Under the pieces are notes generated by a model. The model did no database searches, was not told the DNA's origin, and was given only the letters and a program-made list of their open reading frames with translations. From positions 1-64,000 of the forward strand of contig JBHLMN010000026.1 of assembly GCA_048938105.1 (NCBI GenBank): a DNA stretch of 64,000 nucleotides, read 5' to 3'. Within the stretch, counting starts at the first letter, position 1; the number at the start of each line of letters is the position of its first letter. Of the stretch, positions 1-64,000 are shown piece after piece. The stretch is from Promethearchaeota archaeon. Lineage in GTDB: Archaea; Asgardarchaeota; Heimdallarchaeia; Hodarchaeales; Hodarchaeaceae. The position numbers and the translations under genes are program-made.

Positions 1-2
1 AC

Positions 3-356
3 AGGCTGAGAGACTTTGCAGCAGCTAATAACTATCCTGTAATTAAAGAAATCAAAGAAATAGGGTCAGCATTGAATAGTAGGAGAAAAAAACTACTGGA
101 AGTATTACAAAATCCGCAAATGGCACTCATCATTTCAGAACATACAGATAGGTTGACACGCTTCGGTTATGATTATCTTGAAACCGAGTTACGGGCTACT
201 GGGTGAAAAATTCTCATATTGATTGAAGAGGAATGTACAGATGACCTGGTACAAGACATGTGGGATGTTTTGACTTCTTTTTGTGGCCAGTTGTATGGCC
301 GACGATCTGCACGCCTCCGTGCGAGTCGAGCAATGAAGGCGGTAGAGAAATGCTAA
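3..356 (+). pseudogene. tnpA: IS607 serine recombinase TnpA, 5'-truncated by the window edge, with an in-frame TGA at 204-206
   Basis: Frame 3 reads RLRDFAAANNYPVIKEIKEIGSALNSRRKKL...SEHTDRLTRFGYDYLE...ATG*KILI...DDLVQDMWDVLTSFCGQLYGRRS. These are the IS607 resolvase motifs E-x-GS, DRLTRFG and DLVxD...F..xLYGxRS. Not in the ORF track. Confidence 0.88.
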
Positions 357-1600
357 TAAGACGAGGGTACAAATACGCGCTACGAGTTAACAATAAAGAA
401 CGCACTTTACTCAATCAATGTGCTGGTACTTCTCGTTTTAGCTGGAATTGGGGTTTAGCTCAACGGTTGGAACAATATAAACACAACACTGGTAGTGACC
501 GGTTTACTGATGCCATGAAACAACATAAAGAGATCAACCGTTTGAAAAAGACGACTTTTAACTGGATGTACAACTATAGTAAATGCATTCCCCAAGAGGC
601 ATTACGTGATCTGGACCAGGCGTTTAAAAATTTTGTCAATGGGCGGAAAAAAGGAAGAAAAGTTGGTTTTCCTCAATTCAAGAAAAAAAACAAAAGTAAA
701 GACAGCTTTCGGTTGACTGGGGTAATTCGGTTCTATCCAAAGCTGAAACTAATCCGTTTACCTCGATTAGGCAAATTGCGACTAGAGGAAAGGCCAGCCA
801 TTCCTGTTAATGGGCGGATTTTGAATGTGACTGTTTCTCGTACCGCTGATAGGTGGTATGTCTCAGCTACGGTAGAAGAGACTCGGCCTGATCCGCACCC
901 AATTCAAGGAGAAATCTTAGGCCTAGATGCGGGTCTATCGCGGTTTGGGGTCCTCTCCAATGGGATGCCACTTCCTACCCCCAAATTCCTTTTGCGTCGG
1001 TTAAAAAAGCTTCGGCGGCTATCAAAAGCTCATTCACGAAAAAAATATGGCTCGAAGAACCGTCAAAAATCAGCCCTTAAATTAGCTCGGTTTTACAAAC
1101 GGATTACCGATTCTCGACACGATTTTTTACATAAAATTTCATTAACACTAGCTAAAAACCACAGCGTGTTAATAGTAGAGGATTTGCATGTAAAAGGTCT
1201 ATCGATGAATAAAAAGCAATCCAAATATTGGCAGGATTTGGCTCATGGCGAGTTTCAGCGCCTACTTCAGTATAAAACCTCCTGGTATGGTTCACAACTT
1301 GTCATTGTTAATCGTTTCTTTCCCTCGTCTAAGCTTTGTTCCAATTGTTTATGCTATCACACTGGTTTGAAGCTTAAAGATAGAACATACGTGTGCCCAT
1401 TATGTGGCCTTAGAATTGATCGTGATTTGAATGCTGCTCGTAATTTGGTCAATTACTATCATTGGTATGGTCCCATTATTCAGACGTTATTCAATCCCTC
1501 TGATCATTTAGTCGCCGTGAGTTCCTCGGAGACTTTAAACGCTTGTGGAGAATCGGTAAGACCTAGTGCTTCTGGGCCCGACTTTATGAATCAGGAATGA
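350..1600 (+). CDS. tnpB: RNA-guided endonuclease TnpB (IS607-associated); probable start ATG 350
   Basis: N-terminal GYKYAL...R-x-x-WN; RuvC-I GLDAG, RuvC-II IVEDL, Zn finger CSNC/CPLC, RuvC-III DRDLNAARN. The D-E-D triad is intact. Confidence 0.95.
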   Translation: MLIRRGYKYALRVNNKERTLLNQCAGTSRFSWNWGLAQRLEQYKHNTGSDRFTDAMKQHKEINRLKKTTFNWMYNYSKCIPQEALRDLDQAFKNFVNGRKKGRKVGFPQFKKKNKSKDSFRLTGVIRFYPKLKLIRLPRLGKLRLEERPAIPVNGRILNVTVSRTADRWYVSATVEETRPDPHPIQGEILGLDAGLSRFGVLSNGMPLPTPKFLLRRLKKLRRLSKAHSRKKYGSKNRQKSALKLARFYKRITDSRHDFLHKISLTLAKNHSVLIVEDLHVKGLSMNKKQSKYWQDLAHGEFQRLLQYKTSWYGSQLVIVNRFFPSSKLCSNCLCYHTGLKLKDRTYVCPLCGLRIDRDLNAARNLVNYYHWYGPIIQTLFNPSDHLVAVSSSETLNACGESVRPSASGPDFMNQE

Positions 1601-1645
1601 TCTGTTTTTATTGTAAGCAATAAAAGCATAGGTATCAAGGAACGG
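1482..1645 (+). ncRNA. TnpB omegaRNA/right-end scaffold, copy 1 (guide from 1646: TTTTATAATTATTAAATGG...)
   Basis: Overlaps the tnpB 3' end. Hairpins CCTAG/CTGGG (1562-1576) and TGTTTTTATTG-TAAG-CAATAAAAGCA (1603-1628). GTTCCT (1521-26) is complementary to terminal AGGAAC (1638-43), a pseudoknot-like pairing. The 5' end of the RNA is uncertain. Confidence 0.8.
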
Positions 1646-1700
1646 TTTTATAATTATTAAATGGAGATGAGCTTAAAGAATATGGAGAGGTACAAACCAA

Positions 1701-2171
1701 TTAATCTTCGTATAAGAACCATCCAATTAACTTGAAATAATTGTTAAGATCATTCAATATTGCCTGATTGTTTGAAAAGAATACCAAGTGGCCTCCACAT
1801 TTTGCCTTGCAGTCAGATGAACCGAATTTTTGAATGATTTCTGTATTGTGGAAATTTTGCAGAAATCCTTGAAGAGCCGAACATTCTGTTGTTCCAGTTA
1901 TCGTTGTATAATATGCATTGATCATTTTGGTGTCTGGATGGGATGTTATATAATCAATGTGCCAAAAAGTTTTCTTTTGCCTTTTAAAATGACGTGTTAA
2001 CCGTTTTTCTAAAGATGTTGAAGTTTTTCCTCTAGCTGATCCGAAATAAAGATAAAAACCTGTCCTCAACAGCCAGTTAAATCTATTAATGTCTATTAAA
2101 AATGAACAAATTATCTCAAAAACTAAAACATAAACCCCTTGGGAGTTTTTCCGCTGAATTCCGCCTCTCAA
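1701..2171 (-). CDS. GIY-YIG nuclease family protein (DUF123/Uri-like)
   Basis: GVYVL...GFYLYFGSA...R-x-x-RH...FWHIDY...E...FGSSDC-x-x-x-C-x-x-HL. Confidence 0.88.
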   Translation of the reverse strand: MRGGIQRKNSQGVYVLVFEIICSFLIDINRFNWLLRTGFYLYFGSARGKTSTSLEKRLTRHFKRQKKTFWHIDYITSHPDTKMINAYYTTITGTTECSALQGFLQNFHNTEIIQKFGSSDCKAKCGGHLVFFSNNQAILNDLNNYFKLIGWFLYED

Positions 2172-2203
2172 TTTCAGACATCTTTTTTACGGGAATGAAG
2201 AGG

Positions 2204-2220
2204 TTATATAAAGCTTTTCT
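2204..2220 (-). promoter_or_regulatory. Putative BRE + TATA box (AGAAAAGC-TTTATATAA on minus strand) upstream of the GIY-YIG gene; core TTATATAA is palindromic
   Basis: Purine-rich BRE followed by a TATA box 33-40 nt upstream of the start at 2171. Confidence 0.5.
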
Positions 2221-2284
2221 GATTCAGAATTGAAATCGTGACAATTAAGGGTTGGTGAGCTGTATAATAATTCATGTGCTTATA

Positions 2285-2448
2285 AGACGTTATTCAATCC
2301 ATCTGATAATTTAGTCGCCGTGAGTTCCTCGGAGACTTTAAACGCTTGTGGAGAATCGGTAAGACCTAGTGTTTCTAGGCCCGACTTTATGAATCAGGAA
2401 TGATCTGCTTTTATTGTAAGCAATAAAAGCATAGGTATCAAGGAACGG
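2285..2448 (+). ncRNA. Stand-alone second copy of the TnpB omegaRNA/IS607 right end (MITE-like; left boundary uncertain, GG at 2202-03 or 2254-55)
   Basis: 159/164 nt identical to 1482-1645. Ends at GGAACGG with a different downstream guide (TTATATATGATAGATAGG). No tnpB upstream of this copy. Confidence 0.82.
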
Positions 2449-2454
2449 TTATAT

Positions 2455-3309
2455 ATGATAGATAGGATTCAGAAAATCCAAGGTTGGAAAATTCATCATC
2501 AAGAGCAGTTACTGTATCGGGCTAAGGTTGGTTCACCCTCAATTCGTTTGAAGTTCTTTCACCATCCGAATTATCGCCAATTCGTGCGTGTTGATAAGTT
2601 TCCTTCACATTGTAAAGTTAAAAGAAAAGGAATTAACACATTTTTTCTTTTTCAACAGAAAGTTCATACTAGAGGGACAATTTCTTTAGACAGAGTTATC
2701 ACTGTATTTCCTGAACCTTCCCTTCTTAACCTAGAAAATGATTGGGGAAAAATATCAGAAATTCCTACAAGGTTGAAATCAAAATATCACGAGAGTTCGA
2801 AATTTTGGCCAATAAAATCACCTGCTATACTCAACACGTCTGAAGATGAGTTATTTTCAACAGATGATCTTTCCTCATGGGTGAAAGCGACTTTTCAATA
2901 TGTAAGAACAAAAATTAAACATCGTGAAAGACAGGATGAAAGATTAGGAGCTTATCAGGCCTTATTGACCGAGATTGGTGATTGTGATGAATTCACAGAT
3001 CTTTTCATAACACTTGCTCGGGTACGTGGTATTCCTTGTAGACGTTTGACTGGTTATTTTATTCAGAAACAAGGCAAAAAAGTTGAAGCACACGCATGGG
3101 GGGAGATATTCTCTCCCAAAATGCGCTGGATAACAGTTGATGCCGCATTAAACAACTTAGGAAACCATACTATCAATTATGTTATTCAAAAGATTGAACA
3201 ATTCAATCCTGCTTTATCTGATTACCAGATTAAAACGAAACATTCTACTGTTGTCCAATATGAATGGGACCGACCGAAACCAAGCGTCTCCCCTGTTTAT
3301 ACACCTTGA
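2455..3309 (+). CDS. Transglutaminase-like cysteine protease domain protein
   Basis: GDCDEFTDLFITLARVRGIPCR...HAWGE...WITVD gives a Cys-His-Asp triad. Confidence 0.88.
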   Translation: MIDRIQKIQGWKIHHQEQLLYRAKVGSPSIRLKFFHHPNYRQFVRVDKFPSHCKVKRKGINTFFLFQQKVHTRGTISLDRVITVFPEPSLLNLENDWGKISEIPTRLKSKYHESSKFWPIKSPAILNTSEDELFSTDDLSSWVKATFQYVRTKIKHRERQDERLGAYQALLTEIGDCDEFTDLFITLARVRGIPCRRLTGYFIQKQGKKVEAHAWGEIFSPKMRWITVDAALNNLGNHTINYVIQKIEQFNPALSDYQIKTKHSTVVQYEWDRPKPSVSPVYTP

Positions 3310-3341
3310 AATATCGTCAAAACTCATAAGTTTAAAAATCA

Positions 3342-4712
3342 CTATAGTGAATTTGAACATTTCAAAAATTTTCCTTTGTTTTGGGGCGCAACAAAAGCTC
3401 CATCCTCACAAAGGACGTTTCCTCGAAGTATGGTCATAATAGGCCATCCCCCAACCTTCAAGCTTGTATAAGGGTTCCAATCGATGGAATAATGAAGAGT
3501 TTCTGATGTAATTATTTTTTCAATTTTTGGGTCAAATATGACAATATCAGCATCTGTTCCGACCATAAGACTCCCCTTTTGAGGAAAAAGACCAAATATC
3601 TGAGCTGGTTTAGTTGACATCAAAGATACCAGCTGAGGGTAACTTAATTTCTGTTTATTAATCAAAAAGTCGTGCATAAGAGGCAAAGAGGTTTCAATTC
3701 CTGGGATTCCATTTAAGACTTGATGAAAAGGTAAGCTGCCATTTCCTTTACTCTCGCGTGAAAATTCGCAATGATCAGTAACAATCTGATCAATTGTCCT
3801 ATCTTCTATTCGTTTCATTAATGCTTGTTGATCTTTGGCATGACGAAGAGGTGGTGACATCAAATTCAGATATCCTTCTGAACCCTTGTATTCTCTTTCA
3901 TTATACAGTAAGTAGTGAGGACAAGTCTCCCCTGTGACCTTCATCCCCTGTTGTTTGGCTTGGTATAATAAGTCACTTCCTCCTTTTGTAGTAAGATGAG
4001 CTAGATGAAGCTTAACCCCTGTTTTCTTGGCAAAAAATAATACTCTTTGAATAGCCTCTTCCTCTACAATATGAGGGCGTGAATGGGCATGAAAAATAGG
4101 ATCAGTTTTTCCTGCCTGAATAAGGTCATTTCTATAATTAATAATCAAGATATCATTTTCACAGTGACCCATAACCCTCCCTCGACATTTTCTAACTTCA
4201 CGAAACAACACTAATAATTCTGCATCATTAAGGTTAAGATTTCGCCAGCTATAGGTTGTGAAAAATTTAAAACTTGCTATTCCCTCAGAAACAAGAGTTG
4301 GGATCTCATCTAAAAATTGAGTGTCAGTTTTTGAGACATGGAGACTATAGTCAATAGCTACCTGTGAATCTGCATCCTTTTTACGCTCGTAAAAGCTTTT
4401 TAAAGGAGATTCCCCTCTTGTCTGATCAGCAAAATCAATTATAGTTGTCACTCCACCACAGGCAGCAGCTTTTGTACCAGAGGCAAAGGTATCAGTTGAG
4501 ATAGTCTTCCCTAAATCTTGTAACTGAAAATGAACATGAGAATCAACTATACCAGGCAAAACCAATTTTTTATTAGCATCAATGATTTTCTCTGCTTGAA
4601 AGTTCTTATCACCTAGGAAAATAGCTTTAATTTTACCTTCCGCAATAGCTAGGTTTGCCTGATAGCATCTATTGCTGTCTACAAGGGTTCCATTCTTAAT
4701 AATAAGATCCAC
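3342..4712 (-). CDS. hydA: Dihydropyrimidinase / D-hydantoinase (start probably GTG 4712)
   Basis: DLIIKNG, PGIVDSHVH, GGVTTIIDF, SFKFF (carbamylated Lys), HCEN, ETCPHYL, TDHC, NGIPGIE. Confidence 0.88.
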   Translation of the reverse strand: MDLIIKNGTLVDSNRCYQANLAIAEGKIKAIFLGDKNFQAEKIIDANKKLVLPGIVDSHVHFQLQDLGKTISTDTFASGTKAAACGGVTTIIDFADQTRGESPLKSFYERKKDADSQVAIDYSLHVSKTDTQFLDEIPTLVSEGIASFKFFTTYSWRNLNLNDAELLVLFREVRKCRGRVMGHCENDILIINYRNDLIQAGKTDPIFHAHSRPHIVEEEAIQRVLFFAKKTGVKLHLAHLTTKGGSDLLYQAKQQGMKVTGETCPHYLLYNEREYKGSEGYLNLMSPPLRHAKDQQALMKRIEDRTIDQIVTDHCEFSRESKGNGSLPFHQVLNGIPGIETSLPLMHDFLINKQKLSYPQLVSLMSTKPAQIFGLFPQKGSLMVGTDADIVIFDPKIEKIITSETLHYSIDWNPYTSLKVGGWPIMTILRGNVLCEDGAFVAPQNKGKFLKCSNSL

Positions 4713-4877
4713 GTCTGAACCATCCAATATAAAATGAATTAACATCTTAATCTGAAGATTTATTTTCATTTACTAAGTTTGGAGCTCTACGTTTTTCAAC
4801 GTTTTTTCTTTTCTTATCATCAAAGAATACAAATACATCGCTTCAGAAGTCGAGCTTTGTTTGAGGTTAGTGAACAA

Positions 4878-6344
4878 ATGAAGTATAAATTGCTTAGAAC
4901 TAAATTTCTCTTACCTCTTTCCAATAAATTGGGACTTAAAACTCGAATATCAGATGGGTTCATTCTTACTGAAGGACAATATATCAAAGAAGTTGGACAC
5001 TTTGATGATCAAAAAGGTAGAGAAATTATTGATTCATATGGATCAGATATCGAGATTATTGGATCAATAACAGGAGAAAATAAGATTTCTCAAATAAATG
5101 GAGTGGCGCTCCCAGGATTTGTTAAGGCCCATGGTCATGACCACGAATCACCTATTATAGGTATTGCGAAAGATGTGCCTCTTACCACATGGTTAGATGC
5201 GGCTGTTAACTTGTATACGGGATTTTTGCACACTGAAGAAGAGAGTTTGACTAAACATTTTGGGAGATCACCTTATCTGATTACTTACCTTAAAGCGCGA
5301 ATTGATGACCTGCAACATGGAATAACGACTGCTCTGGTCCACCATTGCAATTTCAATAAATATCATGTAGACGAACTAGTCGAAGCAAACCGAATGGCTG
5401 GAACAAAAATCATGATCGCTGTAGGGTCACAAGATCGACATTATGACCCAAGAATATTAGATAAACCAGTCACAATTGCTATAAAGAGACTTGACGACTT
5501 GTACGAAAAGTATAAGGATGAACCTAATCTTAAGATCATTCCAGGGCCAGATCAATTCTTTTCAAATGGACCAGAGCTACTTAAAGCGTTAAAAAAATGG
5601 GCCCAAGACCACAATACTCTAATTCACATTCATTCTAGTGAGGAACCAGCGACAACTAAGTGGTTCATAGAATCCTACGGAATGACTCCAATAGAATATG
5701 GACATTCCATTGATTTTCTAGATGAAAATACATTTGTTGGACATCAAGTACATAATTCCCAAAATGATTTAGAGATTTTAGCCCAAACTCAAACTAAAGT
5801 CGTACACAATCCTCTGGCAAACACTATTCTCGGTTCAGGTATACCTCCCCTCCAAGAATTTAAGAAAAGAGGAATTAAGTTTGCAATATCGACAGATGGA
5901 TCTGGGAGCGCTGATAACCAGAATATAATCAATGCAGCTCGAGTAGCAGCTCAATATCAGAAGGCTTACCATCAAGATGCTACTTTGATGACTGCTCAAG
6001 ATGTTCTTGAACGAATAATTATAATACCAGCTCAAATCTTGGGATTTAATACAGGCTCATTAGAACCAGGAAAATTGGCAGATATTGTTATTGTTGATCT
6101 TTCAGTTCCTAATTTGACCCCAACACGCTTAGATAATGTGGTAGAAAATTTGATTTGGGCTGCAAATGGGAACGAAATTAGATATGTGATTTCTAACGGT
6201 AAACTTCTCATCAACAATTATCAATTTATGTTTTTGAACGTCCAAGATATTATTCAGCAAGTACAAGAATTATCAGAGAAGTTTTATGAGTTTAAAAAGC
6301 GTACGGAACCTGAAAAAGTAACAGGGATTCGTGAGAGAGCTTAA
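4878..6344 (+). CDS. Amidohydrolase, MTA/SAH- or guanine-deaminase-like family (start probably ATG 4878)
   Basis: PGFVKAHGH, HIHSSE, VHNPLAN-x-x-LGSG, STDG, GSLEPGKLAD. Confidence 0.85.
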   Translation: MKYKLLRTKFLLPLSNKLGLKTRISDGFILTEGQYIKEVGHFDDQKGREIIDSYGSDIEIIGSITGENKISQINGVALPGFVKAHGHDHESPIIGIAKDVPLTTWLDAAVNLYTGFLHTEEESLTKHFGRSPYLITYLKARIDDLQHGITTALVHHCNFNKYHVDELVEANRMAGTKIMIAVGSQDRHYDPRILDKPVTIAIKRLDDLYEKYKDEPNLKIIPGPDQFFSNGPELLKALKKWAQDHNTLIHIHSSEEPATTKWFIESYGMTPIEYGHSIDFLDENTFVGHQVHNSQNDLEILAQTQTKVVHNPLANTILGSGIPPLQEFKKRGIKFAISTDGSGSADNQNIINAARVAAQYQKAYHQDATLMTAQDVLERIIIIPAQILGFNTGSLEPGKLADIVIVDLSVPNLTPTRLDNVVENLIWAANGNEIRYVISNGKLLINNYQFMFLNVQDIIQQVQELSEKFYEFKKRTEPEKVTGIRERA

Positions 6345-6489
6345 ACTAATATATATCCTTACATGGCGCTTAATTCTTTCCTTTGCATCAATGGCTGATA
6401 ATTTACCTTGGATAAAAAAATATTCAAGTAGTATGTAATTTTTTATTGGCTAAGATTTTTACTAACTGATTCTCATCAAGGTAGTTTTA

Positions 6490-8157
6490 ATGGAAGTCAT
6501 TAATTCTTTAAGGAGTAATAAAAAACGAACTGGTCTAATAATCAGTATTTTAGTACTCATAATAGGTATTATACCTTCATTCATTTTTACTTTTTGGGCT
6601 GACTTTTATCATCCCTACACGATACAACAAAAGACGTTAACAGCGGGAGATGGAGTGAAAATTGTCGCTAACATTTATTCTCCACAAGGAAATTCAGATG
6701 ATCATCCAGGAATAGTTGTGGCTCACGGATATTGTTGTAATAAGCAACATATGCAACCATTGAGTATAGAACTTGTTAAACGAGGATTTACTGTTGTTAC
6801 CATTGATTTTCGTGGTCATGGCTCTTCTGGAGGATATTTAGGTGATCACAATGGACTACAATTAGATTTAATGGCTGCAATTGAATATCTGGAATCGTTA
6901 GAAAATATTAACAAATTTGCTCTAGTTGGTCATTCAATGGGTGGAGAAGCATCTTTTAGATATGTTGAAAACAATCCAGATAAAATTGATGCAATGGTAG
7001 CCATTGGAAGTCTTGTTTCTTCTTCATATAATTTAAGTCGAATTCCCAATCTTTTAATGGCTGTTGGCCAATTTGAGCAGGAAGCAACACCCGCAAGAGC
7101 ATTAGAAGCATTGAGAACATATACGGGCCAAACAAGTGTGGAAATCGGAAAGGTTTATGGGAGTTTCATTCATAGGAACGCTAGTAAAGTTATTGTCAGT
7201 CCTACTTCAGAGCATTTGAATGAGGTTCTGGACTATACCATCATCTATGGGACAGTTCAGTGGTTGGAACTCGCATTCAATGGAGAAGAGGCAGATGATG
7301 TTATTCTCAGTTCTCATTATCTTCAATTCTTCACTAGAGTATCGCAAATAGGTGTTGTAGCTCTTTTCTTTGTATTGATAGTTTATATTAGTAATTACAT
7401 CTTCAAGAGAGAAGAGGATTATCCAAAAGAAGAAAAACAGAATGAATTTTCTGTATTAAAATTAAGTATTTACTACATACTTATTTCTTCAATTGGTTTG
7501 ATATTCTCCCAAGTATCAGGAGACTTATTTAGCACCGTACTCCCTATTTCAGCAGGTGATCAGCTTTTTGCGATTATGGTTGGGAACACAATTGGAATAC
7601 TATTTATCTACTCCTTATTGGTATTTCGGGGGAAAGAATTCTCTCTAAAAGATCTTCAGTTAAAAATTAAGAACCAATATTTACCACATTCAGAAAGGGC
7701 TATTATTTACGGTTTCATAGCTGCACTCTTGGCTTGTTCATTATTAACAGGGATAACACATTGGAATTCCATCACAACTGTTCCAACAGCAAGAGAATTT
7801 GGAACAATTTTAATGATGATCATTCTTTTCTTTCCATTTCTATTTATCAAGGAGTCATACTTCAGATTTGTACAAAGTCAACTCCCCCCTAAAAGTAGAA
7901 TTGATGAATATTTTTCTATGAGCGGAATAGGTATTTTAATGGACGTAACTATCATGATCCCAATAATACTTCTTACTTGGGGGGAGTTTCTATCATTAGC
8001 ATTAACAGTCATGATTTATATTTTGATAATTCAACAGGTCTTAACTACATGGGTTTATATACATAGTAATTACCAAAGAAGAAATATACTAGGGTCAACG
8101 ATGTTTTTAGGTACTTTATATGCTTGGATGATGGTCAATTTTTTCCCATTTTTATGA
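6490..8157 (+). CDS. Membrane-bound alpha/beta hydrolase with C-terminal multi-TM domain
   Basis: HG oxyanion motif, DFRGHGSS, GHSMGG nucleophile elbow; several hydrophobic helices at the C-terminus. Confidence 0.85.
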   Translation: MEVINSLRSNKKRTGLIISILVLIIGIIPSFIFTFWADFYHPYTIQQKTLTAGDGVKIVANIYSPQGNSDDHPGIVVAHGYCCNKQHMQPLSIELVKRGFTVVTIDFRGHGSSGGYLGDHNGLQLDLMAAIEYLESLENINKFALVGHSMGGEASFRYVENNPDKIDAMVAIGSLVSSSYNLSRIPNLLMAVGQFEQEATPARALEALRTYTGQTSVEIGKVYGSFIHRNASKVIVSPTSEHLNEVLDYTIIYGTVQWLELAFNGEEADDVILSSHYLQFFTRVSQIGVVALFFVLIVYISNYIFKREEDYPKEEKQNEFSVLKLSIYYILISSIGLIFSQVSGDLFSTVLPISAGDQLFAIMVGNTIGILFIYSLLVFRGKEFSLKDLQLKIKNQYLPHSERAIIYGFIAALLACSLLTGITHWNSITTVPTAREFGTILMMIILFFPFLFIKESYFRFVQSQLPPKSRIDEYFSMSGIGILMDVTIMIPIILLTWGEFLSLALTVMIYILIIQQVLTTWVYIHSNYQRRNILGSTMFLGTLYAWMMVNFFPFL

Positions 8158-8192
8158 TATAATAGGCTATAAAAATGAGAGGATGTTGAAGA

Positions 8193-8363
8193 ATGGATGA
8201 AATCAGGACTTATTTGGGGTATAGCTTAATGGGTATTGCAATTCTCATTTATCTACTTGGAATTGGCATATTTTTCTCGTTTGGAGCAATAATCTTGTTT
8301 TTCTTGGGGTACCATCTTCGTAATGTCTCTCCAACTGTTCAGGATAATCCAAACAGTGTCTAA
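8193..8363 (+). CDS. Small 2-TM membrane protein, 56 aa (not in ORF track)
   Basis: MDEIRTYLGYSLMGIAILIYLLGIGIFFSFGAIILFFLGYHLRNVSPTVQDNPNSV*. GAGG upstream; co-directional with the hydrolase gene. Confidence 0.55.
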   Translation: MDEIRTYLGYSLMGIAILIYLLGIGIFFSFGAIILFFLGYHLRNVSPTVQDNPNSV

Positions 8364-8568
8364 CAAAATAATCGTAATCCATACCATTTCTCAATAATTT
8401 CTGCAGCAGGTTTACTATAAGTACTATGCGCATCGGTGACTAAGATGACTTCATAACCTAACTCCTTACCCCCCTAGAATAGCCTATAATCTCATTAATG
8501 TTGCAACGATCAAAAGAAAGCAACAGGAATTCGTGAGAGTACTTAACTCTTCAATCTTTTTATGGTTT

Positions 8569-9036
8569 TCAAGATTTATCGATTTTAAACGCTCTAAACA
8601 CCTCTTCAGAATCTTTTGAAGATTCAGGAGATGTCAATCGGGTGATAAATCCAAAAATACCTCCTATTAATGTCCCAATTATTCCTGCAATCATACTGAA
8701 AAAAATAATTGTTAGAAAAAGTGCATTAAGATTCTCTTTGCCTTCTGAGACATAATAAATCCAATAAGCGAGAACACTGATTGATAAAGCTGATAACAGA
8801 GCACCACCGATTCCCACAACCAAGCAAAGTGTGAGATGTCCTTGCTCTGCTTTTCGTGAATGTAATGCAAAAAGAATGCCCACAACTCCTCCAAAGATGA
8901 AGTCTAAGTCACCTATTGCGACAAGAGATATGGGGTTTAAAAGAAAAGAGAAAAAAGCAATAATATCAAAAATCATGATACCAGCTAGGATATTATTTTT
9001 CTTCATAAACTCATATAAGGCAGCAATATCCTTCAA
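8569..9036 (-). CDS. Hypothetical 4-TM membrane protein
   Basis: Four Gly-rich hydrophobic segments; follows the ABC operon. Confidence 0.7.
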   Translation of the reverse strand: MKDIAALYEFMKKNNILAGIMIFDIIAFFSFLLNPISLVAIGDLDFIFGGVVGILFALHSRKAEQGHLTLCLVVGIGGALLSALSISVLAYWIYYVSEGKENLNALFLTIIFFSMIAGIIGTLIGGIFGFITRLTSPESSKDSEEVFRAFKIDKS

Positions 9037-9134
9037 AGAAAACCCACTTTAATATTGTTTGTACCTAGATTGATTCAGATGGTAATATCATCTGTAATAA
9101 TTCGAAAAGAAAGAAAAAAGAGAGGAATTAATAA

Positions 9135-10238
9135 TTAACCCCATGAGACTTCGTGAAGAAGATTTCTTTCAGTCTGACCATCAAAGACCTGAATCATATC
9201 ATTTGAGAAGGAAACATAAGATTTTTCACCAATCTTTCCACGATATTGCCCAGGAGACAAAGCTTTAGCAGAGAGTCCGTCTGGAAATTCGAATGTCATA
9301 AGGGATTCTGCCCCAAGATATTCAATGACGGAAACTGTGACTTCAAAAGTATTCGGACGTGACTCGGGGGTGATTTCAATATGTTCAGGACGAATACCTA
9401 GGATAAGCTTGTCACTTGATTTTTCCACCTTCTTAGCAATCTCATTAGTAATTGTGTACCGATTTTCTCCAAAAGCGATCTGACCATTCGCTCCATCGTA
9501 CTTCGCGTCGAAGAAGTTCATTGTGGGGGAACCAATGAAACCAGCTACAAATACATTTGAGGGAGTATTATAGACTTCTGCAGGGGTACCAACCTGTTGG
9601 ATGATACCTTCATGGAGAATAGTTATTCTGTCAGCCATTGACATTGCTTCAACCTGATCATGAGTAACATAAATCAAGGTTGTTTCCAACTTTTTCTGGA
9701 GCTTAATAATCTCTGCACGCATTTGAGTTCGGAGCTTGGCATCAAGATTGCTTAAGGGTTCATCAAAGAGGAAAACAGAAGGATCACGTACAATACATCT
9801 CCCAAGGGCCACTCGTTGTCGTTGGCCTCCACTTAATTCCTTTGGTTTGCGATCTAAAAGGTGTGCTATATCGAGAATCTCTGCAGCTTTTAATACTCTT
9901 TCATCGATAATTTTTTTGTCTGTTTTGGCTAATTTTAATGCGAAGCTCATATTATCTTTGACATTATAGTGGGGATAGAGTGCATATGACTGGAAAACCA
10001 TTGCTACTTTTCGCTCTTTTGGAGGTAATTCTGTAACATCGACATCTCCAAATAATACTTTTCCACCAGTTACATATTCTAAACCAGCAATAATGTTCAA
10101 GCATGTTGATTTTCCGCAACCAGAAGGACCGACAAGAACCATAAACTCTTTATCTTTGATTGTAAGAGCAATGTCTTTGAGTACGTGGACATTTCCACTG
10201 AAAATTTTATTAACTTTTTCTAATTTTATGTCTACCAT
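9135..10238 (-). CDS. malK: Sugar ABC transporter ATP-binding protein (MalK/UgpC type)
   Basis: GPSGCGKST, LSGGQRQR, FDEPLSNLDAKLR, YVTHDQVEA; C-terminal TOBE region (GIRPEH). Confidence 0.95.
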   Translation of the reverse strand: MVDIKLEKVNKIFSGNVHVLKDIALTIKDKEFMVLVGPSGCGKSTCLNIIAGLEYVTGGKVLFGDVDVTELPPKERKVAMVFQSYALYPHYNVKDNMSFALKLAKTDKKIIDERVLKAAEILDIAHLLDRKPKELSGGQRQRVALGRCIVRDPSVFLFDEPLSNLDAKLRTQMRAEIIKLQKKLETTLIYVTHDQVEAMSMADRITILHEGIIQQVGTPAEVYNTPSNVFVAGFIGSPTMNFFDAKYDGANGQIAFGENRYTITNEIAKKVEKSSDKLILGIRPEHIEITPESRPNTFEVTVSVIEYLGAESLMTFEFPDGLSAKALSPGQYRGKIGEKSYVSFSNDMIQVFDGQTERNLLHEVSWG

Positions 10239-10257
10239 CTTTAAAACCTCTTTTGAT

Positions 10258-11196
10258 TTATCCCTTCACAGCACCACTTGTTATACCTTTGATCAGCTGT
10301 TTTTGAAAGATTAAAACCAAAATAACCAAAGGAATTGTAGCAATACATGTGGCTGCCATTAAAGCTAGATCTGTATCCCAATTTGCTTGTAAACTTAAAG
10401 GACTCTGAACAAAACGGAGTATCGCTCGGGGAACCGTATGGTTGTAATCAGATGTTAGCCATATTTGGGCAAAAAGAAGTTCATTCCATGAGGCAATGAA
10501 AACCAGCATTAATGTGGTAAAAAGCCCTGGGATTGTCAAGGGAAGAATAATTTTCCTGAATATTTGAAAATTAGAGGCTCCATCAACTTTGGCTGCTTTC
10601 CAAAGATCTTCAGGTATCTCCTCAAAAAAAGAGCGTAATACAAACACTGAAAGCGGAAGATTAAAAGCAGAATAGGGTAAAACTAACCCAATAAGATTGT
10701 CATGTAAATCCAGAATTGGTACAAATTCTGAGATAGTTTTTACTTGGATAAAATATGGTATCACAATAATAAGAGGAGGAAGACTAGTCATAGCAAAGAT
10801 AATCATAGTGACAACACCTTTCATTGGGAATTCAAATTTAGCTAAACTATATGCAACAAAAGATCCTACCAGAAGAACAACAATAGCAGTTAATGATGAA
10901 AGAATAAATCCATTAATTAAAGCTCGATCAAATGTAACTCCAGTATATTCAGTATTTTCGAACACAACGAGATACGATTTTAAATTTGCAATTTTTGGGA
11001 AAATTTCAAACTCTGATTGAGGAATGTACGGATCTCTTAGTGATCGTATGAAGATCCAAATAAAAGGACCAGCACAAAATAAACACATTAGGATGATCCC
11101 TGCAAAGAATAAAACCTTACCAAGTAAACGTTTCCTGCGGATCCATAGAATCTTTGATTCAGAGATTGGAGCAATACTTTTATCTACTATCATCAT
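10258..11196 (-). CDS. Sugar ABC transporter permease (MalG-like)
   Basis: EAA-like loop (LWKAAKVDGAS), FIASWNEL, terminal GAVKG. Confidence 0.92.
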   Translation of the reverse strand: MMIVDKSIAPISESKILWIRRKRLLGKVLFFAGIILMCLFCAGPFIWIFIRSLRDPYIPQSEFEIFPKIANLKSYLVVFENTEYTGVTFDRALINGFILSSLTAIVVLLVGSFVAYSLAKFEFPMKGVVTMIIFAMTSLPPLIIVIPYFIQVKTISEFVPILDLHDNLIGLVLPYSAFNLPLSVFVLRSFFEEIPEDLWKAAKVDGASNFQIFRKIILPLTIPGLFTTLMLVFIASWNELLFAQIWLTSDYNHTVPRAILRFVQSPLSLQANWDTDLALMAATCIATIPLVILVLIFQKQLIKGITSGAVKG

Positions 11197-12191
11197 GTAC
11201 GTCTCCTAGTAAGTGCTATTATCAGCAGAGCAAAGAAAATAATTAGAAGAAATTCCATAACAGCGACGGCAGATGCAAGACCATATTCTTGAGCAAGTGC
11301 CCAAAAATCTACTGCTTGTTTGGTCATAGAATAGACACTTTCATCACGAAAAACAATGATTGCATCATATACTCTAATAGCATCCATCACCCTAAACACA
11401 AGTGCAATACCAACACCAGGCATGATTAAGGGCCAGGTAATGTATCGAAATTTCTGCCAACTAGAAGCACCCGCTATATCTGCTGCTTTGTACAGGTCAT
11501 CTGGGACAACCTGTAAAGCTGCAAGAATTAACAAACTGAAAAATGGTGTTGTTTTCCAAACATCGATAATTATTACAGTAAACATAGTAAATGTGATTGG
11601 AATTTGAGTAATAAATGGATCAAAAGGATAAATTACAGGTAAGTTAAAAATAATGTCCACATCAGATCCAAAAAATGTGATGGGGCGTTGTCCGAGAAGT
11701 ATAAGTATATTATTAACTACTCCATAGGAATCCGCAGTCTCAAAGATCTCATATCTAAAAATAGTGGCAGAAGCAATGGTAGGAAGAGCCCAAGGAATGA
11801 GTAATGTCGCTCGTGCCAAGCTACGACCACGAAATTCTTTATTAAGCATTAAAGCAAAAACAAGTCCTAATAAGAATTCCAAGGAAACTGCAACAAATGA
11901 AAAGAACAGGGTCTGGTAAGTGAATTGCCAAAAGTCTCTTCCATTTATCCCTCCATATAATAACAATTCATAATAGTTCACTAATGTGATATGTTTACCA
12001 AAATAACCTTGAATAGCGCTACTGTCTGTAAAACTTATTATTAATCCAGTAAGAACAGGAAAAAGAATTCCAAAAAGAAAGACTAATGCAGCGGGTGTCA
12101 TCATTGTCGCTACAAAATTCTTATCAGAAGGAGGGTTTATCTCTTGATCTCTCAAAGTTGAAGTTATGGCTGTAGATTGTGATATACCCAT
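11193..12191 (-). CDS. Sugar ABC transporter permease (MalF-like)
   Basis: LLIPWALP, DVWKTTPF, LYKAADIAGAS. Confidence 0.92.
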   Translation of the reverse strand: MGISQSTAITSTLRDQEINPPSDKNFVATMMTPAALVFLFGILFPVLTGLIISFTDSSAIQGYFGKHITLVNYYELLLYGGINGRDFWQFTYQTLFFSFVAVSLEFLLGLVFALMLNKEFRGRSLARATLLIPWALPTIASATIFRYEIFETADSYGVVNNILILLGQRPITFFGSDVDIIFNLPVIYPFDPFITQIPITFTMFTVIIIDVWKTTPFFSLLILAALQVVPDDLYKAADIAGASSWQKFRYITWPLIMPGVGIALVFRVMDAIRVYDAIIVFRDESVYSMTKQAVDFWALAQEYGLASAVAVMEFLLIIFFALLIIALTRRRT

Positions 12192-12270
12192 TTTTTTATG
12201 ATCTCCTAAAAAATATTCATCACTACGAAGTGATTAATTAAAACAAAAAAAAAGAAAGGGAGGGAATGAA

Positions 12271-13722
12271 TTATTTTTTCTTTCTACGCCGAATCTCAAA
12301 GATAGCAGCTAATGATCCGAAGGCAGCGATTAATACTGGGAGTTCAAACCCAGGAGTTGGACGTCCACCAATGATTTCAGCGATATCAGCATCCATTTCA
12401 CCTAAGGCTTGGCCTACAGATTTCACTCCACTTAATAGATCACTGAATTTATCGGCAATTGAGGAGGAGATCAACGAGTATTTTGGATGAACAGGACGAG
12501 CTAGAGTCTTATCAAAAGCATCATAGAATTCTCCAGCCCATTCATACCCTGCTGGAAGATCGTCATACGCGGCTTTTAATGCGGGGAAGTTCGACACTTC
12601 AGTCAGTTCATACAGTTGGGCGGCCTTGTCTCCGAGGAAGCGAATGAGATTCAGTGCTTCATCCTGATTTTCACTGTACTTCGGAATAGATAAAACTGCA
12701 CCACCTACAACTGAAGATTTCTCTGCTGCTGCCCCTGATTTTGTGGGTAGGGGCGCCACTCCAAACTGGGTGTAGTCACCATCAGTATCAGTTGCGTTCA
12801 AATTTAAAGTACTAGCTGATGAACCGTAAGCGAAAGTCCATTGCCGCATGAAGATAGACTCTCCTGCAAGCCACTTGCCAACAGAGGAGCCTTCATCCAT
12901 GGTAAGGCCTGACCGGGGAATAATGTAACCTGTTGTTTTCCCCTTATCATCCCACATACCAGTATATCGGGGTGCAATAAGTCCTTTCAAGAACTCCATG
13001 GCTACCTGTGCTTTTGATGTGTTCAGGTTAGGATTTCCATCGGCATCAAAGATATCGGTAACCCCATTACCGCCCAACCACTCAATGAAGTTACACACCC
13101 CACCTTCGTAAGCATCAAACTGCCCAACATATCCAACAAGGTCTGGTTCTAGTGTTTGTTCGGTTGTATTACCTAAGATTTTGATGGTGTTAGTTTTGAA
13201 CTCATCCCAAGTGTCAAAGTCGCCAATTGTGAACCCATTACGTGAGATAATGTCCTTTCGATAGAACATAACACCTAGATTCATGAAGTAGGGGTATGCC
13301 CAGATTTTATCTCCTTCGTAGGTACAGGAGGTGACCATTCCATCCACATAGTCGTCCATTTCATCTGTTTCTAATAAGTCCGTGAGTTCAATCACCCATC
13401 CATTCTCTGCAAATTGAGCGGTCCAGATGGGATCTAATCCGATGACATCGAATTCTTTAGCTTCTCCCGTCATCTGAGTGACAAGATATGTAAGTTGATC
13501 GTCTGCTCTTGTTCCTGAAGCAATAACTTTTACATCATCTACTCCATCACCAAGATCACTGGCCAAGAAGTCATCAACAACTCCTTCTATTGCCGGTGCT
13601 TGTTGATCAGAGACAATGATCGTTAATTCGACTGCTGCCGGTTTCGCTGAACCCAGAAAAATGGATCCAAAAGAAATCGTTAGCAATCCTACGATTATTG
13701 CCATAGCAGCTATTTTTTTCAT
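12271..13722 (-). CDS. Sugar (trehalose/maltose-type) ABC solute-binding protein with PGF-TM-basic C-terminal anchor
   Basis: Signal peptide; D-x-IW...FA-x-x-GW, YEG-x-x-CN, FMRQW, RPVHPKY (trehalose/maltose-binding-protein-like motifs); ends PTPGFELPVLIAAFGSLAAIFEIRRRKKK. Confidence 0.92.
   Translation of the reverse strand: MKKIAAMAIIVGLLTISFGSIFLGSAKPAAVELTIIVSDQQAPAIEGVVDDFLASDLGDGVDDVKVIASGTRADDQLTYLVTQMTGEAKEFDVIGLDPIWTAQFAENGWVIELTDLLETDEMDDYVDGMVTSCTYEGDKIWAYPYFMNLGVMFYRKDIISRNGFTIGDFDTWDEFKTNTIKILGNTTEQTLEPDLVGYVGQFDAYEGGVCNFIEWLGGNGVTDIFDADGNPNLNTSKAQVAMEFLKGLIAPRYTGMWDDKGKTTGYIIPRSGLTMDEGSSVGKWLAGESIFMRQWTFAYGSSASTLNLNATDTDGDYTQFGVAPLPTKSGAAAEKSSVVGGAVLSIPKYSENQDEALNLIRFLGDKAAQLYELTEVSNFPALKAAYDDLPAGYEWAGEFYDAFDKTLARPVHPKYSLISSSIADKFSDLLSGVKSVGQALGEMDADIAEIIGGRPTPGFELPVLIAAFGSLAAIFEIRRRKKK
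12983..13185 (-). repeat. 203-bp perfect inverted repeat, partner 19819-20021
   Basis: Base-by-base reverse-complement identity between the two SBP paralogues. Confidence 0.9.
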
Positions 13723-13762
13723 TTTTTATATCACCAGTTTCTTATTTCGACTAATTCTTTTG

Positions 13763-13777
13763 ACTACTTAAAGTAGT
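13763..13777. promoter_or_regulatory. Putative TrmB operator ACTACT-TAA-AGTAGT upstream of the SBP/ABC operon
   Basis: Perfect palindrome containing TACT-N3-AGTA, the motif described for Thermococcales TrmB at the trehalose/maltose promoter. It lies 41 nt upstream of the start. Confidence 0.7.
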
Positions 13778-13963
13778 AATATTATAGAATTAGCTGAGTC
13801 CCATTAAGAATCATCAAACTATAAAAACTTTATGGGGAGAATTTAGTAAACAGATGATTGAAATGAGCTTATTGACAAATAAAATTCATATTAATAATAT
13901 TTTCTTGATAACTGAATCAAATTCAATTCTTAAAATATTATAATAACATTAACCAGAATTTGA

Positions 13964-15109
13964 TTAAGGACTATTAAGCAAAGTGATATTATCTGCAGTT
14001 ATCTCCTCATATTGCGCACGAATTCCCCCAATAGATACTTCTTCGTCACTATCATCTGGTAATAATGAAATACTAAACAAACCACTTGTCCATTGATGAT
14101 TAATTTTACTTATTTTACCAGTTACCGTGACTGATTTTCCACTCTCTGTGCGAAATCCAGTTATTTTTACACGAGGAATTTGATTTCTCTGCGAAAGATA
14201 TTCAATTTCCTCTATTGCGTTTTGGATATGAACAAAAGTCCTTGGAAGGGCGGGTTCTCTGAAAATTATTGATGTTGGTTTACCTAAGTACCAATTTGAA
14301 AAGAAAAAATGATCTATGAGGGTATGAATGAGTTCTTTTTGTTCGATTACTTGAGCAACTACAAATTCATGATCAGTATCATGATCGAATGTCCTAGTTC
14401 CCCATTGCAAAGCTTGGGTTTGATCAATAATAATGTAAGGCATCGAAAATCCTTTTCTTTGTTTGATTCGAAGAAATGCTCCCCATTTCAAAATTATCTC
14501 AGAGTCAAAGTCTTCTTCAAAGCTTGAGACCCAAGAGATGCTAACTCGACGCTTAACTGCTAAAATTAATTCTTTCATTAATTCTTTAAACACTGAAACA
14601 CTAGCTACAATTAGTATCTCGTACTCCGCTTTCTTAATCATGGATTTCGCAGTTGTAATTATATTATTCTTATTCTGAACCTCCCAGATTCCACTGTGGA
14701 ATTCTCGATGAACACTGGATATTTTTTGAAGTTCCAGTATAGCTTGGTCTTTAGCATAACTAAAAAATGAGAATAAATTTTCTAATCCCCTATTTGGATC
14801 TACAGGACGGAATTTCCTTGTTGTTTTTTTACTACTCTCCACTTTAGGTTCTATAAGTCCATACTTTACTAAATTTCCTAATGTATCATATGCTCTCGGT
14901 TGAGGTATTCCAGTTTTTTTCACAATCTCTAAGACTGTCTGTGTTCCACCTTGTATCAAAGCAATATAGGCTTGGACTTCATATTTTGTAAGACCTAAGC
15001 GGCGTAAAAGTGCATGTAAGCGCCAATTAGCATCTGGGATATTCACTGACTTGAAATTAATAGCTCGTTTAAATTCCTCTAAAGCTTCTGAATTTTTCTG
15101 ATCTTTCAT
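13964..15109 (-). CDS. trmB: TrmB-family sugar-sensing transcriptional regulator
   Basis: LGLTKYEVQAYIAL...TGIPQPRAYDTL wHTH; C-terminal sugar-binding domain ending VSIGG-x-x-A-x-x-EE. Confidence 0.92.
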   Translation of the reverse strand: MKDQKNSEALEEFKRAINFKSVNIPDANWRLHALLRRLGLTKYEVQAYIALIQGGTQTVLEIVKKTGIPQPRAYDTLGNLVKYGLIEPKVESSKKTTRKFRPVDPNRGLENLFSFFSYAKDQAILELQKISSVHREFHSGIWEVQNKNNIITTAKSMIKKAEYEILIVASVSVFKELMKELILAVKRRVSISWVSSFEEDFDSEIILKWGAFLRIKQRKGFSMPYIIIDQTQALQWGTRTFDHDTDHEFVVAQVIEQKELIHTLIDHFFFSNWYLGKPTSIIFREPALPRTFVHIQNAIEEIEYLSQRNQIPRVKITGFRTESGKSVTVTGKISKINHQWTSGLFSISLLPDDSDEEVSIGGIRAQYEEITADNITLLNSP

Positions 15110-15301
15110 TTACTTTCCTTGTCTATTTTTCTATTCTAATCATTTTATTTCTTGTAATAATATGGTTCTTTTAATGTTATTTAACAAATTTTAGAGTTTT
15201 TATGTAAAATGTTTGTGTAAAAAAGGACTTTAATAACATTGATGGTAATCTTGTGAATGATAAATTGGTTTTTCCCTATACATCAATAAGAATATTATTA
15301 T

Positions 15302-15316
15302 ACTACTTTTGGTAGT
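15302..15316. promoter_or_regulatory. Putative TrmB operator ACTACT-TTT-GGTAGT upstream of beta-PGM-GH65
   Basis: One mismatch to the 13763 palindrome; 43 nt upstream of ATG 15359. Confidence 0.62.
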
Positions 15317-15358
15317 TGCATTTATCACTAAAAAATCATCCTGTATGTGCGATAAAAT

Positions 15359-18300
15359 ATGTCAAATCTAAGCTTTGATGCGGTTATATTTGATTTAGAT
15401 GGAGTGATTACTCAAACAGCTTCAACTCATAGCAAAGCTTGGAAAATGATGTTTGATGAATACCTAATCTTAAGAGAAAGAGAATATAATGAACCTTTTA
15501 AAGAATTTGCTCGTGATTATGATTATTTAACCTATGTTGATGGAAAACCAAGATATCAAGGTGTAAAATCCTTTTTAGAATCTCGTGGAATTGATATACC
15601 ATATGGAAAACCCTTGGATTCCCCCCAAAAAGAATCAATATGTGGATTGGGTAATAGAAAAAACGAATTATTTAATGAGCTCATAACTCATAGTGGAGTG
15701 GAAATATTTCCCACTACAATAGAATTTATACGGAAGTTGAAGGACAAAGGTATTAGAATAGGAGTTGCTTCTTCAAGTAAGAATTGTAAAGCAATATTAG
15801 AAGCAGCTGAATTAGCTCATTTATTTGATACCCGTGTCGATGGAGTTATATCAAGTGCGCTCAGATTAAAAGGAAAACCTGCCCCAGACATTTTTTTAAC
15901 AGCTTCTAATAACCTTAATGTCCATTATGACAAAGTAGTTGTCATTGAAGATGCAGTCTCAGGTGTTCAGGCTGGTGCAAAAGGGCATTTTGGATTGGTC
16001 ATTGGCGTTGCTCGTAAAAGAAATCAAAGAGAACTCAAAAGTAATGGTGCTGATATTGTTGTTGAGGATCTTGGAGAAATAACAATAGAAGAAATTCAAA
16101 ATTGGTTTCTCCTAGGACTTGAAAAGGAAAAATGGGCATTACAATATTTTGATTACAACAGAAATGAAGAAAAGAAGCGTGAAGCTCTCTTAACAATAGG
16201 AAATGGATATTTCGGTACGAGGGGAGTAATGGAAGAGTTTGATGCTAATGATGTTAACTATCCTGGCACATACATTGCAGGTGTATATAATGAATTAGAG
16301 TCTCAAATAGCAGGTAGAACTATAATAAACGAGGATCTTGTAAATTGCCCTAATTGGTTATTTATCAAATTTAAATTGGGAAATAAAGATTGGTTTAACC
16401 TAAAAACATTTGAAATAACTAAAATTAAGAGAAAATTAGATTTAAAAAAAGGAGTATTATATAAAGAGATGCAAATAAAAGATGATCAAGGGTGGGAAAC
16501 ATTAATAGAATCGTCAAGACTGGCAAGCATGGATAACCCTCATATAGCATGTTTGAGGTACAAAATTACTCCTCTGAACTATTCGTCTAAGATAACAATT
16601 AGAACATCATTGAATGGCGCAATCATTAATGCAGGAGTAGACCGATATAAAGATCTGAACTCTAATCATTTAAAACCAATCCAATTTACTGGTGACAAAG
16701 ATTTTAGCTATCTTCTTGTTCAAACAACTCAATCAGAAATTCAAATTGCCATAGTTTCGAAATTGATTTTTTTGACCGAAGAAAAGAAAATTTTTCCTGA
16801 AATCTCATTTACAAGTGATGTCGAGGGAAGAATTGACTCCTATGCAACACTAGAGGTAAAACAGGGAAAATCTATCAGCATTGAAAAGATAGTGGCAATC
16901 TATACCTCCAAAGATCCAGATTTTGATGAGGAAATTACCTTACTAGAAGCAGCTAAAAACACTATCCAAACCAAAACCTTTGATCAGATTTTTCATGATA
17001 GTGTCAAGTGCTGGGATCAAATTTGGGAGAAAATTGATATTAAAATAGAGGGAGATCGGTTAATACAGAAATTGCTACGATTGCATTCATATCATTTAAT
17101 GATTACGGCTTCCCTCCATAATGAAAATATTGATGCAGGTATTCCTGCAAGAGGATTACATGGAGAAGCGTATAGGGGCCACATTTTCTGGGATACAATT
17201 TTTATACTTCCCTTTTATATCATCCATTTCCCACAAATTGCTAGATCTGCACTCTTGTATAGATATAGAAGATTAGATCAAGCACGAAAGTACGCTGAAA
17301 AGAATGGGTATGAAGGGGCTATGTTCCCTTGGCAGAGTAGTCTAACTGGAAAGGAGGAAACACCAACAGTTCACTTGAATCCTCTGTCTGGGGAATGGGG
17401 ACCTGATTATAGTTCATTGCAGAGACACGTCTCATTAGCAGTCGCCTATAATGTTTGGACCTACTTCTGGATTACAAATGATATAGAATTTATGGAAACC
17501 TATGGGGCAGAAATGATACTGGAGATCTGTAGATTTTGGTCAAGTAAAGCAGAATTAAATGATCTTGGATTCTATGAAATTAAGGAAATTATGGGTCCAG
17601 ATGAATTTCATGAAACGTTCCCAAATTCTTCTAATAAAGGCCTAAAGGACAATTTTTACACCAATATTATGGTTGTTTGGGTATTTCAGAGAGCTTTTGA
17701 GATTCTTAGGCTTTTAAACCAAAGGAGAAAAGAAAAAATAAGACAAAAAATAAATTTATCTGATTCTGAACTAACAAAGTGGGAAGATATCCAAAGAAAG
17801 ATGAACTTAGAAATATCAGAGGAAGGAGTATTTGCTCAATTTGATGGTTATTTCTCTTTGGAAGAGCTAGATTGGGAACATTATAGGAAAAAATACGGTA
17901 ACATTCATAGAATGGATCGTATTTTAAAAGCAGAAGGAAAAAATCCAGATGAATTCAAAGTTGCGAAACAGGCAGATGTCTTAATGACTTTTTATATTCT
18001 CAATCCCTCGGAAGTAAGGCATTTAGTCGAACAACTTGGGCATTCTCTACGGGAGGATTTTTTAGAGGTGAATTATGATTTCTATGCTAATCGAACATCA
18101 CATGGTTCGACTTTAAGTAAAGTGGTACATTCTTATCTGCTTACCTTACTTGGAAGGGACGAAGAAGGGTATAAATATTTTTTAGACGCTCTAAAAAGCG
18201 ATTATATTGATATTCAAGGAGGAACGACAGGTGAGGGGATTCACACTGGAGTTATGGCTGGAACAGTCTTATTAGCTATGAAATCTTACGTTGGATTAGA

Positions 18301-18556
18301 TTTGCGATTTAATGAAGTATGTTTAGATCCTGTTTTACCAAAAATTTGGAGAAGTATGAGATTTAACTTTGACTTTAAGGGAGCTACCTATTATCTTGAT
18401 GTTACTCATGAAAAAATAAGATTTAAAGTAATAAGTAGTAAAAAGAAAGAAGTTATGATCAATATACGTGATATAGTTATATCTATAGAAACCCAAATTC
18501 CTACTGAGATTGGGAGGTGGAAAGAATATTCTTTAACTAAGAAGAAAATAGAGTGA
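15359..18556 (+). CDS. Beta-phosphoglucomutase-like HAD domain fused to GH65 glycoside phosphorylase/hydrolase
   Basis: N-terminal FDLDGVIT, GKPAPD, EDAVSG; GH65 motifs NGYFGTRG, ARGLHGEAYRGHIFWD, GPDEFHE, KQAD, HGSTLS. Confidence 0.93.
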   Translation: MSNLSFDAVIFDLDGVITQTASTHSKAWKMMFDEYLILREREYNEPFKEFARDYDYLTYVDGKPRYQGVKSFLESRGIDIPYGKPLDSPQKESICGLGNRKNELFNELITHSGVEIFPTTIEFIRKLKDKGIRIGVASSSKNCKAILEAAELAHLFDTRVDGVISSALRLKGKPAPDIFLTASNNLNVHYDKVVVIEDAVSGVQAGAKGHFGLVIGVARKRNQRELKSNGADIVVEDLGEITIEEIQNWFLLGLEKEKWALQYFDYNRNEEKKREALLTIGNGYFGTRGVMEEFDANDVNYPGTYIAGVYNELESQIAGRTIINEDLVNCPNWLFIKFKLGNKDWFNLKTFEITKIKRKLDLKKGVLYKEMQIKDDQGWETLIESSRLASMDNPHIACLRYKITPLNYSSKITIRTSLNGAIINAGVDRYKDLNSNHLKPIQFTGDKDFSYLLVQTTQSEIQIAIVSKLIFLTEEKKIFPEISFTSDVEGRIDSYATLEVKQGKSISIEKIVAIYTSKDPDFDEEITLLEAAKNTIQTKTFDQIFHDSVKCWDQIWEKIDIKIEGDRLIQKLLRLHSYHLMITASLHNENIDAGIPARGLHGEAYRGHIFWDTIFILPFYIIHFPQIARSALLYRYRRLDQARKYAEKNGYEGAMFPWQSSLTGKEETPTVHLNPLSGEWGPDYSSLQRHVSLAVAYNVWTYFWITNDIEFMETYGAEMILEICRFWSSKAELNDLGFYEIKEIMGPDEFHETFPNSSNKGLKDNFYTNIMVVWVFQRAFEILRLLNQRRKEKIRQKINLSDSELTKWEDIQRKMNLEISEEGVFAQFDGYFSLEELDWEHYRKKYGNIHRMDRILKAEGKNPDEFKVAKQADVLMTFYILNPSEVRHLVEQLGHSLREDFLEVNYDFYANRTSHGSTLSKVVHSYLLTLLGRDEEGYKYFLDALKSDYIDIQGGTTGEGIHTGVMAGTVLLAMKSYVGLDLRFNEVCLDPVLPKIWRSMRFNFDFKGATYYLDVTHEKIRFKVISSKKKEVMINIRDIVISIETQIPTEIGRWKEYSLTKKKIE

Positions 18557-18563
18557 TTGCTTT

Positions 18564-19199
18564 ATGTTGAACGATGTACTTTTGATAACTGATAAACATA
18601 AAAAGGCAGCAGCACAAATAATAGAGAGGATTGGCGACTTAGAAAAGCTTGACAAATTTATTATAGCCATTGGAGGGGAATCTGGTTCTGGGAAAAGTGA
18701 AGTTGCGCATATGGTATCAAAATTATTGAAAAAACGTGGTAAATATGCTAAGATATTACATACAGATAATTATTATAAGATCCCTCCCGTCAAACGAAGC
18801 CAATGGAGACAAACACAAGGGATCCAGAATATTGGTTACATAGAACTTGATTGGGATCTAATTAATCAACATATACAGGATTTCATTAAGAATCAAGAAT
18901 CAAAAATGCCTTGTATTGATTTATTAACAGATCAAGTTGATGAATTAATAACTAATTTTGATGGGATCCCAATTCTTATATTAGAAGGATTGTACTGTCT
19001 CAAGGCAACTGTTGACTTAAAAATATTTATTGATTTAACTTATCATGATACAAAAGTGGCACAGATGGTTCGAGGGAAGGAAACATTGAATGATAATAGG
19101 ATTAAAGTGCTAGAAAGAGAACATGAAGTTGTGCAATCATTACGACCAGAAGCTCATTTACTGATAACCAAGGATTTTGAAGTAGTTGAGAACAGTTAA
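18564..19199 (+). CDS. Uridine-kinase/PRK-like P-loop kinase
   Basis: IGGESGSGKS, HTDNYY, ILEGLY. Confidence 0.8.
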   Translation: MLNDVLLITDKHKKAAAQIIERIGDLEKLDKFIIAIGGESGSGKSEVAHMVSKLLKKRGKYAKILHTDNYYKIPPVKRSQWRQTQGIQNIGYIELDWDLINQHIQDFIKNQESKMPCIDLLTDQVDELITNFDGIPILILEGLYCLKATVDLKIFIDLTYHDTKVAQMVRGKETLNDNRIKVLEREHEVVQSLRPEAHLLITKDFEVVENS

Positions 19200-19272
19200 T
19201 TCTCATTCTTTTACTTCATGCAGGTAGATTTTTAAAGTACCTGAAAGATCATTTACGAGCTGTATTAGATTA

Positions 19273-20883
19273 TTGGTGATTAAAGTGAACATACAAAAAA
19301 TTCAATATATATTCTTTATTATCTTAATTCTATTCTCTGGATATGGTTTGTTGGCTTTAGGAAGACCTGAACAGGTAACATTAAACATTATTGTTTCAGA
19401 CCAGCAAAAACCTGGTATAGATGGGATAATTGATGACTTCTTAGCAAGTCCACTAGGAGCTGGAGTGGATAATGTAAATGTTATTGCTTCAGGAACAAGA
19501 GCAGAAGACCAGCATGAATATCTTATGACAGAAATGATGGCTGAATCCAATGAATTCGATGTCATCGGATTAGACACCATCTGGCCCGCTCAATTTGCGG
19601 AAAATGGGTGGATCATAGAACTTACTGACCTCTTAGAAACCAATGAAATGGATGACTATGTGGATGGGATGGTCACCTCCTGTACCTACGAAGATAAAAT
19701 CTGGGCATATCCCTACTTCATGAATCTAGGTGTTATGTTCTATCGAAAGGACATTATCTCACGTAATGGGTTCACAATTGCCGACTTTGACACCTGGGAC
19801 GAGTTCAAAACCAATACAATCAAAATCTTAGGTAATACAACCGAACAAACACTAGAACCAGACCTTGTTGGATATGTTGGGCAGTTTGATGCTTACGAAG
19901 GTGGGGTGTGTAACTTCATTGAGTGGTTGGGCGGTAATGGGGTTACCGATATCTTTGATGCCGATGGAAATCCTAACCTGAACACATCAAAAGCACAGGT
20001 AGCCATGGAGTTCTTGAAAGGCCTTACCGCTCCCCGATATACTGGTATGTGGGACTATGAAAATAAAACAACAGGGTACATCATCCCACGATCCGCGCTT
20101 ATCATGGATGAGGGCTCCTCTGTTGGCAAGTGGCTTGCAGGAGAAGCCATCTTCATGCGGCAATGGACTTTTGCATACAGTTTATCAGCTGATGATTTCG
20201 ATTTAAATGCAGTTGATGCTGATGGCAATTATACTCAGTTTGGTGTGACTTTTTTACCTACAAAGACGGGTGCAACCACTGAGAAATCGTCATGTGTTGG
20301 CGGTGCCGTTCTAGCGATTCCTACGTATAGTACTCATCAAACCGAAGCATTTAATCTCATTCGTTTCCTCGGAGACAAGGTCGCCCAACTGTATGAACTG
20401 ACTGAAGTGGCAAACTTCCCCGCTTTGAAGTCTGCATATGACAATCTTCCAACGGGTTACGAATGGGCTAAAGAATTTTATGATGCTTTTGATAAGACAT
20501 TAGCTCGCCCTGTTCATCCAAAATATTCCCAGATTTCAATTGAAATTGCTGACAAATTCCAAGATTTATTAACTGGAATAAAATCTGTGCCTTATGCGTT
20601 AGGTGAGATGGAGTCTGCTATTTCTGAAATCATTGCTGAAGAATACACTACTGAATACACAACTCCCATGACTACAACTATTACTACTACTAAAACTATT
20701 ACTACTACTGTTACTACTACAAAAACCGAGGAAACTAAGATATCAACTTCAGAAAGCGAAACTGAAGAAACGTCCTCAGAGAAACCAACTCCAATCGGTA
20801 CACCTGGTTTTACATTTATTATCTTACTAATCTCAATGGGTATGATATTATCCCTGAAAATCGTGACAAAAAAACGGAAGTAA
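19273..20883 (+). CDS. Second sugar solute-binding protein with Thr-rich stalk and PGF-TM-basic anchor
   Basis: Highly similar to 12271-13722; poly-Thr linker; ends GTPGFTFIILLISMGMILSLKIVTKKRK. Confidence 0.92.
   Translation: MVIKVNIQKIQYIFFIILILFSGYGLLALGRPEQVTLNIIVSDQQKPGIDGIIDDFLASPLGAGVDNVNVIASGTRAEDQHEYLMTEMMAESNEFDVIGLDTIWPAQFAENGWIIELTDLLETNEMDDYVDGMVTSCTYEDKIWAYPYFMNLGVMFYRKDIISRNGFTIADFDTWDEFKTNTIKILGNTTEQTLEPDLVGYVGQFDAYEGGVCNFIEWLGGNGVTDIFDADGNPNLNTSKAQVAMEFLKGLTAPRYTGMWDYENKTTGYIIPRSALIMDEGSSVGKWLAGEAIFMRQWTFAYSLSADDFDLNAVDADGNYTQFGVTFLPTKTGATTEKSSCVGGAVLAIPTYSTHQTEAFNLIRFLGDKVAQLYELTEVANFPALKSAYDNLPTGYEWAKEFYDAFDKTLARPVHPKYSQISIEIADKFQDLLTGIKSVPYALGEMESAISEIIAEEYTTEYTTPMTTTITTTKTITTTVTTTKTEETKISTSESETEETSSEKPTPIGTPGFTFIILLISMGMILSLKIVTKKRK
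19819..20021 (+). repeat. 203-bp perfect inverted repeat, partner 12983-13185
   Basis: Direct sequence comparison. Confidence 0.9.
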
Positions 20884-21101
20884 CAGGAATATTGATAGAG
20901 TGGACGTGTATGTATCTTCAACCTATTGATATTCTCTAGTAATTACTGCTCATTATGAATAGGAGTGCTTCATTGAAATAAACCTCTCTGGACATCAATA
21001 AAAATCAACCAAGGCTGTAATTCTCAACTACATAGTTATAAACTCGATTTGGTGAAATATAAGGATATTATAGAAGTGATATTCAGCTCAATAAATTTCA
21101 A

Positions 21102-21551
21102 TTATTGGACTTTCATTCTACCATAAATGCTAAGAACAACACCCATCCAACCAATGTTTGTACTCAATACCCATAATAATCCTAGAATAGCCCATAGTCC
21201 CATTAACGTTGCAACGACCAATAAAAATATAAAACTAATCAGGCCTACACCAGCACCTAACCCTACAATAAATTTCCCTAATGTGATATGATTTTTGTAA
21301 ATGAAAATTGCACCTAAAATTACTGAAAATCCCCCAAAAGCGCCAAAAAATGCACAAATCAAAACAAAAAAGCGGATGAACCAAGCTAAGGTCAGATCAG
21401 TTACTAGAAAATAGTCAATAATGAAATTACCAATTACTCCGATGATTCCAGGTCCAGTCCAGTATCCAACTCCTCCCCAAATCATCATTAGACCAGAAAC
21501 TATGAGTATCCAGAATGGTTTTGTGTTATTCTTCTTCCTCGTTCTTGGCAT
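21102..21551 (-). CDS. Hypothetical Gly-rich membrane protein
   Basis: Four or more hydrophobic helices. Confidence 0.75.
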   Translation of the reverse strand: MPRTRKKNNTKPFWILIVSGLMMIWGGVGYWTGPGIIGVIGNFIIDYFLVTDLTLAWFIRFFVLICAFFGAFGGFSVILGAIFIYKNHITLGKFIVGLGAGVGLISFIFLLVVATLMGLWAILGLLWVLSTNIGWMGVVLSIYGRMKVQ

Positions 21552-21667
21552 TATACATCAGCTACAACGATATCTTTCTAAATATAAAAGAGATTTAAAG
21601 TTTGTGTGAATATTGGTATATTTTTCACTTTGTTACTGTAATTTCCCTTAGTTAGGATGAGTTTCTT

Positions 21668-23263
21668 TTGGAAATTGAAGACCCTGAAGTGAAATGTGAC
21701 GTGTTAATTATTGGTTCTGGAATCGCTGGTTTATCTCTTGCTCTCAAAGTGGCTAGATTTGGGAAAGTAGTAGTCTTAACAAAGACAACACTGTCCAATT
21801 GTGCTACTGCTTTAGCTCAAGCAGGAATAGCTACAGTGTTTTCAAAAGAGGATTCCTTTGACATTCATTTACAGGATACAATGAAAGTAGGGGATGGACT
21901 CTCCCATTCAATAGTCGCTCGACAAATTATTTCCTCTGCACCTGATCGTATTCATGAACTAGCCTCATGGGGTGTCCAATTCTCGAAAAATGATTTAGGC
22001 GAATTCGATCTCGGATTGGAGGCAGGTCATTCACATCGTCGAATTGTACATGCTAAAGATATAACTGGGGCTGAAGTTCACCGTGCTCTTTGTACAGTAT
22101 TAATGCAGAACCCACAAGTTAAAGTCATTGAACATCACATAGCTATTAATCTAAAAATTCGTGCAGGACGTTGTTTGGGTGCTTATGTTTTAGATAAAAA
22201 ACAAGGATTCGTTAAAAATTTTCACGCAAAGGTTACAGTTCTTGCAACAGGGGGCTTGGGTAAAGCTTTTCTATTTACAAGTAACCCTGATGTCTCTAGT
22301 GGGGATGGTATCGCAATGGCATATCGTGCTGGTGCCACAATAATGAATATGGAATTCATTCAATTTCATCCTACATTGCTATATCACCCCTATGCCAAAT
22401 CCTTCTTGATATCAGAGGCCCTGCGGGGTGAAGGTGCACATTTGATAGACAATCAAGGAAATCGGTTTATGAAATCCTATGATTCTCGATTAGAACTAGC
22501 TCCACGGGATATCGTTGCTCGTGCGATCGATTCTGAACTGAAACGTACAGGACTAGATCACTTATATTTGGATATTACCTTTAAGGATCCTAATTTCGTT
22601 AAAAGTCGATTTCCAGGGATATACGATAAATGTCTTTCATTTGGAATTAATATTACAGAAGAACCGATCCCAATTGTACCTGCTGCTCATTATACAATTG
22701 GTGGAGTTAAAACAACAATATCAGGAGTAACAAATATCCCAGGTCTTTTAGCTATCGGAGAAACAGCATGTACAGGATTTCATGGGTCTAATCGTTTGGC
22801 TTCTAATTCATTATTGGAAGCAGCTGTTATGGCTCATTTTGCAGCTAAGACTTGTTACGATATTTTGCAAAAAGATAGAATGATTCAGTCTTTTTCCCCT
22901 TGGCACGCAGGAAACGCTGTTGACAGTGATGAGTCTGTGGTGGTCAGTCAAAACTGGATGGAGATTCGATTAATGATGTGGAACTATGTGGGAATTGTTA
23001 GATCTGACAAACGCCTTCTAAGGGCAAAAAAACGCATTCAATTACTTCAAAACGAGATTAACCAATACTATTGGGATTTTAAGATAACCTCTGATCTAGT
23101 GGAGCTCAGAAACCTCGCAGATATCGCTCAAATGATTATTGACTGCGCCTTCCACCGTAAGGAGAGTCGTGGTGTCCATTATACAGTTAATTATCCCCAT
23201 AAACGTCGAACAGCAAAAGATACCTTAATTAGGAAATCGGTAATGAGTGATGTTTTATCTTGA
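21668..23263 (+). CDS. nadB: L-aspartate oxidase
   Basis: GSGIAG FAD motif, QFHPT, LISEALRGEG, ELAPRDIVAR, PAAHY, HGSNRLASNSLLE, ESRG-x-HY. Confidence 0.95.
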   Translation: MEIEDPEVKCDVLIIGSGIAGLSLALKVARFGKVVVLTKTTLSNCATALAQAGIATVFSKEDSFDIHLQDTMKVGDGLSHSIVARQIISSAPDRIHELASWGVQFSKNDLGEFDLGLEAGHSHRRIVHAKDITGAEVHRALCTVLMQNPQVKVIEHHIAINLKIRAGRCLGAYVLDKKQGFVKNFHAKVTVLATGGLGKAFLFTSNPDVSSGDGIAMAYRAGATIMNMEFIQFHPTLLYHPYAKSFLISEALRGEGAHLIDNQGNRFMKSYDSRLELAPRDIVARAIDSELKRTGLDHLYLDITFKDPNFVKSRFPGIYDKCLSFGINITEEPIPIVPAAHYTIGGVKTTISGVTNIPGLLAIGETACTGFHGSNRLASNSLLEAAVMAHFAAKTCYDILQKDRMIQSFSPWHAGNAVDSDESVVVSQNWMEIRLMMWNYVGIVRSDKRLLRAKKRIQLLQNEINQYYWDFKITSDLVELRNLADIAQMIIDCAFHRKESRGVHYTVNYPHKRRTAKDTLIRKSVMSDVLS

Positions 23264-23352
23264 CAATGATTAAAATCATTTTCAAAGCAAAAACCTAAAG
23301 AAATATAGAGATATATAGTTAATTAGACAATTTTGAGGCAAATTTATTGTCA

Positions 23353-23517
23353 ATGGAAGAACTTCTCACAAAAGAAAATTATCCTGAGTTAGCTCAGCCT
23401 TGGGATATCCCGTGTATGATTTGTGATCATCTAGAAAAATGTAATATTGGTCAGGATTTTAATCCCATTGGATGTCCTTGGCTAAACCATTATTTGATGG
23501 TACAAAGTAAAGACTAA
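23353..23517 (+). CDS. 54-aa stand-alone RPC34/C39 / TFE-beta-like 4Fe-4S motif microprotein (not in ORF track)
   Basis: MEELLTKENYPELAQPWDIPCMICDHLEKCNIGQDFNPIGCPWLNHYLMVQSKD*; motif PC-x2-C-x5-C-x2-G-x4-P-x2-C-x2-L-x2-YL. An in-frame TAA at 23320-22 excludes a longer N-terminus. Alternative start TTG 23347 with GAGG upstream. Confidence 0.78.
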   Translation: MEELLTKENYPELAQPWDIPCMICDHLEKCNIGQDFNPIGCPWLNHYLMVQSKD

Positions 23518-23625
23518 TCTTTTTTAAAAGGTCTCATTCCTTATTTGCCAGAAATAAATCTACTTATTCTTAATTCGCAACTTATATCAGAAATCATTTA
23601 ATCAGTCAGATTTCTATCCCCTTTT

Positions 23626-25074
23626 ATGAAATTACTTCTTGTAGAACCACCCAAACAGTTTTGGTTTGTGATGGGGGAATATTTACCCCCTCCTTATAGC
23701 CTTCTTATTTTGGCAGCAGTAATAGAGAAGGAATTACCTGATGTTGATATTAAAATTATTGATTGTCAAGCTGAAAAGCTCGATTGGATGGGATTAGAAC
23801 AAAGGATTCAGCAAGAAAAACCAGATATCATTGGTTCTGGTAGTCATGCTACCTGTAATGTGTATAAAACGGTACGTACTCTTGATCTCGCAAAGCGATT
23901 AAACCCAGAAGTAATAACTATCACTGGTGGTTCACATTTTACAATGCTTGATGAGGAAACACTCAATGAATACCCAAGTATTGACATTATCATTCGATAT
24001 GAGGCAGAAAAATCAATTGTCGATTTATTAAGACACTTTCAGGTTCATGGTTGGTCAAAAGATCAATTAAAAAATGTTAAAGGAATAGCATTCAAACAAA
24101 ATGGTGAATTTCGAAGAACCCCTGATTATCCGCCACTCACAGATAATGAATTGGATGCATTACCTTATCCAGCATATCATTTACTTCCAGACATGAATTT
24201 ATATCATTTTGCTATGATGAGTGATGTTCCCTATATTCTCCTTGAGGGGTCGCGAGGTTGTACTCATAATTGTACTTTTTGCTCTCAAACCACATTTTAT
24301 CGCAGGCATTGGAGTACCAAATCAGTCAAAAGGATTGCAGATGAAATGGAATGGATGAGAGATACCTTTGGGAGTCGTTTCTTTTGGTTTACTGACGATA
24401 ATTTCTGTGGTGGAAAACCCCGACTAATTCGAGAACTGTGCCAAGAAATGCTTTCTCGAGGATTAAATGGTAATGAGATAGAGTGGTTCGCTCAAATGCG
24501 AGTAGATAGCATTCTGAAAGTAGGTGACGGCCTAACAGATATGAATCGAGCCGGCAATTATTGGCAGCTTGTGGGTGGAGAATCCCCAAAGAAAGACGTG
24601 TTAAATGGGTTCAAAAAAGGGATTCAAGGTAGTCAAACAGTCGAAGCAATTAAATTGCTAAGAAAGAATAATATTCTTGCTCAATTAATGATCATGATTG
24701 GTCATGAGAATGAGACACACGAAACGATTCAGGAAACTATGAAATGGGCGACAGATGTAGTGAAACCAGATTTTATAATTACAATGTTGGTTACTCCTTA
24801 CCCTGGAACACCACTATATGAAGATTTGTCCAAAAAAGGAAGAATAATCGATAATAATTGGACAAATTATGATATGATTCATGCTGTATGCGATATGAAA
24901 TATCTGTCCGCGACTGAACTACAAGAAGGGTTATATAAGGCATATCGCCACGTATATGACAGCTGGACTCGCCGCTTTGGGGGAATATTTGCTAAGAACA
25001 AGTATAAGCGAAGAATTTTTTGGTATTACTTCAAAGCAGGGGTTATTAGTCAACTAAAGCGATTAATTCCATAA
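23626..25074 (+). CDS. Cobalamin-binding radical SAM protein (class B methyltransferase/BchE-like)
   Basis: N-terminal B12-binding domain (PPYSL...GGSH), SRGCTHNCTFC, FTDDNF, TPYPGTPLY. Confidence 0.9.
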   Translation: MKLLLVEPPKQFWFVMGEYLPPPYSLLILAAVIEKELPDVDIKIIDCQAEKLDWMGLEQRIQQEKPDIIGSGSHATCNVYKTVRTLDLAKRLNPEVITITGGSHFTMLDEETLNEYPSIDIIIRYEAEKSIVDLLRHFQVHGWSKDQLKNVKGIAFKQNGEFRRTPDYPPLTDNELDALPYPAYHLLPDMNLYHFAMMSDVPYILLEGSRGCTHNCTFCSQTTFYRRHWSTKSVKRIADEMEWMRDTFGSRFFWFTDDNFCGGKPRLIRELCQEMLSRGLNGNEIEWFAQMRVDSILKVGDGLTDMNRAGNYWQLVGGESPKKDVLNGFKKGIQGSQTVEAIKLLRKNNILAQLMIMIGHENETHETIQETMKWATDVVKPDFIITMLVTPYPGTPLYEDLSKKGRIIDNNWTNYDMIHAVCDMKYLSATELQEGLYKAYRHVYDSWTRRFGGIFAKNKYKRRIFWYYFKAGVISQLKRLIP

Positions 25075-25103
25075 ATTGGGAATATTAAGACAATAATTAA
25101 TTT

Positions 25104-25922
25104 TCAATATTCTGCTAAATTTCCTTCTCGTCTTGCTGTTTGGACTGTACGCCGGAAATACCATATACCAAGAAGAGGGAGTAGAACAGCTGAAATCACA
25201 ATAATCACAAATTCAAGCTCAAAGGGTAATAATTCAGGTGTTTCTCCAATCATGACGGTACGAAATAAATCCACACAATAGGATAGAGGAATTAAGCGAG
25301 AGATAACTTGAATGAATTCAGGAAGGGCTGAGAATGGAAAAAACATTGCACATAGGATCATAAAAAGAAATTGAAGAAAGTTAGTGAAGGTATTCATGGA
25401 TTCCTTATACTTTAGGGCGAGTCCAGCAAATCCAAATGAGAAACCAAAACATACAAAGAGGCTGAGAAACAAAACAACAATGCCAAGACTCAAGTTAGCA
25501 AGCGGTAACCTACCAAAAACTAATGACATAAAGAAAAAGGTGACTATTACATTGAGTCCTGTCCATACAAGGTTTGCAAAGATCCTAGACACCAGGGTAG
25601 AAAAATAACTGATTGGTGTCATGAATAGTGATTCTAAAGTTCCTTGATATTGTTCTTCTCGTAATGAATTTCCTATGTCCCAGAGCGCTGTCGAAAGAAA
25701 CATGAATAGAATGAAAGAATAGAACATTATCCCAACCCCATAAGCAGTTTTTTCCGGGGGAGTCAAAACCAATGCTGCCACTGTAAAAATGAACATAATA
25801 AAGAAAATCTGGAAGAAACTAAGGATAAACGATAATTTATAACGAGTTAAGACTGTAAATTCCTTCTTTGTCATTGACCAGAATTGATTCCACCACATCT
25901 GAAACTGCTCAGCCATGATCAT
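25104..25922 (-). CDS. ABC-2 type exporter permease
   Basis: EEQYQGTLESLFMTP; FFPFSALP...PLSY. Confidence 0.9.
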   Translation of the reverse strand: MIMAEQFQMWWNQFWSMTKKEFTVLTRYKLSFILSFFQIFFIMFIFTVAALVLTPPEKTAYGVGIMFYSFILFMFLSTALWDIGNSLREEQYQGTLESLFMTPISYFSTLVSRIFANLVWTGLNVIVTFFFMSLVFGRLPLANLSLGIVVLFLSLFVCFGFSFGFAGLALKYKESMNTFTNFLQFLFMILCAMFFPFSALPEFIQVISRLIPLSYCVDLFRTVMIGETPELLPFELEFVIIVISAVLLPLLGIWYFRRTVQTARREGNLAEY

Positions 25923-25927
25923 TCCTC

Positions 25928-26794
25928 CTAAAATTGTCCAATTCCCTCTGCTCTTTTACTTCTTGCTTCTGTCTTTGCAAAGAACCAATATCCAATGAGG
26001 GGACATATGATAGTGAAAGCAAAGAGGACACCTAAATCAAGAAAGACATTACCGAAAAGCCATCTTAGACCAGTCAACGCTGCTTGAATATCGTGAGTCA
26101 AATAAAAACCTGGGAACATCAAAGCAAAAATCTGTAGAAATAACGGTAACACAGTAATAGGAAAGAAAATCCCCGATATTAGTGCTAATGGCCATTGGAA
26201 AGTGTTGAAGATCGTGTTGGCTTGTTTGACTTTCAATACTATCGCACCAAGAAGGAAAGATAAACCATTAATTGGGATCAGACCGAGGAGAAGAATAAAT
26301 AGTGCTAGGAGTATTTGTCCCTGAAGTGGGTTGACTCCAAAAACAACACAACCTAATGTATATCCTAACACAAAGGTAAAAAGTGATCTTACTTCAACAT
26401 AGAGAGTTAAACCAGCCAAAATCGAAAGCTTGTGAGCAGGAGACATAAAAAGAGATTCTAGAGTTCCCAGTGTCTGTTCACGACGAACAAAGAGACCAAA
26501 GAGCCAGAACGATGTCATTATTGAAGAAAAGACGTTGGCACCAATTATCATATATGCAATATAATTCGCTTCCGTCAGACCAGTGCTTTGCTGAAAGTTT
26601 GCTGAAGCAGCAGCTGTGGAACCAGCCATGGCTTGGCCTAATAAAATCGGCATAGCCGCCAGAAACAGGGGTGTAAGAACATCCATAAATAATGCACCTT
26701 TATATCGAGAAATTACTTTCACTCGAACAATGAATGTTCCCCAAAGTACCCCTAAATGATCGATTAAGGACACAGCAGTAGAAGGTGATGTCAT
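25928..26794 (-). CDS. ABC-2 type exporter permease
   Basis: REQTLGTLESLFMSP; SGIFFPITVLP. Confidence 0.9.
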   Translation of the reverse strand: MTSPSTAVSLIDHLGVLWGTFIVRVKVISRYKGALFMDVLTPLFLAAMPILLGQAMAGSTAAASANFQQSTGLTEANYIAYMIIGANVFSSIMTSFWLFGLFVRREQTLGTLESLFMSPAHKLSILAGLTLYVEVRSLFTFVLGYTLGCVVFGVNPLQGQILLALFILLLGLIPINGLSFLLGAIVLKVKQANTIFNTFQWPLALISGIFFPITVLPLFLQIFALMFPGFYLTHDIQAALTGLRWLFGNVFLDLGVLFAFTIICPLIGYWFFAKTEARSKRAEGIGQF

Positions 26795-26810
26795 TTTTTA
26801 TCTTTATCCA

Positions 26811-27854
26811 TTAATTTGTAGTATCACTTTGACGAGTGTCATCCATGAGTGAACGACCTGTGATGTTAACGAAGACATCTTCTAAGGTTGTTTCTTGCTT
26901 GTCAATATTTCGAATAACTGCTCCTTTATGGTTAAGAGTTGTAATGATTTCAGGAAGAATCTGGTGACTATCTTCACATACAATACTAAGATAAGGTTTC
27001 TCCTCTGTGGTACCATTATTGGATCGTTTTACAAGAATATTAGCCGATATGACTCCAGGGAGAGATTTAACAGCGAGTTGAGCGTCTTCAGGGATAGAAC
27101 CTTCAATACTGAGAATATCAGATTGGTGTAATCCATCTTTGAGTTCTAGAGGATCATCAAGAGCAAGAATTCGTCCATGATCAATTATTGCTACACGATG
27201 ACACAGCTCTTCTGCTTCAAACATTTGATGAGTACAATAAATAATCGTCTTATTTTCACTCTCATTCTGCTCTTTTACGATATTCCTGAGTCGCCTCGCT
27301 TCTTTGACATCTAGGGTGTTTGTAGGCTCATCTAACATCAGAATAGGAGCATCATTGATCAAGGCGCGTGCGAAGACCATCTTCATTTTCATGCCCGATG
27401 AAAAAGTTTCAACAGTTCTATCTATATAATCTTCAAGTTCTAAAAGATCAATCAAATTTTCTATTCTGTCCTGACACAACTTTTTTGGGACATGATATAG
27501 AGCGCCAAAGTATTTGAGATTCTCTCTACCCGTTAGCTTCCAATAAAGTCCGCGTTCTCCCATTAACATTGCCCCAATTGACATTTTAACCCCTATGTCT
27601 TGATTTAATGAGAAACCATTTATTCTAGCTGTTCCAGAGGTGGGTAAAAGTAGTGTTGTGAGAATTTTAATCAATGTTGTTTTTCCTGCTCCATTTGGAC
27701 CAAGTAATCCAAAAATCTCTCCCCTATTTACATAGAAAGACACATTTTTTAAGGCTTCAACTTGTGTTCTTTCACTTTTAAACAGTTTTTTCCTTTTTTT
27801 TGAATGGTAAGTTTTTGATAAAGCAGATACTTCAATTATTTTATCATGATTCAT
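26811..27854 (-). CDS. ABC-2 type exporter ATP-binding protein
   Basis: GPNGAGKTT, FSSGMK, LDEPT, TLEDVF. Confidence 0.93.
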   Translation of the reverse strand: MNHDKIIEVSALSKTYHSKKRKKLFKSERTQVEALKNVSFYVNRGEIFGLLGPNGAGKTTLIKILTTLLLPTSGTARINGFSLNQDIGVKMSIGAMLMGERGLYWKLTGRENLKYFGALYHVPKKLCQDRIENLIDLLELEDYIDRTVETFSSGMKMKMVFARALINDAPILMLDEPTNTLDVKEARRLRNIVKEQNESENKTIIYCTHQMFEAEELCHRVAIIDHGRILALDDPLELKDGLHQSDILSIEGSIPEDAQLAVKSLPGVISANILVKRSNNGTTEEKPYLSIVCEDSHQILPEIITTLNHKGAVIRNIDKQETTLEDVFVNITGRSLMDDTRQSDTTN

Positions 27855-27916
27855 CGTAAAAAACCTTCTGAAGGGTTTATCGTTAGACTTACACGATTGT
27901 ATATGTTTATTACATC

Positions 27917-27932
27917 TTACATTATTATGTAA
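27917..27932. promoter_or_regulatory. Palindrome TTACAT-N4-ATGTAA, possible operator of the exporter operon
   Basis: Perfect 6-bp inverted repeat about 60 nt upstream of the ATPase start, with an extra TTACAT half-site at 27910. Confidence 0.35.
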
Positions 27933-28058
27933 AAGAATTACGTTTTTATTTTAAAATTATTTATGTTGGCAAAAATAGGAAATCATGCAATGGATGGGTT
28001 CCGAATTTCCTGATGTACTGGATAGTATTTGGATTCATGTGTCTATTTGTGAAATATT

Positions 28059-28244
28059 ATGACTTTTGATTTGACTCTAAGTGAAATATATACGATTTAC
28101 GAAGGATTTATAGTAACAACTGAGACAATGTGGGGAAAAATATTGACCTATGACATAATGGCTATCATGTCCACCCTTCTCGTTGCCTCATCTATGTTCT
28201 TTGCAGGATTGTGTTTTTATTTACGAAGGGAGAAAAAAGAGTAG
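28059..28244 (+). pseudogene. Possible C-terminal fragment of a membrane protein
   Basis: Single TM followed by LRREKKE*; upstream frames are interrupted. Confidence 0.35.
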
Positions 28245-28284
28245 TTTTGACATTTCTAATATATAAGCGATTGATCTCAATTGT

Positions 28285-28430
28285 TAGCGTGGAACTTTCT
28301 GCTCAGCTTGGGGAGTTCCCCCAAGGGTTTCCTGAGTTATGTCAGTAGGTCAAACAAAAAGGGTACCCTCCGTAAATCAGGGTGAGAAAAGAGTCTTAGA
28401 ACTTCTGCGAGAAGGTCAGAATTCATGCTA
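28285..28430. ncRNA. Candidate structured RNA or MITE
   Basis: GC-rich island in AT-rich DNA; terminal stem TAGCGTGGAA.../...TTCATGCTA; hairpins CTTGGGG/CCCCAAG inside CTCAG/CTGAG, ACCCT/AGGGT and CTTCT/AGAAG; TATA-like TATATAAG about 20 nt upstream. Confidence 0.45.
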
Positions 28431-28441
28431 GAAAAGATAGT

Positions 28442-29143
28442 TTATCTTTTCTCACTTTTTCTCACCGTTATCAGAGTTAACATTGTAACGAGAAATACAA
28501 AACCCGTTATACTTGGAACATCATTAGCTGTTGTAGTAGTAGTAGTAGTATTAGTAGCAGTAGTAGTAGGTATTGAGCCCCATACTTCCCAATAAGGACT
28601 ATCCCAATCGATGTATAAATTTGGCGGATCTGACCTATACATAAGCTCTTTAATGGAAAAACGAATGAAATCTATTTGGTAGCCAGCAAAATCTGGGCCA
28701 TCACCAATAAGGTTCACTTCCTTATTATTCTTAATAAATAAAGATTCATTTTCAGGTCCAAGCCCTATAGAGTTCCCACCTCCCATTGCAAATTTAACTG
28801 TAACTTTATCATCCATTCCATTCGTGAGCAAGTTGGCAATTTGAATAAAATCTTCATATGGCGTAGTATAGGTATAATTTTTCGGTCCAAATCTACTATC
28901 GATTTCTTTTTTGATTAATACTGAATTAACAGCAAAACTCACATTGATATCAGGATTGCCATCTGTTACGAAAGAAGTTCCACTGCCACCACCAAATCTC
29001 AATAAAACCACGGATGTAGAAAACTCAGTGGTTATCGATGCATTAGCTGTATTGCTGCTAATTCCAGTCAAAATTAGCATGAACAGTAGGAGGGATAAAA
29101 AACACCGTAAACTGTTGTTACAAACTCTCCCAATAGTATGCAA
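28442..29143 (-). CDS. Secreted cell-surface protein with Thr-rich linker and C-terminal TM-basic anchor
   Basis: Signal peptide (..TANA|S), TTTATNTTTTTTT, ITGF-TM-RKSEKR. True start uncertain. Confidence 0.75.
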   Translation of the reverse strand: MHTIGRVCNNSLRCFLSLLLFMLILTGISSNTANASITTEFSTSVVLLRFGGGSGTSFVTDGNPDINVSFAVNSVLIKKEIDSRFGPKNYTYTTPYEDFIQIANLLTNGMDDKVTVKFAMGGGNSIGLGPENESLFIKNNKEVNLIGDGPDFAGYQIDFIRFSIKELMYRSDPPNLYIDWDSPYWEVWGSIPTTTATNTTTTTTTANDVPSITGFVFLVTMLTLITVRKSEKR

Positions 29144-29565
29144 GGGTAAAAAACACCTTAATATATAGATTCCATTGAATGTGCTTTTTTTATTTTTTTT
29201 TTAAACTTTTTCGATGTTTAGCTTCTTTTCAGTATCTTGCTTTAATAAAGGAAGTTTTAACACGATAAGATCACTTAGGAGTCATGGTTTTATTTCGCTG
29301 ATGCTACAGATGAAATATCTATATATTACTCAAGGATACAAACCACTAGTTTTGTTAATGCGGATAGTGTGAAGAAATCTGTTGAGAAGATTTTCCATCC
29401 AATCAACTAATAAATTGTGCTTTGGCTATTGTTCGAACTACCCCCGTTCTGGTTCATAACGAGTTTAATTGATTATAGTATGCTCAAATGTTTATTAGGG
29501 CATTAAGATTTGATCAATTGGAAGAAAGAATTAAAAAAAGAGAATAGGGGAAAATTGAATAAAGA

Positions 29566-29775
29566 TTACTTTACTTTCTTATCATATCGATATAAGAAAA
29601 TACCATCACTACAACAAAATCTTATCTCCTTTTTTTTTGTTACTTTGAAGATAAAGTTAATGTCTTGCTTTTTAGAAATTATATGCAAATCATCTTCATT
29701 CAACAACCTAATATGTTTTAGAGAGTCAAAGGACTCTAACTTAGAAAAATCTTTAACTTCAAATACTTCAACCAT
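29566..29775 (-). CDS. Small hypothetical protein (69 aa)
   Basis: GAGGAGG RBS before ATG 29775 (MVEVFEVKDF...). Confidence 0.6.
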   Translation of the reverse strand: MVEVFEVKDFSKLESFDSLKHIRLLNEDDLHIISKKQDINFIFKVTKKKEIRFCCSDGIFLYRYDKKVK

Positions 29776-30349
29776 TGGATTACCTCCTCTTGAGTTAACA
29801 ATAATCAATACATGGATTACTCCAGCTGAAATTCTTCGAAATGCGTTAAATCCACTATATAACCAATGCTAGCATGAATTTGGAAGCGTTTAAAAAAATA
29901 AATCCTATTGATCATGAGATTCAAAAATGGTGAAAAATCCGAAAGGAAAGTGAATTCTCATACAATTGATCTCAATTTCAGGGAACCATTTTTTTAGCTC
30001 TTTCACTAATTGTGATCACTATTTGTCTTCATTGGGTGAAAAATGTAGAGAAACTTAATTAAATACGATATATCGAAAAGCAATGGTTGTAATAGGAGAA
30101 GTCGTATAGCATCTCTTTCATAACGATGGAATTTAGTAGAGTAAGCAAATTTTATTATGAATTTTATTAAGTAATTAAATTATTGAATACAGATAATGAA
30201 TAGAGTATATTATTTCACTCTTTATTTACGACACATTACAGTTATTATCATCAAATTTACTAATAAGATAAGTAGGGAGGTAAATGAAGAGTGAAATCCG
30301 ACAGTTGGTTCAGTGGTTGTTTGTACTGAAGTTAATTCAGTGGAGGAAT

Positions 30350-30697
30350 GTTGAGTTAAGAAAGTTGGGAGGATATCCGTAGGCGGTTACTGACTATAAA
30401 AGCAGGATAGCAGAAGCATCATATTCTATGTTTGAAGAATTTAATGTGAAATATACGATCAATCCTCCAACGACACAGATGCAATTCTTCCTCCCAGCAT
30501 GGCCCGCATATGTCTTTGTAAGGGAACCTCTGAACCTTCCCCTTATAGGAGCTGGGTTAGGTTATGGAGCAAGAGCTCATAGTCCGAATGAGTTTCATGT
30601 CATCGAGGGCGCAGCAGGTCGTTATAGCCATGTTTATGGATTAGCAGGGGTAGAAAAAAGCATGGTTTCTCTACTATATAACTTTGTAGGAAATTAA
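30350..30697 (+). pseudogene. C-terminal remnant of an M20/M25/M40 peptidase
   Basis: GLGYGARAHSPNEF is an M20 C-terminal motif. The upstream in-frame VELRKLGGYP*AVTD has TAG at 30380-82, and the N-terminal catalytic region is missing. Confidence 0.7.
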
Positions 30698-31056
30698 CGG
30701 CTGTATCATTCTTTTCTTTCTCATTATCGCAATTTTCTTTGGTCTTCGATTTCCTTCTTAGGTTTTTCGTAATTTCTGAAGTGGCCCTGCATGGCCGTAA
30801 GAAACGAAGGAATTTCCCATAAAAGCTAATAGTGTGTGATCATGGAATGAGTCAAGAACTCCTGAAATGATCATAGATGTTTGTTAAATATTGATCATTA
30901 TCTGCATGTCTGTTATACTCACATTCACAGTAAAAGCTTTTAAGAGAGGAGAACCTTCCATCATCTGGTCATTTGTTCGGTGCATTGTTTTTACTACATT
31001 TAGAGAAGAAAACCTTGGTAAGAAAAGGAATGTGAAAAAAATTGGAGAGAACTGAC

Positions 31057-32010
31057 ATGCAAAAAAGTCCACTGTTTATTTCGATAGATAAAAGATTCAT
31101 CTTCCTCTTGATTATTTCATTCCTCTTAATAATCTTAATTCCAAGGACTCAAGCACATACTGGTGATATTGTCTATAGTAGTTGGACTGCCATTCCTCCA
31201 ACAATAGATGGCATATTCACGCAAGATGAGTGGAAGGATCCAGTTATCACGAAAACCTTAGAGTATTATAACTCTGACACCAAAGCTGACGAATCACACC
31301 TTATGGAAGTGTCATTCGTTAACGATGATCAAGATCTTTATTTGGGAATAATCATAAGAGATGAGGATTTTGAAACATCAGAGACTGGAGGGGTGGATGT
31401 TATTGAAGTGTATTTTGACGATGATAACGATGGAACAATAAAGTCAAAAGATGACATTCACAACTTTTGGAATCTGGAATATGGAGATTGGCACTTTGAA
31501 ACAGGAGGACGATGGAGCGAAGATTCCCAAAAGAATGGCATAGGGGTAGATACACATTCAAATCAGGCGATTGGGGACTATATCTACGAGTTCCAAATCC
31601 CTCTGGACTCGGGAGACGAGCAAGATATATCAGTACAACCAGGGGATACATTGGGTATCAAAATACTATATAGAGAAATGGTTCATGAAGAAGCAATATA
31701 TTGGTCGGCAGGAGAAGATGGGTGGCCAAATGACCAAGATAATGCTAACGGGACAACTTATGGTGATTTAGTTATTGTAACAGAGCAAATGACTATTCCA
31801 ACTACTTCCAAGTCTACTTCCAATACGACCACTACAACAACACGAACCTCTACTCCAACAGTGTCGCCAGGATTCACAAGCGCCACAACAACAGAGACCT
31901 CTACTCCAACAGTGTCACCAGGATTCACAACCGTAGGATCAGTTCTCGGAGTAGGTGTTTTTGTTCTCTTCGAAAAAAGAAGAAGGAAGAAAGATAATAA
32001 AACTAAGTAA
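31057..32010 (+). CDS. Secreted DOMON/CBM9-like protein with Thr-rich linker and duplicated PGF anchor motif
   Basis: PTIDG...EW, NDDQDLYLGI-x-x-x-D, D-x-x-EVYFD, YEFQIPL; TSTPTVSPGFT twice, then TM-KRRRKK. Confidence 0.8.
   Translation: MQKSPLFISIDKRFIFLLIISFLLIILIPRTQAHTGDIVYSSWTAIPPTIDGIFTQDEWKDPVITKTLEYYNSDTKADESHLMEVSFVNDDQDLYLGIIIRDEDFETSETGGVDVIEVYFDDDNDGTIKSKDDIHNFWNLEYGDWHFETGGRWSEDSQKNGIGVDTHSNQAIGDYIYEFQIPLDSGDEQDISVQPGDTLGIKILYREMVHEEAIYWSAGEDGWPNDQDNANGTTYGDLVIVTEQMTIPTTSKSTSNTTTTTTRTSTPTVSPGFTSATTTETSTPTVSPGFTTVGSVLGVGVFVLFEKRRRKKDNKTK
31846..31930 (+). repeat. Tandem duplication (34-nt unit, 51-nt period) encoding TSTPTVSPGFT twice
   Basis: ACCTCTACTCCAACAGTGTC(G/A)CCAGGATTCACAA at 31846 and 31897. 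Confidence 0.9.
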
Positions 32011-32101
32011 TAGTTCGATTTCCTCCTTTCCAAAGACTAATAAAAGAGGTATCCTTGACATCCTGTGGTACTGTATTCAAATCCTCAACAATAGGTGTGA
32101 A

Positions 32102-33196
32102 GTGGTGCTAAAATCCAAAAAAGGGTATTTAGCTTCAGAACTTTTTGACTATAAAGTTAAAGATCGTCATTCAAAGAGAATCGGGAAAATTTCTGAATTA
32201 TTAATCAACTCCCAATCTTATAAAATTGATTACATCATTGTTGGGCGAAAAAAATGGCTTGTTCCTGTTTCTTTCATTAATTCTGATGATTCAAGAAAAA
32301 AGGAGATAATAATCTCTCAACCTAAGGATCGAATCGTACATCCTCGAACAACAAGGGTATTTTCTAAAAACTGCTATCATTTTTCCGATATAAAGAAATT
32401 TATTGTCTATGATATTACAGGCTTAGAGTTAGGCCTCATAACAAATATAGCTTATTATCCTGGCCTTCGGGTAGATTTCTTGGTTCAAAAAGAGGTTATA
32501 AGGGAGGAATCTCAAAAAAATGAGATCCGTTTTCCAAATTATTTTGTTATTCCAGTAGATTGTATTTGTCAATTTCATAAACGGTCAGTTATTTTAGGAA
32601 TTTCTAAAGATGAGCTTAACCTAGTTAATTTTACTGGATTTCATCATCTCTTCCTCCCCTATCAGGTGTTTGATAGCAAAAAGCGATATGTTATTGTTGA
32701 AGCTCCTACTACTACAGCCAGCTATTATCTTACTCAGCGTCTCGAAGCTTTGAATTTAGCTTCAGAATCCTTTTTCATTGAGGAACTCGATGTATCTCGT
32801 AACACAAAAGTACGTCAATTCGTTAAATTGTTTAATTTGGTGTTAGCAACCTCACCTGATACTTATATCCCCCTAACTACAGAAGATGCTCGGAGATATT
32901 TCAAGCACGGTACATTCATAGCCATTGAACATTATAGACCTATTGGATATTGTTTTGTAACAATAGGAAAGCAGAAAGTAACAAACCAAAAAATAGGGGT
33001 CATTGCAGGAATTGGAGTTCGTCCTTCTTGTCGTGGTAGAAGTATTGCTATAGCTCTTATTGACAAATCCCTAAGATATATGATTGATAAGGATGTTGAG
33101 AGAATTCAAGCTGATATTTATGAGATAAATATGCCTTCTTTACGACTCTTTTCTTCTTTAGGCTTCCGTGAAGTAGGTGAAACGTATTTGGCTTGA
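32102..33196 (+). CDS. Tandem PRC-barrel + GNAT acetyltransferase fusion (start probably GTG 32102/32105)
   Basis: ASELFDYKVKD...RIGKISELLIN...IDYIIV and a second VYDITGLELGLI (PRC); IGVRPSCRGRSIA...N-x-PS-x-x-LF-x-x-LGF (GNAT). Confidence 0.75.
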   Translation: MVLKSKKGYLASELFDYKVKDRHSKRIGKISELLINSQSYKIDYIIVGRKKWLVPVSFINSDDSRKKEIIISQPKDRIVHPRTTRVFSKNCYHFSDIKKFIVYDITGLELGLITNIAYYPGLRVDFLVQKEVIREESQKNEIRFPNYFVIPVDCICQFHKRSVILGISKDELNLVNFTGFHHLFLPYQVFDSKKRYVIVEAPTTTASYYLTQRLEALNLASESFFIEELDVSRNTKVRQFVKLFNLVLATSPDTYIPLTTEDARRYFKHGTFIAIEHYRPIGYCFVTIGKQKVTNQKIGVIAGIGVRPSCRGRSIAIALIDKSLRYMIDKDVERIQADIYEINMPSLRLFSSLGFREVGETYLA

Positions 33197-33669
33197 AAAG
33201 CCGTGAATGCTGAAGGACTTTTACCAATTCCTGTATAATGTAATTGATTAAAAATGTAATTTAATAATTTTTCTCGATCAGAGATTCCATTCACATACTT
33301 TTCAAGACGAATTGATGCAATTACTTCTGCTATTCGTCCAATTTCTGGAAGATGATTGTTCTAATGCAAAATAATTACTATATATTTCTTTTTTGTCATT
33401 TCTATTGATTTTGCTAAATTAGATGACCTAGGGATGAACTCAAAATGAAGATTATTTATAATTCCAAAATGAGGGTTAAAAGATCCTAATTTTTATTATA
33501 ATTTAGTAGGAATCTGTCCTTTATTTTCTCCAATATCTTTTAGAATTTTAATTTGTACAAAGTCCGATGCTCTTTTATTTAACTTTGTGATAATATCAGG
33601 CATAGTTACAACATTCTGACTGATTCTGTCAACATCTAGAACAAGTAGAGGTGGAGGTTTCAGGTAAAT

Positions 33670-34809
33670 TTAGGGCAAATCAAGAATTGGAGGTATATCA
33701 CCATCACCAGGGCTTTCCACAATCTCAACAGACCCACTTTTAGTGTTAGCCAATTGATCCCCGTCCCAGTCTTTATCATTGTCCTTCACAATGATTTCTA
33801 TGGTATGAGTCCCAATATCTCCAGGAACTGTAACATCGTATGATTTTGTGCTGATACCATTGAGGTTTTGTTCGTTAATTTCCTCATTTCCATCAACCAA
33901 AATTAAAACTTCATCTAATCCGTCTCCTAGATCTACAATATTAACAGACCAAACACCAGGATCATCTTCGTGACCTTCTCCGTAATAATTAACTGAAATA
34001 ACTGGTGGTGTGGTATCATCATCAATAACTAAAATATTGCTTGTGGCTGATGATTCTAATCCATTAGTATCTATTGCTGTTATTTCTACTAGATTATTAC
34101 CAGGAATATTTGATAAAAGATAAGAATCAGAAATAATCGGATCTCCCTGATACGATGCTATAACCATACCATTAAGATTAACCGATACCTCTGATAAACC
34201 ACTATCATCAGTGATCTCCCATTCAATTAAGATTCCTCCTATCGTTTCTCCATCAGAGAATGTTTGATCGGGTGTTAAAATAATAATCGGAGGATTTACA
34301 TCTGGAGTTCCACTTGTGATTAACGCTTCCAAAATGTTGTTACAATCAACCCGGAATTCTTCTCTTAAATCATGACAGATGACCCAAGAGGTTATAAACC
34401 AGCCTTTATGATGAAATCTTTTGTAACAAAATTGTCTTTTGCTCCAAAATTCTGAAAATTTATTTTTACTCCAAGATTCCTCATTATTATCCGTCTTTAA
34501 TCCTGTTAGTTTTGGTTTAATGTCATGGAGGAACTTCTCGTATGCCTCTTCAAAGTTTTCATCTAAGATTAACTGCTCAATTTTAGTTAGTTTTCTAATA
34601 ATAATAGCTTTCCTTATCCTACTTGGTTTTCTCCAACATGAGTTTGGTGTGTTCTGAATTTTTTCTTTTAATTGCTCTATCTCATTATTAAGGTCACTTG
34701 GAGTAGCTTCTCCAATGATTATCAACGAACTCACAATAAATATCGCAGAGAAAAGAAAAAAACACATTAATCTCTTTTTGATGTCGTATTTCTCCTTCAT
34801 TTTATTCAC
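33670..34809 (-). CDS. Secreted protein with N-terminal helical region and Ig-like repeats
   Basis: Signal peptide; D-x-x-PP-x-I...D-SGL...ITAID-x-NG repeats typical of bacterial-type Ig-like domains. Confidence 0.7.
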   Translation of the reverse strand: MNKMKEKYDIKKRLMCFFLFSAIFIVSSLIIIGEATPSDLNNEIEQLKEKIQNTPNSCWRKPSRIRKAIIIRKLTKIEQLILDENFEEAYEKFLHDIKPKLTGLKTDNNEESWSKNKFSEFWSKRQFCYKRFHHKGWFITSWVICHDLREEFRVDCNNILEALITSGTPDVNPPIIILTPDQTFSDGETIGGILIEWEITDDSGLSEVSVNLNGMVIASYQGDPIISDSYLLSNIPGNNLVEITAIDTNGLESSATSNILVIDDDTTPPVISVNYYGEGHEDDPGVWSVNIVDLGDGLDEVLILVDGNEEINEQNLNGISTKSYDVTVPGDIGTHTIEIIVKDNDKDWDGDQLANTKSGSVEIVESPGDGDIPPILDLP

Positions 34810-35503
34810 ACTTAAAGAATTGGAAATATTAGAATATAATAGAAAAAACGGATATTTAATAGTATCTGTTATAAAGAAAAAAAACCCACATTGACTAAAA
34901 TTTATTGAATTTTAGAGTACTTGAGTCATTCTAAGAATTAAATATAATTAGCACAAGCGAATGGAAAAACTAATGCTTTTGTACTTTCAAGAAATTTCAG
35001 GAAGTTAACTTTCTCCATTTTTTCAACCCCTGGTATAAGAACAAAACACCAGTTATTAAGGCCTGAGTAATAAATTCTGTTGTCCAATGACTGATATAGT
35101 GCTAAGTTAGAATCCTCACCATTGAAGGTTATTCTTATACCTCTTGATTTAGTCTAATTCTATCGAAAGATACAGGATTATCCTGAGACTTATTTTCTTC
35201 AGGAAGAAGAACAAACCCATACTATTATTTTAGACACTTTGGAGGTTTTATTCGGAGAAAGTATATCCAAACTTCCTCATGTGACCCGATTACAACTCGT
35301 CCGCGATTTTTACGTAATATGGTATTTTTAGAAAATATAATCATGTACTGTCTTAGAAGAAAGTAGTGGATCAGCTTTAAGATTTATGATTATTAAATTC
35401 TCACATGGGAAAATTGACGAGGAAACGATTGAATTTCAAGTTTGTATAATTCATACCTTTTATCAATTCCAGTCAAATTTGCATGGATTTCATCCATATT
35501 TAT

Positions 35504-35672
35504 TCATCCCATCCCTTTAGACTCTAAAGATTTCTTTAACTCACTTAATATAGCATTCCATTGTTTTTTCAGGACAATTTTTAGCTTTATTCCAGTCCGA
35601 TGAAGTGCCCCATCCTGTATGTTCAAATTTCAGTTTTGTCTTATCTTCTTCTTCAGAAACTCTGCAGATCTG
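35504..35672 (-). pseudogene. Frameshifted C-terminal remnant of an SRPBCC/AHSA1-like protein
   Basis: Minus strand reads KTKLKFEHTGWGTSSDWNKAK, then in another frame KQWNAILSELKKSLE; no N-terminus. Confidence 0.6.
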
Positions 35673-35675
35673 AAA

Positions 35676-36134
35676 TTAATGATGATAAATTCTTTCTGAC
35701 ACAATTTCCGTAATTTCCATGAGATATTTGCTGTCTATCTCGTCAAAGTTGTTGATTCCTTCTGACCCAATTACTATCAATCCTAAAATCTTCTTGTTTT
35801 TCATTAGTAACATTTTACATTCCGAAGCGACCTCGGGGCCAATCGAAATTTTTTGTTCAGCGTTAAGATCGTTAATTATTTCTATTTTACTAGTTTCAAG
35901 CTGATTGAGCTGAATGATGGTTGTATTTGTTGATTTACCCATGTGATAGCCTAGATAAAACTCCTTTGTGACTGGATTAAAGAAATAGATACCAATCCAG
36001 TTAAAATAGGGAATTTTTGCTACCGTATCAACAACGAGCTTATAGATAAAAGTTTCCTCATGTATTTTGGATATTTCAGAACGCAAAGTGGTTAGAACTG
36101 AATTGTACAAAGCCATTTTTTGAGTTATTTCCAA
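35676..36134 (-). CDS. GAF-domain protein (MsrC/fRMsr-like, degenerate)
   Basis: FNWIGIYF...LGYHMG...SE...ILGLIVI-x-S...FDEID-x-x-YL. Confidence 0.75.
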   Translation of the reverse strand: MEITQKMALYNSVLTTLRSEISKIHEETFIYKLVVDTVAKIPYFNWIGIYFFNPVTKEFYLGYHMGKSTNTTIIQLNQLETSKIEIINDLNAEQKISIGPEVASECKMLLMKNKKILGLIVIGSEGINNFDEIDSKYLMEITEIVSERIYHH

Positions 36135-36219
36135 CCTTGTATCTCCGTGGGATAACTATCTATTAACCAGTTAATTTCCACAGTTTTTAAGGTTTGTATA
36201 TTCTTTGTCATGGTTTTAC

Positions 36220-37398
36220 TTAGATTTCGATAATCATTGTTAATGCTTCTCCACCACCAAGACATATTGTTGCTAGCCCCCGATGCCCTTTTCGTCTAGC
36301 AAGTTCATGGTAGAGAGTCACTAAAATTCTTGAACCTGAACATCCTAACGGATGTCCTAAAGCAACTGCACCCCCATTGACATTGAATTTTTCATCAGGA
36401 ATATTTAGACTATTTCGTACTGCACAGCTGGCTGAAGCAAATGCTTCATTATGTTCGATTAGATCAAAGTCATTAATAGTGAAACCAGTTTTTTCAAGTA
36501 GTTGTTTAACACCTGTGACTGGAGCTTCCATAACCCATTCAGGCTTTGTAGCATTAGTCCCATAAGCCCCGATCTTAGCTAAGATTGGAATACCTTTTTC
36601 TTTTGCCTGATCTTCTGACATGACCACCACTGCACTGGCACCGTCTGAAATTTGTGAAGCATTTCCTGCAGTAACATTACCATCCTTTTTGAAGACAGGG
36701 GGCAATTTAGCTAGCTTTTCCAATGTAGTATCTGGACGAATCCCCTCATCCTTAGTGACTGCTATAATCCCTTTTTTTCTGTCAGAGATTTCAACTGGGA
36801 CAATTTCTTTCTCAAATATCCTCTCTTCTGTGGCTTGATATGCACGTTGGTGGGATCTAAGAGCATATTCATCCATTTCCTCACGACTGATATTAAATCG
36901 TTCTGAAATAATATCACCCGTATTTCCCATAGCCATATCATTGTAAATGTCGTACAATCCATCGTGGTACATGGCGTCGATTAATCTATCATTTCCGAAT
37001 CGGTATCCTTGCCGTCCTTTCATAAGAAGGTAAGGAGCCATGGTCATATTTTCCATTCCTCCTGCGACTACAATATCCATATCATTAGTTTTAATCATTT
37101 GGGCTGCCCACATAACAGCAGCTAAACCTGAACCACAAACTTTGTTTATGGTTATTGCTCCAACTGATACTGGTAGTCCAGCATAGATTGACGCTTGACG
37201 GGCTGTATTCTGGGCACATCCAGCTGAAATAACTTGACCCATTAGAACTTGATTAACCTCATTCGGTTCAATTTGAGACCTAATCACAGCTTCCTTGATA
37301 GCTACAGCACCTAGTTGTGCTGCGGAAAAATTAGAGAATGCTCCTAACATTCGACCCATTGGTGTTCTACACATGCTTGTTAATACTGCTGTTTTCAA
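36220..37398 (-). CDS. Acetyl-CoA C-acyltransferase (thiolase)
   Basis: NKVCGSG, NASQISDGA, NEAFA, GHPLGCSG, CLGGG. Confidence 0.95.
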   Translation of the reverse strand: MKTAVLTSMCRTPMGRMLGAFSNFSAAQLGAVAIKEAVIRSQIEPNEVNQVLMGQVISAGCAQNTARQASIYAGLPVSVGAITINKVCGSGLAAVMWAAQMIKTNDMDIVVAGGMENMTMAPYLLMKGRQGYRFGNDRLIDAMYHDGLYDIYNDMAMGNTGDIISERFNISREEMDEYALRSHQRAYQATEERIFEKEIVPVEISDRKKGIIAVTKDEGIRPDTTLEKLAKLPPVFKKDGNVTAGNASQISDGASAVVVMSEDQAKEKGIPILAKIGAYGTNATKPEWVMEAPVTGVKQLLEKTGFTINDFDLIEHNEAFASASCAVRNSLNIPDEKFNVNGGAVALGHPLGCSGSRILVTLYHELARRKGHRGLATICLGGGEALTMIIEI

Positions 37399-37815
37399 TG
37401 TAAATACCTCAAAACTATCGCAAATGACTGTATTATTATTCTTTACTGGCTATCTTTCAATCATTTAATGTATGAAATGAAGATCAATTACTAAATGAAG
37501 ATGTATAATATAATTACAGTCCTTAATTATCGTTAATTTTTTTACTAAATTGATAGTGATAATCATCCTAATAGTGGTTAACTTATTTATGTCTATGCTC
37601 CTCTAGTTTGGTATTTGGTTTCGTAAGGAACAAATATTGAATTAATAGTCAACGATAATATGCAAAATTGGAAAAATAAAACGAATAGCTTATAAAGGCC
37701 TATGAGAGAGGATATCGAAAATATAGTACAGGATAAACCATATATCGGATCAATGAAAAAACACCATTACACTCATAAATCGTCGGTAAAGGGTTTAGGA
37801 GTTTGGGTTTAAGAA

Positions 37816-38508
37816 ATGAGGAAACAACGTACCTCTCGTGGAACTACAATAAGGCCAGGCACAAAACTTCGTGCTAAAATCGTCTTGATTGGTGATGGAG
37901 GTGTTGGTAAAACTGCACTTCGCCGCGCTTGGTTAGGGGAAGGGTTCAAAACAGAATATCTAATGACAATCGGTGCTGATTTTGCTAGTCAAGAATTGTC
38001 ATTTTATTACCCTGAAACCAAATCAACCTATGATTTAAAATTTCAAATTTGGGATCTAGCTGGACAACCACGATTTAAGGCTGTTCGAGATCTATATTAC
38101 CGTGGTGCTATCGGAGCCCTCTGTTTCTTTGACATCACGAATCAGGAATCATATATGAACCTTGTTGAATGGATACAATCTTATTGGGCCTTAAATGGAC
38201 TTGGAAAGTCGCCTCTTCTCATTGTTGGCTCAAAATGTGATCTACGTGACAACCCAGCCTTCCCAACTCAGGTATCTGCTCGTTATGGAAAAGAGTATGC
38301 AGCCGAACTGACCAGACTCTTGGAACATAAATATGGATTTAGTGTCCATTACATTGAGACATCCGCTAAGGAAGGCATTAATGTCGATGAGGCATTTAAA
38401 ATCCTTGCCAAAGAAATTATTAGGTGCACTATTCACCAAGAAAAAGTACGTAATGATAGAAAAACAAGTCAAAAAAAAATGTTGACTGATCAAATTAGAT
38501 CGAAATAA
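37816..38508 (+). CDS. Rab/Ras-like small GTPase (eukaryotic signature protein)
   Basis: G1 GDGGVGKT, G2 Y-x-x-TIGADF, G3 WDLAGQ, Rab-like RF-x-x-V-x-x-x-YYRGA, G4 SKCD, G5 ETSAK. Confidence 0.93.
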   Translation: MRKQRTSRGTTIRPGTKLRAKIVLIGDGGVGKTALRRAWLGEGFKTEYLMTIGADFASQELSFYYPETKSTYDLKFQIWDLAGQPRFKAVRDLYYRGAIGALCFFDITNQESYMNLVEWIQSYWALNGLGKSPLLIVGSKCDLRDNPAFPTQVSARYGKEYAAELTRLLEHKYGFSVHYIETSAKEGINVDEAFKILAKEIIRCTIHQEKVRNDRKTSQKKMLTDQIRSK

Positions 38509-38680
38509 CCTTTTTTATTACATCTTAGTTTTTTTAGATAATTTCACCTAAATTAGGTGAAAAGGCCCTGTAATTATTTTTTGTATAGAACATGACCCCA
38601 TAAGTATTTTATGAGGATAGCTCTTGTGGTGATCCTAACGGATTAAGCAGTCATTATCATATTTACTTGAGGTACAGTTC

Positions 38681-39907
38681 ATGAAACAAATTACAAAGAT
38701 TTTAAAGAGTTTCAATTTTTCAAAAGAGGAGCAAGAACAAAATCAGATGATTTTAGACATGGTTTATGAGCTCGCTATGAATGAAATCATCGAAAAAGAG
38801 CAGGATTGGGACGAAGAGGGAGCCCATTTTGACCCAGTAACAAAACAAGCGTCTTATCCAAGTGGAATGATGGATCTTTACAAAAAATGCCAAGAAAATG
38901 ATCTATTTGCGATCATTGTTCCTGATAAGTATGATGGATTTGGTTTAAGCTATACATTATGGACAGCTGTCATAGAATTAATGGCACGAGCCTCCTTAGC
39001 TTTCTCTATGTTCTTCCCAAGTCAAAGTCTTAGTATTGAGATTATAAACAACCATGGAACAGATGAAGCTAAAGAAAAGTATCTTCCATTACTTTCAAGT
39101 GGGGACGCTATAGGGGCTATGGCCTTTTCTGAGCCTAATGCTGGATCTGATATCTCTGCTGTCGCTACAAAGGCTGAGCTAGAAGGTGATACCTATTATC
39201 TCACTGGTAATAAGATATGGCTATCACACGGAGGTGCTGCTGGGACAAATATTGGACTTGCTGTTACAGATAAATCCAAGGGGCCTCGAGGGTTAAGTGC
39301 TTTCGTGATTGATCCTAAAATTGCTGGCGATGGATATGAAGTGGTACGAATCGAAGAAAAAATGGGTTTACACGGATCAATAACGGCTCAAGTGGCCCTA
39401 GATCGTGCTGAGGTACCAAAAGAAAATCTTTTAGGTAAGGAAAATGAGGGGTTGCGATTGGTATTAGGAAGTTTAGCCTCTAGCCGAATAGGGATTGCAG
39501 CACAATCAGCTGGTATTGCGGAAACAGCATTACAGGAAAGTATCAATTATGCAAACCAGCGTGTTCAATTTGGTCGTCCTATAGGAAAACATCAAGCTAT
39601 TTCATTTATGCTTGCAAATATGGCGACCCAAGTACATCAAACTCGTTTAATTTATCTCAATACTGCTCGAATGAAGGACAACGGGGAAAACACTCAAATT
39701 GAATCATCAATTGCCAAATATTATGCTACTGAGGCCGCACAAAAAGTTACTTATGATGCAGTTCAAATTCATGGCGGATATGGATATAGCCGAGAGTACC
39801 GGGTTGAAAGATTGTTTAGAGATGCTAGAGTGCTCACAATATATGAGGGAACATCTGAAATGCAAAAGACGATAATCTCACGAGGAGTCCTAGCACGAGC
39901 TCAATAA
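38681..39907 (+). CDS. Acyl-CoA dehydrogenase
   Basis: SEPNAGSD, GNKIW, R-x-QFGRPI, QIHGGYGY, IYEGTSE. Confidence 0.95.
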   Translation: MKQITKILKSFNFSKEEQEQNQMILDMVYELAMNEIIEKEQDWDEEGAHFDPVTKQASYPSGMMDLYKKCQENDLFAIIVPDKYDGFGLSYTLWTAVIELMARASLAFSMFFPSQSLSIEIINNHGTDEAKEKYLPLLSSGDAIGAMAFSEPNAGSDISAVATKAELEGDTYYLTGNKIWLSHGGAAGTNIGLAVTDKSKGPRGLSAFVIDPKIAGDGYEVVRIEEKMGLHGSITAQVALDRAEVPKENLLGKENEGLRLVLGSLASSRIGIAAQSAGIAETALQESINYANQRVQFGRPIGKHQAISFMLANMATQVHQTRLIYLNTARMKDNGENTQIESSIAKYYATEAAQKVTYDAVQIHGGYGYSREYRVERLFRDARVLTIYEGTSEMQKTIISRGVLARAQ

Positions 39908-39937
39908 TAAAAAAATAGGTACGGAGGAATTAAAAAT

Positions 39938-40738
39938 ATGAACATTATCGTGTTTGTAAAAGCAACAATAGATCGGAATGCTCCTCTGAGTTCTGATGAA
40001 ACCTTTCCAGGGGATCGTGATGACAAAGCTGATGTTATGACTAACAATTATGATAAGCATGCCATTGAGGCAGCTCTGAAAATTGTTGAAGGAAAAGGTA
40101 AAGGCAAAGTCACTGCGGTATGTTTGGGTTCTGAAATGGCCGATAAGGTTGTTAAAGAGGCAATTGCAATGGGTTGTAACGAGGCGGTTCGAATCGAGAA
40201 TTCTGAATCGCGTGTTACAAATTTTTTCGCTGTTGCTAAAGTTTTGGCTGCAGCGGTTAAAAAAATTGGGACTTATGATTTAGTTCTTTTTGGGATGCAA
40301 AGTTATGATTATGGTACAGCTACTATGGCTCCTATAGTTTCAGAGTTCCTTAATCTTCCTAGTGCCTCTTGGGTTGAAAGAATTTCACTAAATGGCGATA
40401 AAATTAGCGTTGAAAAAGTTATTGAAGGTGGTACCAGAACAGTTGAACTCCAGTTGCCCGCTATTCTTAGTATTGCTTCTACTGGTGATTTTGAAGAGCC
40501 TCGCTATACTAGTGTCCGTCGAATTATGAAAGCTAGCAGGACTAAAGTTCCTGTCTGGGAAATAGGTGAATTAGAATCCGGAATTCTTGATACCAATGTT
40601 GATTTCACCAAAATTGAAGAACCTCCAGCACGCTTGGAAAAATGTATTGTTTTTAAAGACGACGACGTACCTGTGTTGATAGATAATCTGCTAGCAACAC
40701 TTAAAGAGAAAGGATTGAACTTAGGAGCGTATAAATAA
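39938..40738 (+). CDS. etfB: Electron transfer flavoprotein beta subunit
   Basis: YDKHAIEAAL, AIAMG, DLVLFG-x-QS-x-D, EPRY. Confidence 0.92.
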   Translation: MNIIVFVKATIDRNAPLSSDETFPGDRDDKADVMTNNYDKHAIEAALKIVEGKGKGKVTAVCLGSEMADKVVKEAIAMGCNEAVRIENSESRVTNFFAVAKVLAAAVKKIGTYDLVLFGMQSYDYGTATMAPIVSEFLNLPSASWVERISLNGDKISVEKVIEGGTRTVELQLPAILSIASTGDFEEPRYTSVRRIMKASRTKVPVWEIGELESGILDTNVDFTKIEEPPARLEKCIVFKDDDVPVLIDNLLATLKEKGLNLGAYK

Positions 40739-40751
40739 GAGGTGAAGAAGA

Positions 40752-41720
40752 ATGTCAAACTTACTTGTTGTTATCGAAATTGCCAAAGGAAAAATCACAG
40801 GGATAACAAAGGAATGCCTTACTGTTGCAAAAAAACTGAGCGAGGATCTGGGAGTTGATATTGAAGGAGTTATATTAGGACAGAATGTAAATGATTTAGC
40901 CATAGAAGCAACTAAATATGGTATAAAGAAAATATACAAGGTTGATGATGCACAATTTGCCAGAATAAACATCCTTTACCATACTCGAACATTAGAAGAG
41001 TTAATCAAACAATTTGCACCACCTACTATTATTATGGCTGGAGCAAGTCTTTATGGACAAGAAATAATTCCTCGATTAGCCGCTCGGTTTAATTCTGCTA
41101 TGTTCGCTTCTGTGAAATCTTTGGTTATTGAAGGTGATAATCTTATTGGAATTCACCCTCTCTTTGAGGAGAAACTTCTCGGGACAATGTCAGCTAATAA
41201 AAATCAATTAAATTTTGTAACTATTTTAGGTGGCAATAATCCTGAAGCAGAAATTGATGAATCATTATCTGGAGAGATTACTGACTTTTCCCCTGTAATT
41301 TCTGAAGGTGATAAAAGAGAAACTTTTATAGAAGAAAAAATCGCTAAAGTTTCCGTTGATATCACAAAAGCAAAGTTAATTGTTGCAGGTGGCCGTGGTG
41401 TAGGGAGTAAAGATAAGTTTGGAATCATAAGTGAGACAGCTAAAGCCCTTGGTGGTGAAGTTGGGGCGAGTCGTGCAGCTGTGGATGCAGATTGGGTGCC
41501 TTATGATCATGAGATTGGCCAAACAGGGAAAACAATCACACCTGATTTTTATATTGGCTGTGGAATCTCTGGAGCTATTCAACACCTTGTTGGTATGAAG
41601 AACTCCAAAACAATAATTGCTATTAACACAGATGAAGAAGCCCCAATGCTTGACGTTGCTCACTATGCAATTATTGCTGATCTTCACGAAGTCCTTCCCG
41701 AACTAATAAAAAAAGTCTAA
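40752..41720 (+). CDS. etfA: Electron transfer flavoprotein alpha subunit
   Basis: AGGRG, GASRAAVD, IGQTGK, GISGAIQH-x-x-GM. Confidence 0.95.
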   Translation: MSNLLVVIEIAKGKITGITKECLTVAKKLSEDLGVDIEGVILGQNVNDLAIEATKYGIKKIYKVDDAQFARINILYHTRTLEELIKQFAPPTIIMAGASLYGQEIIPRLAARFNSAMFASVKSLVIEGDNLIGIHPLFEEKLLGTMSANKNQLNFVTILGGNNPEAEIDESLSGEITDFSPVISEGDKRETFIEEKIAKVSVDITKAKLIVAGGRGVGSKDKFGIISETAKALGGEVGASRAAVDADWVPYDHEIGQTGKTITPDFYIGCGISGAIQHLVGMKNSKTIIAINTDEEAPMLDVAHYAIIADLHEVLPELIKKV

Positions 41721-41874
41721 TTGAAATTAATGGATGAGTATTCCAATTGAAAATAGGAGTTACTCCTGTTTTTCCTCTTTTTTCTTGAGTTTAAGAACAC
41801 ATTTTTATGATGTAAGAAAACTCAAAAAGTACTCCTAATATTTTTGAAAGTAAATTTCAATTAAGGGCTTTATA

Positions 41875-42846
41875 ATGAAAGAGTATTTTTTAATTGTTAA
41901 TCCAGTTGCTGGTGGAGGACGTGTTGAAAAGCTTTGGAATGAGCAAATAAAGCCATTAGTGGATAAATATGGAATAGGATATGATTTTGAGTTTACCACG
42001 CGTTCACAACATGCAATTAAAATTGCACAAACCCGTGTTAACGAGGGATACGGAATTATTTGTTCTATTGGTGGTGATGGAACCGCAAATGAAGTGCTTA
42101 ATGGTGTTTTGAAAGCTAAAAAGCCTGGAGTCTTTTCAGCGATTCCTGTTGGTACAGGCGACGACATTCCCACTGTTTATGGGATTCCAGAGGGAGATTT
42201 AGAAGCAGCTGTCCAGTGTCTAGCAGAAGGCCAAAATAAAGCATTTGATGTGGGTTATTGTGAAACTGCTGACCGGTATTTTGCAGGTGTAGCTTCAATG
42301 GGTTTTGATGCAGAAGTAGCTGACCGTACCAATAAAGGTTCAAAAAGGTTGAGTGGTACAAAAAACTATCAGATAGCACTTTTGAAGACAATACTAAAGT
42401 TTAAGCCATACGATCTGGTGATAAGATGTGACGAAAAGCCCCCCATCGAAGGTCAAAGAATGTTACTTGCCATAGGTAATGGAAAACGATATGGAGGAGG
42501 TATGCATATTTGTCCAAACGCAAAAATAACAGATGGAACATTCGCGCTCACAACATTATGTAAGATCAGTCGTATTACCCTTCTTAGAGTTTTTCCCAAG
42601 GTCTATAATGGTGAGCATATCAATCATAAAAGTGTTGAAACTTTTAAAGGTACAACAATATATGTTGACTCTCCAAAAAAGAAATGCTTATATCAGGTTG
42701 ATGGGGAAATTATGGGATATTTACCTGAAACCTTTGTAACTAAATCTAATACTCTCACGGTAAGAGTTCCCGATCCATGGATCTCATATTCAGAAATTTG
42801 GAAAAAAAAGATGGATCAGAAAAAAAGAAGAATTAACATGCGATAA
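41875..42846 (+). CDS. Diacylglycerol kinase family lipid kinase (YegS/DgkB-like)
   Basis: NPVAG, GGDGT-x-NE, P-x-GTGDD, GFDA, YGGG, QVDGE. Confidence 0.9.
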   Translation: MKEYFLIVNPVAGGGRVEKLWNEQIKPLVDKYGIGYDFEFTTRSQHAIKIAQTRVNEGYGIICSIGGDGTANEVLNGVLKAKKPGVFSAIPVGTGDDIPTVYGIPEGDLEAAVQCLAEGQNKAFDVGYCETADRYFAGVASMGFDAEVADRTNKGSKRLSGTKNYQIALLKTILKFKPYDLVIRCDEKPPIEGQRMLLAIGNGKRYGGGMHICPNAKITDGTFALTTLCKISRITLLRVFPKVYNGEHINHKSVETFKGTTIYVDSPKKKCLYQVDGEIMGYLPETFVTKSNTLTVRVPDPWISYSEIWKKKMDQKKRRINMR

Positions 42847-42945
42847 AATATAAAAGTCTATCAGTGAGAAAAAAAAGAAAGTTGTATTACAAATAAGCAA
42901 GAAATTAATTCATTAACCTTTTTTCAAATATTAGGGCGATTTAAA

Positions 42946-44217
42946 ATGAAAATTAAGAAAATCCATGCAAGAGAAGTGTTTGACTCTCGCGGAAATCCCA
43001 CAGTCGAAGTAGAATGTACACTTGATAATGGTATTCTTACTCGAGCTATGGTACCTTCAGGTGCTAGTACTGGTATACATGAAGCCTTAGAGTTAAGAGA
43101 TGGGGGTACCAGACTTATGGGGAAGTCCGTATCGAAAGCGGTTGCCAATGTGAATAATATAGCTACAAAATTAATCGGGATGGATCCTATAAATCAAACG
43201 GAAATCGATACATTCCTTCTTAAACTTGATGGTACCGAAAATAAGTCAAAACTAGGAGCAAATGCGATTTTAGGGATTTCTATGGCTATTTGTAAAGCAG
43301 GAGCTCAAAGCCAAGGATTATCACTCTATCATCATCTTGGGAATCTTCGAGGTAATGACCAATTTGTGTTGCCTGTTCCAAGTTTAAATGTGATCAACGG
43401 CGGAGAACATGGTGGAAATGATATTGCTTTCCAAGAATTTATGTTAATGCCCGTAGGTGCGCCTACTTTTAAGGAAGCAATGGTTTTAGGTGTCGAAGTG
43501 TATCATACCTTGAAAAAGATCATTAAAAAGAAACACGGAGTCACTGCTATTAATGTAGGTGATGAAGGTGGATTCGCTCCCCCTTTAAGCCTAGTTGAAG
43601 AGCCATTAAAGCTTATAATGGAAGCAATTGATGATGCTGGTCATTCAGGGAGATTTAAGCTAGCACTGGATCCTGCAGCATCTGAATTCTACGAAGATGG
43701 AAAGTATATCGTAGATGGCAAAGCTTTAGACAAGGATGCCTTTGTTGATGTTTATGAAGGTTTTATTGAAAAATATCCTATAATTTCTATTGAGGATCCT
43801 TTTGATCAAGATGACTGGGAAACTTTTCAGAAATTTACTCAAAGAAATGGAGATAAAATCCAAATTGTTGGAGACGATCTATTGGTTACAAATGTCAAGC
43901 GAATCCAAAAAGCTATTGATTCTAAAGCTTGTAATGCACTCTTGTTGAAAGTTAACCAGATTGGATCAGTCACAGAGAGTATTAATGCAGCAAAATTAAG
44001 TCAGGATAATGGTTGGACAGTAATGGTGTCTCACAGATCTGGTGAGACAGAGGATCCTTTCATAGCAGATTTAGTTGTTGGGTTAAAAACTGGTCAGATC
44101 AAAACCGGTGCTCCATGTCGCTCCGAAAGATTGGCAAAATATAACCAATTAATTCGAATTGAGGAACAGTTAGGTGATCAAGCGACATATGCAGGTACAA
44201 AATTCAGGCAGCTCTGA
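42946..44217 (+). CDS. eno: Enolase
   Basis: [37 protein letters not shown]. Confidence 0.97.
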
Positions 44218-44513
44218 ACCTCAATCTTTTCTTTTACGAGAAATATACTATTATACAATAAAAAGGAGTTTTCTCTTTCTTTTTCTTACTTTACTTTATT
44301 CTTTCATCATAGAAAATGCTTGAACTACATCAAAAAGACTACTACTTTTTTAGAATTTTCATGATGTCATTATAAATTAAAAACGTAATCCTGTATTAAA
44401 TTACATATATATATTTTTGTTTAAAAGGGTCTGCTTGGCGAAATAAACTAAATTTAGCAAGGAATTCGTCTCAATCTATAAATATTATTATTAATTCATT
44501 GACGTGTTAAACA

Positions 44514-46958
44514 ATGTCGGAAAATAAAAGTGAGAAGTACGTTATCTGGTTTGATGAACTCAGGATCGAAGATGTACCGTTAGTTGGAGGAAAGAACGCC
44601 TCTCTAGGTGAAATGTATCATAGTCTCAAAGAAAAGGGAGTTTTAGTCCCTAATGGTTTTGCTATAACTGCGGGTGCTTATCGTCATCTTCTAAAGAACG
44701 CTGGAATTGAAGATGCGGTTAAGGAAGCATTAGAAGGATTAGATACTCATGACATTCGTAATCTTCAAGAACGTGGGAGAAGAGTCAGAGAGATAATCCG
44801 ATATGCCAAACTTCCTAATGATTTGGAAGAGGAGATCCGCAAAGCCTACCGTCGTCTTTGTGATGAAACAAATACAACTGACGTTGATGTTGCAGTCCGT
44901 TCCAGTGCTACTGCAGAGGATCTACCTGATGCATCTTTTGCAGGCCAGCAAGAAACTTATCTCAACATTCGGGGAGAAGAATCCCTTTTATTTGCCTGTC
45001 GTTCATGTTTTGCTAGTCTTTTCACGAATCGGGCGATAAGTTATAGAGAAGACAAGGGTTTTGGGCATTTTGACGTTTATCTTTCGATAGGAGTACAGAT
45101 AATGGTACGGTCTGATGCTGCCTCTTCTGGTGTTATATTTTCTATTGATACTGAATCTGGTTTTAAAGACGCGGTTTATATTACTGGTGCTTTCGGTCTA
45201 GGTGAAAATGTAGTGCAAGGAGCTGTGAATCCTGATGAATTCTATGTCTTTAAACCGACTTTAAAGGGAGGAAAACGACCTATCATTGGAAAACGGCTTG
45301 GAACCAAAGAAGAAATGATGGTGTACACCTCAGATCAACGTCGGCCAACTAAAAATGTTGATACACCAGAATCGATGCGAAGATCTTTCTGTATTAATGA
45401 TGACGAAATTCTTCAGCTTGCTAAGTGGGCAGCAATAATTGAGGATCATTATGGGAAACCTATGGACATTGAATGGGCTAAAAATGGAGATGGAGATTAC
45501 GAGGGTGACGGAAAACTCTATATAGTTCAAGCACGACCAGAAACAGTACATTCTCAAAAAGCCTCTAATGTAATTGAAACTTATGTTCTGAATGAAAAGG
45601 GGAAAGAACTTGTTAGAGGTCAAGCGGTTGGATCTAAGATAGGACAGGGTAAGGTTAATGTCATTGAGAAATCTTCCCGAATTCATGAATTTAAGAAAGG
45701 CGAAGTATTAGTTACTGATATGACAGATCCTGACTGGGAGCCAATTATGAAAATAGCATCTGCAATTGTTACGAATCGTGGCGGGCGTACTTGTCACGCA
45801 GCTATCGTTTCACGAGAACTTGGGATTCCAGCGGTTATTGGAACAGAAATAGCAACAAAAGTATTGAGAGATGGAATGGAAGTCACTGCTTCGTGCGCAG
45901 AAGGGCAAGAGGGTATAATTTACGAGGGTATTCTTCCTTTCAATGTAGAAAGAATATTCTTAGATGAAATGCCCAATACGCGAACTAAAATTATGATGAA
46001 TGTTGGTATTCCTGAAAAAGCATTCGACCAAGGCCAAATACCTAACGACGGGGTTGGATTAGCCAGAGAAGAATTCATAATAAACTCCTATATAGGAATC
46101 CATCCGCTTGCTTTACATCACTACAATGAGCTCAAAGAAAAAGCTGGTACTGATGGTGAAATTCGAGAAATTATTCGTAAGATTGATGAGAAAACTGCAG
46201 CATACGAAGATAAAGAAGAGTTCTTTATTGAAAACCTAGCTATGGGAATCGGACGTATTGCTGCTGGTTTTCATCCTAATGATGTTGTTGTTCGACTATC
46301 AGATTTTAAGACAAATGAGTATGCCAATCTAATCGGGGGATCCCTTTATGAACCTGATGAATCCAATCCTATGATTGGCTGGCGGGGTGCTTCACGTTAT
46401 TACGATCCAAGCTTCAAACCTGCATTTATCATGGAATGTAAAGCGATTAAACGCGTTCGTGATGAAATGGGCTTAACTAATGTCATTACCATGATTCCAT
46501 TCTGCCGTACAGTAGAAGAAGGCCGAAAGGTTATTGCAGCAATGGCTGAGGCAGGTTTGAGACAAGGTGAAAATGGATTAGAAGTATATGTGATGGCTGA
46601 GATTCCGTCTAATGTGATTGAGGCTGATGGTTTTGCTGAAGTATTCGATGGATTTTCTATTGGAAGTAATGATTTGACACAGCTTGCTTTGGGTCTTGAT
46701 AGAGATTCTGAATTAGTTGCTCATATTTATGATGAACGGGACACATCAGTGAAACGGCTAGTGAAATCAGTGATTGATACTGCTAAAGAGAAAGGAAAAA
46801 AGATTGGTATTTGTGGACAAGCACCAAGTGATTTTCCTGAGTTTGCAACCTTCCTTGTTGAATGCGGCATTGATTCCATGAGTTTAAATCCTGATACTGT
46901 TGTAAAGACAAAACTTGACATTGCCAAAAAAGAAAAGGAATTAGGAATTGAACCCTAA
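44514..46958 (+). CDS. ppsA: Phosphoenolpyruvate synthase
   Basis: VGGKNASLGEM, VRSSATAEDLP-x-ASFAGQQ, GGRTCHAAI, SIGSNDL, CGQAPSD. Confidence 0.96.
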   Translation: MSENKSEKYVIWFDELRIEDVPLVGGKNASLGEMYHSLKEKGVLVPNGFAITAGAYRHLLKNAGIEDAVKEALEGLDTHDIRNLQERGRRVREIIRYAKLPNDLEEEIRKAYRRLCDETNTTDVDVAVRSSATAEDLPDASFAGQQETYLNIRGEESLLFACRSCFASLFTNRAISYREDKGFGHFDVYLSIGVQIMVRSDAASSGVIFSIDTESGFKDAVYITGAFGLGENVVQGAVNPDEFYVFKPTLKGGKRPIIGKRLGTKEEMMVYTSDQRRPTKNVDTPESMRRSFCINDDEILQLAKWAAIIEDHYGKPMDIEWAKNGDGDYEGDGKLYIVQARPETVHSQKASNVIETYVLNEKGKELVRGQAVGSKIGQGKVNVIEKSSRIHEFKKGEVLVTDMTDPDWEPIMKIASAIVTNRGGRTCHAAIVSRELGIPAVIGTEIATKVLRDGMEVTASCAEGQEGIIYEGILPFNVERIFLDEMPNTRTKIMMNVGIPEKAFDQGQIPNDGVGLAREEFIINSYIGIHPLALHHYNELKEKAGTDGEIREIIRKIDEKTAAYEDKEEFFIENLAMGIGRIAAGFHPNDVVVRLSDFKTNEYANLIGGSLYEPDESNPMIGWRGASRYYDPSFKPAFIMECKAIKRVRDEMGLTNVITMIPFCRTVEEGRKVIAAMAEAGLRQGENGLEVYVMAEIPSNVIEADGFAEVFDGFSIGSNDLTQLALGLDRDSELVAHIYDERDTSVKRLVKSVIDTAKEKGKKIGICGQAPSDFPEFATFLVECGIDSMSLNPDTVVKTKLDIAKKEKELGIEP

Positions 46959-47006
46959 TTTCCTCTCATTTATTTTATTATTTATATTAAATTCCTTCCC
47001 AGTCTC

Positions 47007-47366
47007 TTAGTCTTTTCCAATTTTATATTGTTTTAAAAAGATTAATCTTAGACATTCAAGGCAAGCCTCACCCAAACAACGTTTTTGTGAAATTATTATC
47101 TGTTTTTCAGGAGTAGTTACAAGAGAAATCGCTTCAAAAGGGCAAGCTTCAATGACTTTTTCAAAGTCCATTGATTGACCATGAAGATTAATCTGGCGGG
47201 AAATGTTTTGGATGGTTGTTTTATGGGGCAAATTAGTACTGAATTTCGCAGATTCCTTTTTAAAAAAGAGACGGCTGACAAGGTATATATTGAAAGCTAA
47301 TAGGGTCATAAGAAGGAAAATAAATAGAATAAAGGAGATAAATAGGAGCTGAGATGATACCATCAT
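47007..47366 (-). CDS. Membrane-anchored degenerate ferredoxin-like (HycF/NuoI-like) protein
   Basis: N-terminal TM; ACPFEAI and CLGEACLEC; the first CxxCxxC is absent. Confidence 0.6.
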   Translation of the reverse strand: MMVSSQLLFISFILFIFLLMTLLAFNIYLVSRLFFKKESAKFSTNLPHKTTIQNISRQINLHGQSMDFEKVIEACPFEAISLVTTPEKQIIISQKRCLGEACLECLRLIFLKQYKIGKD

Positions 47367-47369
47367 TAA

Positions 47370-48488
47370 TCACTCTAGATTAAATGCGATTTCAGGATCG
47401 AAAAAAAGCAATATAATGGGTTTTATAGTGATTGGACAGGTTGAAAGAATTTTTAGAAACCCAGTCATGTTCGACATTTGAGGGGGAATGAAGTTGAAGT
47501 ACCTGACTTTATTATCAGAAATATTCACTGTTAAATGACTTTCACCAAGAACAGTTGAAAAAGTAGATGTAGCTTCACCGTTTAAAGGCTTAATTAAAGT
47601 ATCCAGAGTTTTACTTGGAAAATCTTTAAGTAATTGAGAAATTCGATTTAGTGCTAATATCATTTCAACATAACCAACTCTCAATACATTTAATACATTG
47701 TTATCCTTAGCATAAGCATACTTAAGATAAATCTGTGCAGATTGTCTTGTAAGAATAGGAGTAGGTGAAATCAATGAGGGAACTAGTCCTGAGGCTCGTG
47801 CTATAGGCCCAGTTATCCCTGAAGTTTTTACATTATCTAAAGATAGAATTTCTAACCCTTTTACCGTATTTTTGATCTTCAGCTTTCTTTCGATATATTT
47901 CGCTATCAACCATGCATTTTTCTGTTGAAAAAAGATAATTTTTTGAATCTCAGGAATTTTTGAAAGATTAAAAGGCAGGACTATGCTATTTGGGCGAATT
48001 AAACCACATGGATATCTAACCTGCCATAAAGACTCAAAAATATGTTGAAAAGAAGAATAACAAGTATAAGATAATTCTGCGATTTTATGTTCTCTTAAAA
48101 AACGTAAAATCCAATAAAATAGATAGAAATAGATCATAGTTCGTTCTATGTTTAACAATAATCCTCTATAGTGTTTAATATCCTCAGAGATTAGAGTTCC
48201 CCCTATTAATTCAATAGTTTCGGATAAATGGACTTGATTTGATATTGAATTAATGGAATGTTCTCTTTCAAGTAATAAAAATAGTTTAGAAAGAGACATA
48301 TCAGTTCTTAATTTTTCTCTAGCACGTCTCTTGCTTAAATACTTTGTTAAATCACTGGGAGTCATCGTTGTCAAAAGCTGTGAGAATATTTCAGGGAAAA
48401 AATGGAATTTATTTATTTTTCTAGTTTTTTCAATCTCAAAAGTATTCATTTTGGTAACACTGCACAGGTTGGGTCGTTTATGAGACAC
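47370..48488 (-). CDS. Degenerate group-4 [NiFe]-hydrogenase large subunit / NuoD-like protein lacking Ni-binding cysteines
   Basis: R-x-L-x-x-x-IER, GITGPIARASG, R-x-x-x-x-EM-x-x-x-x-x-x-I-x-Q, GE...PP, terminal DP. Both CxxC motifs are replaced (EREHSINS; DPEIAF). Confidence 0.7.
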   Translation of the reverse strand: MSHKRPNLCSVTKMNTFEIEKTRKINKFHFFPEIFSQLLTTMTPSDLTKYLSKRRAREKLRTDMSLSKLFLLLEREHSINSISNQVHLSETIELIGGTLISEDIKHYRGLLLNIERTMIYFYLFYWILRFLREHKIAELSYTCYSSFQHIFESLWQVRYPCGLIRPNSIVLPFNLSKIPEIQKIIFFQQKNAWLIAKYIERKLKIKNTVKGLEILSLDNVKTSGITGPIARASGLVPSLISPTPILTRQSAQIYLKYAYAKDNNVLNVLRVGYVEMILALNRISQLLKDFPSKTLDTLIKPLNGEATSTFSTVLGESHLTVNISDNKVRYFNFIPPQMSNMTGFLKILSTCPITIKPIILLFFDPEIAFNLE

Positions 48489-48647
48489 TTTTTGTTAAAT
48501 CATTAAATTTTCCTTACTTTCTTTTCTTTTCTCCTTACATCACGCAATTAATTTCATCATTATTTCATTAATTTCCTCGAAATAAATAATAATTAAAATT
48601 CTAAAGTCGAGAATCAATTGACAAGGACGTTCCATGGAGGCGTATAT

Positions 48648-50792
48648 TTGGGTTTTCGCCCAGAAAAAATGAATATTGCCAAGATCCAAGTTAATAAAGA
48701 GCTAGGAAGGCAGTTTCTTAATGAAATTAGTAGGAATTTCGAACTAGAGATTATCGACTTGGTCAAGAAAGCTCAGCTTGAACCATTGTCATTAACAGAT
48801 CTAGAAGCAAAGACTATTGACTTACATGCGGAATTCATCCAAATAACAGAAATTTTGGATAGTATAAGTTTAAAACGTAAAGGTAATATGAATTTTGAAA
48901 ATCTCTCGTTACCTGATCTTAATGATAAGGCAGAATCCTTAATAAAAGCAGCTCAACCTCTAATTAAAGAACTTAAACCTATAAGGAATCTTGAGGAGGA
49001 AATCTCTGAGTTTAAGAAAACGATTAATTCATTAAAAGCTATCAGAAATATTGATATCCAAAATATCCAAGATATTGGAGAGGGAACTCATTTTTATGCC
49101 GTTCTTGGATTTTTGAAAGGGATTCATCAATTTCGTCTTGAAATGGCGCTTGATCAACTCACTGGGGGGGATTTTATCTTTATACCTGCCCCTTCCAAAA
49201 AAACTAAGGTAATATGTCTCGTCGGAGTAATGAAAACATATCAAGCAGCTTTGAATCGATTACTTAGTGGATTGGGTTTTGAGGAAGTAAAATTTCCCAA
49301 AGAACTTATAGGTACTCCGACTGAAGCTATCGAACAAGCTGAAGTTGAATTAACAAAACGCAATCAGGAAATCAAAATTCTTCGGCAAAATGTAAAAGAC
49401 ATGGTAGAGGAACATGAGCTAGCAATTCGGGCTATGGAAGAGCAATTATCTATAGAAGAGAAACGGTTGAAAACTCTCCAAAGAACCCAATTACGAAAGC
49501 AACGATATATTATCTGGGCTTGGATTCCAGCAAATGTATCAAAACGTTTTATTAAGAAGATTAAGCAAATAGATCCTTCGATAACAGCAGAAATTATTGA
49601 ACCAAAGCTTGCAAGTAGTGAATTTCCCACCAAAGTGCGTAATAATATCTATTCACGTTCATTCGAGGGCCTCGTTTATGGCTTTGGTGTCCCTGGATAT
49701 AATGAATGGGATCCCACTAAATTCTTGAGTATCTTGATACCTATCTTTTTTGGGATAATGTTTGGGGATGTTATTGATGGATTAATAGTTTTTCTTATCG
49801 GACTTTATGGCTTGTCCTTGAATCCTAAGAAATATTCTAAAAATAACATGCTTGCTGAACTACAGACATACTTTGATAAAGGTGGGCTAATCCTAGTCAC
49901 TATTGGTATTACTGCCATGATTTTCGGTTTCCTCTTTGGGACCTATCGAGGGCTTGGGGGTCATCATGCATTAGAAGTTGGCTTACCTATTCTATGGTTT
50001 TCACCAGAGATTGAGGGGGGTCAGTTTGCATTATTAGAATTAGCGATCTTTATAGGTGCATTAGTTATTGGATCTGCTTTGATCATACAATTCATTGGAA
50101 TGTTAAGTCGTGATAAAAGTGAAGCGATATTTCTACCAGGAATGTTTTTCCTATTCTATGTTGGTTTAGTATTTTTGGTATTTACTTTTGGCCCAAATCC
50201 TACACTATGGGTAACGGCTACGGAGGGAGTCTTTGATTTGAAAGCCTTACAAACAATTGCTCAATATCAACAGGAACTAATGCACCATCACCATATCGAC
50301 TTCACTAGTCCTGTTGGTATAATAATTGAAAATCTAGGCGTAACGCATTGGGGAATTCCAGTCTTTCCAATTCCTATTCCTGGAATAAAGATGAGTTATC
50401 CATTCGCATTAGTCGTATTTCCTCTAATTTTATCAGCAATTTATCATTTTAGACACGGCATGGATGGTATAGGTGAATTACTTGACTATCTTATCACAAT
50501 GATCTCAAATACAATCTCATTTGCACGTATCTTCGCCTACACAATGGTTCATGGATCTCTTTCCCTAGTATTCATTCAACTGTTCTCTGGTAATGCCCAC
50601 ACCCTTGTTGAATTTCTTCCTGGTATGATCTTAGGAGGATTTGTAGTTATCCCTCTAGAATTATTAGTATCATTTCTTCAGTCTTTACGTCTTTGTTGGG
50701 TTGAATTTTTTTCAAAAATTCACTTTCAAGGATCAGGTTATCTATTTCAACCATTTAAAGAAGCACGATTATATACTACAACAGGTAGTTAA
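48648..50792 (+). CDS. atpI: A/V-type ATPase subunit I (a); start probably TTG 48648
   Basis: RPEKM, WAWIP, PT-x-x-x-N, P-x-Y-x-E-x-DPT, FFGIMFGD, SNTISFARI (essential Arg), LRLCWVEFFSK, F-x-PF. Confidence 0.92.
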   Translation: MGFRPEKMNIAKIQVNKELGRQFLNEISRNFELEIIDLVKKAQLEPLSLTDLEAKTIDLHAEFIQITEILDSISLKRKGNMNFENLSLPDLNDKAESLIKAAQPLIKELKPIRNLEEEISEFKKTINSLKAIRNIDIQNIQDIGEGTHFYAVLGFLKGIHQFRLEMALDQLTGGDFIFIPAPSKKTKVICLVGVMKTYQAALNRLLSGLGFEEVKFPKELIGTPTEAIEQAEVELTKRNQEIKILRQNVKDMVEEHELAIRAMEEQLSIEEKRLKTLQRTQLRKQRYIIWAWIPANVSKRFIKKIKQIDPSITAEIIEPKLASSEFPTKVRNNIYSRSFEGLVYGFGVPGYNEWDPTKFLSILIPIFFGIMFGDVIDGLIVFLIGLYGLSLNPKKYSKNNMLAELQTYFDKGGLILVTIGITAMIFGFLFGTYRGLGGHHALEVGLPILWFSPEIEGGQFALLELAIFIGALVIGSALIIQFIGMLSRDKSEAIFLPGMFFLFYVGLVFLVFTFGPNPTLWVTATEGVFDLKALQTIAQYQQELMHHHHIDFTSPVGIIIENLGVTHWGIPVFPIPIPGIKMSYPFALVVFPLILSAIYHFRHGMDGIGELLDYLITMISNTISFARIFAYTMVHGSLSLVFIQLFSGNAHTLVEFLPGMILGGFVVIPLELLVSFLQSLRLCWVEFFSKIHFQGSGYLFQPFKEARLYTTTGS

Positions 50793-50820
50793 GAATATGC
50801 AGTAAATTGAGCGTATTAAC

Positions 50821-51903
50821 ATGGAACTCGGGCAAATAACTGAAGCTAAGCGGTACTCGTATATAAATGCCCGAATTAAGGCTCGGAAAGGACAGTTATT
50901 AACCGCTGCAGATTATGAACGACTGTTATCAAGTTCACTGAAAGAAGGGTTGACCTATCTTCAAGGTACTCCACGTTATCAAGAGTCATTCTCTCCTTTA
51001 GATCCAAACTCTAAGAATTTCATCGATGAATTGGAACAACACCTTTACGAAAATGTTTATAATGAAGTATTTAAATTAACTAAAGATATTCCTGAGAAAG
51101 CTCGTGATCTTATAGAGTTTTATCTCAAAAAATCTTATTTAAATGCATTAATACGTATAATACGTCTGATTCATAACAAAAAAATCACCTCAACATCATT
51201 AGAGGAGTTTTATGCTGTAACTTCGGAAGAAAAGGTTGAACTAACCATTATTTCTAAAGTTGAGAGTATTGAAGAACTAATTCAAAGTCTTCAAACTTCT
51301 TGGGTTATAGAAGCTTTGAAATCAGTTATAGTTGAATACCAAGAACAGAAAGATGTGTTATTATTAGAAAAAGCTCTTAATCATTATTATTACAACCATT
51401 TATGGGAAACAATAATACCACATCAAAATAAGAGAGATCTTGTAATTGCACAAAAGATTATAGGAATGGAAATTGATCTAAATAATATAAATACTATTTT
51501 ACGAAGTAAATTACTTAACATTCCACCTGATGAGATTTTTACTCAAGTAATACCAATAAATTATAGATTAGGCTCAAATTTGACTAAAGCAGTTAAAGCT
51601 GTCTCATTTTCTGATGCTATAGATAGTTTAAATACTACAATCTACTCTGATCTAATTCAATCTATCTTTCGTGACTATAAAGAAAAAGAAAAATCTATTA
51701 TTAAGCTTGAACAACTTCAACAGGAATGGTATATTCAAGCATTATTTGATATGTTAGCAGGATATCCTTTTCATATCGGTATATTTTTGGCTTATATAAT
51801 ATTTCGTTTGCAGGAAACAGAGAACTTGCGAATAATCTTTGAAACAAAATGGAAAGGAATAGATCTCAAATTTGCTCGTGAATTATTAATCTACTTTAAA
51901 TAG
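50821..51903 (+). CDS. atpC: A/V-type ATPase subunit C (d)
   Basis: YSYINARIKARKGQLL, EIDLNNI-x-x-ILR-x-K, AYI...E-x-x-NLRII. Confidence 0.9.
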   Translation: MELGQITEAKRYSYINARIKARKGQLLTAADYERLLSSSLKEGLTYLQGTPRYQESFSPLDPNSKNFIDELEQHLYENVYNEVFKLTKDIPEKARDLIEFYLKKSYLNALIRIIRLIHNKKITSTSLEEFYAVTSEEKVELTIISKVESIEELIQSLQTSWVIEALKSVIVEYQEQKDVLLLEKALNHYYYNHLWETIIPHQNKRDLVIAQKIIGMEIDLNNINTILRSKLLNIPPDEIFTQVIPINYRLGSNLTKAVKAVSFSDAIDSLNTTIYSDLIQSIFRDYKEKEKSIIKLEQLQQEWYIQALFDMLAGYPFHIGIFLAYIIFRLQETENLRIIFETKWKGIDLKFARELLIYFK

Positions 51904-51969
51904 AACCGATTTCAATCATTAAGGAAAAAATGAATGTACAAATAAAAACTAAATGGTTGTGAAACTCAA

Positions 51970-52368
51970 ATGAACGTACAACAGAAGAAACAAATAATTA
52001 AACTTCAACTCGTGATAGGTCTAATAGCATTAGCCCTTCTCTGTCTCGCAGTTATTACCACTACAGTAGTAGCCAGTCCTGTGGCTACTCAAGAGCCAAC
52101 CCAAGACACTACTCAAGAAAATAATCTTGGACAGGGAATATTTGGTATAGCTATAGGAGCAGGGATAGCAATAGGACTGGCAGGACTAGGAGCGGCTTTG
52201 GCATTGGGAACAGCTAGCTCCGCAGCTATCGGGGCAATTGCAGAACGGCCAGAAGTGTTTGGAAGAACTATCATTTTTATTGCATTTATAGAAGGTATTG
52301 GCGTCTTTGGCTTTGTAATTGCTTTTATGTTGTATTTAGCTCTTGGACAGATGATAGCATTAATTTAG
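51970..52368 (+). CDS. atpK: A/V-type ATPase proteolipid subunit K (c) with N-terminal leader
   Basis: GAGIAIGLAGLGAA...AERPEVFGRTIIFIAFIEGIGVFG with the ion-binding Glu. Confidence 0.92.
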   Translation: MNVQQKKQIIKLQLVIGLIALALLCLAVITTTVVASPVATQEPTQDTTQENNLGQGIFGIAIGAGIAIGLAGLGAALALGTASSAAIGAIAERPEVFGRTIIFIAFIEGIGVFGFVIAFMLYLALGQMIALI

Positions 52369-52392
52369 TCAAGTTTTTAATGTATTAAGAGC

Positions 52393-52686
52393 CTATTCCT
52401 CCTCATCCTCTGCAGTTATTAGCTCAGCTAACTCCCCATAAGAGGATCTCGAACGAAGCCTTTGGAATTGTTGTTTACTCGCTGCGTAGTAAAGCTCAAT
52501 CACTGCAATAGTGAAAAAGATAATGGGAGTTCCAATAAGCAACAATTCTCGCAAGGGAGATTCCTGATTTGCCGATAAGAGATACCCAATGATCAATCCC
52601 GCAATGACCATGACTGGAAGGTTGAAAGCTGCTGCAGCAATGGTTGCTGAAGTAAATGTTGTACGTTTTCTCTCCTTAATTGGCAT
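52393..52686 (-). CDS. Small 2-TM protein, AtpZ/'ATPase gene 1'-like
   Basis: Hairpin topology with G-x-x-IGY-x-L motif; convergent on atpK. Confidence 0.45.
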   Translation of the reverse strand: MPIKERKRTTFTSATIAAAAFNLPVMVIAGLIIGYLLSANQESPLRELLLIGTPIIFFTIAVIELYYAASKQQFQRLRSRSSYGELAELITAEDEEE

Positions 52687-52703
52687 CTATAATTATTCCT
52701 GAT

Positions 52704-53642
52704 TTAAGCAATCTTTCTAATGCAATTCTTTTGGATTTCTGAATTTGCTTCTTTTGTAACAGGTCTACATTTGGATCGGAAAAGACACCAGATTGATTGA
52801 TCCCAATTATATTCTGGAATAGTTTCAAAGTGGCCCATTCCTTTTGCAATAATCAAGTCAGTTCTTCTAATAATTTCACGAAATTCATTTGATACTTCAT
52901 CTAACAGTAAACCTACAGAGTTTGTACCAATAGAAACAATTTCTGGAGGATTCGTAAGTTTTAATTCGTAATAAAAATCTTGTAAGTCCGATACAGTAGC
53001 ATCATTCAATATTGGTTTACTTTTCCCTGCAACAATCACCTTTTTGCCTTGTTGTATAAGAATGTCAATAACTTTAAGATCAAATATAGCCTCTCCAACA
53101 TTATCTGTCAGATAAAGGATGGTGGTTGACCCCGCAATCTCAGAAAAAAAAATAGGAAGCAGTTTAACCGAAAATTCATCCCAGTCTCTTTCTGCGTAAT
53201 CAAAGATATTTTGGATTTTTTCTTCTATATTGAATTCATTTTCGTGGCCTAAGAGATCATACTCAATGATATTTGCTCCAGTAGCTAGAGCTAAAGCTAA
53301 TTCAAATTGTTTTTCTGGGCTATTGAAAGTATTTACCTTATTTTGGATCATATGCCAGATTTTATTGGTTCGCGCCTTCAAATTTGCTTTTTCTTGATTA
53401 TAAGTATCGTCCACTTGGAAAATATTTTGTAGAAATCTATCACGTTTAGTACCAATGTAGCTGGGACAAAGTCGAAGAGGATGAGGAATTTTTTCTGAAG
53501 CATTAGAACTCACATGATTTGAAATGATCTGAATGACACCAACTAAGGCATTGAATCGAAGCTCCTCATCTGTAGTCAACCTTTCAATTTGCTTTTTTGC
53601 CCTAAAATACAGACAATAAAGGCAATCTGACTTTACTTTCAA
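52704..53642 (-). CDS. ARMT1-like / DUF89 damage-control phosphatase
   Basis: N-terminal CLYC, GANIIEY, TDNVGE-x-x-FD, NDAT, KGMGHFE, KC-x-PV. Confidence 0.88.
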   Translation of the reverse strand: MKVKSDCLYCLYFRAKKQIERLTTDEELRFNALVGVIQIISNHVSSNASEKIPHPLRLCPSYIGTKRDRFLQNIFQVDDTYNQEKANLKARTNKIWHMIQNKVNTFNSPEKQFELALALATGANIIEYDLLGHENEFNIEEKIQNIFDYAERDWDEFSVKLLPIFFSEIAGSTTILYLTDNVGEAIFDLKVIDILIQQGKKVIVAGKSKPILNDATVSDLQDFYYELKLTNPPEIVSIGTNSVGLLLDEVSNEFREIIRRTDLIIAKGMGHFETIPEYNWDQSIWCLFRSKCRPVTKEANSEIQKNCIRKIA

Positions 53643-53702
53643 ATAAATACCAGCGTTTGATCTTTATTTCCTAAGAATGACATTAACTGAATAATGTTTG
53701 GA

Positions 53703-54173
53703 TTATTCTGATGAGTTGGAGCTAACTGCGAGTATTGAATCAATTATTTGTTCATAACCAGTGCATCGACAAATGATCCCATTCAATAAATGTTCAATTT
53801 CATTTTTTTCAAGTGGTTTGCCCTGTGATAGAAGGTAATGCCCCATGAGGAGAAAAGCGGGGGTACAAAAACCACATTGCACGGCCCCGTTGTTAATAAA
53901 TGCTTCTTGAAGCTTTGAAACGCTCCCTTCTACTGCTAAACCTTCAACAGTCGTTACTTTTTTGTTGTCAGCTTCATAAGCTAATACTAGGCAAGATTTA
54001 ATGGGAATACCTTCAAGGAGTATAGTACATAGTCCACAATCGCCTTGCCAACAGGCTGCTTTGACAGATGTGATGTGTAAATGGTTACGAAGAATATCAA
54101 GAAGGGTTTCATTGGGTTTAATTAGGATTTTATGAGTCTTATCATTCACAGTAAGTGTTATCTGTTTTTTCAT
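53703..54173 (-). CDS. Xanthine dehydrogenase family 2Fe-2S subunit (CoxS-like)
   Basis: C-x4-C-x2-C, QCGFCTP, CRCTGY. Confidence 0.93.
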   Translation of the reverse strand: MKKQITLTVNDKTHKILIKPNETLLDILRNHLHITSVKAACWQGDCGLCTILLEGIPIKSCLVLAYEADNKKVTTVEGLAVEGSVSKLQEAFINNGAVQCGFCTPAFLLMGHYLLSQGKPLEKNEIEHLLNGIICRCTGYEQIIDSILAVSSNSSE

Positions 54174-55027
54174 ACGATTATCTCCTTGAGGATTAATCTG
54201 GTTAAAATTTCAGTAATATGAATACGGTAGTCTTTACTGGAACGAACATCTGTGATTGGGTTGATTCTTGATAAGATTTCTTTCCAAATAGTTTGAAATA
54301 TATCTTCATCCATTTTTTTTGCTATAAGATTAGAAACATCTAGAAAGACTGGAGTTGGAGCAACAGCTGTGAAACCTAAGTAAGTGTGATCCTGATCATG
54401 GACTCCTGAAACTCCCACTAGTGCTAGGTCTTCTGTTCCTCTTTTCATTTTCATAAAAGCTGATTTTGTATGAATAGTAGGTTTAGGTAATGTAATCGAC
54501 ACTATAAGTTCATCTGGCGCAAGATCACTTTTCTTGACCCCTTTGAAGAATTTATCAATTGATATAAATCTTGTTCCTCTCGAGTGTGATTGAACTTCAA
54601 TAACAGCTTGATGAATGTAAAGAGGGCCAGCAGTGTCGGCTGCTGGAGAAGCTGTTGCAATGTTTCCCCCAATGGTTGCTCTATTTCTTAGAATTGCATC
54701 ACACATGTCATTAAGAGCTTGATATAAAGCTGTATAATACATTTTTATTTGAGATAGAGTTAAAACTTCGGAAATAGGTACTGCTGCCCCAATTTTTAAC
54801 TCTGTTGGAGTATTTTCAAGTTTCTTTAACTCAGGAACGTTTTTCACATCAATAATTACATTTGGTTGAATCAATCGATGACGAAGATCCACTAGTAAAT
54901 CAGTTCCTCCTGCAAGAAGTTTACAATTGGATTGGTGAATATGAAGTAATTTCAATGTGTCTTCTAAGGAACTGGGGACTTCTATTTCGAATTTAGGCAG
55001 ACTAACATATGAAATAGTTTCTGTCAT
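54170..55027 (-). CDS. Xanthine dehydrogenase family FAD subunit (CoxM-like); start probably ATG 55027
   Basis: LAGGTDL, RNRATIGGN-x-x-x-ASPAAD, DVRSS-x-x-YR. Confidence 0.92.
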   Translation of the reverse strand: MTETISYVSLPKFEIEVPSSLEDTLKLLHIHQSNCKLLAGGTDLLVDLRHRLIQPNVIIDVKNVPELKKLENTPTELKIGAAVPISEVLTLSQIKMYYTALYQALNDMCDAILRNRATIGGNIATASPAADTAGPLYIHQAVIEVQSHSRGTRFISIDKFFKGVKKSDLAPDELIVSITLPKPTIHTKSAFMKMKRGTEDLALVGVSGVHDQDHTYLGFTAVAPTPVFLDVSNLIAKKMDEDIFQTIWKEILSRINPITDVRSSKDYRIHITEILTRLILKEIIV

Positions 55028-55029
55028 TA

Positions 55030-57399
55030 TTAATCCTCTAAGATTTTCTTTTTTAATGAAATCAAGAGTTCTGGACGAGTTTGTTTGATTTCTGCCCATA
55101 CTCTTTGAGGTGTGAGAGGTAAGTCATTAATTTGGACACCAATCGCATTAAAAATAGCATTCCCAATTGCAGCAGGAACTCCTAGCATTGTTAGCTCACC
55201 TATGCCCCTTGCGCCATAAGGACCATCTTCTTGTGGATTTTCTATTAGATAAGAAGCAAATTTTTCTGGAATATCAGCCGCACGAGCAATTACATAATCT
55301 ACCAGATTTGGATTAAGGAGTTTACCTTCCTCATTGTATTGTAATTGTTCATTCATAGCAATTGATAGTGCCATTACACCTCCCCCAATAATTTGGCTCC
55401 TACATAATTCAGGATTAATCGCTCTCCCAATATCAAAAGCAGATACTAAGCGTTTGATGATGATTTCTCCCGTCAAAGCATTTATCTCTATTTCGACCCC
55501 TTGAGCGCCAAATGTTTCAAAAATCGCAGGTTTTCCTGCTCCTGTTTCTGGATCTAACATAGTCATTTTTGCGATATATTTTCCTCTCCCAATAATGGGT
55601 CCTCCAATTGATTCACCAGTAGGATACATATATCCCATAACTAATTCAGCTAGACTCAAATGTTTCCACTTCTCACCTTTTGAAAAAATTAATTCATTTT
55701 CAAGGAGTAAATCTTCTGCTGGGACACGTAAAACTTGGCTTGCGATCTTAAGAATCTGATCTTTTGCATCTCTACAGGTATCTTTGACCGCGTTTCCATC
55801 CATGAACAGAGAACGAGATCCTACAGTTTGCCAAGTATAAGCGTCACGATCAGTGTCACAGTCTCCCATAATTTTAACTTTCTCAATAGGAAGGCCCAAT
55901 TCCTCCGCTGCTATTTGGGCAAGACTTGTGATAGTCCCTTGACCCATCTCTGATGTTCCAACAGAAACTAAAACTCCCCCATCTTCATTAAATTTAACGT
56001 AAGCCGAAGAAGCACTATTTGGAGGTTGAGCAGGACCTTTCATAAAACCTGCAATCCCAATCCCATGAAAAAGCCATGGTTTTTTCGGAGCATGCTCTGA
56101 AAAGTTTTCGTTCAAGTCAGACCAGACTTTATCAAGACATTGATCAATGCTTCCTGCATCAGCCCGAAGGCGCTCTTGATTCACTGTTATGGATTTTCCT
56201 GGTTTAAGAGTATTAATTTTTCGAAATTCAACTGGATCCATCTTTAGTGTATTAGCAATGGTATCACGTTGTCTTTCAATTGCCCAATGGAGTTCCATAT
56301 GACCGAATCCTCGAAACGCGGTAGCATAAGGTTTGTTTGTATAAATAGTGTAAGAATCAGACTTGACATTGTCAATATCGTAAGGTCCTATTGAAACGTA
56401 TCCACCTGCACGACCCACATTAACCGCATAATCTGCACACGCACCAGAATCCCAAATATATTCAATTTCTTCTGCAACAATTTTCCCATTAGATTTTACT
56501 CCTGTTTTTACATTTGCTATCAGGCCTACTCTTATAGGAGCACTAAGGAAATTCTCTTCTCGTGTCAATCGAAGCTTCACTGGCCTATTATCTGCTTTTC
56601 GAGAGAGTAAAACCACCAGAGGTTCAAAATTAAGGCCTGCTTTACCTCCAAAACCACCACCGATGAAAGGAGCATGAATAGTGATGTTTGATATAGGTAT
56701 GCTAAATGTAACTCCAAGCAAGTATCTTACTGTAAAGGGTGATTGCGCAGATGACCATACTTCGATAGTACCATCTGATCGATAATGACCGATTGAAGTA
56801 AGTGGCTCGAGGTACGCATGGGCTACTTGAGGCATAGAATATGTATTTTTTATTACTAAATCAGCCTGTGAAAAACCCTTATTAATATCTCCTTTACGCA
56901 AAATGAAATGATTGGCAATATTAGTACCTGGAACTGGATTAAAGGCAGGTGAATGTTCATATTCAACCATTTTGTCATGTACGAGAATATCTGTTGTAGT
57001 TTTAGCTTTGATTGGATCAATGACACTTGGTAGTATTTCATACTCTATTTGAACAGATTCCAGAGCTTTAGCTGCAATTCCTTCAGATTCTGCTGCGATA
57101 GCAACTACTGGTTGTCCAATCCAAACAACTTTCTCTACTGCTAGAATATCTCGATCTCCCGCATATAATCCTATTTTTACAGGCCAATCTTTACCTGTAG
57201 CTATTGCTACGACTCCAGGAATCTTTTCTGCTTTTGAAGTATCAATAGAGACAATTCGAGCGTGAGCATGTGGTGAAGTCAGGAATTTACAGAATAGCAT
57301 ATTTGGAATATTAACTATATCAAAAGTATAAACAGCAGAACCAGATACTTTGCTGATCGCATCTTTACGTGGAACTGATTGACCGATATATTTTGTCAT
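55030..57399 (-). CDS. Xanthine dehydrogenase/aldehyde oxidoreductase family molybdopterin subunit
   Basis: SPHAHARI, GGGFGGK, AFRGFG, EMGQG, GPYGARGIGE. Confidence 0.93.
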   Translation of the reverse strand: MTKYIGQSVPRKDAISKVSGSAVYTFDIVNIPNMLFCKFLTSPHAHARIVSIDTSKAEKIPGVVAIATGKDWPVKIGLYAGDRDILAVEKVVWIGQPVVAIAAESEGIAAKALESVQIEYEILPSVIDPIKAKTTTDILVHDKMVEYEHSPAFNPVPGTNIANHFILRKGDINKGFSQADLVIKNTYSMPQVAHAYLEPLTSIGHYRSDGTIEVWSSAQSPFTVRYLLGVTFSIPISNITIHAPFIGGGFGGKAGLNFEPLVVLLSRKADNRPVKLRLTREENFLSAPIRVGLIANVKTGVKSNGKIVAEEIEYIWDSGACADYAVNVGRAGGYVSIGPYDIDNVKSDSYTIYTNKPYATAFRGFGHMELHWAIERQRDTIANTLKMDPVEFRKINTLKPGKSITVNQERLRADAGSIDQCLDKVWSDLNENFSEHAPKKPWLFHGIGIAGFMKGPAQPPNSASSAYVKFNEDGGVLVSVGTSEMGQGTITSLAQIAAEELGLPIEKVKIMGDCDTDRDAYTWQTVGSRSLFMDGNAVKDTCRDAKDQILKIASQVLRVPAEDLLLENELIFSKGEKWKHLSLAELVMGYMYPTGESIGGPIIGRGKYIAKMTMLDPETGAGKPAIFETFGAQGVEIEINALTGEIIIKRLVSAFDIGRAINPELCRSQIIGGGVMALSIAMNEQLQYNEEGKLLNPNLVDYVIARAADIPEKFASYLIENPQEDGPYGARGIGELTMLGVPAAIGNAIFNAIGVQINDLPLTPQRVWAEIKQTRPELLISLKKKILED

Positions 57400-57407
57400 T
57401 TGTCAGA

Positions 57408-57743
57408 TCACCTGTATTTACTTCTGATTCTTATGAGACAACCTCCACCTACAATTGGAAGAAATCCCAAATGATCGATTAAAATTCGATCTTGAGCACT
57501 AAGAACTTTATCTAGACCCCATTCTGATTTATCAACAACATGACCATTAACTAATAGAATGGTACCACGACTGATTGTGTTTCCTCTTAATAATACTGAT
57601 TCTAATTTGGGATCTTTTTTTATCAACATTTTTAGGACTTCACGGAGCGTTGGATCTTCCTTCATAAATTTCAACTCGATATCAGAACCTATATGTGCTC
57701 CTAATTTACCGAATAATTTAATTCGTAGTTTCATCATAAGCAC
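57408..57743 (-). CDS. MoaD/ThiS/SAMP ubiquitin-like protein with 10-aa extension after GGG
   Basis: IKLFG-x-L...TLREVL...ILLVNG...LPIVGGG-CLIRIRSKYR*; first gene of the molybdo-enzyme operon. Confidence 0.82.
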   Translation of the reverse strand: MLMMKLRIKLFGKLGAHIGSDIELKFMKEDPTLREVLKMLIKKDPKLESVLLRGNTISRGTILLVNGHVVDKSEWGLDKVLSAQDRILIDHLGFLPIVGGGCLIRIRSKYR

Positions 57744-57828
57744 TAATGATATTTGTTAAAAACATTGAAAAAGATTCTTCGAGTTAAGAGAAGAAGTTTA
57801 AATATTTGGAAAATCATCAGTCCTGCTG

Positions 57829-59211
57829 ATGATACCTCGAGAAGTAAAAAAAGAATTGATGAAGTTTGTACGAAGGGAGGTGAAAGAGAAAGGCGCTGAA
57901 TGGGGAGAATTACGTCGTATTAAAAGACTGATTGTCATCAAAAAGGGACTACCAAGTGTACCGAACTTAGTTATCGCAACTGATGCAGGTCTATCTTATG
58001 TGGTATTAATCCATTGGAAAAAGGAGATCCGTCTTTATCTTTTTAACGCAGAAGGAATTATGCTTCATGGACATTCTTATTTCTCCTCTTTTGAAGAGGT
58101 ATCAAAAGATCTTTACTCTAAATCAAAAAAAATAGCTCGTTATCCTCCTCCCAAAAAGATTCTCACTCATGCCCAACAGAATTATCAACTAGACAAAAAA
58201 TTTCAACGAGTTTGGGTTCGATTAGCAAAAATATTAAAAATTCCTAAAACTAAGCGTCGCCAACGTCCATTAATTAAAGGACTAATGCGAGATGCTGAAG
58301 GAATCTTCGGTACCAAGTTTGATAAAGGTTTCATTTACATTCCTTATAAAAGTTCAAAATTGGGAGAGATATTTTATTATTATTCCCTTTTTTCCTTCCT
58401 CCCTTCTTCAATAAAACAAAATAAGCCTCTAGCTGAGGCTATAGCTGTTAAATTACTAATTTCCTTCAAAAAAATTAATTACAGATCTATAATTGAAAAT
58501 CATGATTCACTCGAAATTCTTCAAAAAATGAATCCATGGGATTCATTAAAGCCTTTAACTATTTTGAATCTCTTGAAAAAGATAACTATGTATTATAGTA
58601 ACACATGGAGAACACAAGATTTTCTCTCTTTGTTAGAATTACCCCTGAACCTTATTAAAACTCCTTCTCGTAAAAATTTACCTGAAATATTCTGCCAATT
58701 ATTTACTATTAGCCAGAATGAAGCTTTTCATAATTTAGCTAATATTCTTGGACTACCCTTTAACATTGAATGCACTATTTCACGAAAAATTTCCGAAGAT
58801 TCTTCCGTATTGTTAACCTGGTTAAGAAATTGGCAAATCTCTACTGTGCTTTCTTATTTGCAAAAGGATTATTTAGAAATAACTAAAGGTCGGTTCCGAG
58901 CAATAGAAGAAGCCATGAATTTTCTATATGCAAATGTATTGCAGGTAGAATTAACTAAGAAAGGATTATTTGAAATTAGGAATAAGTCAGATACCCCAAT
59001 TATTCTAACATCAGCAATACAAATTTTACCAAATGGAACTGAATCAGAGATCGTATTTCAAAAAATCCATCTCAAAGCAAATTCTACAATTTTATTTGAT
59101 TTAAATTCCTTAAATATTACAGAACAATATCCTCTACGTATCCAATATTTACTGGTGAGATCAATCGAGGACATTTCTCGTCCAGTTTTTACTGGGACTC
59201 TAATTCTTTAG
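57829..59211 (+). CDS. Hypothetical basic protein (460 aa)
   Basis: Long ORF filling the gap; no motif recognised. Confidence 0.7.
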   Translation: MIPREVKKELMKFVRREVKEKGAEWGELRRIKRLIVIKKGLPSVPNLVIATDAGLSYVVLIHWKKEIRLYLFNAEGIMLHGHSYFSSFEEVSKDLYSKSKKIARYPPPKKILTHAQQNYQLDKKFQRVWVRLAKILKIPKTKRRQRPLIKGLMRDAEGIFGTKFDKGFIYIPYKSSKLGEIFYYYSLFSFLPSSIKQNKPLAEAIAVKLLISFKKINYRSIIENHDSLEILQKMNPWDSLKPLTILNLLKKITMYYSNTWRTQDFLSLLELPLNLIKTPSRKNLPEIFCQLFTISQNEAFHNLANILGLPFNIECTISRKISEDSSVLLTWLRNWQISTVLSYLQKDYLEITKGRFRAIEEAMNFLYANVLQVELTKKGLFEIRNKSDTPIILTSAIQILPNGTESEIVFQKIHLKANSTILFDLNSLNITEQYPLRIQYLLVRSIEDISRPVFTGTLIL

Positions 59212-59398
59212 GTCTACTGGAGCCATATTGTGAATATTATATGATGTTAATTTTATAAGGAATTTTAGTGAATAAAAAAATGTTTATATTTATTCAACGT
59301 ATTATTAAGAATAGAAACACTCAAATCAGCAGCTTTTGAAACTCTAGAGCTCCTCTCCTTCTTTATTGTGATTTATAATTCAAAGACGAGGAATTTAT

Positions 59399-61228
59399 TT
59401 GATAACAGGAACAAAGATTCCAGAAGATGAACAGAATTTTTCGAATATTAATATATTTAATCTGCTTCCTGATCCTGCGTTTTTGTTTAAACAAAAACCT
59501 GATGAAATAGTCATTTTAGAAAAAATAAATGAATCAGTTTATACCAAATTGGGTAAAAAATTCAAAAAATGTATAGGAAAAGAACTCAAACAGATTTCTG
59601 CGTTTAACTCAAATATTACATCAATAGTTAAGAGAGTTATTGAAACAGGAGAGCCAGTGAGGGAAGAAATTAGACAGGATAATATTTCTGAAGGAAATAA
59701 ACTGGGGATTGAATCAACAGAGCAAATTTATCTCACTGATTTTGTCAAATTTGGTAACAATGGTGTATTAATGCTTACCAAAGACATCACCAAACTTAAA
59801 CAGGCTGAGAGAGATTTTCTTGAGAGTCAGGAATTTAATTTTGGATTACTTGCTGAATATGCTCCTCTTGGGTTGATGGTACTCTCCCAAAACGGAACCA
59901 TCAAGTATACTAACCCCAAGTCAACACGTCAATTGGGTTTTTCAGAAAAAAAAATACAGAATGTCATCGGAAAAAGCGTTTTTGAATTACCTATTATTGA
60001 AACTAATCAAGAAATTAAAGATGGGATCCAAAAATTACTTTATGGAGAGCCCCTTGTTAGATTGGAGATTAAAAATTCAAAAGGAACCCCCTTGTCATTT
60101 TTTGGGAGTCCTCGATTTGCACCAGATGGTTCTGTTAATGGTGCTGTCTTTATGTACTTAGATTCTGTACGACTCGAAGAAATGCAAGCTGCTCTTAAGG
60201 AAAGGGAAGATTATAATTTTAATTTACTCGGAGAATATTCTCCGTTAGGTATTGTTAATTTAAATACTGAAGGTGTCATTACCTTTGCAAACCCTACCTC
60301 TACAAAGCTGTTTGGATGGACGGACGGGCAGGTATCTTTGGTAGAAGGTAAAAATATCCTCGAAATTCCTTATATATCTAAAGTGCCTGAAATTTCTGAT
60401 AAAATTAACCAATTACTTGAAGGGGAGCCATTAGTCGGCCTAGAATTTCCCGTAAGTTTTATGGGAAAAGAAAGAGTACTTAGGGCTTATGGTTCCCCTC
60501 ATTACAACCCTAATGGACTTCTCAATGGCGCTATCCTGATGTATGCTGATATTACTGATTTAAAAGAAACACAAGAGAAGCTCCGAAGGCAAAAAGAGGA
60601 ACTCAGCGAGTTTGCTCATCAGATGAGTCATGATCTTACAACTCTGATTGTTAGTATTCTTGGTTACTCAGAACTATTAAACAAGGAATATAATCCAATT
60701 TTCGTAAAAAAAATTTCAAAAAACGCAAAAAGAATGCAAACTTTCCTTAAAGCTAGCTTAGAATTAGCTGATGCAGGAAAAGTAATCGAGAAGAAAAACA
60801 ATGAGAAACTAAGTGAAATAATAGATGAGGTTGCTGAAATAGTTATCCCTAGTAGCATCACCTTTCAGAGAGACGATGATTTACCCATAGTTTTTTGTGA
60901 CAGAGAGAAAACTGCCCAAATCTTCTTAAATCTGTTCAAAAACGCTGTTATTCACGGAAAACCGAATGAAATAGAAGTAAAGTGTATTTATTCTGAAAAG
61001 ATGAGGGAGAGAGCAGCTACAATTCTTATAACTAATGATGGGACACAGATTTCCGTAAAAACACGAGAAAGGATCTTTAAGAGAGGTTTTACTACAAGAA
61101 AGAATGGTACTGGTTTTGGGTTTCATATTATTAGAAAACTATGTGAGGCACATTCATGGCAGTTTGATTTGGATCCATCTCCAAAGACCACCTTTAGGAT
61201 TTTCATTCCACAAATTCAGCCTGGTTGA
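59399..61228 (+). CDS. Cytoplasmic multi-PAS sensor histidine kinase
   Basis: Repeated PAS units (EYAPLG/EYSPLG...NP...NGA); H-box FAHQMSHDL, N-box LFKNA, F/G2 GFTT...GTGFG. Confidence 0.9.
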   Translation: MITGTKIPEDEQNFSNINIFNLLPDPAFLFKQKPDEIVILEKINESVYTKLGKKFKKCIGKELKQISAFNSNITSIVKRVIETGEPVREEIRQDNISEGNKLGIESTEQIYLTDFVKFGNNGVLMLTKDITKLKQAERDFLESQEFNFGLLAEYAPLGLMVLSQNGTIKYTNPKSTRQLGFSEKKIQNVIGKSVFELPIIETNQEIKDGIQKLLYGEPLVRLEIKNSKGTPLSFFGSPRFAPDGSVNGAVFMYLDSVRLEEMQAALKEREDYNFNLLGEYSPLGIVNLNTEGVITFANPTSTKLFGWTDGQVSLVEGKNILEIPYISKVPEISDKINQLLEGEPLVGLEFPVSFMGKERVLRAYGSPHYNPNGLLNGAILMYADITDLKETQEKLRRQKEELSEFAHQMSHDLTTLIVSILGYSELLNKEYNPIFVKKISKNAKRMQTFLKASLELADAGKVIEKKNNEKLSEIIDEVAEIVIPSSITFQRDDDLPIVFCDREKTAQIFLNLFKNAVIHGKPNEIEVKCIYSEKMRERAATILITNDGTQISVKTRERIFKRGFTTRKNGTGFGFHIIRKLCEAHSWQFDLDPSPKTTFRIFIPQIQPG

Positions 61229-61235
61229 GAAATTA

Positions 61236-61757
61236 TTATTTAGCTTCTCTTTTCTCCCATTCTTGTCTTAGCATGATCCTTTTAACATCTGTTAAATGAT
61301 CTGTTGCAAGGATACCATGTAAGTGATCTGTTTCATGTTGAATCAATTCTGACATATCATCCTCGAACTCCTTCTCCTGCTTTTTTCCTCTTTCATCTTG
61401 ATATTCTATTCTTATGTTCTTATGACGTAGAATTTCAACGAAAAAAGCTACATCAAAACTATAACAGCTATCCCATACCCAGAATTTCTCTTCGCTTTTG
61501 AAAATAATTTTTGGATTTACCATTGCAAAGGATTTCTTGGGAAGACCGTAATAAATAACCTTTTTCATATGACCTATTTGTGGAGCAGCTAGAGCCCTAC
61601 CAATTTTCTTAGATTCTTGAAGATGTGTAAGCGTATCCTTTAAATCTTGTATTATTTCTATTAGGCTTTCTCCAAAGTCAGAGATATCAGAGGAATGTTC
61701 TCTGAGTTTTGGATTCCCAATCATTAAAACCTCTTTTAGTGCCAAACGAATCACCAT
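61236..61757 (-). CDS. def: Peptide deformylase-like protein
   Basis: GNPKLR, ALAAPQIG, VNP, DSCYS, QHETDHLHG. Confidence 0.85.
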   Translation of the reverse strand: MVIRLALKEVLMIGNPKLREHSSDISDFGESLIEIIQDLKDTLTHLQESKKIGRALAAPQIGHMKKVIYYGLPKKSFAMVNPKIIFKSEEKFWVWDSCYSFDVAFFVEILRHKNIRIEYQDERGKKQEKEFEDDMSELIQHETDHLHGILATDHLTDVKRIMLRQEWEKREAK

Positions 61758-61788
61758 TCATTGCATTAGTTGTGTTTTGAAGATTTTA

Positions 61789-62652
61789 TTAATATCTTTT
61801 TGAATCTAGAAGCTCCGTGAGTTTATCTAGATTCACATCTCTCTTATAAAGCGGATCTTTGTTAGTTTTGTATATTGGAAGATTTTCTTCAAAAGTGAAT
61901 TTTGTGGTTGTATAAAAAACACCTAGGGGGATCTTTCCTTTCTCTGTTGCCCGTTTGAAAGCTTCAACTTTATTTTTGGGATCATGAGATTCTTCTAAAT
62001 AGTAAATGTTCTCTTTAAACCATTTCCATGTATTTATTCTGTTAAATGAAACACATGGTTGCAATATATCCACAAATGAATATCCTTTATGAGAAATTGC
62101 TACTTTAATTATTTCTTTTGTTTTCTCTTGATCTCCAACGAATACACGCGCTACAAATGCTGCATCAAGAGCTATTGCTAAAGCAATTGGATTAAATGGT
62201 TCGTTTGTTACTCCTTGGACTTGAACAGGGGTAATAAAACCAAATTGACTCGTAGGAGAGGCTTGGCCTTTAGTCAGACCATAAACCATATTGTCATGAG
62301 CAAGATGGACAATGTTAGGATTTCTAAGGATATTATGAATGAAGTGATTACCTCCTTCTCCAAAGGAACATCCGTCTCCAGTTTCAACAATCACTTTAAG
62401 AGTAGGGTTTACAGCTTTTATTGCGAATGCAGCAGCTACTGCTCGTCCGTGAAGACCATTATATATATTTGTTCGAAGGTAATGAGGAGTTTTGGCAGCT
62501 TGACCAATACCTGAAACCATTACCATTTCTTCTGGTCTAATATTTAGCTCTTTTAGTGCTGATTTTACTATACGAAGAATTCCAAAGTTACCACACCCAG
62601 GACACCAAGCAATGTCAGTATCTTTGGGCATATCAAATATTTCAGTTGTCAA
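61789..62652 (-). CDS. 2-oxoacid:ferredoxin oxidoreductase beta subunit
   Basis: WCPGCG, SGIGQ, LHGR, GDG...N[13 protein letters not shown], QPCVSFN. Confidence 0.95.
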
Positions 62653-62663
62653 TTTAACTACCC

Positions 62664-64000
62664 CTATATTTTGTCAAGATATGCTATAACTTCCTCTACA
62701 GAGAAAGGCATACCATTGTATTTGAGAAATTTCTCATCTACGTTAAAATCAAGTTCCAATTTGAGTACTTTACCAAATTGTGATGTTGCATTGTTTTCTA
62801 GGATAATTGTTTTCTCTGCTTTTACTAGATACTCACGAATCTTAGGATTTAATGGATAAACCTGTGAGAAGTGAAGGAATGCAATATCATCCTTACCAAG
62901 ATCTTCAATGGCTTCCTTAATAACACCGTAAGTAGACCCCCACCCTATCACGAGTTTCTTATAATCTTTGTTTCCTATTAATTTTGGTTCTATAATCTCT
63001 TTTTTAAGCAATTTGAGTTTTTTATAAAGCCTCTTTTCAACCATCCTTGGTCTAATCTCATGAACATCTTCAGTAATATGACCATCTTCATCGTGCTCAT
63101 CACTGTCGACATTTACAAGACCTTCCCCATAACCAGGAATTCCCCTAGGGGAAATTCCATCATCAGTGATCTGATACCGGTTATAGTCGCGATTTGTTTT
63201 CACAATATATTTGTCTTTTTTTATGTTGGATAAGTCTAAATTTGGGATAGAATAGTGTGAATCAAGGAAAAACTGGTCTGTTAATATGAAAACTGGGATT
63301 TGATATTTATCTGCGAGATTAAATGCTTTTTGGGTTAAATTGAAGGCATCTTCTGGCGTTCCAGGTGCTAGAATAACCCTCGCAAATTCACCATGACCTG
63401 CATTTAAAACATGTTGTAAATCTTCTTGACCAGTTCTGGTGGGTAATCCTGTCGCTGGACCAGGGCGTTGGCCGATATGGAGAACCATTGGCGTTTCAAG
63501 CATACCCGCTAATGACACTCCTTCAGTCATTAATGCAAAGCCTCCTCCAGATGTTGTTATCATTGCTCTTCCGCCAGCATACCATGCGGCAATACCTTTA
63601 TTGATGGCTGCTATTTCATCTTCAGCTTGATCAACTATTATGTCAAAAGTCTCTGCATGTTGAGACAAGAACACAAGGACACTTGTGCTTGGTGACATTG
63701 GATATGAACTAATAAAATTACATCCTCCTGCAATCGCCCCAATTCCAATAGCTTCAGCTCCACTTAAAACAATGTCATTAAGTACTGAATCATCTTTGTG
63801 AAGCGGATTCTTAAACTTTCCAGAAGAAACCAGATCAAGACCTATTAAATAGCCTCTTTTACATGCTTCGATATTCTGTTGAACTATTTTACTCCCTTTT
63901 GAAATAAATCGCTTAGAAAGATAACTCTGTGATATCTCTTCTTTAACCTCAAAAAATGCTAAAAATACTCCCACTGCCGCAATGTTAGTAAAGATAGTTC
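62664..64000 (-). CDS. 2-oxoacid:ferredoxin oxidoreductase alpha subunit (5' part beyond window)
   Basis: [42 protein letters not shown]. Confidence 0.93.

What the first reader, a model, noticed from the sequence alone, without database searches (positions are those of the whole stretch)
1482..2470. One intact TnpB with two omegaRNA scaffolds carrying different guides; differences between the copies preserve RNA structure
Seen: 2285-2448 repeats the tnpB 3' end/right end (1482-1645) with 5 substitutions, ends at the same GGAACGG, and is followed by a different sequence (guide 1 TTTTATAATTATTAAATGG, guide 2 TTATATATGATAGATAGG). Two substitutions turn G-U wobbles into Watson-Crick pairs: CCTAG/CTGGG becomes CCTAG/CTAGG, and TGTTTTTATTG becomes TGCTTTTATTG against CAATAAAAGCA. 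One substitution is in a hairpin loop and two are in the 5'-most 24 nt. The GTTCCT/AGGAAC pairing is unchanged. Established: TnpB uses an RNA from the element's right end, with the flank as guide. Inference: the orphan copy is a trans-acting second guide, either a non-autonomous IS607 borrowing TnpB or the start of a guide repertoire, in an Asgard-like genome.
Basis: partly seen in the sequence, partly recalled or inferred. Interest (0 to 1): 0.82.

Follow-up and report, generated by a model that had tools for sequence, protein, structure and literature searches.

The report
Gene-less IS607 remnant keeping guide-RNA scaffold
The second "orphan" guide-RNA scaffold is the right end of a 200-base, gene-less deletion derivative of the same IS607-type insertion sequence that lies next to it, which is a known kind of element, and whether it really supplies TnpB with a second guide remains untested.

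Summary
Window 1482-1645 and 2285-2448 are 164-nt copies with 5 substitutions. Both end in GGAACGG and have different flanks.

The orphan copy is not free-standing. The 36 nt just upstream of it (2249-2284) are the left end of the same IS607-family element. So 2249-2448 is a 200-nt internal-deletion derivative made of 36 nt of left end plus 164 nt of right end. A congeneric genome has precise empty sites for this element and for the neighbouring full copy. The full copy's left end lies on another contig.

The scaffold structure, including a pseudoknot, is supported by covariation in 15 relatives. The copy-to-copy substitutions are inherited variants shared with other copies, so they are not evidence of selection on the orphan.

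TnpB is intact. Both assembled tnpA copies share an in-frame TGA.

Across the genus, of 66 scaffold hits, 17 were classed with a full tnpB and 40 with none (rough counts, with a few known misclassifications). Several protein-less families carry a TATA-like box placed to start transcription near the scaffold's first base.

Standalone omegaRNAs and omegaRNA-bearing PATEs are already described, so this is a new member of a known kind. The same scan had already noted other orphan scaffolds and the sister copy elsewhere in this genome.

Expression, TnpB loading and read support could not be tested.

The parts
3..356 (+). tnpA (serine recombinase). Its 5' part is cut off by the contig start. It is broken by an in-frame TGA at 204-206.
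   Evidence: Pfam Resolvase matches 3-203 at 23.0 bits against a cutoff of 23.3 for this fragment. The same TGA is present in the C14 copy, which also has a 1-nt indel. A 49%-identical homologue on C64 has Arg at that position.
350..1600 (+). tnpB, 416 aa, intact RNA-guided nuclease gene of the full-length copy
   Evidence: Pfam HTH_OrfB_IS605, OrfB_IS605 and Cas12f1-like_TNB all match. The match to ISDra2 TnpB structures has E 1e-55, with the LDAG, VEDL and DRDLNAA motifs aligned to the corresponding motifs of the top PDB hit (9yyg), which I read as the RuvC acidic motifs. There are no internal stops.
1482..1645 (+). Copy 1 of the 164-nt repeat: tnpB 3' end plus the right end. The structured omegaRNA scaffold core is 1511-1645, and the crossover GG is 1644-1645.
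   Evidence: Searches show the repeat. The covariance model scores it 159 bits.
1646..1665 (+). Guide 1 (flank of the full copy). Its length is assumed to be about 16-20 nt.
   Evidence: Every right-end copy is followed by a different flank. The only full match in the genome is the site itself.
1701..2171 (-). DUF123 (GIY-YIG-like) host gene lying between the two insertions. It is not cargo.
   Evidence: Pfam DUF123 matches at E 7e-21. Its adjacency to the transglutaminase-like gene is conserved in at least 5 congeneric genomes that lack both insertions.
2249..2284 (+). 36-nt left end of the deletion derivative. It begins with the crossover GG (2249-2250) and contains TATA-like octamers at 2263-2270 and, spanning the deletion junction, at 2280-2287.
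   Evidence: The same 36-38 nt, followed there by the tnpA leader and start codon, occur at six other places in the genome, each with a different upstream flank.
2285..2448 (+). Copy 2 of the repeat: the 164-nt right-end part of the derivative. The scaffold core is 2314-2448, and the crossover GG is 2447-2448.
   Evidence: Searches show the repeat. It has the highest covariance-model score in the genus, 160.9 bits. Its last 76-77 nt (through the 3' end) are 100% identical to the right ends on C38, C46 and C43.
2449..2468 (+). Guide 2 (flank of the derivative). It overlaps the ATG (2455) of the downstream gene.
2455..3309 (+). Transglutaminase-like host gene. The insertion moves its native upstream region 198 nt further away.
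   Evidence: Pfam Transglut_core matches at E 9e-19. The empty site in G003 keeps the same ATG context.

Best explanation
Shown. Window 2249-2448 is a 200-nt, gene-less internal-deletion derivative of a multicopy IS607-family element (serine-recombinase tnpA plus tnpB). It consists of 36 nt of left end joined to the last 164 nt of the right end, which contain the whole 135-nt TnpB guide-RNA scaffold. It is a separate insertion at a GG in the DUF123/transglutaminase intergenic region. A full-length copy of a different haplotype is inserted 603 nt upstream on the same strand.

Inferred. The derivative is transcribed either from the left-end TATA-like box that the deletion placed about 26 nt upstream of the scaffold, or by read-through from the host promoter. 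The resulting RNA, scaffold plus flank-derived guide, would be loaded by TnpB made from the full copies. If the element is excised, the restored empty site carries AAGG in front of the guide instead of the element's own ACGG. TnpB would cut it, and repair from a sister chromosome would put the element back. This is the homing and retention mechanism demonstrated for IS605 and IS607 elements. On this reading the second scaffold is a parasite of TnpB, not a host-serving second guide.
For: Left end: 2249-2284 matches six left ends of the element, each followed there by the tnpA leader.

Empty sites: G003:C94 has DUF123 and the transglutaminase-like gene abutting, with one GG-containing site where the derivative sits. 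It also has the C56 flank and the C59 flank contiguous where the full copy sits.

Scaffold: 35 pairs including the pseudoknot are 92.3% paired across 15 sequences, against 38-49% for slid controls, and 9 pairs show changes on both sides. The derivative scores highest with the model.

Compatible nuclease in the same genome: two assembled tnpB copies at 99-100% identity with intact catalytic motifs.

TAM logic: position -3 before the left end is A in 6 of 7 left-end flanks in this genome (G in the seventh), and by my reading in 4 of 5 protein-less relatives, but it is C in the right end. CboTnpB makes the same -3 discrimination, TGGG against TCGG (10.1101/2023.11.20.567912).

Genus context: of 66 scaffold hits, 17 were classed with a full tnpB and 40 with none (rough automatic classes; for the loci held). 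Several protein-less families have TATA-like octamers starting 30-31 nt (two families) or 50-51 nt (one family) before the scaffold, and this element has them at -34 and -51, whereas no such octamer was seen in the 60 nt upstream of the tnpB-linked scaffolds examined.

Literature: standalone omegaRNAs work in trans with compatible effectors (PMC10691335). PATEs carry omegaRNAs that need TnpB in trans (PMC10055086).
Against: There is no expression, loading or cleavage evidence, and read data could not be obtained.

The exact derivative is single-copy in this genome and was not found in metagenome contigs. It may therefore have arisen by deletion in place and never moved.

Its left end is only 36 nt. 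The CboIStron mini-element used 60-bp ends containing several TnpA sites, so it may not be mobilisable, and without excision TnpB homing has nothing to act on.

Both assembled tnpA copies carry the same in-frame TGA.

The TATA-like motifs could be TnpA binding sites, or chance in AT-rich DNA, and need not be promoters.

The protein-less family in G013/G002 shows both compatible changes and mismatches in one stem, so some orphan scaffolds are decaying.
Confidence: 0.55

Rival explanations
1. Inert relic. A full-length copy once sat at 2249-2448 and lost about 1.7 kb by an internal deletion in place. The scaffold survives only because the deletion is recent, and it is neither mobilised nor used by TnpB.
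For: It is single-copy in the genome and absent from metagenome contigs. The left end is only 36 nt (compare the 60-bp minimal ends). tnpA is broken in both assembled copies. A second derivative on C14 keeps 337 nt of right end and only a scrap of left end, which shows that random internal deletions do occur. A closed congeneric genome holds one orphan scaffold with a partly deleted terminal hairpin and no matching TnpB.
Against: The right breakpoint lies only 29 nt before the first stem, and the left breakpoint keeps a TATA-like octamer at promoter distance. Protein-less scaffold-bearing elements are multicopy at distinct loci in relatives, for example four loci in G005 and about a dozen in G013. 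The scaffold is undamaged.
Confidence: 0.33
2. Host-serving or proto-CRISPR guide repertoire. The duplicated scaffold is the first step of an array that gives one TnpB several guides against other targets.
For: There are two same-strand scaffolds 803 nt apart with different guides. In G002:C96 two scaffolds lie 39 nt apart.
Against: Copy 2 has its own transposon left end and an empty site in a relative, so it is an independent insertion and not a duplication of copy 1. The two haplotypes differ, and copy 2 matches other copies of the family instead. Neither guide matches any other place in the genome. The G002 tandem is a nested insertion of one element into another.
Confidence: 0.04
3. Assembly artefact. 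The repeat, or the left-end/right-end junction, was created by mis-joining copies of a multicopy element.
For: The contig begins inside the element. Twelve contig ends stop inside copies of it, so the assembler had difficulty with this repeat.
Against: The junction has essentially no shared sequence, so a graph assembler has no path across it without reads supporting it. Both flanks of the derivative are contiguous in G003. The five differences separate the two copies.
Confidence: 0.04
4. Composite transposon. The full copy's left end and the derivative's right end together mobilise the DUF123 gene as cargo.
For: The two elements are in direct orientation and bracket a small nuclease-like gene.
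Against: DUF123 next to the transglutaminase-like gene is the ancestral arrangement in at least 5 congeners that lack the insertions. The 1646-2248 segment has no other copy in the genome.
Confidence: 0.02

Closest known systems
IS607-family elements with TnpB and omegaRNA (CboIStron / IS607 work, 10.1101/2023.11.20.567912)
   Same: It has a serine-recombinase tnpA upstream of and overlapping tnpB, a GG crossover dinucleotide at both ends, and no terminal inverted repeats or target duplication. The omegaRNA scaffold overlaps the tnpB 3' end and finishes in ...CGG. A G-rich TAM differs from the element's own end at position -3. A pseudoknot involves the last scaffold nucleotides.
   Different: The host is archaeal (Hodarchaeota-like). 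There is no group I intron. The likely TAM is A-G-G and not T-G-G-G. tnpA is broken by a shared TGA. The element under study is a 200-nt derivative that lacks both genes.
PATE-like non-autonomous IS200/IS605 elements carrying omegaRNAs (Geobacillus stearothermophilus; PMC10055086)
   Same: They are protein-less elements that keep the transposon ends and an omegaRNA, and must rely on TnpA and TnpB made elsewhere in the genome.
   Different: PATEs belong to the Y1-transposase, single-strand 'peel and paste' family with hairpin ends. This element derives from a serine-recombinase element. It is single-copy here and has a very short left end.
Standalone omegaRNAs of OMEGA systems (Altae-Tran et al. 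2021, as summarised in PMC10691335)
   Same: The scaffold has a flank-derived guide and no adjacent effector or transposase, and sits in a genome that also holds effector-containing loci. Such RNAs were shown to work in trans.
   Different: Trans activity is untested here. This case shows how the standalone unit arose, by internal deletion joining the left end to the scaffold, and places it in an Asgard archaeon.
ISDra2 TnpB-omegaRNA complex (PDB 8h1j, 8exa)
   Same: The protein aligns over its whole length at E 1e-55, and the LDAG, VEDL and DRDLNAA motifs align with the corresponding motifs of the closely related top hit 9yyg. The scaffold is about 135 nt with a pseudoknot next to the guide.
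   Different: ISDra2 is an IS200/IS605 element with a TTGAT TAM. Sequence identity is low, and the RNA sequences are unrelated.

Membership tests
IS607-family insertion sequence (parent element) | Serine-recombinase TnpA encoded upstream of tnpB | tested here: met
   There is a Resolvase-domain match on 3-203. The YARVSS-type motif appears in the C14 copy, and a MerR-like N-terminus follows the left end on C56. The gene is a pseudogene in both assembled copies, with TGA at 204-206.
IS607-family insertion sequence (parent element) | TnpB with RuvC D-E-D and a zinc ribbon | tested here: met
   Three Pfam TnpB domains match. The alignment to the top PDB hit shows the putative catalytic motifs conserved.
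IS607-family insertion sequence (parent element) | GG crossover dinucleotide at both boundaries, with no inverted repeats and no target-site duplication | tested here: met
   All 7 left ends start with GG and all 10 right ends finish with GG. The empty sites in G003 carry a single G-run. The repeat finder found no terminal inverted repeat.
MITE / non-autonomous deletion derivative | Both ends of the parent element with no coding capacity | tested here: met
   36 nt of left end plus 164 nt of right end. Only a 41-codon tnpB tail remains.
MITE / non-autonomous deletion derivative | Precise presence/absence polymorphism against a related genome | tested here: met
   The G003:C94 empty site.
MITE / non-autonomous deletion derivative | Amplified to multiple copies | tested here: not met
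   The left-end/right-end junction occurs once in the genome and not at all in metagenome contigs. Related protein-less families in congeners are multicopy. It is therefore filed as a solo deletion derivative and not as a MITE family.
MITE / non-autonomous deletion derivative | Can be mobilised in trans by the parent transposase | not testable with these tools
   This needs an excision assay. The 36-nt left end is shorter than the 60-bp minimal ends used for CboIStron.
Standalone (trans-acting) omegaRNA | Conserved scaffold structure ending at the element boundary, followed by a variable flank | tested here: met
   Covariation, the covariance model and the flanks.
Standalone (trans-acting) omegaRNA | Compatible effector encoded elsewhere in the same genome | tested here: met
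   Intact tnpB at 350-1597 and at C14:392340-393587, whose own scaffolds are 97-99% identical to the orphan.
Standalone (trans-acting) omegaRNA | Transcribed and loaded by the effector | not tested
Only promoter-like geometry is available.
CRISPR-like guide array | Regular repeat-spacer units processed from one transcript, with spacers matching foreign DNA | tested here: not met
   There are two units 803 nt apart, separated by a host gene on the other strand. The guides equal their own flanks only.

The most novel reading that the evidence does not exclude
In this Asgard genus, promoter-plus-scaffold units without any gene may form a class of 'guide-only' selfish elements. They would arise repeatedly by deletions that fuse a left-end or internal TATA box at about -30 to the first base of the TnpB scaffold. 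They appear to outnumber tnpB genes about two to one, and they would survive by using TnpB made elsewhere to re-install themselves. The window's 200-nt element would be a freshly made example, and nested cases such as G002:C96 would show how closely spaced multi-guide loci can arise.
Probability: 0.25. Interest if true: 0.55.

Novelty: new member of a known kind. Interest (0 to 1): 0.3.

Why it matters
This case shows, base by base, how a standalone TnpB guide cassette can be made from an IS607-type element: one internal deletion keeps the crossover end, a TATA-like box and the complete scaffold. It also places such cassettes in Asgard archaea, where they appear to outnumber their nuclease genes. 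That bears on whether guide RNAs of transposon nucleases are themselves selfish units. It also gives a compact natural scaffold, guide and TAM set (A-G-G against C-G-G) that could be tested with the adjacent intact TnpB. The concept itself is already published, both as standalone omegaRNAs and as PATEs with omegaRNAs.

Tried and rejected
Rfam search of 1-4000 at permissive threshold found no relevant family, only a chance miRNA hit.

Whole-repeat MFE folding gave weak z-scores of -0.9 and -1.5, so the structure claim rests on comparative data.

There was therefore no read-level check of the assembly and no RNA evidence, and read laying was not used.

Metagenome scans: the exact deletion junction was not found. 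The right-end terminus found only one further full-length relative.

Guides: a search for second genomic targets of guide 1 and guide 2 gave only partial AT-rich matches, which I take to be chance.

Composite transposon or cargo reading of DUF123: rejected because synteny is conserved in congeners.

Selection on orphans only: alignment of 12 protein-less copies from G013/G002 plus 2 linked copies showed no compensatory double changes, and showed both compatible and disruptive single changes. This is uninformative.

The automatic linked/orphan classification mislabels a few cases: the window derivative, the contig-edge copies on C64/C50, and the duplicated C39 locus. The counts are therefore given as approximate.

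The genome-contig scan with TnpB gave a taxonomic anchor but no close full-length element with tnpA.
Full report
OBSERVATION. The window is the first 64 kb of contig C59 of a 5.85-Mb, 65-contig genome. Positions 1482-1645 and 2285-2448 are 164-nt direct repeats with five substitutions, at 1498/2301, 1505/2308, 1569/2372, 1574/2377 and 1605/2408. Both copies end in GGAACGG and are followed by unrelated sequence. Copy 1 overlaps the last 119 nt of an intact 416-aa tnpB (350-1600). That protein carries the three Pfam TnpB domains, matches the ISDra2 TnpB structures (8h1j, 8bf8/8exa) at E 1e-55, and in the alignment shown for the top PDB hit (9yyg, E 1e-62) the LDAG, VEDL and DRDLNAA motifs align. 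Two convert U.G to Watson-Crick pairs in two hairpins that appear in both MFE folds. One lies in a hairpin loop, and two lie upstream of the structured part.

WHAT COPY 2 IS. A blastn of the 639 nt between the copies against the whole genome showed that its last 36-38 nt recur at six other places: C11, C5, C37, C56, C41 and C54. At each of those places the shared sequence begins with GG after an unrelated flank. It then continues into an AT-rich leader and the start of a MerR-like/serine-recombinase tnpA. That sequence is therefore the left end of the element. In the window it occupies 2249-2284 and is joined directly to the last 164 nt of the right end. So 2249-2448 is a 200-nt internal-deletion derivative with both crossover GGs and no gene; only a 41-codon tnpB tail remains. 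A congeneric genome, G003 contig C94, has the DUF123 gene and the transglutaminase-like gene directly abutting, with a single G-run where the derivative sits. This confirms the boundaries and, through conserved synteny, confirms that the two flanks really belong together. The deletion junction shares essentially no sequence between its two parents, so a graph assembler could not have produced it without supporting reads.

THE FULL COPY. The contig starts inside tnpA. In G003 the sequence that flanks the left end on C56 is contiguous with the sequence that follows 1645 in the window. The full copy therefore spans the C56/C59 gap and is also an insertion relative to G003. Genome-wide there are eight right ends at 94% identity or better, each with its own flank. 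There are also six unpaired left ends and six unpaired right ends at contig edges, consistent with about six full-type copies, the derivative, and a second derivative on C14 that keeps 337 nt of right end. DUF123 next to the transglutaminase-like gene is the arrangement in at least five congeners. DUF123 is therefore a host gene, not cargo.

RNA STRUCTURE AND THE FIVE SUBSTITUTIONS. Fifteen right ends from six genomes (76-100% identical) were aligned. Four helices plus a pseudoknot between the first hairpin loop (GUUCC) and the last scaffold bases (GGAAC) are paired in 92.3% of cells. Partners slid by 1-3 columns give 38-49%. Nine pairs show changes on both sides, and no shuffle reached the observed covariation score. 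Across 50 distinct scaffolds, the pseudoknot is perfect over 6 bp in 20. It occurs mainly in two co-varying forms, with a mismatch at the fifth pair in a sizeable minority. The two stem substitutions fall on pairs that vary compatibly in relatives: U-A/U-G, and C-G/U-G/U-A.

They do not show selection on the orphan, for three reasons. First, over the last 76-77 nt of the element the derivative is 100% identical to the right ends on C38, C46 and C43. Second, the T at 1605 is unique to copy 1 among eight copies. Third, two compatible transitions out of two in stems is expected about one time in four by my own estimate. The derivative therefore descends from a different sub-lineage of the family than its neighbour.

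TAM AND SELF/NON-SELF. The base at -3 before the left-end GG is A in six and G in one of the seven left-end flanks in this genome. By my reading it is A in four of five protein-less relatives. The right end has C there (A-C-G-G). For the IS607-family CboTnpB, the TAM TGGG is distinguished from the element's own TCGG at exactly this position (10.1101/2023.11.20.567912). The derivative's restored empty site would read A-A-G-G followed by guide 2, which is a plausible target. Neither guide has any other full match in the genome.

STATE OF THE PROTEINS. tnpB is intact in both assembled copies, C59 and C14, which are 99% identical. tnpA carries the same in-frame TGA (204-206) in both, and the C14 copy also has a 1-nt indel. 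A 49%-identical homologue on C64 has Arg at that position and has a stop of its own. The two tnpA genes examined therefore both carry in-frame stops, although most copies of the tnpA region are unassembled.

GENUS CONTEXT. A covariance model of the scaffold found 66 strong hits in 12 of 21 congeneric genomes. Cross-referencing with TnpB matches gave 17 hits with a full tnpB, 5 with a partial one, 40 with none and 4 at contig edges. This is a rough classification with a few known errors. For 11 loci held with 1.5 kb of upstream sequence, the absence of TnpB was checked directly. Protein-less families occur at several distinct loci, four in G005 and about a dozen in G013. TATA-like octamers start at -30/-31 before the first stem in two such families and at -50/-51 in a third. 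In the window's derivative they start at -34 (2280-2287, created across the deletion junction) and at -51. None was seen in the 60 nt upstream of the tnpB-linked scaffolds examined. With the usual archaeal spacing (my own knowledge: box at about -30 to -23), transcription of the derivative would start near 2310, four bases before the scaffold. This is suggestive only. Families are few, non-coding DNA here is AT-rich, and TATA-containing motifs are TnpA binding sites in CboIStron ends.

MECHANISM AND RIVALS. The identity is well supported, at about 0.9 by my estimate. The most likely function is inferred from the IS605 and IS607 homing mechanism and from the published trans activity of standalone omegaRNAs. 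On that inference, the derivative's RNA is loaded by TnpB from the full copies and directs cutting of its own vacated site, which favours its retention. The main rival is an inert relic made by deletion in place. Supporting that rival are its single-copy state, the short left end, the broken tnpA, a second more ragged derivative in the same genome, and a decayed orphan scaffold in a closed congeneric genome that has no matching TnpB. A guide-array origin, mis-assembly and a composite transposon are each unlikely, for the reasons given under rivals.

COMPARISON AND NOVELTY. The parent meets the IS607 criteria tested. The derivative meets the criteria of a non-autonomous deletion derivative, except for amplification. 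It meets the sequence-level criteria of a standalone omegaRNA, but expression and loading are untested. Standalone omegaRNAs and omegaRNA-bearing PATEs are published. Earlier notes of this scan already recorded the sister copy, the second derivative and a PATE-type orphan scaffold elsewhere in this genome. The finding is a clear, well-resolved new member of a known kind. The genus-wide excess of scaffold-only loci and the promoter geometry are the parts worth following up.

NOT DONE. No structure prediction or complex prediction was needed for the claims made.

Noticed in passing
window 204-206 (and G000 C14, about 393730): Both assembled copies of the element's tnpA share an in-frame TGA where a homologue has Arg. 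The C14 copy also has a 1-nt indel. Either copies spread after the transposase died (mobilised in trans), or the stop is read through.
   Followed up: partly
window 2449-2457: The derivative's right end lies 6 nt before the ATG of the transglutaminase-like gene. The gene's native upstream region, including a TATA-like TTATATAAAG near 2204-2213, is pushed 198 nt away. Any host-promoter transcript must now run through the scaffold in the sense direction.
   Followed up: no
window 1-1645 with G000 C56:1-188: The window begins inside the insertion sequence. Twelve contig ends in this assembly stop inside copies of it (six left ends and six right ends). About 60-100 nt of tnpA between the C56 and C14/C59 pieces is unassembled.
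   Followed up: partly
G000 C14:86721-87057 (L004): A second deletion derivative of the same element keeps 337 nt of right end (the last 95 tnpB codons plus the scaffold). On the left it keeps only a roughly 15-nt internal scrap of the left end and lacks the terminal GG region.
   Followed up: partly
L060 (G002:C96:23250-25900): Two scaffolds lie 39 nt apart on one strand. A roughly 1.64-kb tnpB-bearing element has inserted at a GG inside a roughly 470-nt protein-less scaffold element, just upstream of that element's TATA-like box. This produces a closely spaced two-guide locus by nesting.
   Followed up: yes
L017/L061 (G009:C1:3642829-3642957): A closed 4.9-Mb congeneric genome has a single orphan scaffold with a partly deleted terminal hairpin. 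No TnpB of this clade was found at E <= 1e-5.
   Followed up: partly
L011/L013 (G000 C39:119076-119550): The 3' end of a 64%-identical tnpB, including the start of its scaffold, is present twice in tandem. Part of the locus reads as N in the copy held.
   Followed up: no
loci L064, L078, L033, L034, L028, L062-L073: Protein-less scaffold families in congeners carry TTTATAAA/TTTAAAAG-type octamers starting 30-31 nt or 50-51 nt before the first stem. No such octamer was seen in the 60 nt upstream of the tnpB-linked scaffolds examined.
   Followed up: partly
window 350-1597: The best PDB sequence match of this natural archaeal TnpB is an entry titled 'AI-designed RNA-guided nuclease' (9yyg, E 1e-62). 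It scores slightly better than ISDra2 TnpB.
   Followed up: no

Follow-up and report, generated by a model that had tools for sequence, protein, structure and literature searches.

An overlooked small gene of Hodarchaeales probably encodes a TFE-beta reduced to its iron-sulfur domain

The window analyzed here, a 64,000-nucleotide stretch of DNA from an archaeon of the order Hodarchaeales, contains a short open reading frame (ORF) with four regularly spaced cysteine codons, and the question raised by this locus is whether so small a frame is a gene and, if so, what its product is. The original prediction read it as a stand-alone iron-sulfur domain resembling the RPC34/RPC39 subunit of RNA polymerase III and archaeal TFE-beta, serving either as a minimal TFE-beta or as a redox-sensing competitor for TFE-alpha. 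TFE-alpha/beta is the archaeal, ancestor-like form of TFIIE and of the Pol III RPC62/RPC39 subcomplex, and the Hodarchaeales are a leading contender for the living lineage most closely related to eukaryotes. TFE-beta has been documented in Asgard archaea (PMC7289017), and the archaeal protein is built from a winged helix and an iron-sulfur domain (PMC4495717).

The small ORF and the elements surrounding it are located in the window as follows:

23347..23517, + strand: coding sequence of the probable winged-helix-less TFE-beta, giving 56 aa from TTG 23347 or 54 aa from ATG 23353
23515-23517, + strand: TAA stop codon of the small ORF
23413..23475, + strand: invariant cysteine codons, putative [4Fe-4S] ligands with the spacing CX2CX5CX10C (C21, 23413-15; C24, 23422-24; C30, 23440-42; C41, 23473-75; numbering from ATG 23353)
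23320..23322, + strand: upstream in-frame TAA that closes the frame
23335..23338, + strand: GAGG, a putative Shine-Dalgarno-like element 8 nt before TTG 23347
23301..23326, + strand: A/T-rich, TATA-like stretch read from the sequence, a candidate promoter of the gene's own; its sequence is not conserved among relatives
23520..23525, + strand: run of six T, 3 nt past the stop codon, read as a candidate archaeal oligo-T terminator
21668-23263: L-aspartate oxidase-type flavoprotein gene (nadB), upstream neighbor of the small ORF
23626-25074, + strand: B12-binding radical SAM gene, downstream neighbor, 109 nt from the small ORF

The Pfam labels of the flavoprotein and radical SAM genes were taken from the loci of relatives. 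The hidden 54-aa ORF at 23353-23517 (+) has the translation originally quoted and falls, as described, between nadB and the radical SAM gene. The claim that no winged helix is attached to it also holds, since an in-frame TAA lies 10 codons (30 nt) ahead of ATG 23353, the stop-to-stop frame has 64 codons, and only 19 residues precede the first cysteine. Most relatives start with MSM, and at the corresponding place the window reads TTG-TCA-ATG (23347-23355). This start context, with (A/T)TG as its first codon, is conserved among the relatives in the genus, which also keep GAGG (GGAT in one subgroup) at the same distance upstream. Because of this conserved context and the GAGG 8 nt ahead of it, the true start is probably TTG 23347 rather than the ATG; a 56-aa product beginning MSM would thus be likelier than one of 54 aa.

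We found 18 close homologues, of 53-90 aa, by word-index search. All those that bear names come from metagenome-assembled genomes of Hodarchaeota, Hodarchaeales or Promethearchaeota, and NCBI annotates them as 'hypothetical protein'. The alignment of close relatives has 17 invariant positions, among them cysteines 21, 24, 30 and 41, and the four cysteines are invariant in each of three alignments, i.e., the Hodarchaeales close relatives (A1), a wider family of 22 members (A2) and a deeper alignment (A5). The N-terminal 19 residues are likewise conserved and are specific to the order; M1, E3, L5, E8, Y10, P11 and W17 do not vary. In 17 genus-level coding sequences, 25, 14 and 45 of 48 columns vary at codon positions 1, 2 and 3, respectively, and the mean pS is 0.76, the mean pN 0.14 and the mean pN/pS 0.18 (136 pairs). 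The small ORF is therefore a real protein-coding gene under purifying selection. It escapes notice merely by its small size: it falls below the size cut-off for ORFs, and its relatives, where called, are 'hypothetical protein'.

Identifying the domain depended on profiles. The single 54-aa sequence had no match in Pfam (E up to 10), NCBIfam or the PDB sequences, and a search of the PDB with the A1 profile did not find the human Pol III subunit RPC6 (RPC39). The top match of that search, the LIM domain of Testin (E 0.008), was discarded as a chance match between cysteine-rich sequences, as the aligned columns miss the fourth cysteine. No longer fused forms were recovered by the word-index search, which is weak evidence, and an exhaustive representative search with the A1 profile later found distant short proteins together with longer ones (101-259 aa) that carry the motif behind a winged helix. 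With the A2 profile that includes the wider family, the best PDB match was human RPC6, residues 282-315, with all four cysteines aligned (E 2.7e-5); with the A5 profile RPC6 was again found and was the sole PDB match (E 2.2e-5). These alignments span 32-34 residues and take in the four cysteines, a glycine, a proline before the fourth cysteine and a C-terminal hydrophobic helix. The human motif that the original prediction had cited agrees with residues 284-315 of PDB chain 7a6h_P.

The expected similarity to the Pfam family RNA_pol_Rpc34 (PF05158) appeared in the relatives and below the threshold. The curated threshold was not reached by the 54-aa protein, which did not match the model; 9 of the 22 A2 members match the C-terminal end of the model, and the matches of relatives cover its last 35-60 positions, the best of them reaching E 7.3e-5 and 23-25 bits against a cut-off of 28.4. 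A direct comparison by hhalign of A1 with A4, an alignment of full-length Asgard winged-helix and iron-sulfur proteins taken from genomes, gave a probability of 97.8% (E 9.8e-13). A4 in turn matches RPC6 on both the winged helix WH2 (88-185) and the iron-sulfur domain (281-315), with E 1e-10. The cysteine spacing CX2CX5CX10C is also that of C92/C95/C101/C112 in the TFE-beta of Saccharolobus solfataricus. Sequence comparison thus places the small protein firmly as a homologue of the iron-sulfur domain of TFE-beta/RPC34, through a relation that depends on the intermediate sequences, and the resemblance first noticed is one of real homology.

Two structure- and feature-based searches were also run. 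AlphaFold2 monomer models were of low confidence (pLDDT 58 with A1 and 66 with A5), and Foldseek found no match to the monomer model in the PDB, a result that is uninformative for a domain of about 35 residues that folds around a cluster. The best score in an ESM Atlas feature search was 0.83; all scores were below 0.9 and serve as leads only, one of them being an archaeal cluster of 78 aa in which 41% of the members carry PF05158 (score 0.78).

We then asked how widely the domain and its short form occur. Searching with A2, the iron-sulfur domain was present in 285 of 300 Asgard genomes, nearly always with one match per genome. In the genus of the window (family f1), 16 of 19 genomes have a match, in open frames of 56-100 aa; in the sister family f2 of the same order both genomes have one, in frames of 65-107 aa. 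Each of these 18 positive genomes of the order has a single match, in a frame of 56-107 aa, and a full-length TFE-beta was found in none of the 18. Most genomes in the remaining families of the class and phylum match as well, in open frames of about 110-270 aa, and the translations of these longer forms show a winged helix N-terminal to the cysteine motif. One such form, P0037 (259 aa; L035:1312-2088, - strand; family f27), combines the winged-helix and iron-sulfur core with a lysine-rich N-terminal tail of about 70 residues, like that of histone H1 or HC2, and with C-terminal repeats of the AEK type.

Three genomes of the genus, G106, G216 and G291, yielded no small gene. Their completeness is 91%, 71% and 94%, respectively, and TFE-alpha is present in G106 and G216; the missing gene may reflect incompleteness or a dispensable subunit.

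Relatives were checked for signs that the ORF might be the broken tail of a full-length gene. In more distant Asgard relatives the domain does form the end of a winged-helix protein. The short form of the Hodarchaeales, however, is a derived, order-wide and evolved truncation, and neither an assembly artefact nor a pseudogene fragment, because it is intact, occurs throughout the order and is under purifying selection. The winged helix would have disappeared no later than the base of the order. Elsewhere, two Asgard genomes hold the domain in short frames without a plausible start (L060, G004:C141; L061, G006:C2), and the frame of L061 starts within the last part of a winged helix; these are probably full-length genes interrupted by a frameshift or an assembly break rather than true short forms.

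A second Asgard family, f25, has iron-sulfur-only forms of 81-85 aa (L057:1463-1705, +; L058:1608-1862, -; L059:1561-1815, -), of which the N-terminal part is different and probably disordered. This suggests that f25 lost the winged helix independently, and hence at least two such losses, one in the order of the window and one in f25. Further, more diverged short forms also bear Asgard names.

Gene order gave no link between the small gene and the full-length forms: none was shared with the full-length TFE-beta loci in five Heimdallarchaeia genomes, where the counterparts of nadB and of the ABC ATPase gene lie on other contigs. By its single-copy status, which is the one basis for orthology here, the small gene would be this genome's only counterpart of the TFE-beta of sister lineages.

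Taken together, these results favor the reading, to which we assign a probability of roughly 0.7, that the gene is the Hodarchaeales TFE-beta reduced to a linker and the C-terminal four-cysteine domain, i.e., a natural minimal TFE-beta. By analogy with Saccharolobus, its product would bind a cluster, bind TFE-alpha and take part in transcription initiation.

A partner for such a protein is at hand. TFE-alpha is encoded once in the same genome (G000:C52:343353-343973, minus strand, 207 aa), was found in 39 of 40 genomes of the class, and is single-copy in all members of the genus included in the search. We co-folded the small protein (with A1), the TFE-alpha of its own genome (P0041, with alignment A3) and a 4Fe-4S cluster. 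The predicted complex scored 0.69 compared to 0.00 for the best of three controls, a score that possibly reflects memory of the solved Pol III RPC3/RPC6 structures. The mark applied to such predictions was reached by 58 of 80 solved complexes and by 2 of 110 mismatched pairs, counts that are a rough calibration given the use of our own alignments and of a ligand riding along. The runs agreed in at least 88% of contacts, with a partner pLDDT of at least 72, and the predicted interface on TFE-alpha comprises residues 7-16, 114-128, 139-143 and 170-185. It takes in the C-terminal tail of TFE-alpha, which is necessary according to the work on Saccharolobus.

TFE-alpha of the genus (L063:1501-2121; A3) has features of its own. 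Compared to other Heimdallarchaeia, it contains an acidic insertion of about 20 residues, which separates the N-terminal helices from the recognition part of the winged helix, and its zinc ribbon shows Cys-x3-His in place of the Cys-x4-Cys found in those. These differences may reflect co-evolution with the truncated beta subunit.

The co-fold also bears on the rival that survives best, though we regard it as unlikely: that the protein descends from TFE-beta and has given up its role in initiation, having been repurposed as an iron-sulfur (or zinc) microprotein that acts as a redox sensor or as the partner of some other protein. Such a change would agree with the conserved, order-specific N-terminal 19 residues, with the loss of the winged helix, i.e., the part thought to face promoter DNA, and with the steady neighborhood of the gene, near which an ABC-2 transporter operon is found in four loci. 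These four loci, however, were drawn from a narrow clade in which gene order is conserved anyway, and in them the transporter is encoded on the other strand, either in convergent orientation or behind a further gene. The single-copy retention of TFE-alpha in all searched genomes of the genus and the modeled complex, well above its controls, both argue against repurposing, as does the fact that what has been kept is exactly the part that binds TFE-alpha in Saccharolobus (PMC4495717).

We also consider it improbable that the factor has been split, with the TFE-beta winged helix encoded by a separate gene and reassembling with the iron-sulfur piece or with TFE-alpha. Among all six-frame ORFs of the window's genome, hmmsearch with three profiles and phmmer with 19 single queries detected no separate TFE-beta-type winged helix below E 1e-3, nor does a winged-helix gene adjoin the small gene in the window or in the loci of relatives. 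The best PF05158 match in this genome, where that model has only weak matches, is a PadR-like regulator and was set aside. Two weak winged-helix matches (C35:89481-90056, E 0.002; C52:6419-6871, E 0.006) leave some room for a split factor, as winged helices evolve rapidly and easily escape detection, and the search profiles came from other Asgard families with low identity.

Of the two functions originally put forward, a minimal TFE-beta is the one that the evidence favors. The other, a redox-sensing decoy in competition with full-length TFE-beta for TFE-alpha, could draw on the domain being the dimerization module and on its cluster being oxygen-labile in Saccharolobus (PMC4495717, PMC7289017), but such a decoy would have nothing to compete with, and we hold it to be very improbable. 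The genome of the window is 99% complete and has only one match to the iron-sulfur domain, with neither a second copy of the domain nor a full-length TFE-beta, and the same search across Asgard genomes that recovered the domain in most of them yielded a single match per genome in the 18 positive members of the order.

Another reading, in which the gene encodes a cysteine-rich precursor (RiPP) or accessory peptide that serves the B12-binding radical SAM enzyme and is exported by the ABC transporter nearby, was suggested by a small cysteine-containing ORF directly upstream of the radical SAM gene with ABC-2 transporter genes beyond, and was rejected as hardly credible: the radical SAM gene adjoins the small gene in the window and L004 and is absent beside it in L005, L006 and L007, where the small gene is kept, so that there is no obligate co-occurrence with a maturase gene, the transporter is on the opposite strand, and the peptide is conserved over its whole length like a folded domain and is homologous to the TFE-beta iron-sulfur domain. 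In L005-L007 the place of the radical SAM gene is taken by an aldo-keto reductase gene or by nothing; the radical SAM gene at 23626-25074 (+) is a variable insertion within a neighborhood that is conserved in other respects.

Returning to the minimal TFE-beta, the experiments on Saccharolobus indicate how such a protein might work. The cysteine domain of S. solfataricus TFE-beta binds a [4Fe-4S] cluster, and a construct without residues 1-73 still dimerizes (PMC4495717). The winged helix is dispensable for dimerization, while the iron-sulfur domain and three of its four cysteines are essential, and a core made up of the TFE-alpha winged helix and the TFE-beta iron-sulfur domain is able to trigger DNA melting (PMC4495717). 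The beta winged helix contributes to the stability of the pre-initiation complex, which is strongly lowered by its deletion (PMC4495717). The Saccharolobus cluster is oxygen-labile (PMC4495717, PMC7289017).

By analogy with this TFE-alpha/beta, the four cysteines of the Hodarchaeales protein would hold a cubane [4Fe-4S] cluster around which the domain of about 35 residues folds. The folded domain would dock on TFE-alpha at the helix after the winged helix and at the C-terminal tail, and the resulting minimal TFE-alpha/beta core, seated on the clamp of RNA polymerase, would promote DNA melting. Elsewhere the beta winged helix further stabilizes the pre-initiation complex, a contribution that would be lacking here. 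The winged helix is a defining element of TFE-beta. Given that deletion of the winged helix so strongly lowers the stability of the complex in Saccharolobus, a subunit that lacks it may work differently or less well. TFE activity could moreover be sensitive to oxidation because the cluster is labile to oxygen, as proposed for Saccharolobus.

A broader and bolder proposal can be built on this scheme, and we offer it tentatively, as a possibility against which we lean on balance. The Hodarchaeales and at least one other Asgard lineage would initiate transcription with TFE-alpha and an iron-sulfur microprotein of about 55 residues; the DNA-facing beta winged helix would there be dispensable or replaced by some other factor, the oxygen-labile cluster of the free-standing microprotein would act as a simple global redox switch on initiation, and the eukaryotic TFIIE-beta and RPC34, rich in winged helices, could not stem from the Hodarchaeales state, a derived loss.

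In the literature searched, no description of a winged-helix-less TFE-beta was found for Hodarchaeales. If the minimal TFE-beta reading is right, transcription in this lineage seems to begin with a pared-down factor, and a natural beta subunit consisting of the iron-sulfur dimerization module alone mirrors the Saccharolobus construct by which the 'minimal TFE core' was defined. The eukaryotic stem must have kept a beta subunit bearing a winged helix, and the Hodarchaeales state is therefore a derived loss. Surveys of gene content may wrongly score Hodarchaeales as lacking TFE-beta because the gene lies below common ORF length cut-offs and is labeled 'hypothetical' where it is called. The protein also offers a very small and tractable system for studying how a cluster controls TFE assembly and, possibly, how transcription is controlled by redox state.

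Comparison with known proteins places this reading in context. The full-length TFE-beta-like proteins of other Asgard archaea (L037-L055, P0037) share with the Hodarchaeales protein the iron-sulfur domain, a W-D motif before the first cysteine and the presence of one copy per genome. They are about 110-185 aa long in the sampled full-length forms, with some of about 210-260 aa, compared to 54-56 aa here, and keep an N-terminal winged helix that matches WH2 of RPC6; that winged helix is lacking in the Hodarchaeales and in a few further Asgard lineages (f25: L057-L059, 81-85 aa).

Human RPC6 (POLR3F; PDB 7a6h, chain P) likewise has an iron-sulfur domain with four cysteines, at residues 282-315. 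Three winged helices precede that domain in RPC6, whereas none precedes it in the Hodarchaeales protein. RPC6 is a stable polymerase subunit paired with RPC3/RPC62, while the Hodarchaeales protein presumably pairs with TFE-alpha.

The nearest characterized counterpart is Sso0944 of Saccharolobus solfataricus (Blombach et al., 2015; PMC4495717), which has the same C-terminal four-cysteine domain with the spacing CX2CX5CX10C and is also single-copy. In contrast to Sso0944, the Hodarchaeales protein has no winged helix and carries the order-specific conserved N-terminal 19 residues, and its binding of a cluster and of TFE-alpha is predicted. In its architecture, the Hodarchaeales protein corresponds to the S. 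solfataricus TFE-beta deletion construct that lacks residues 1-73.
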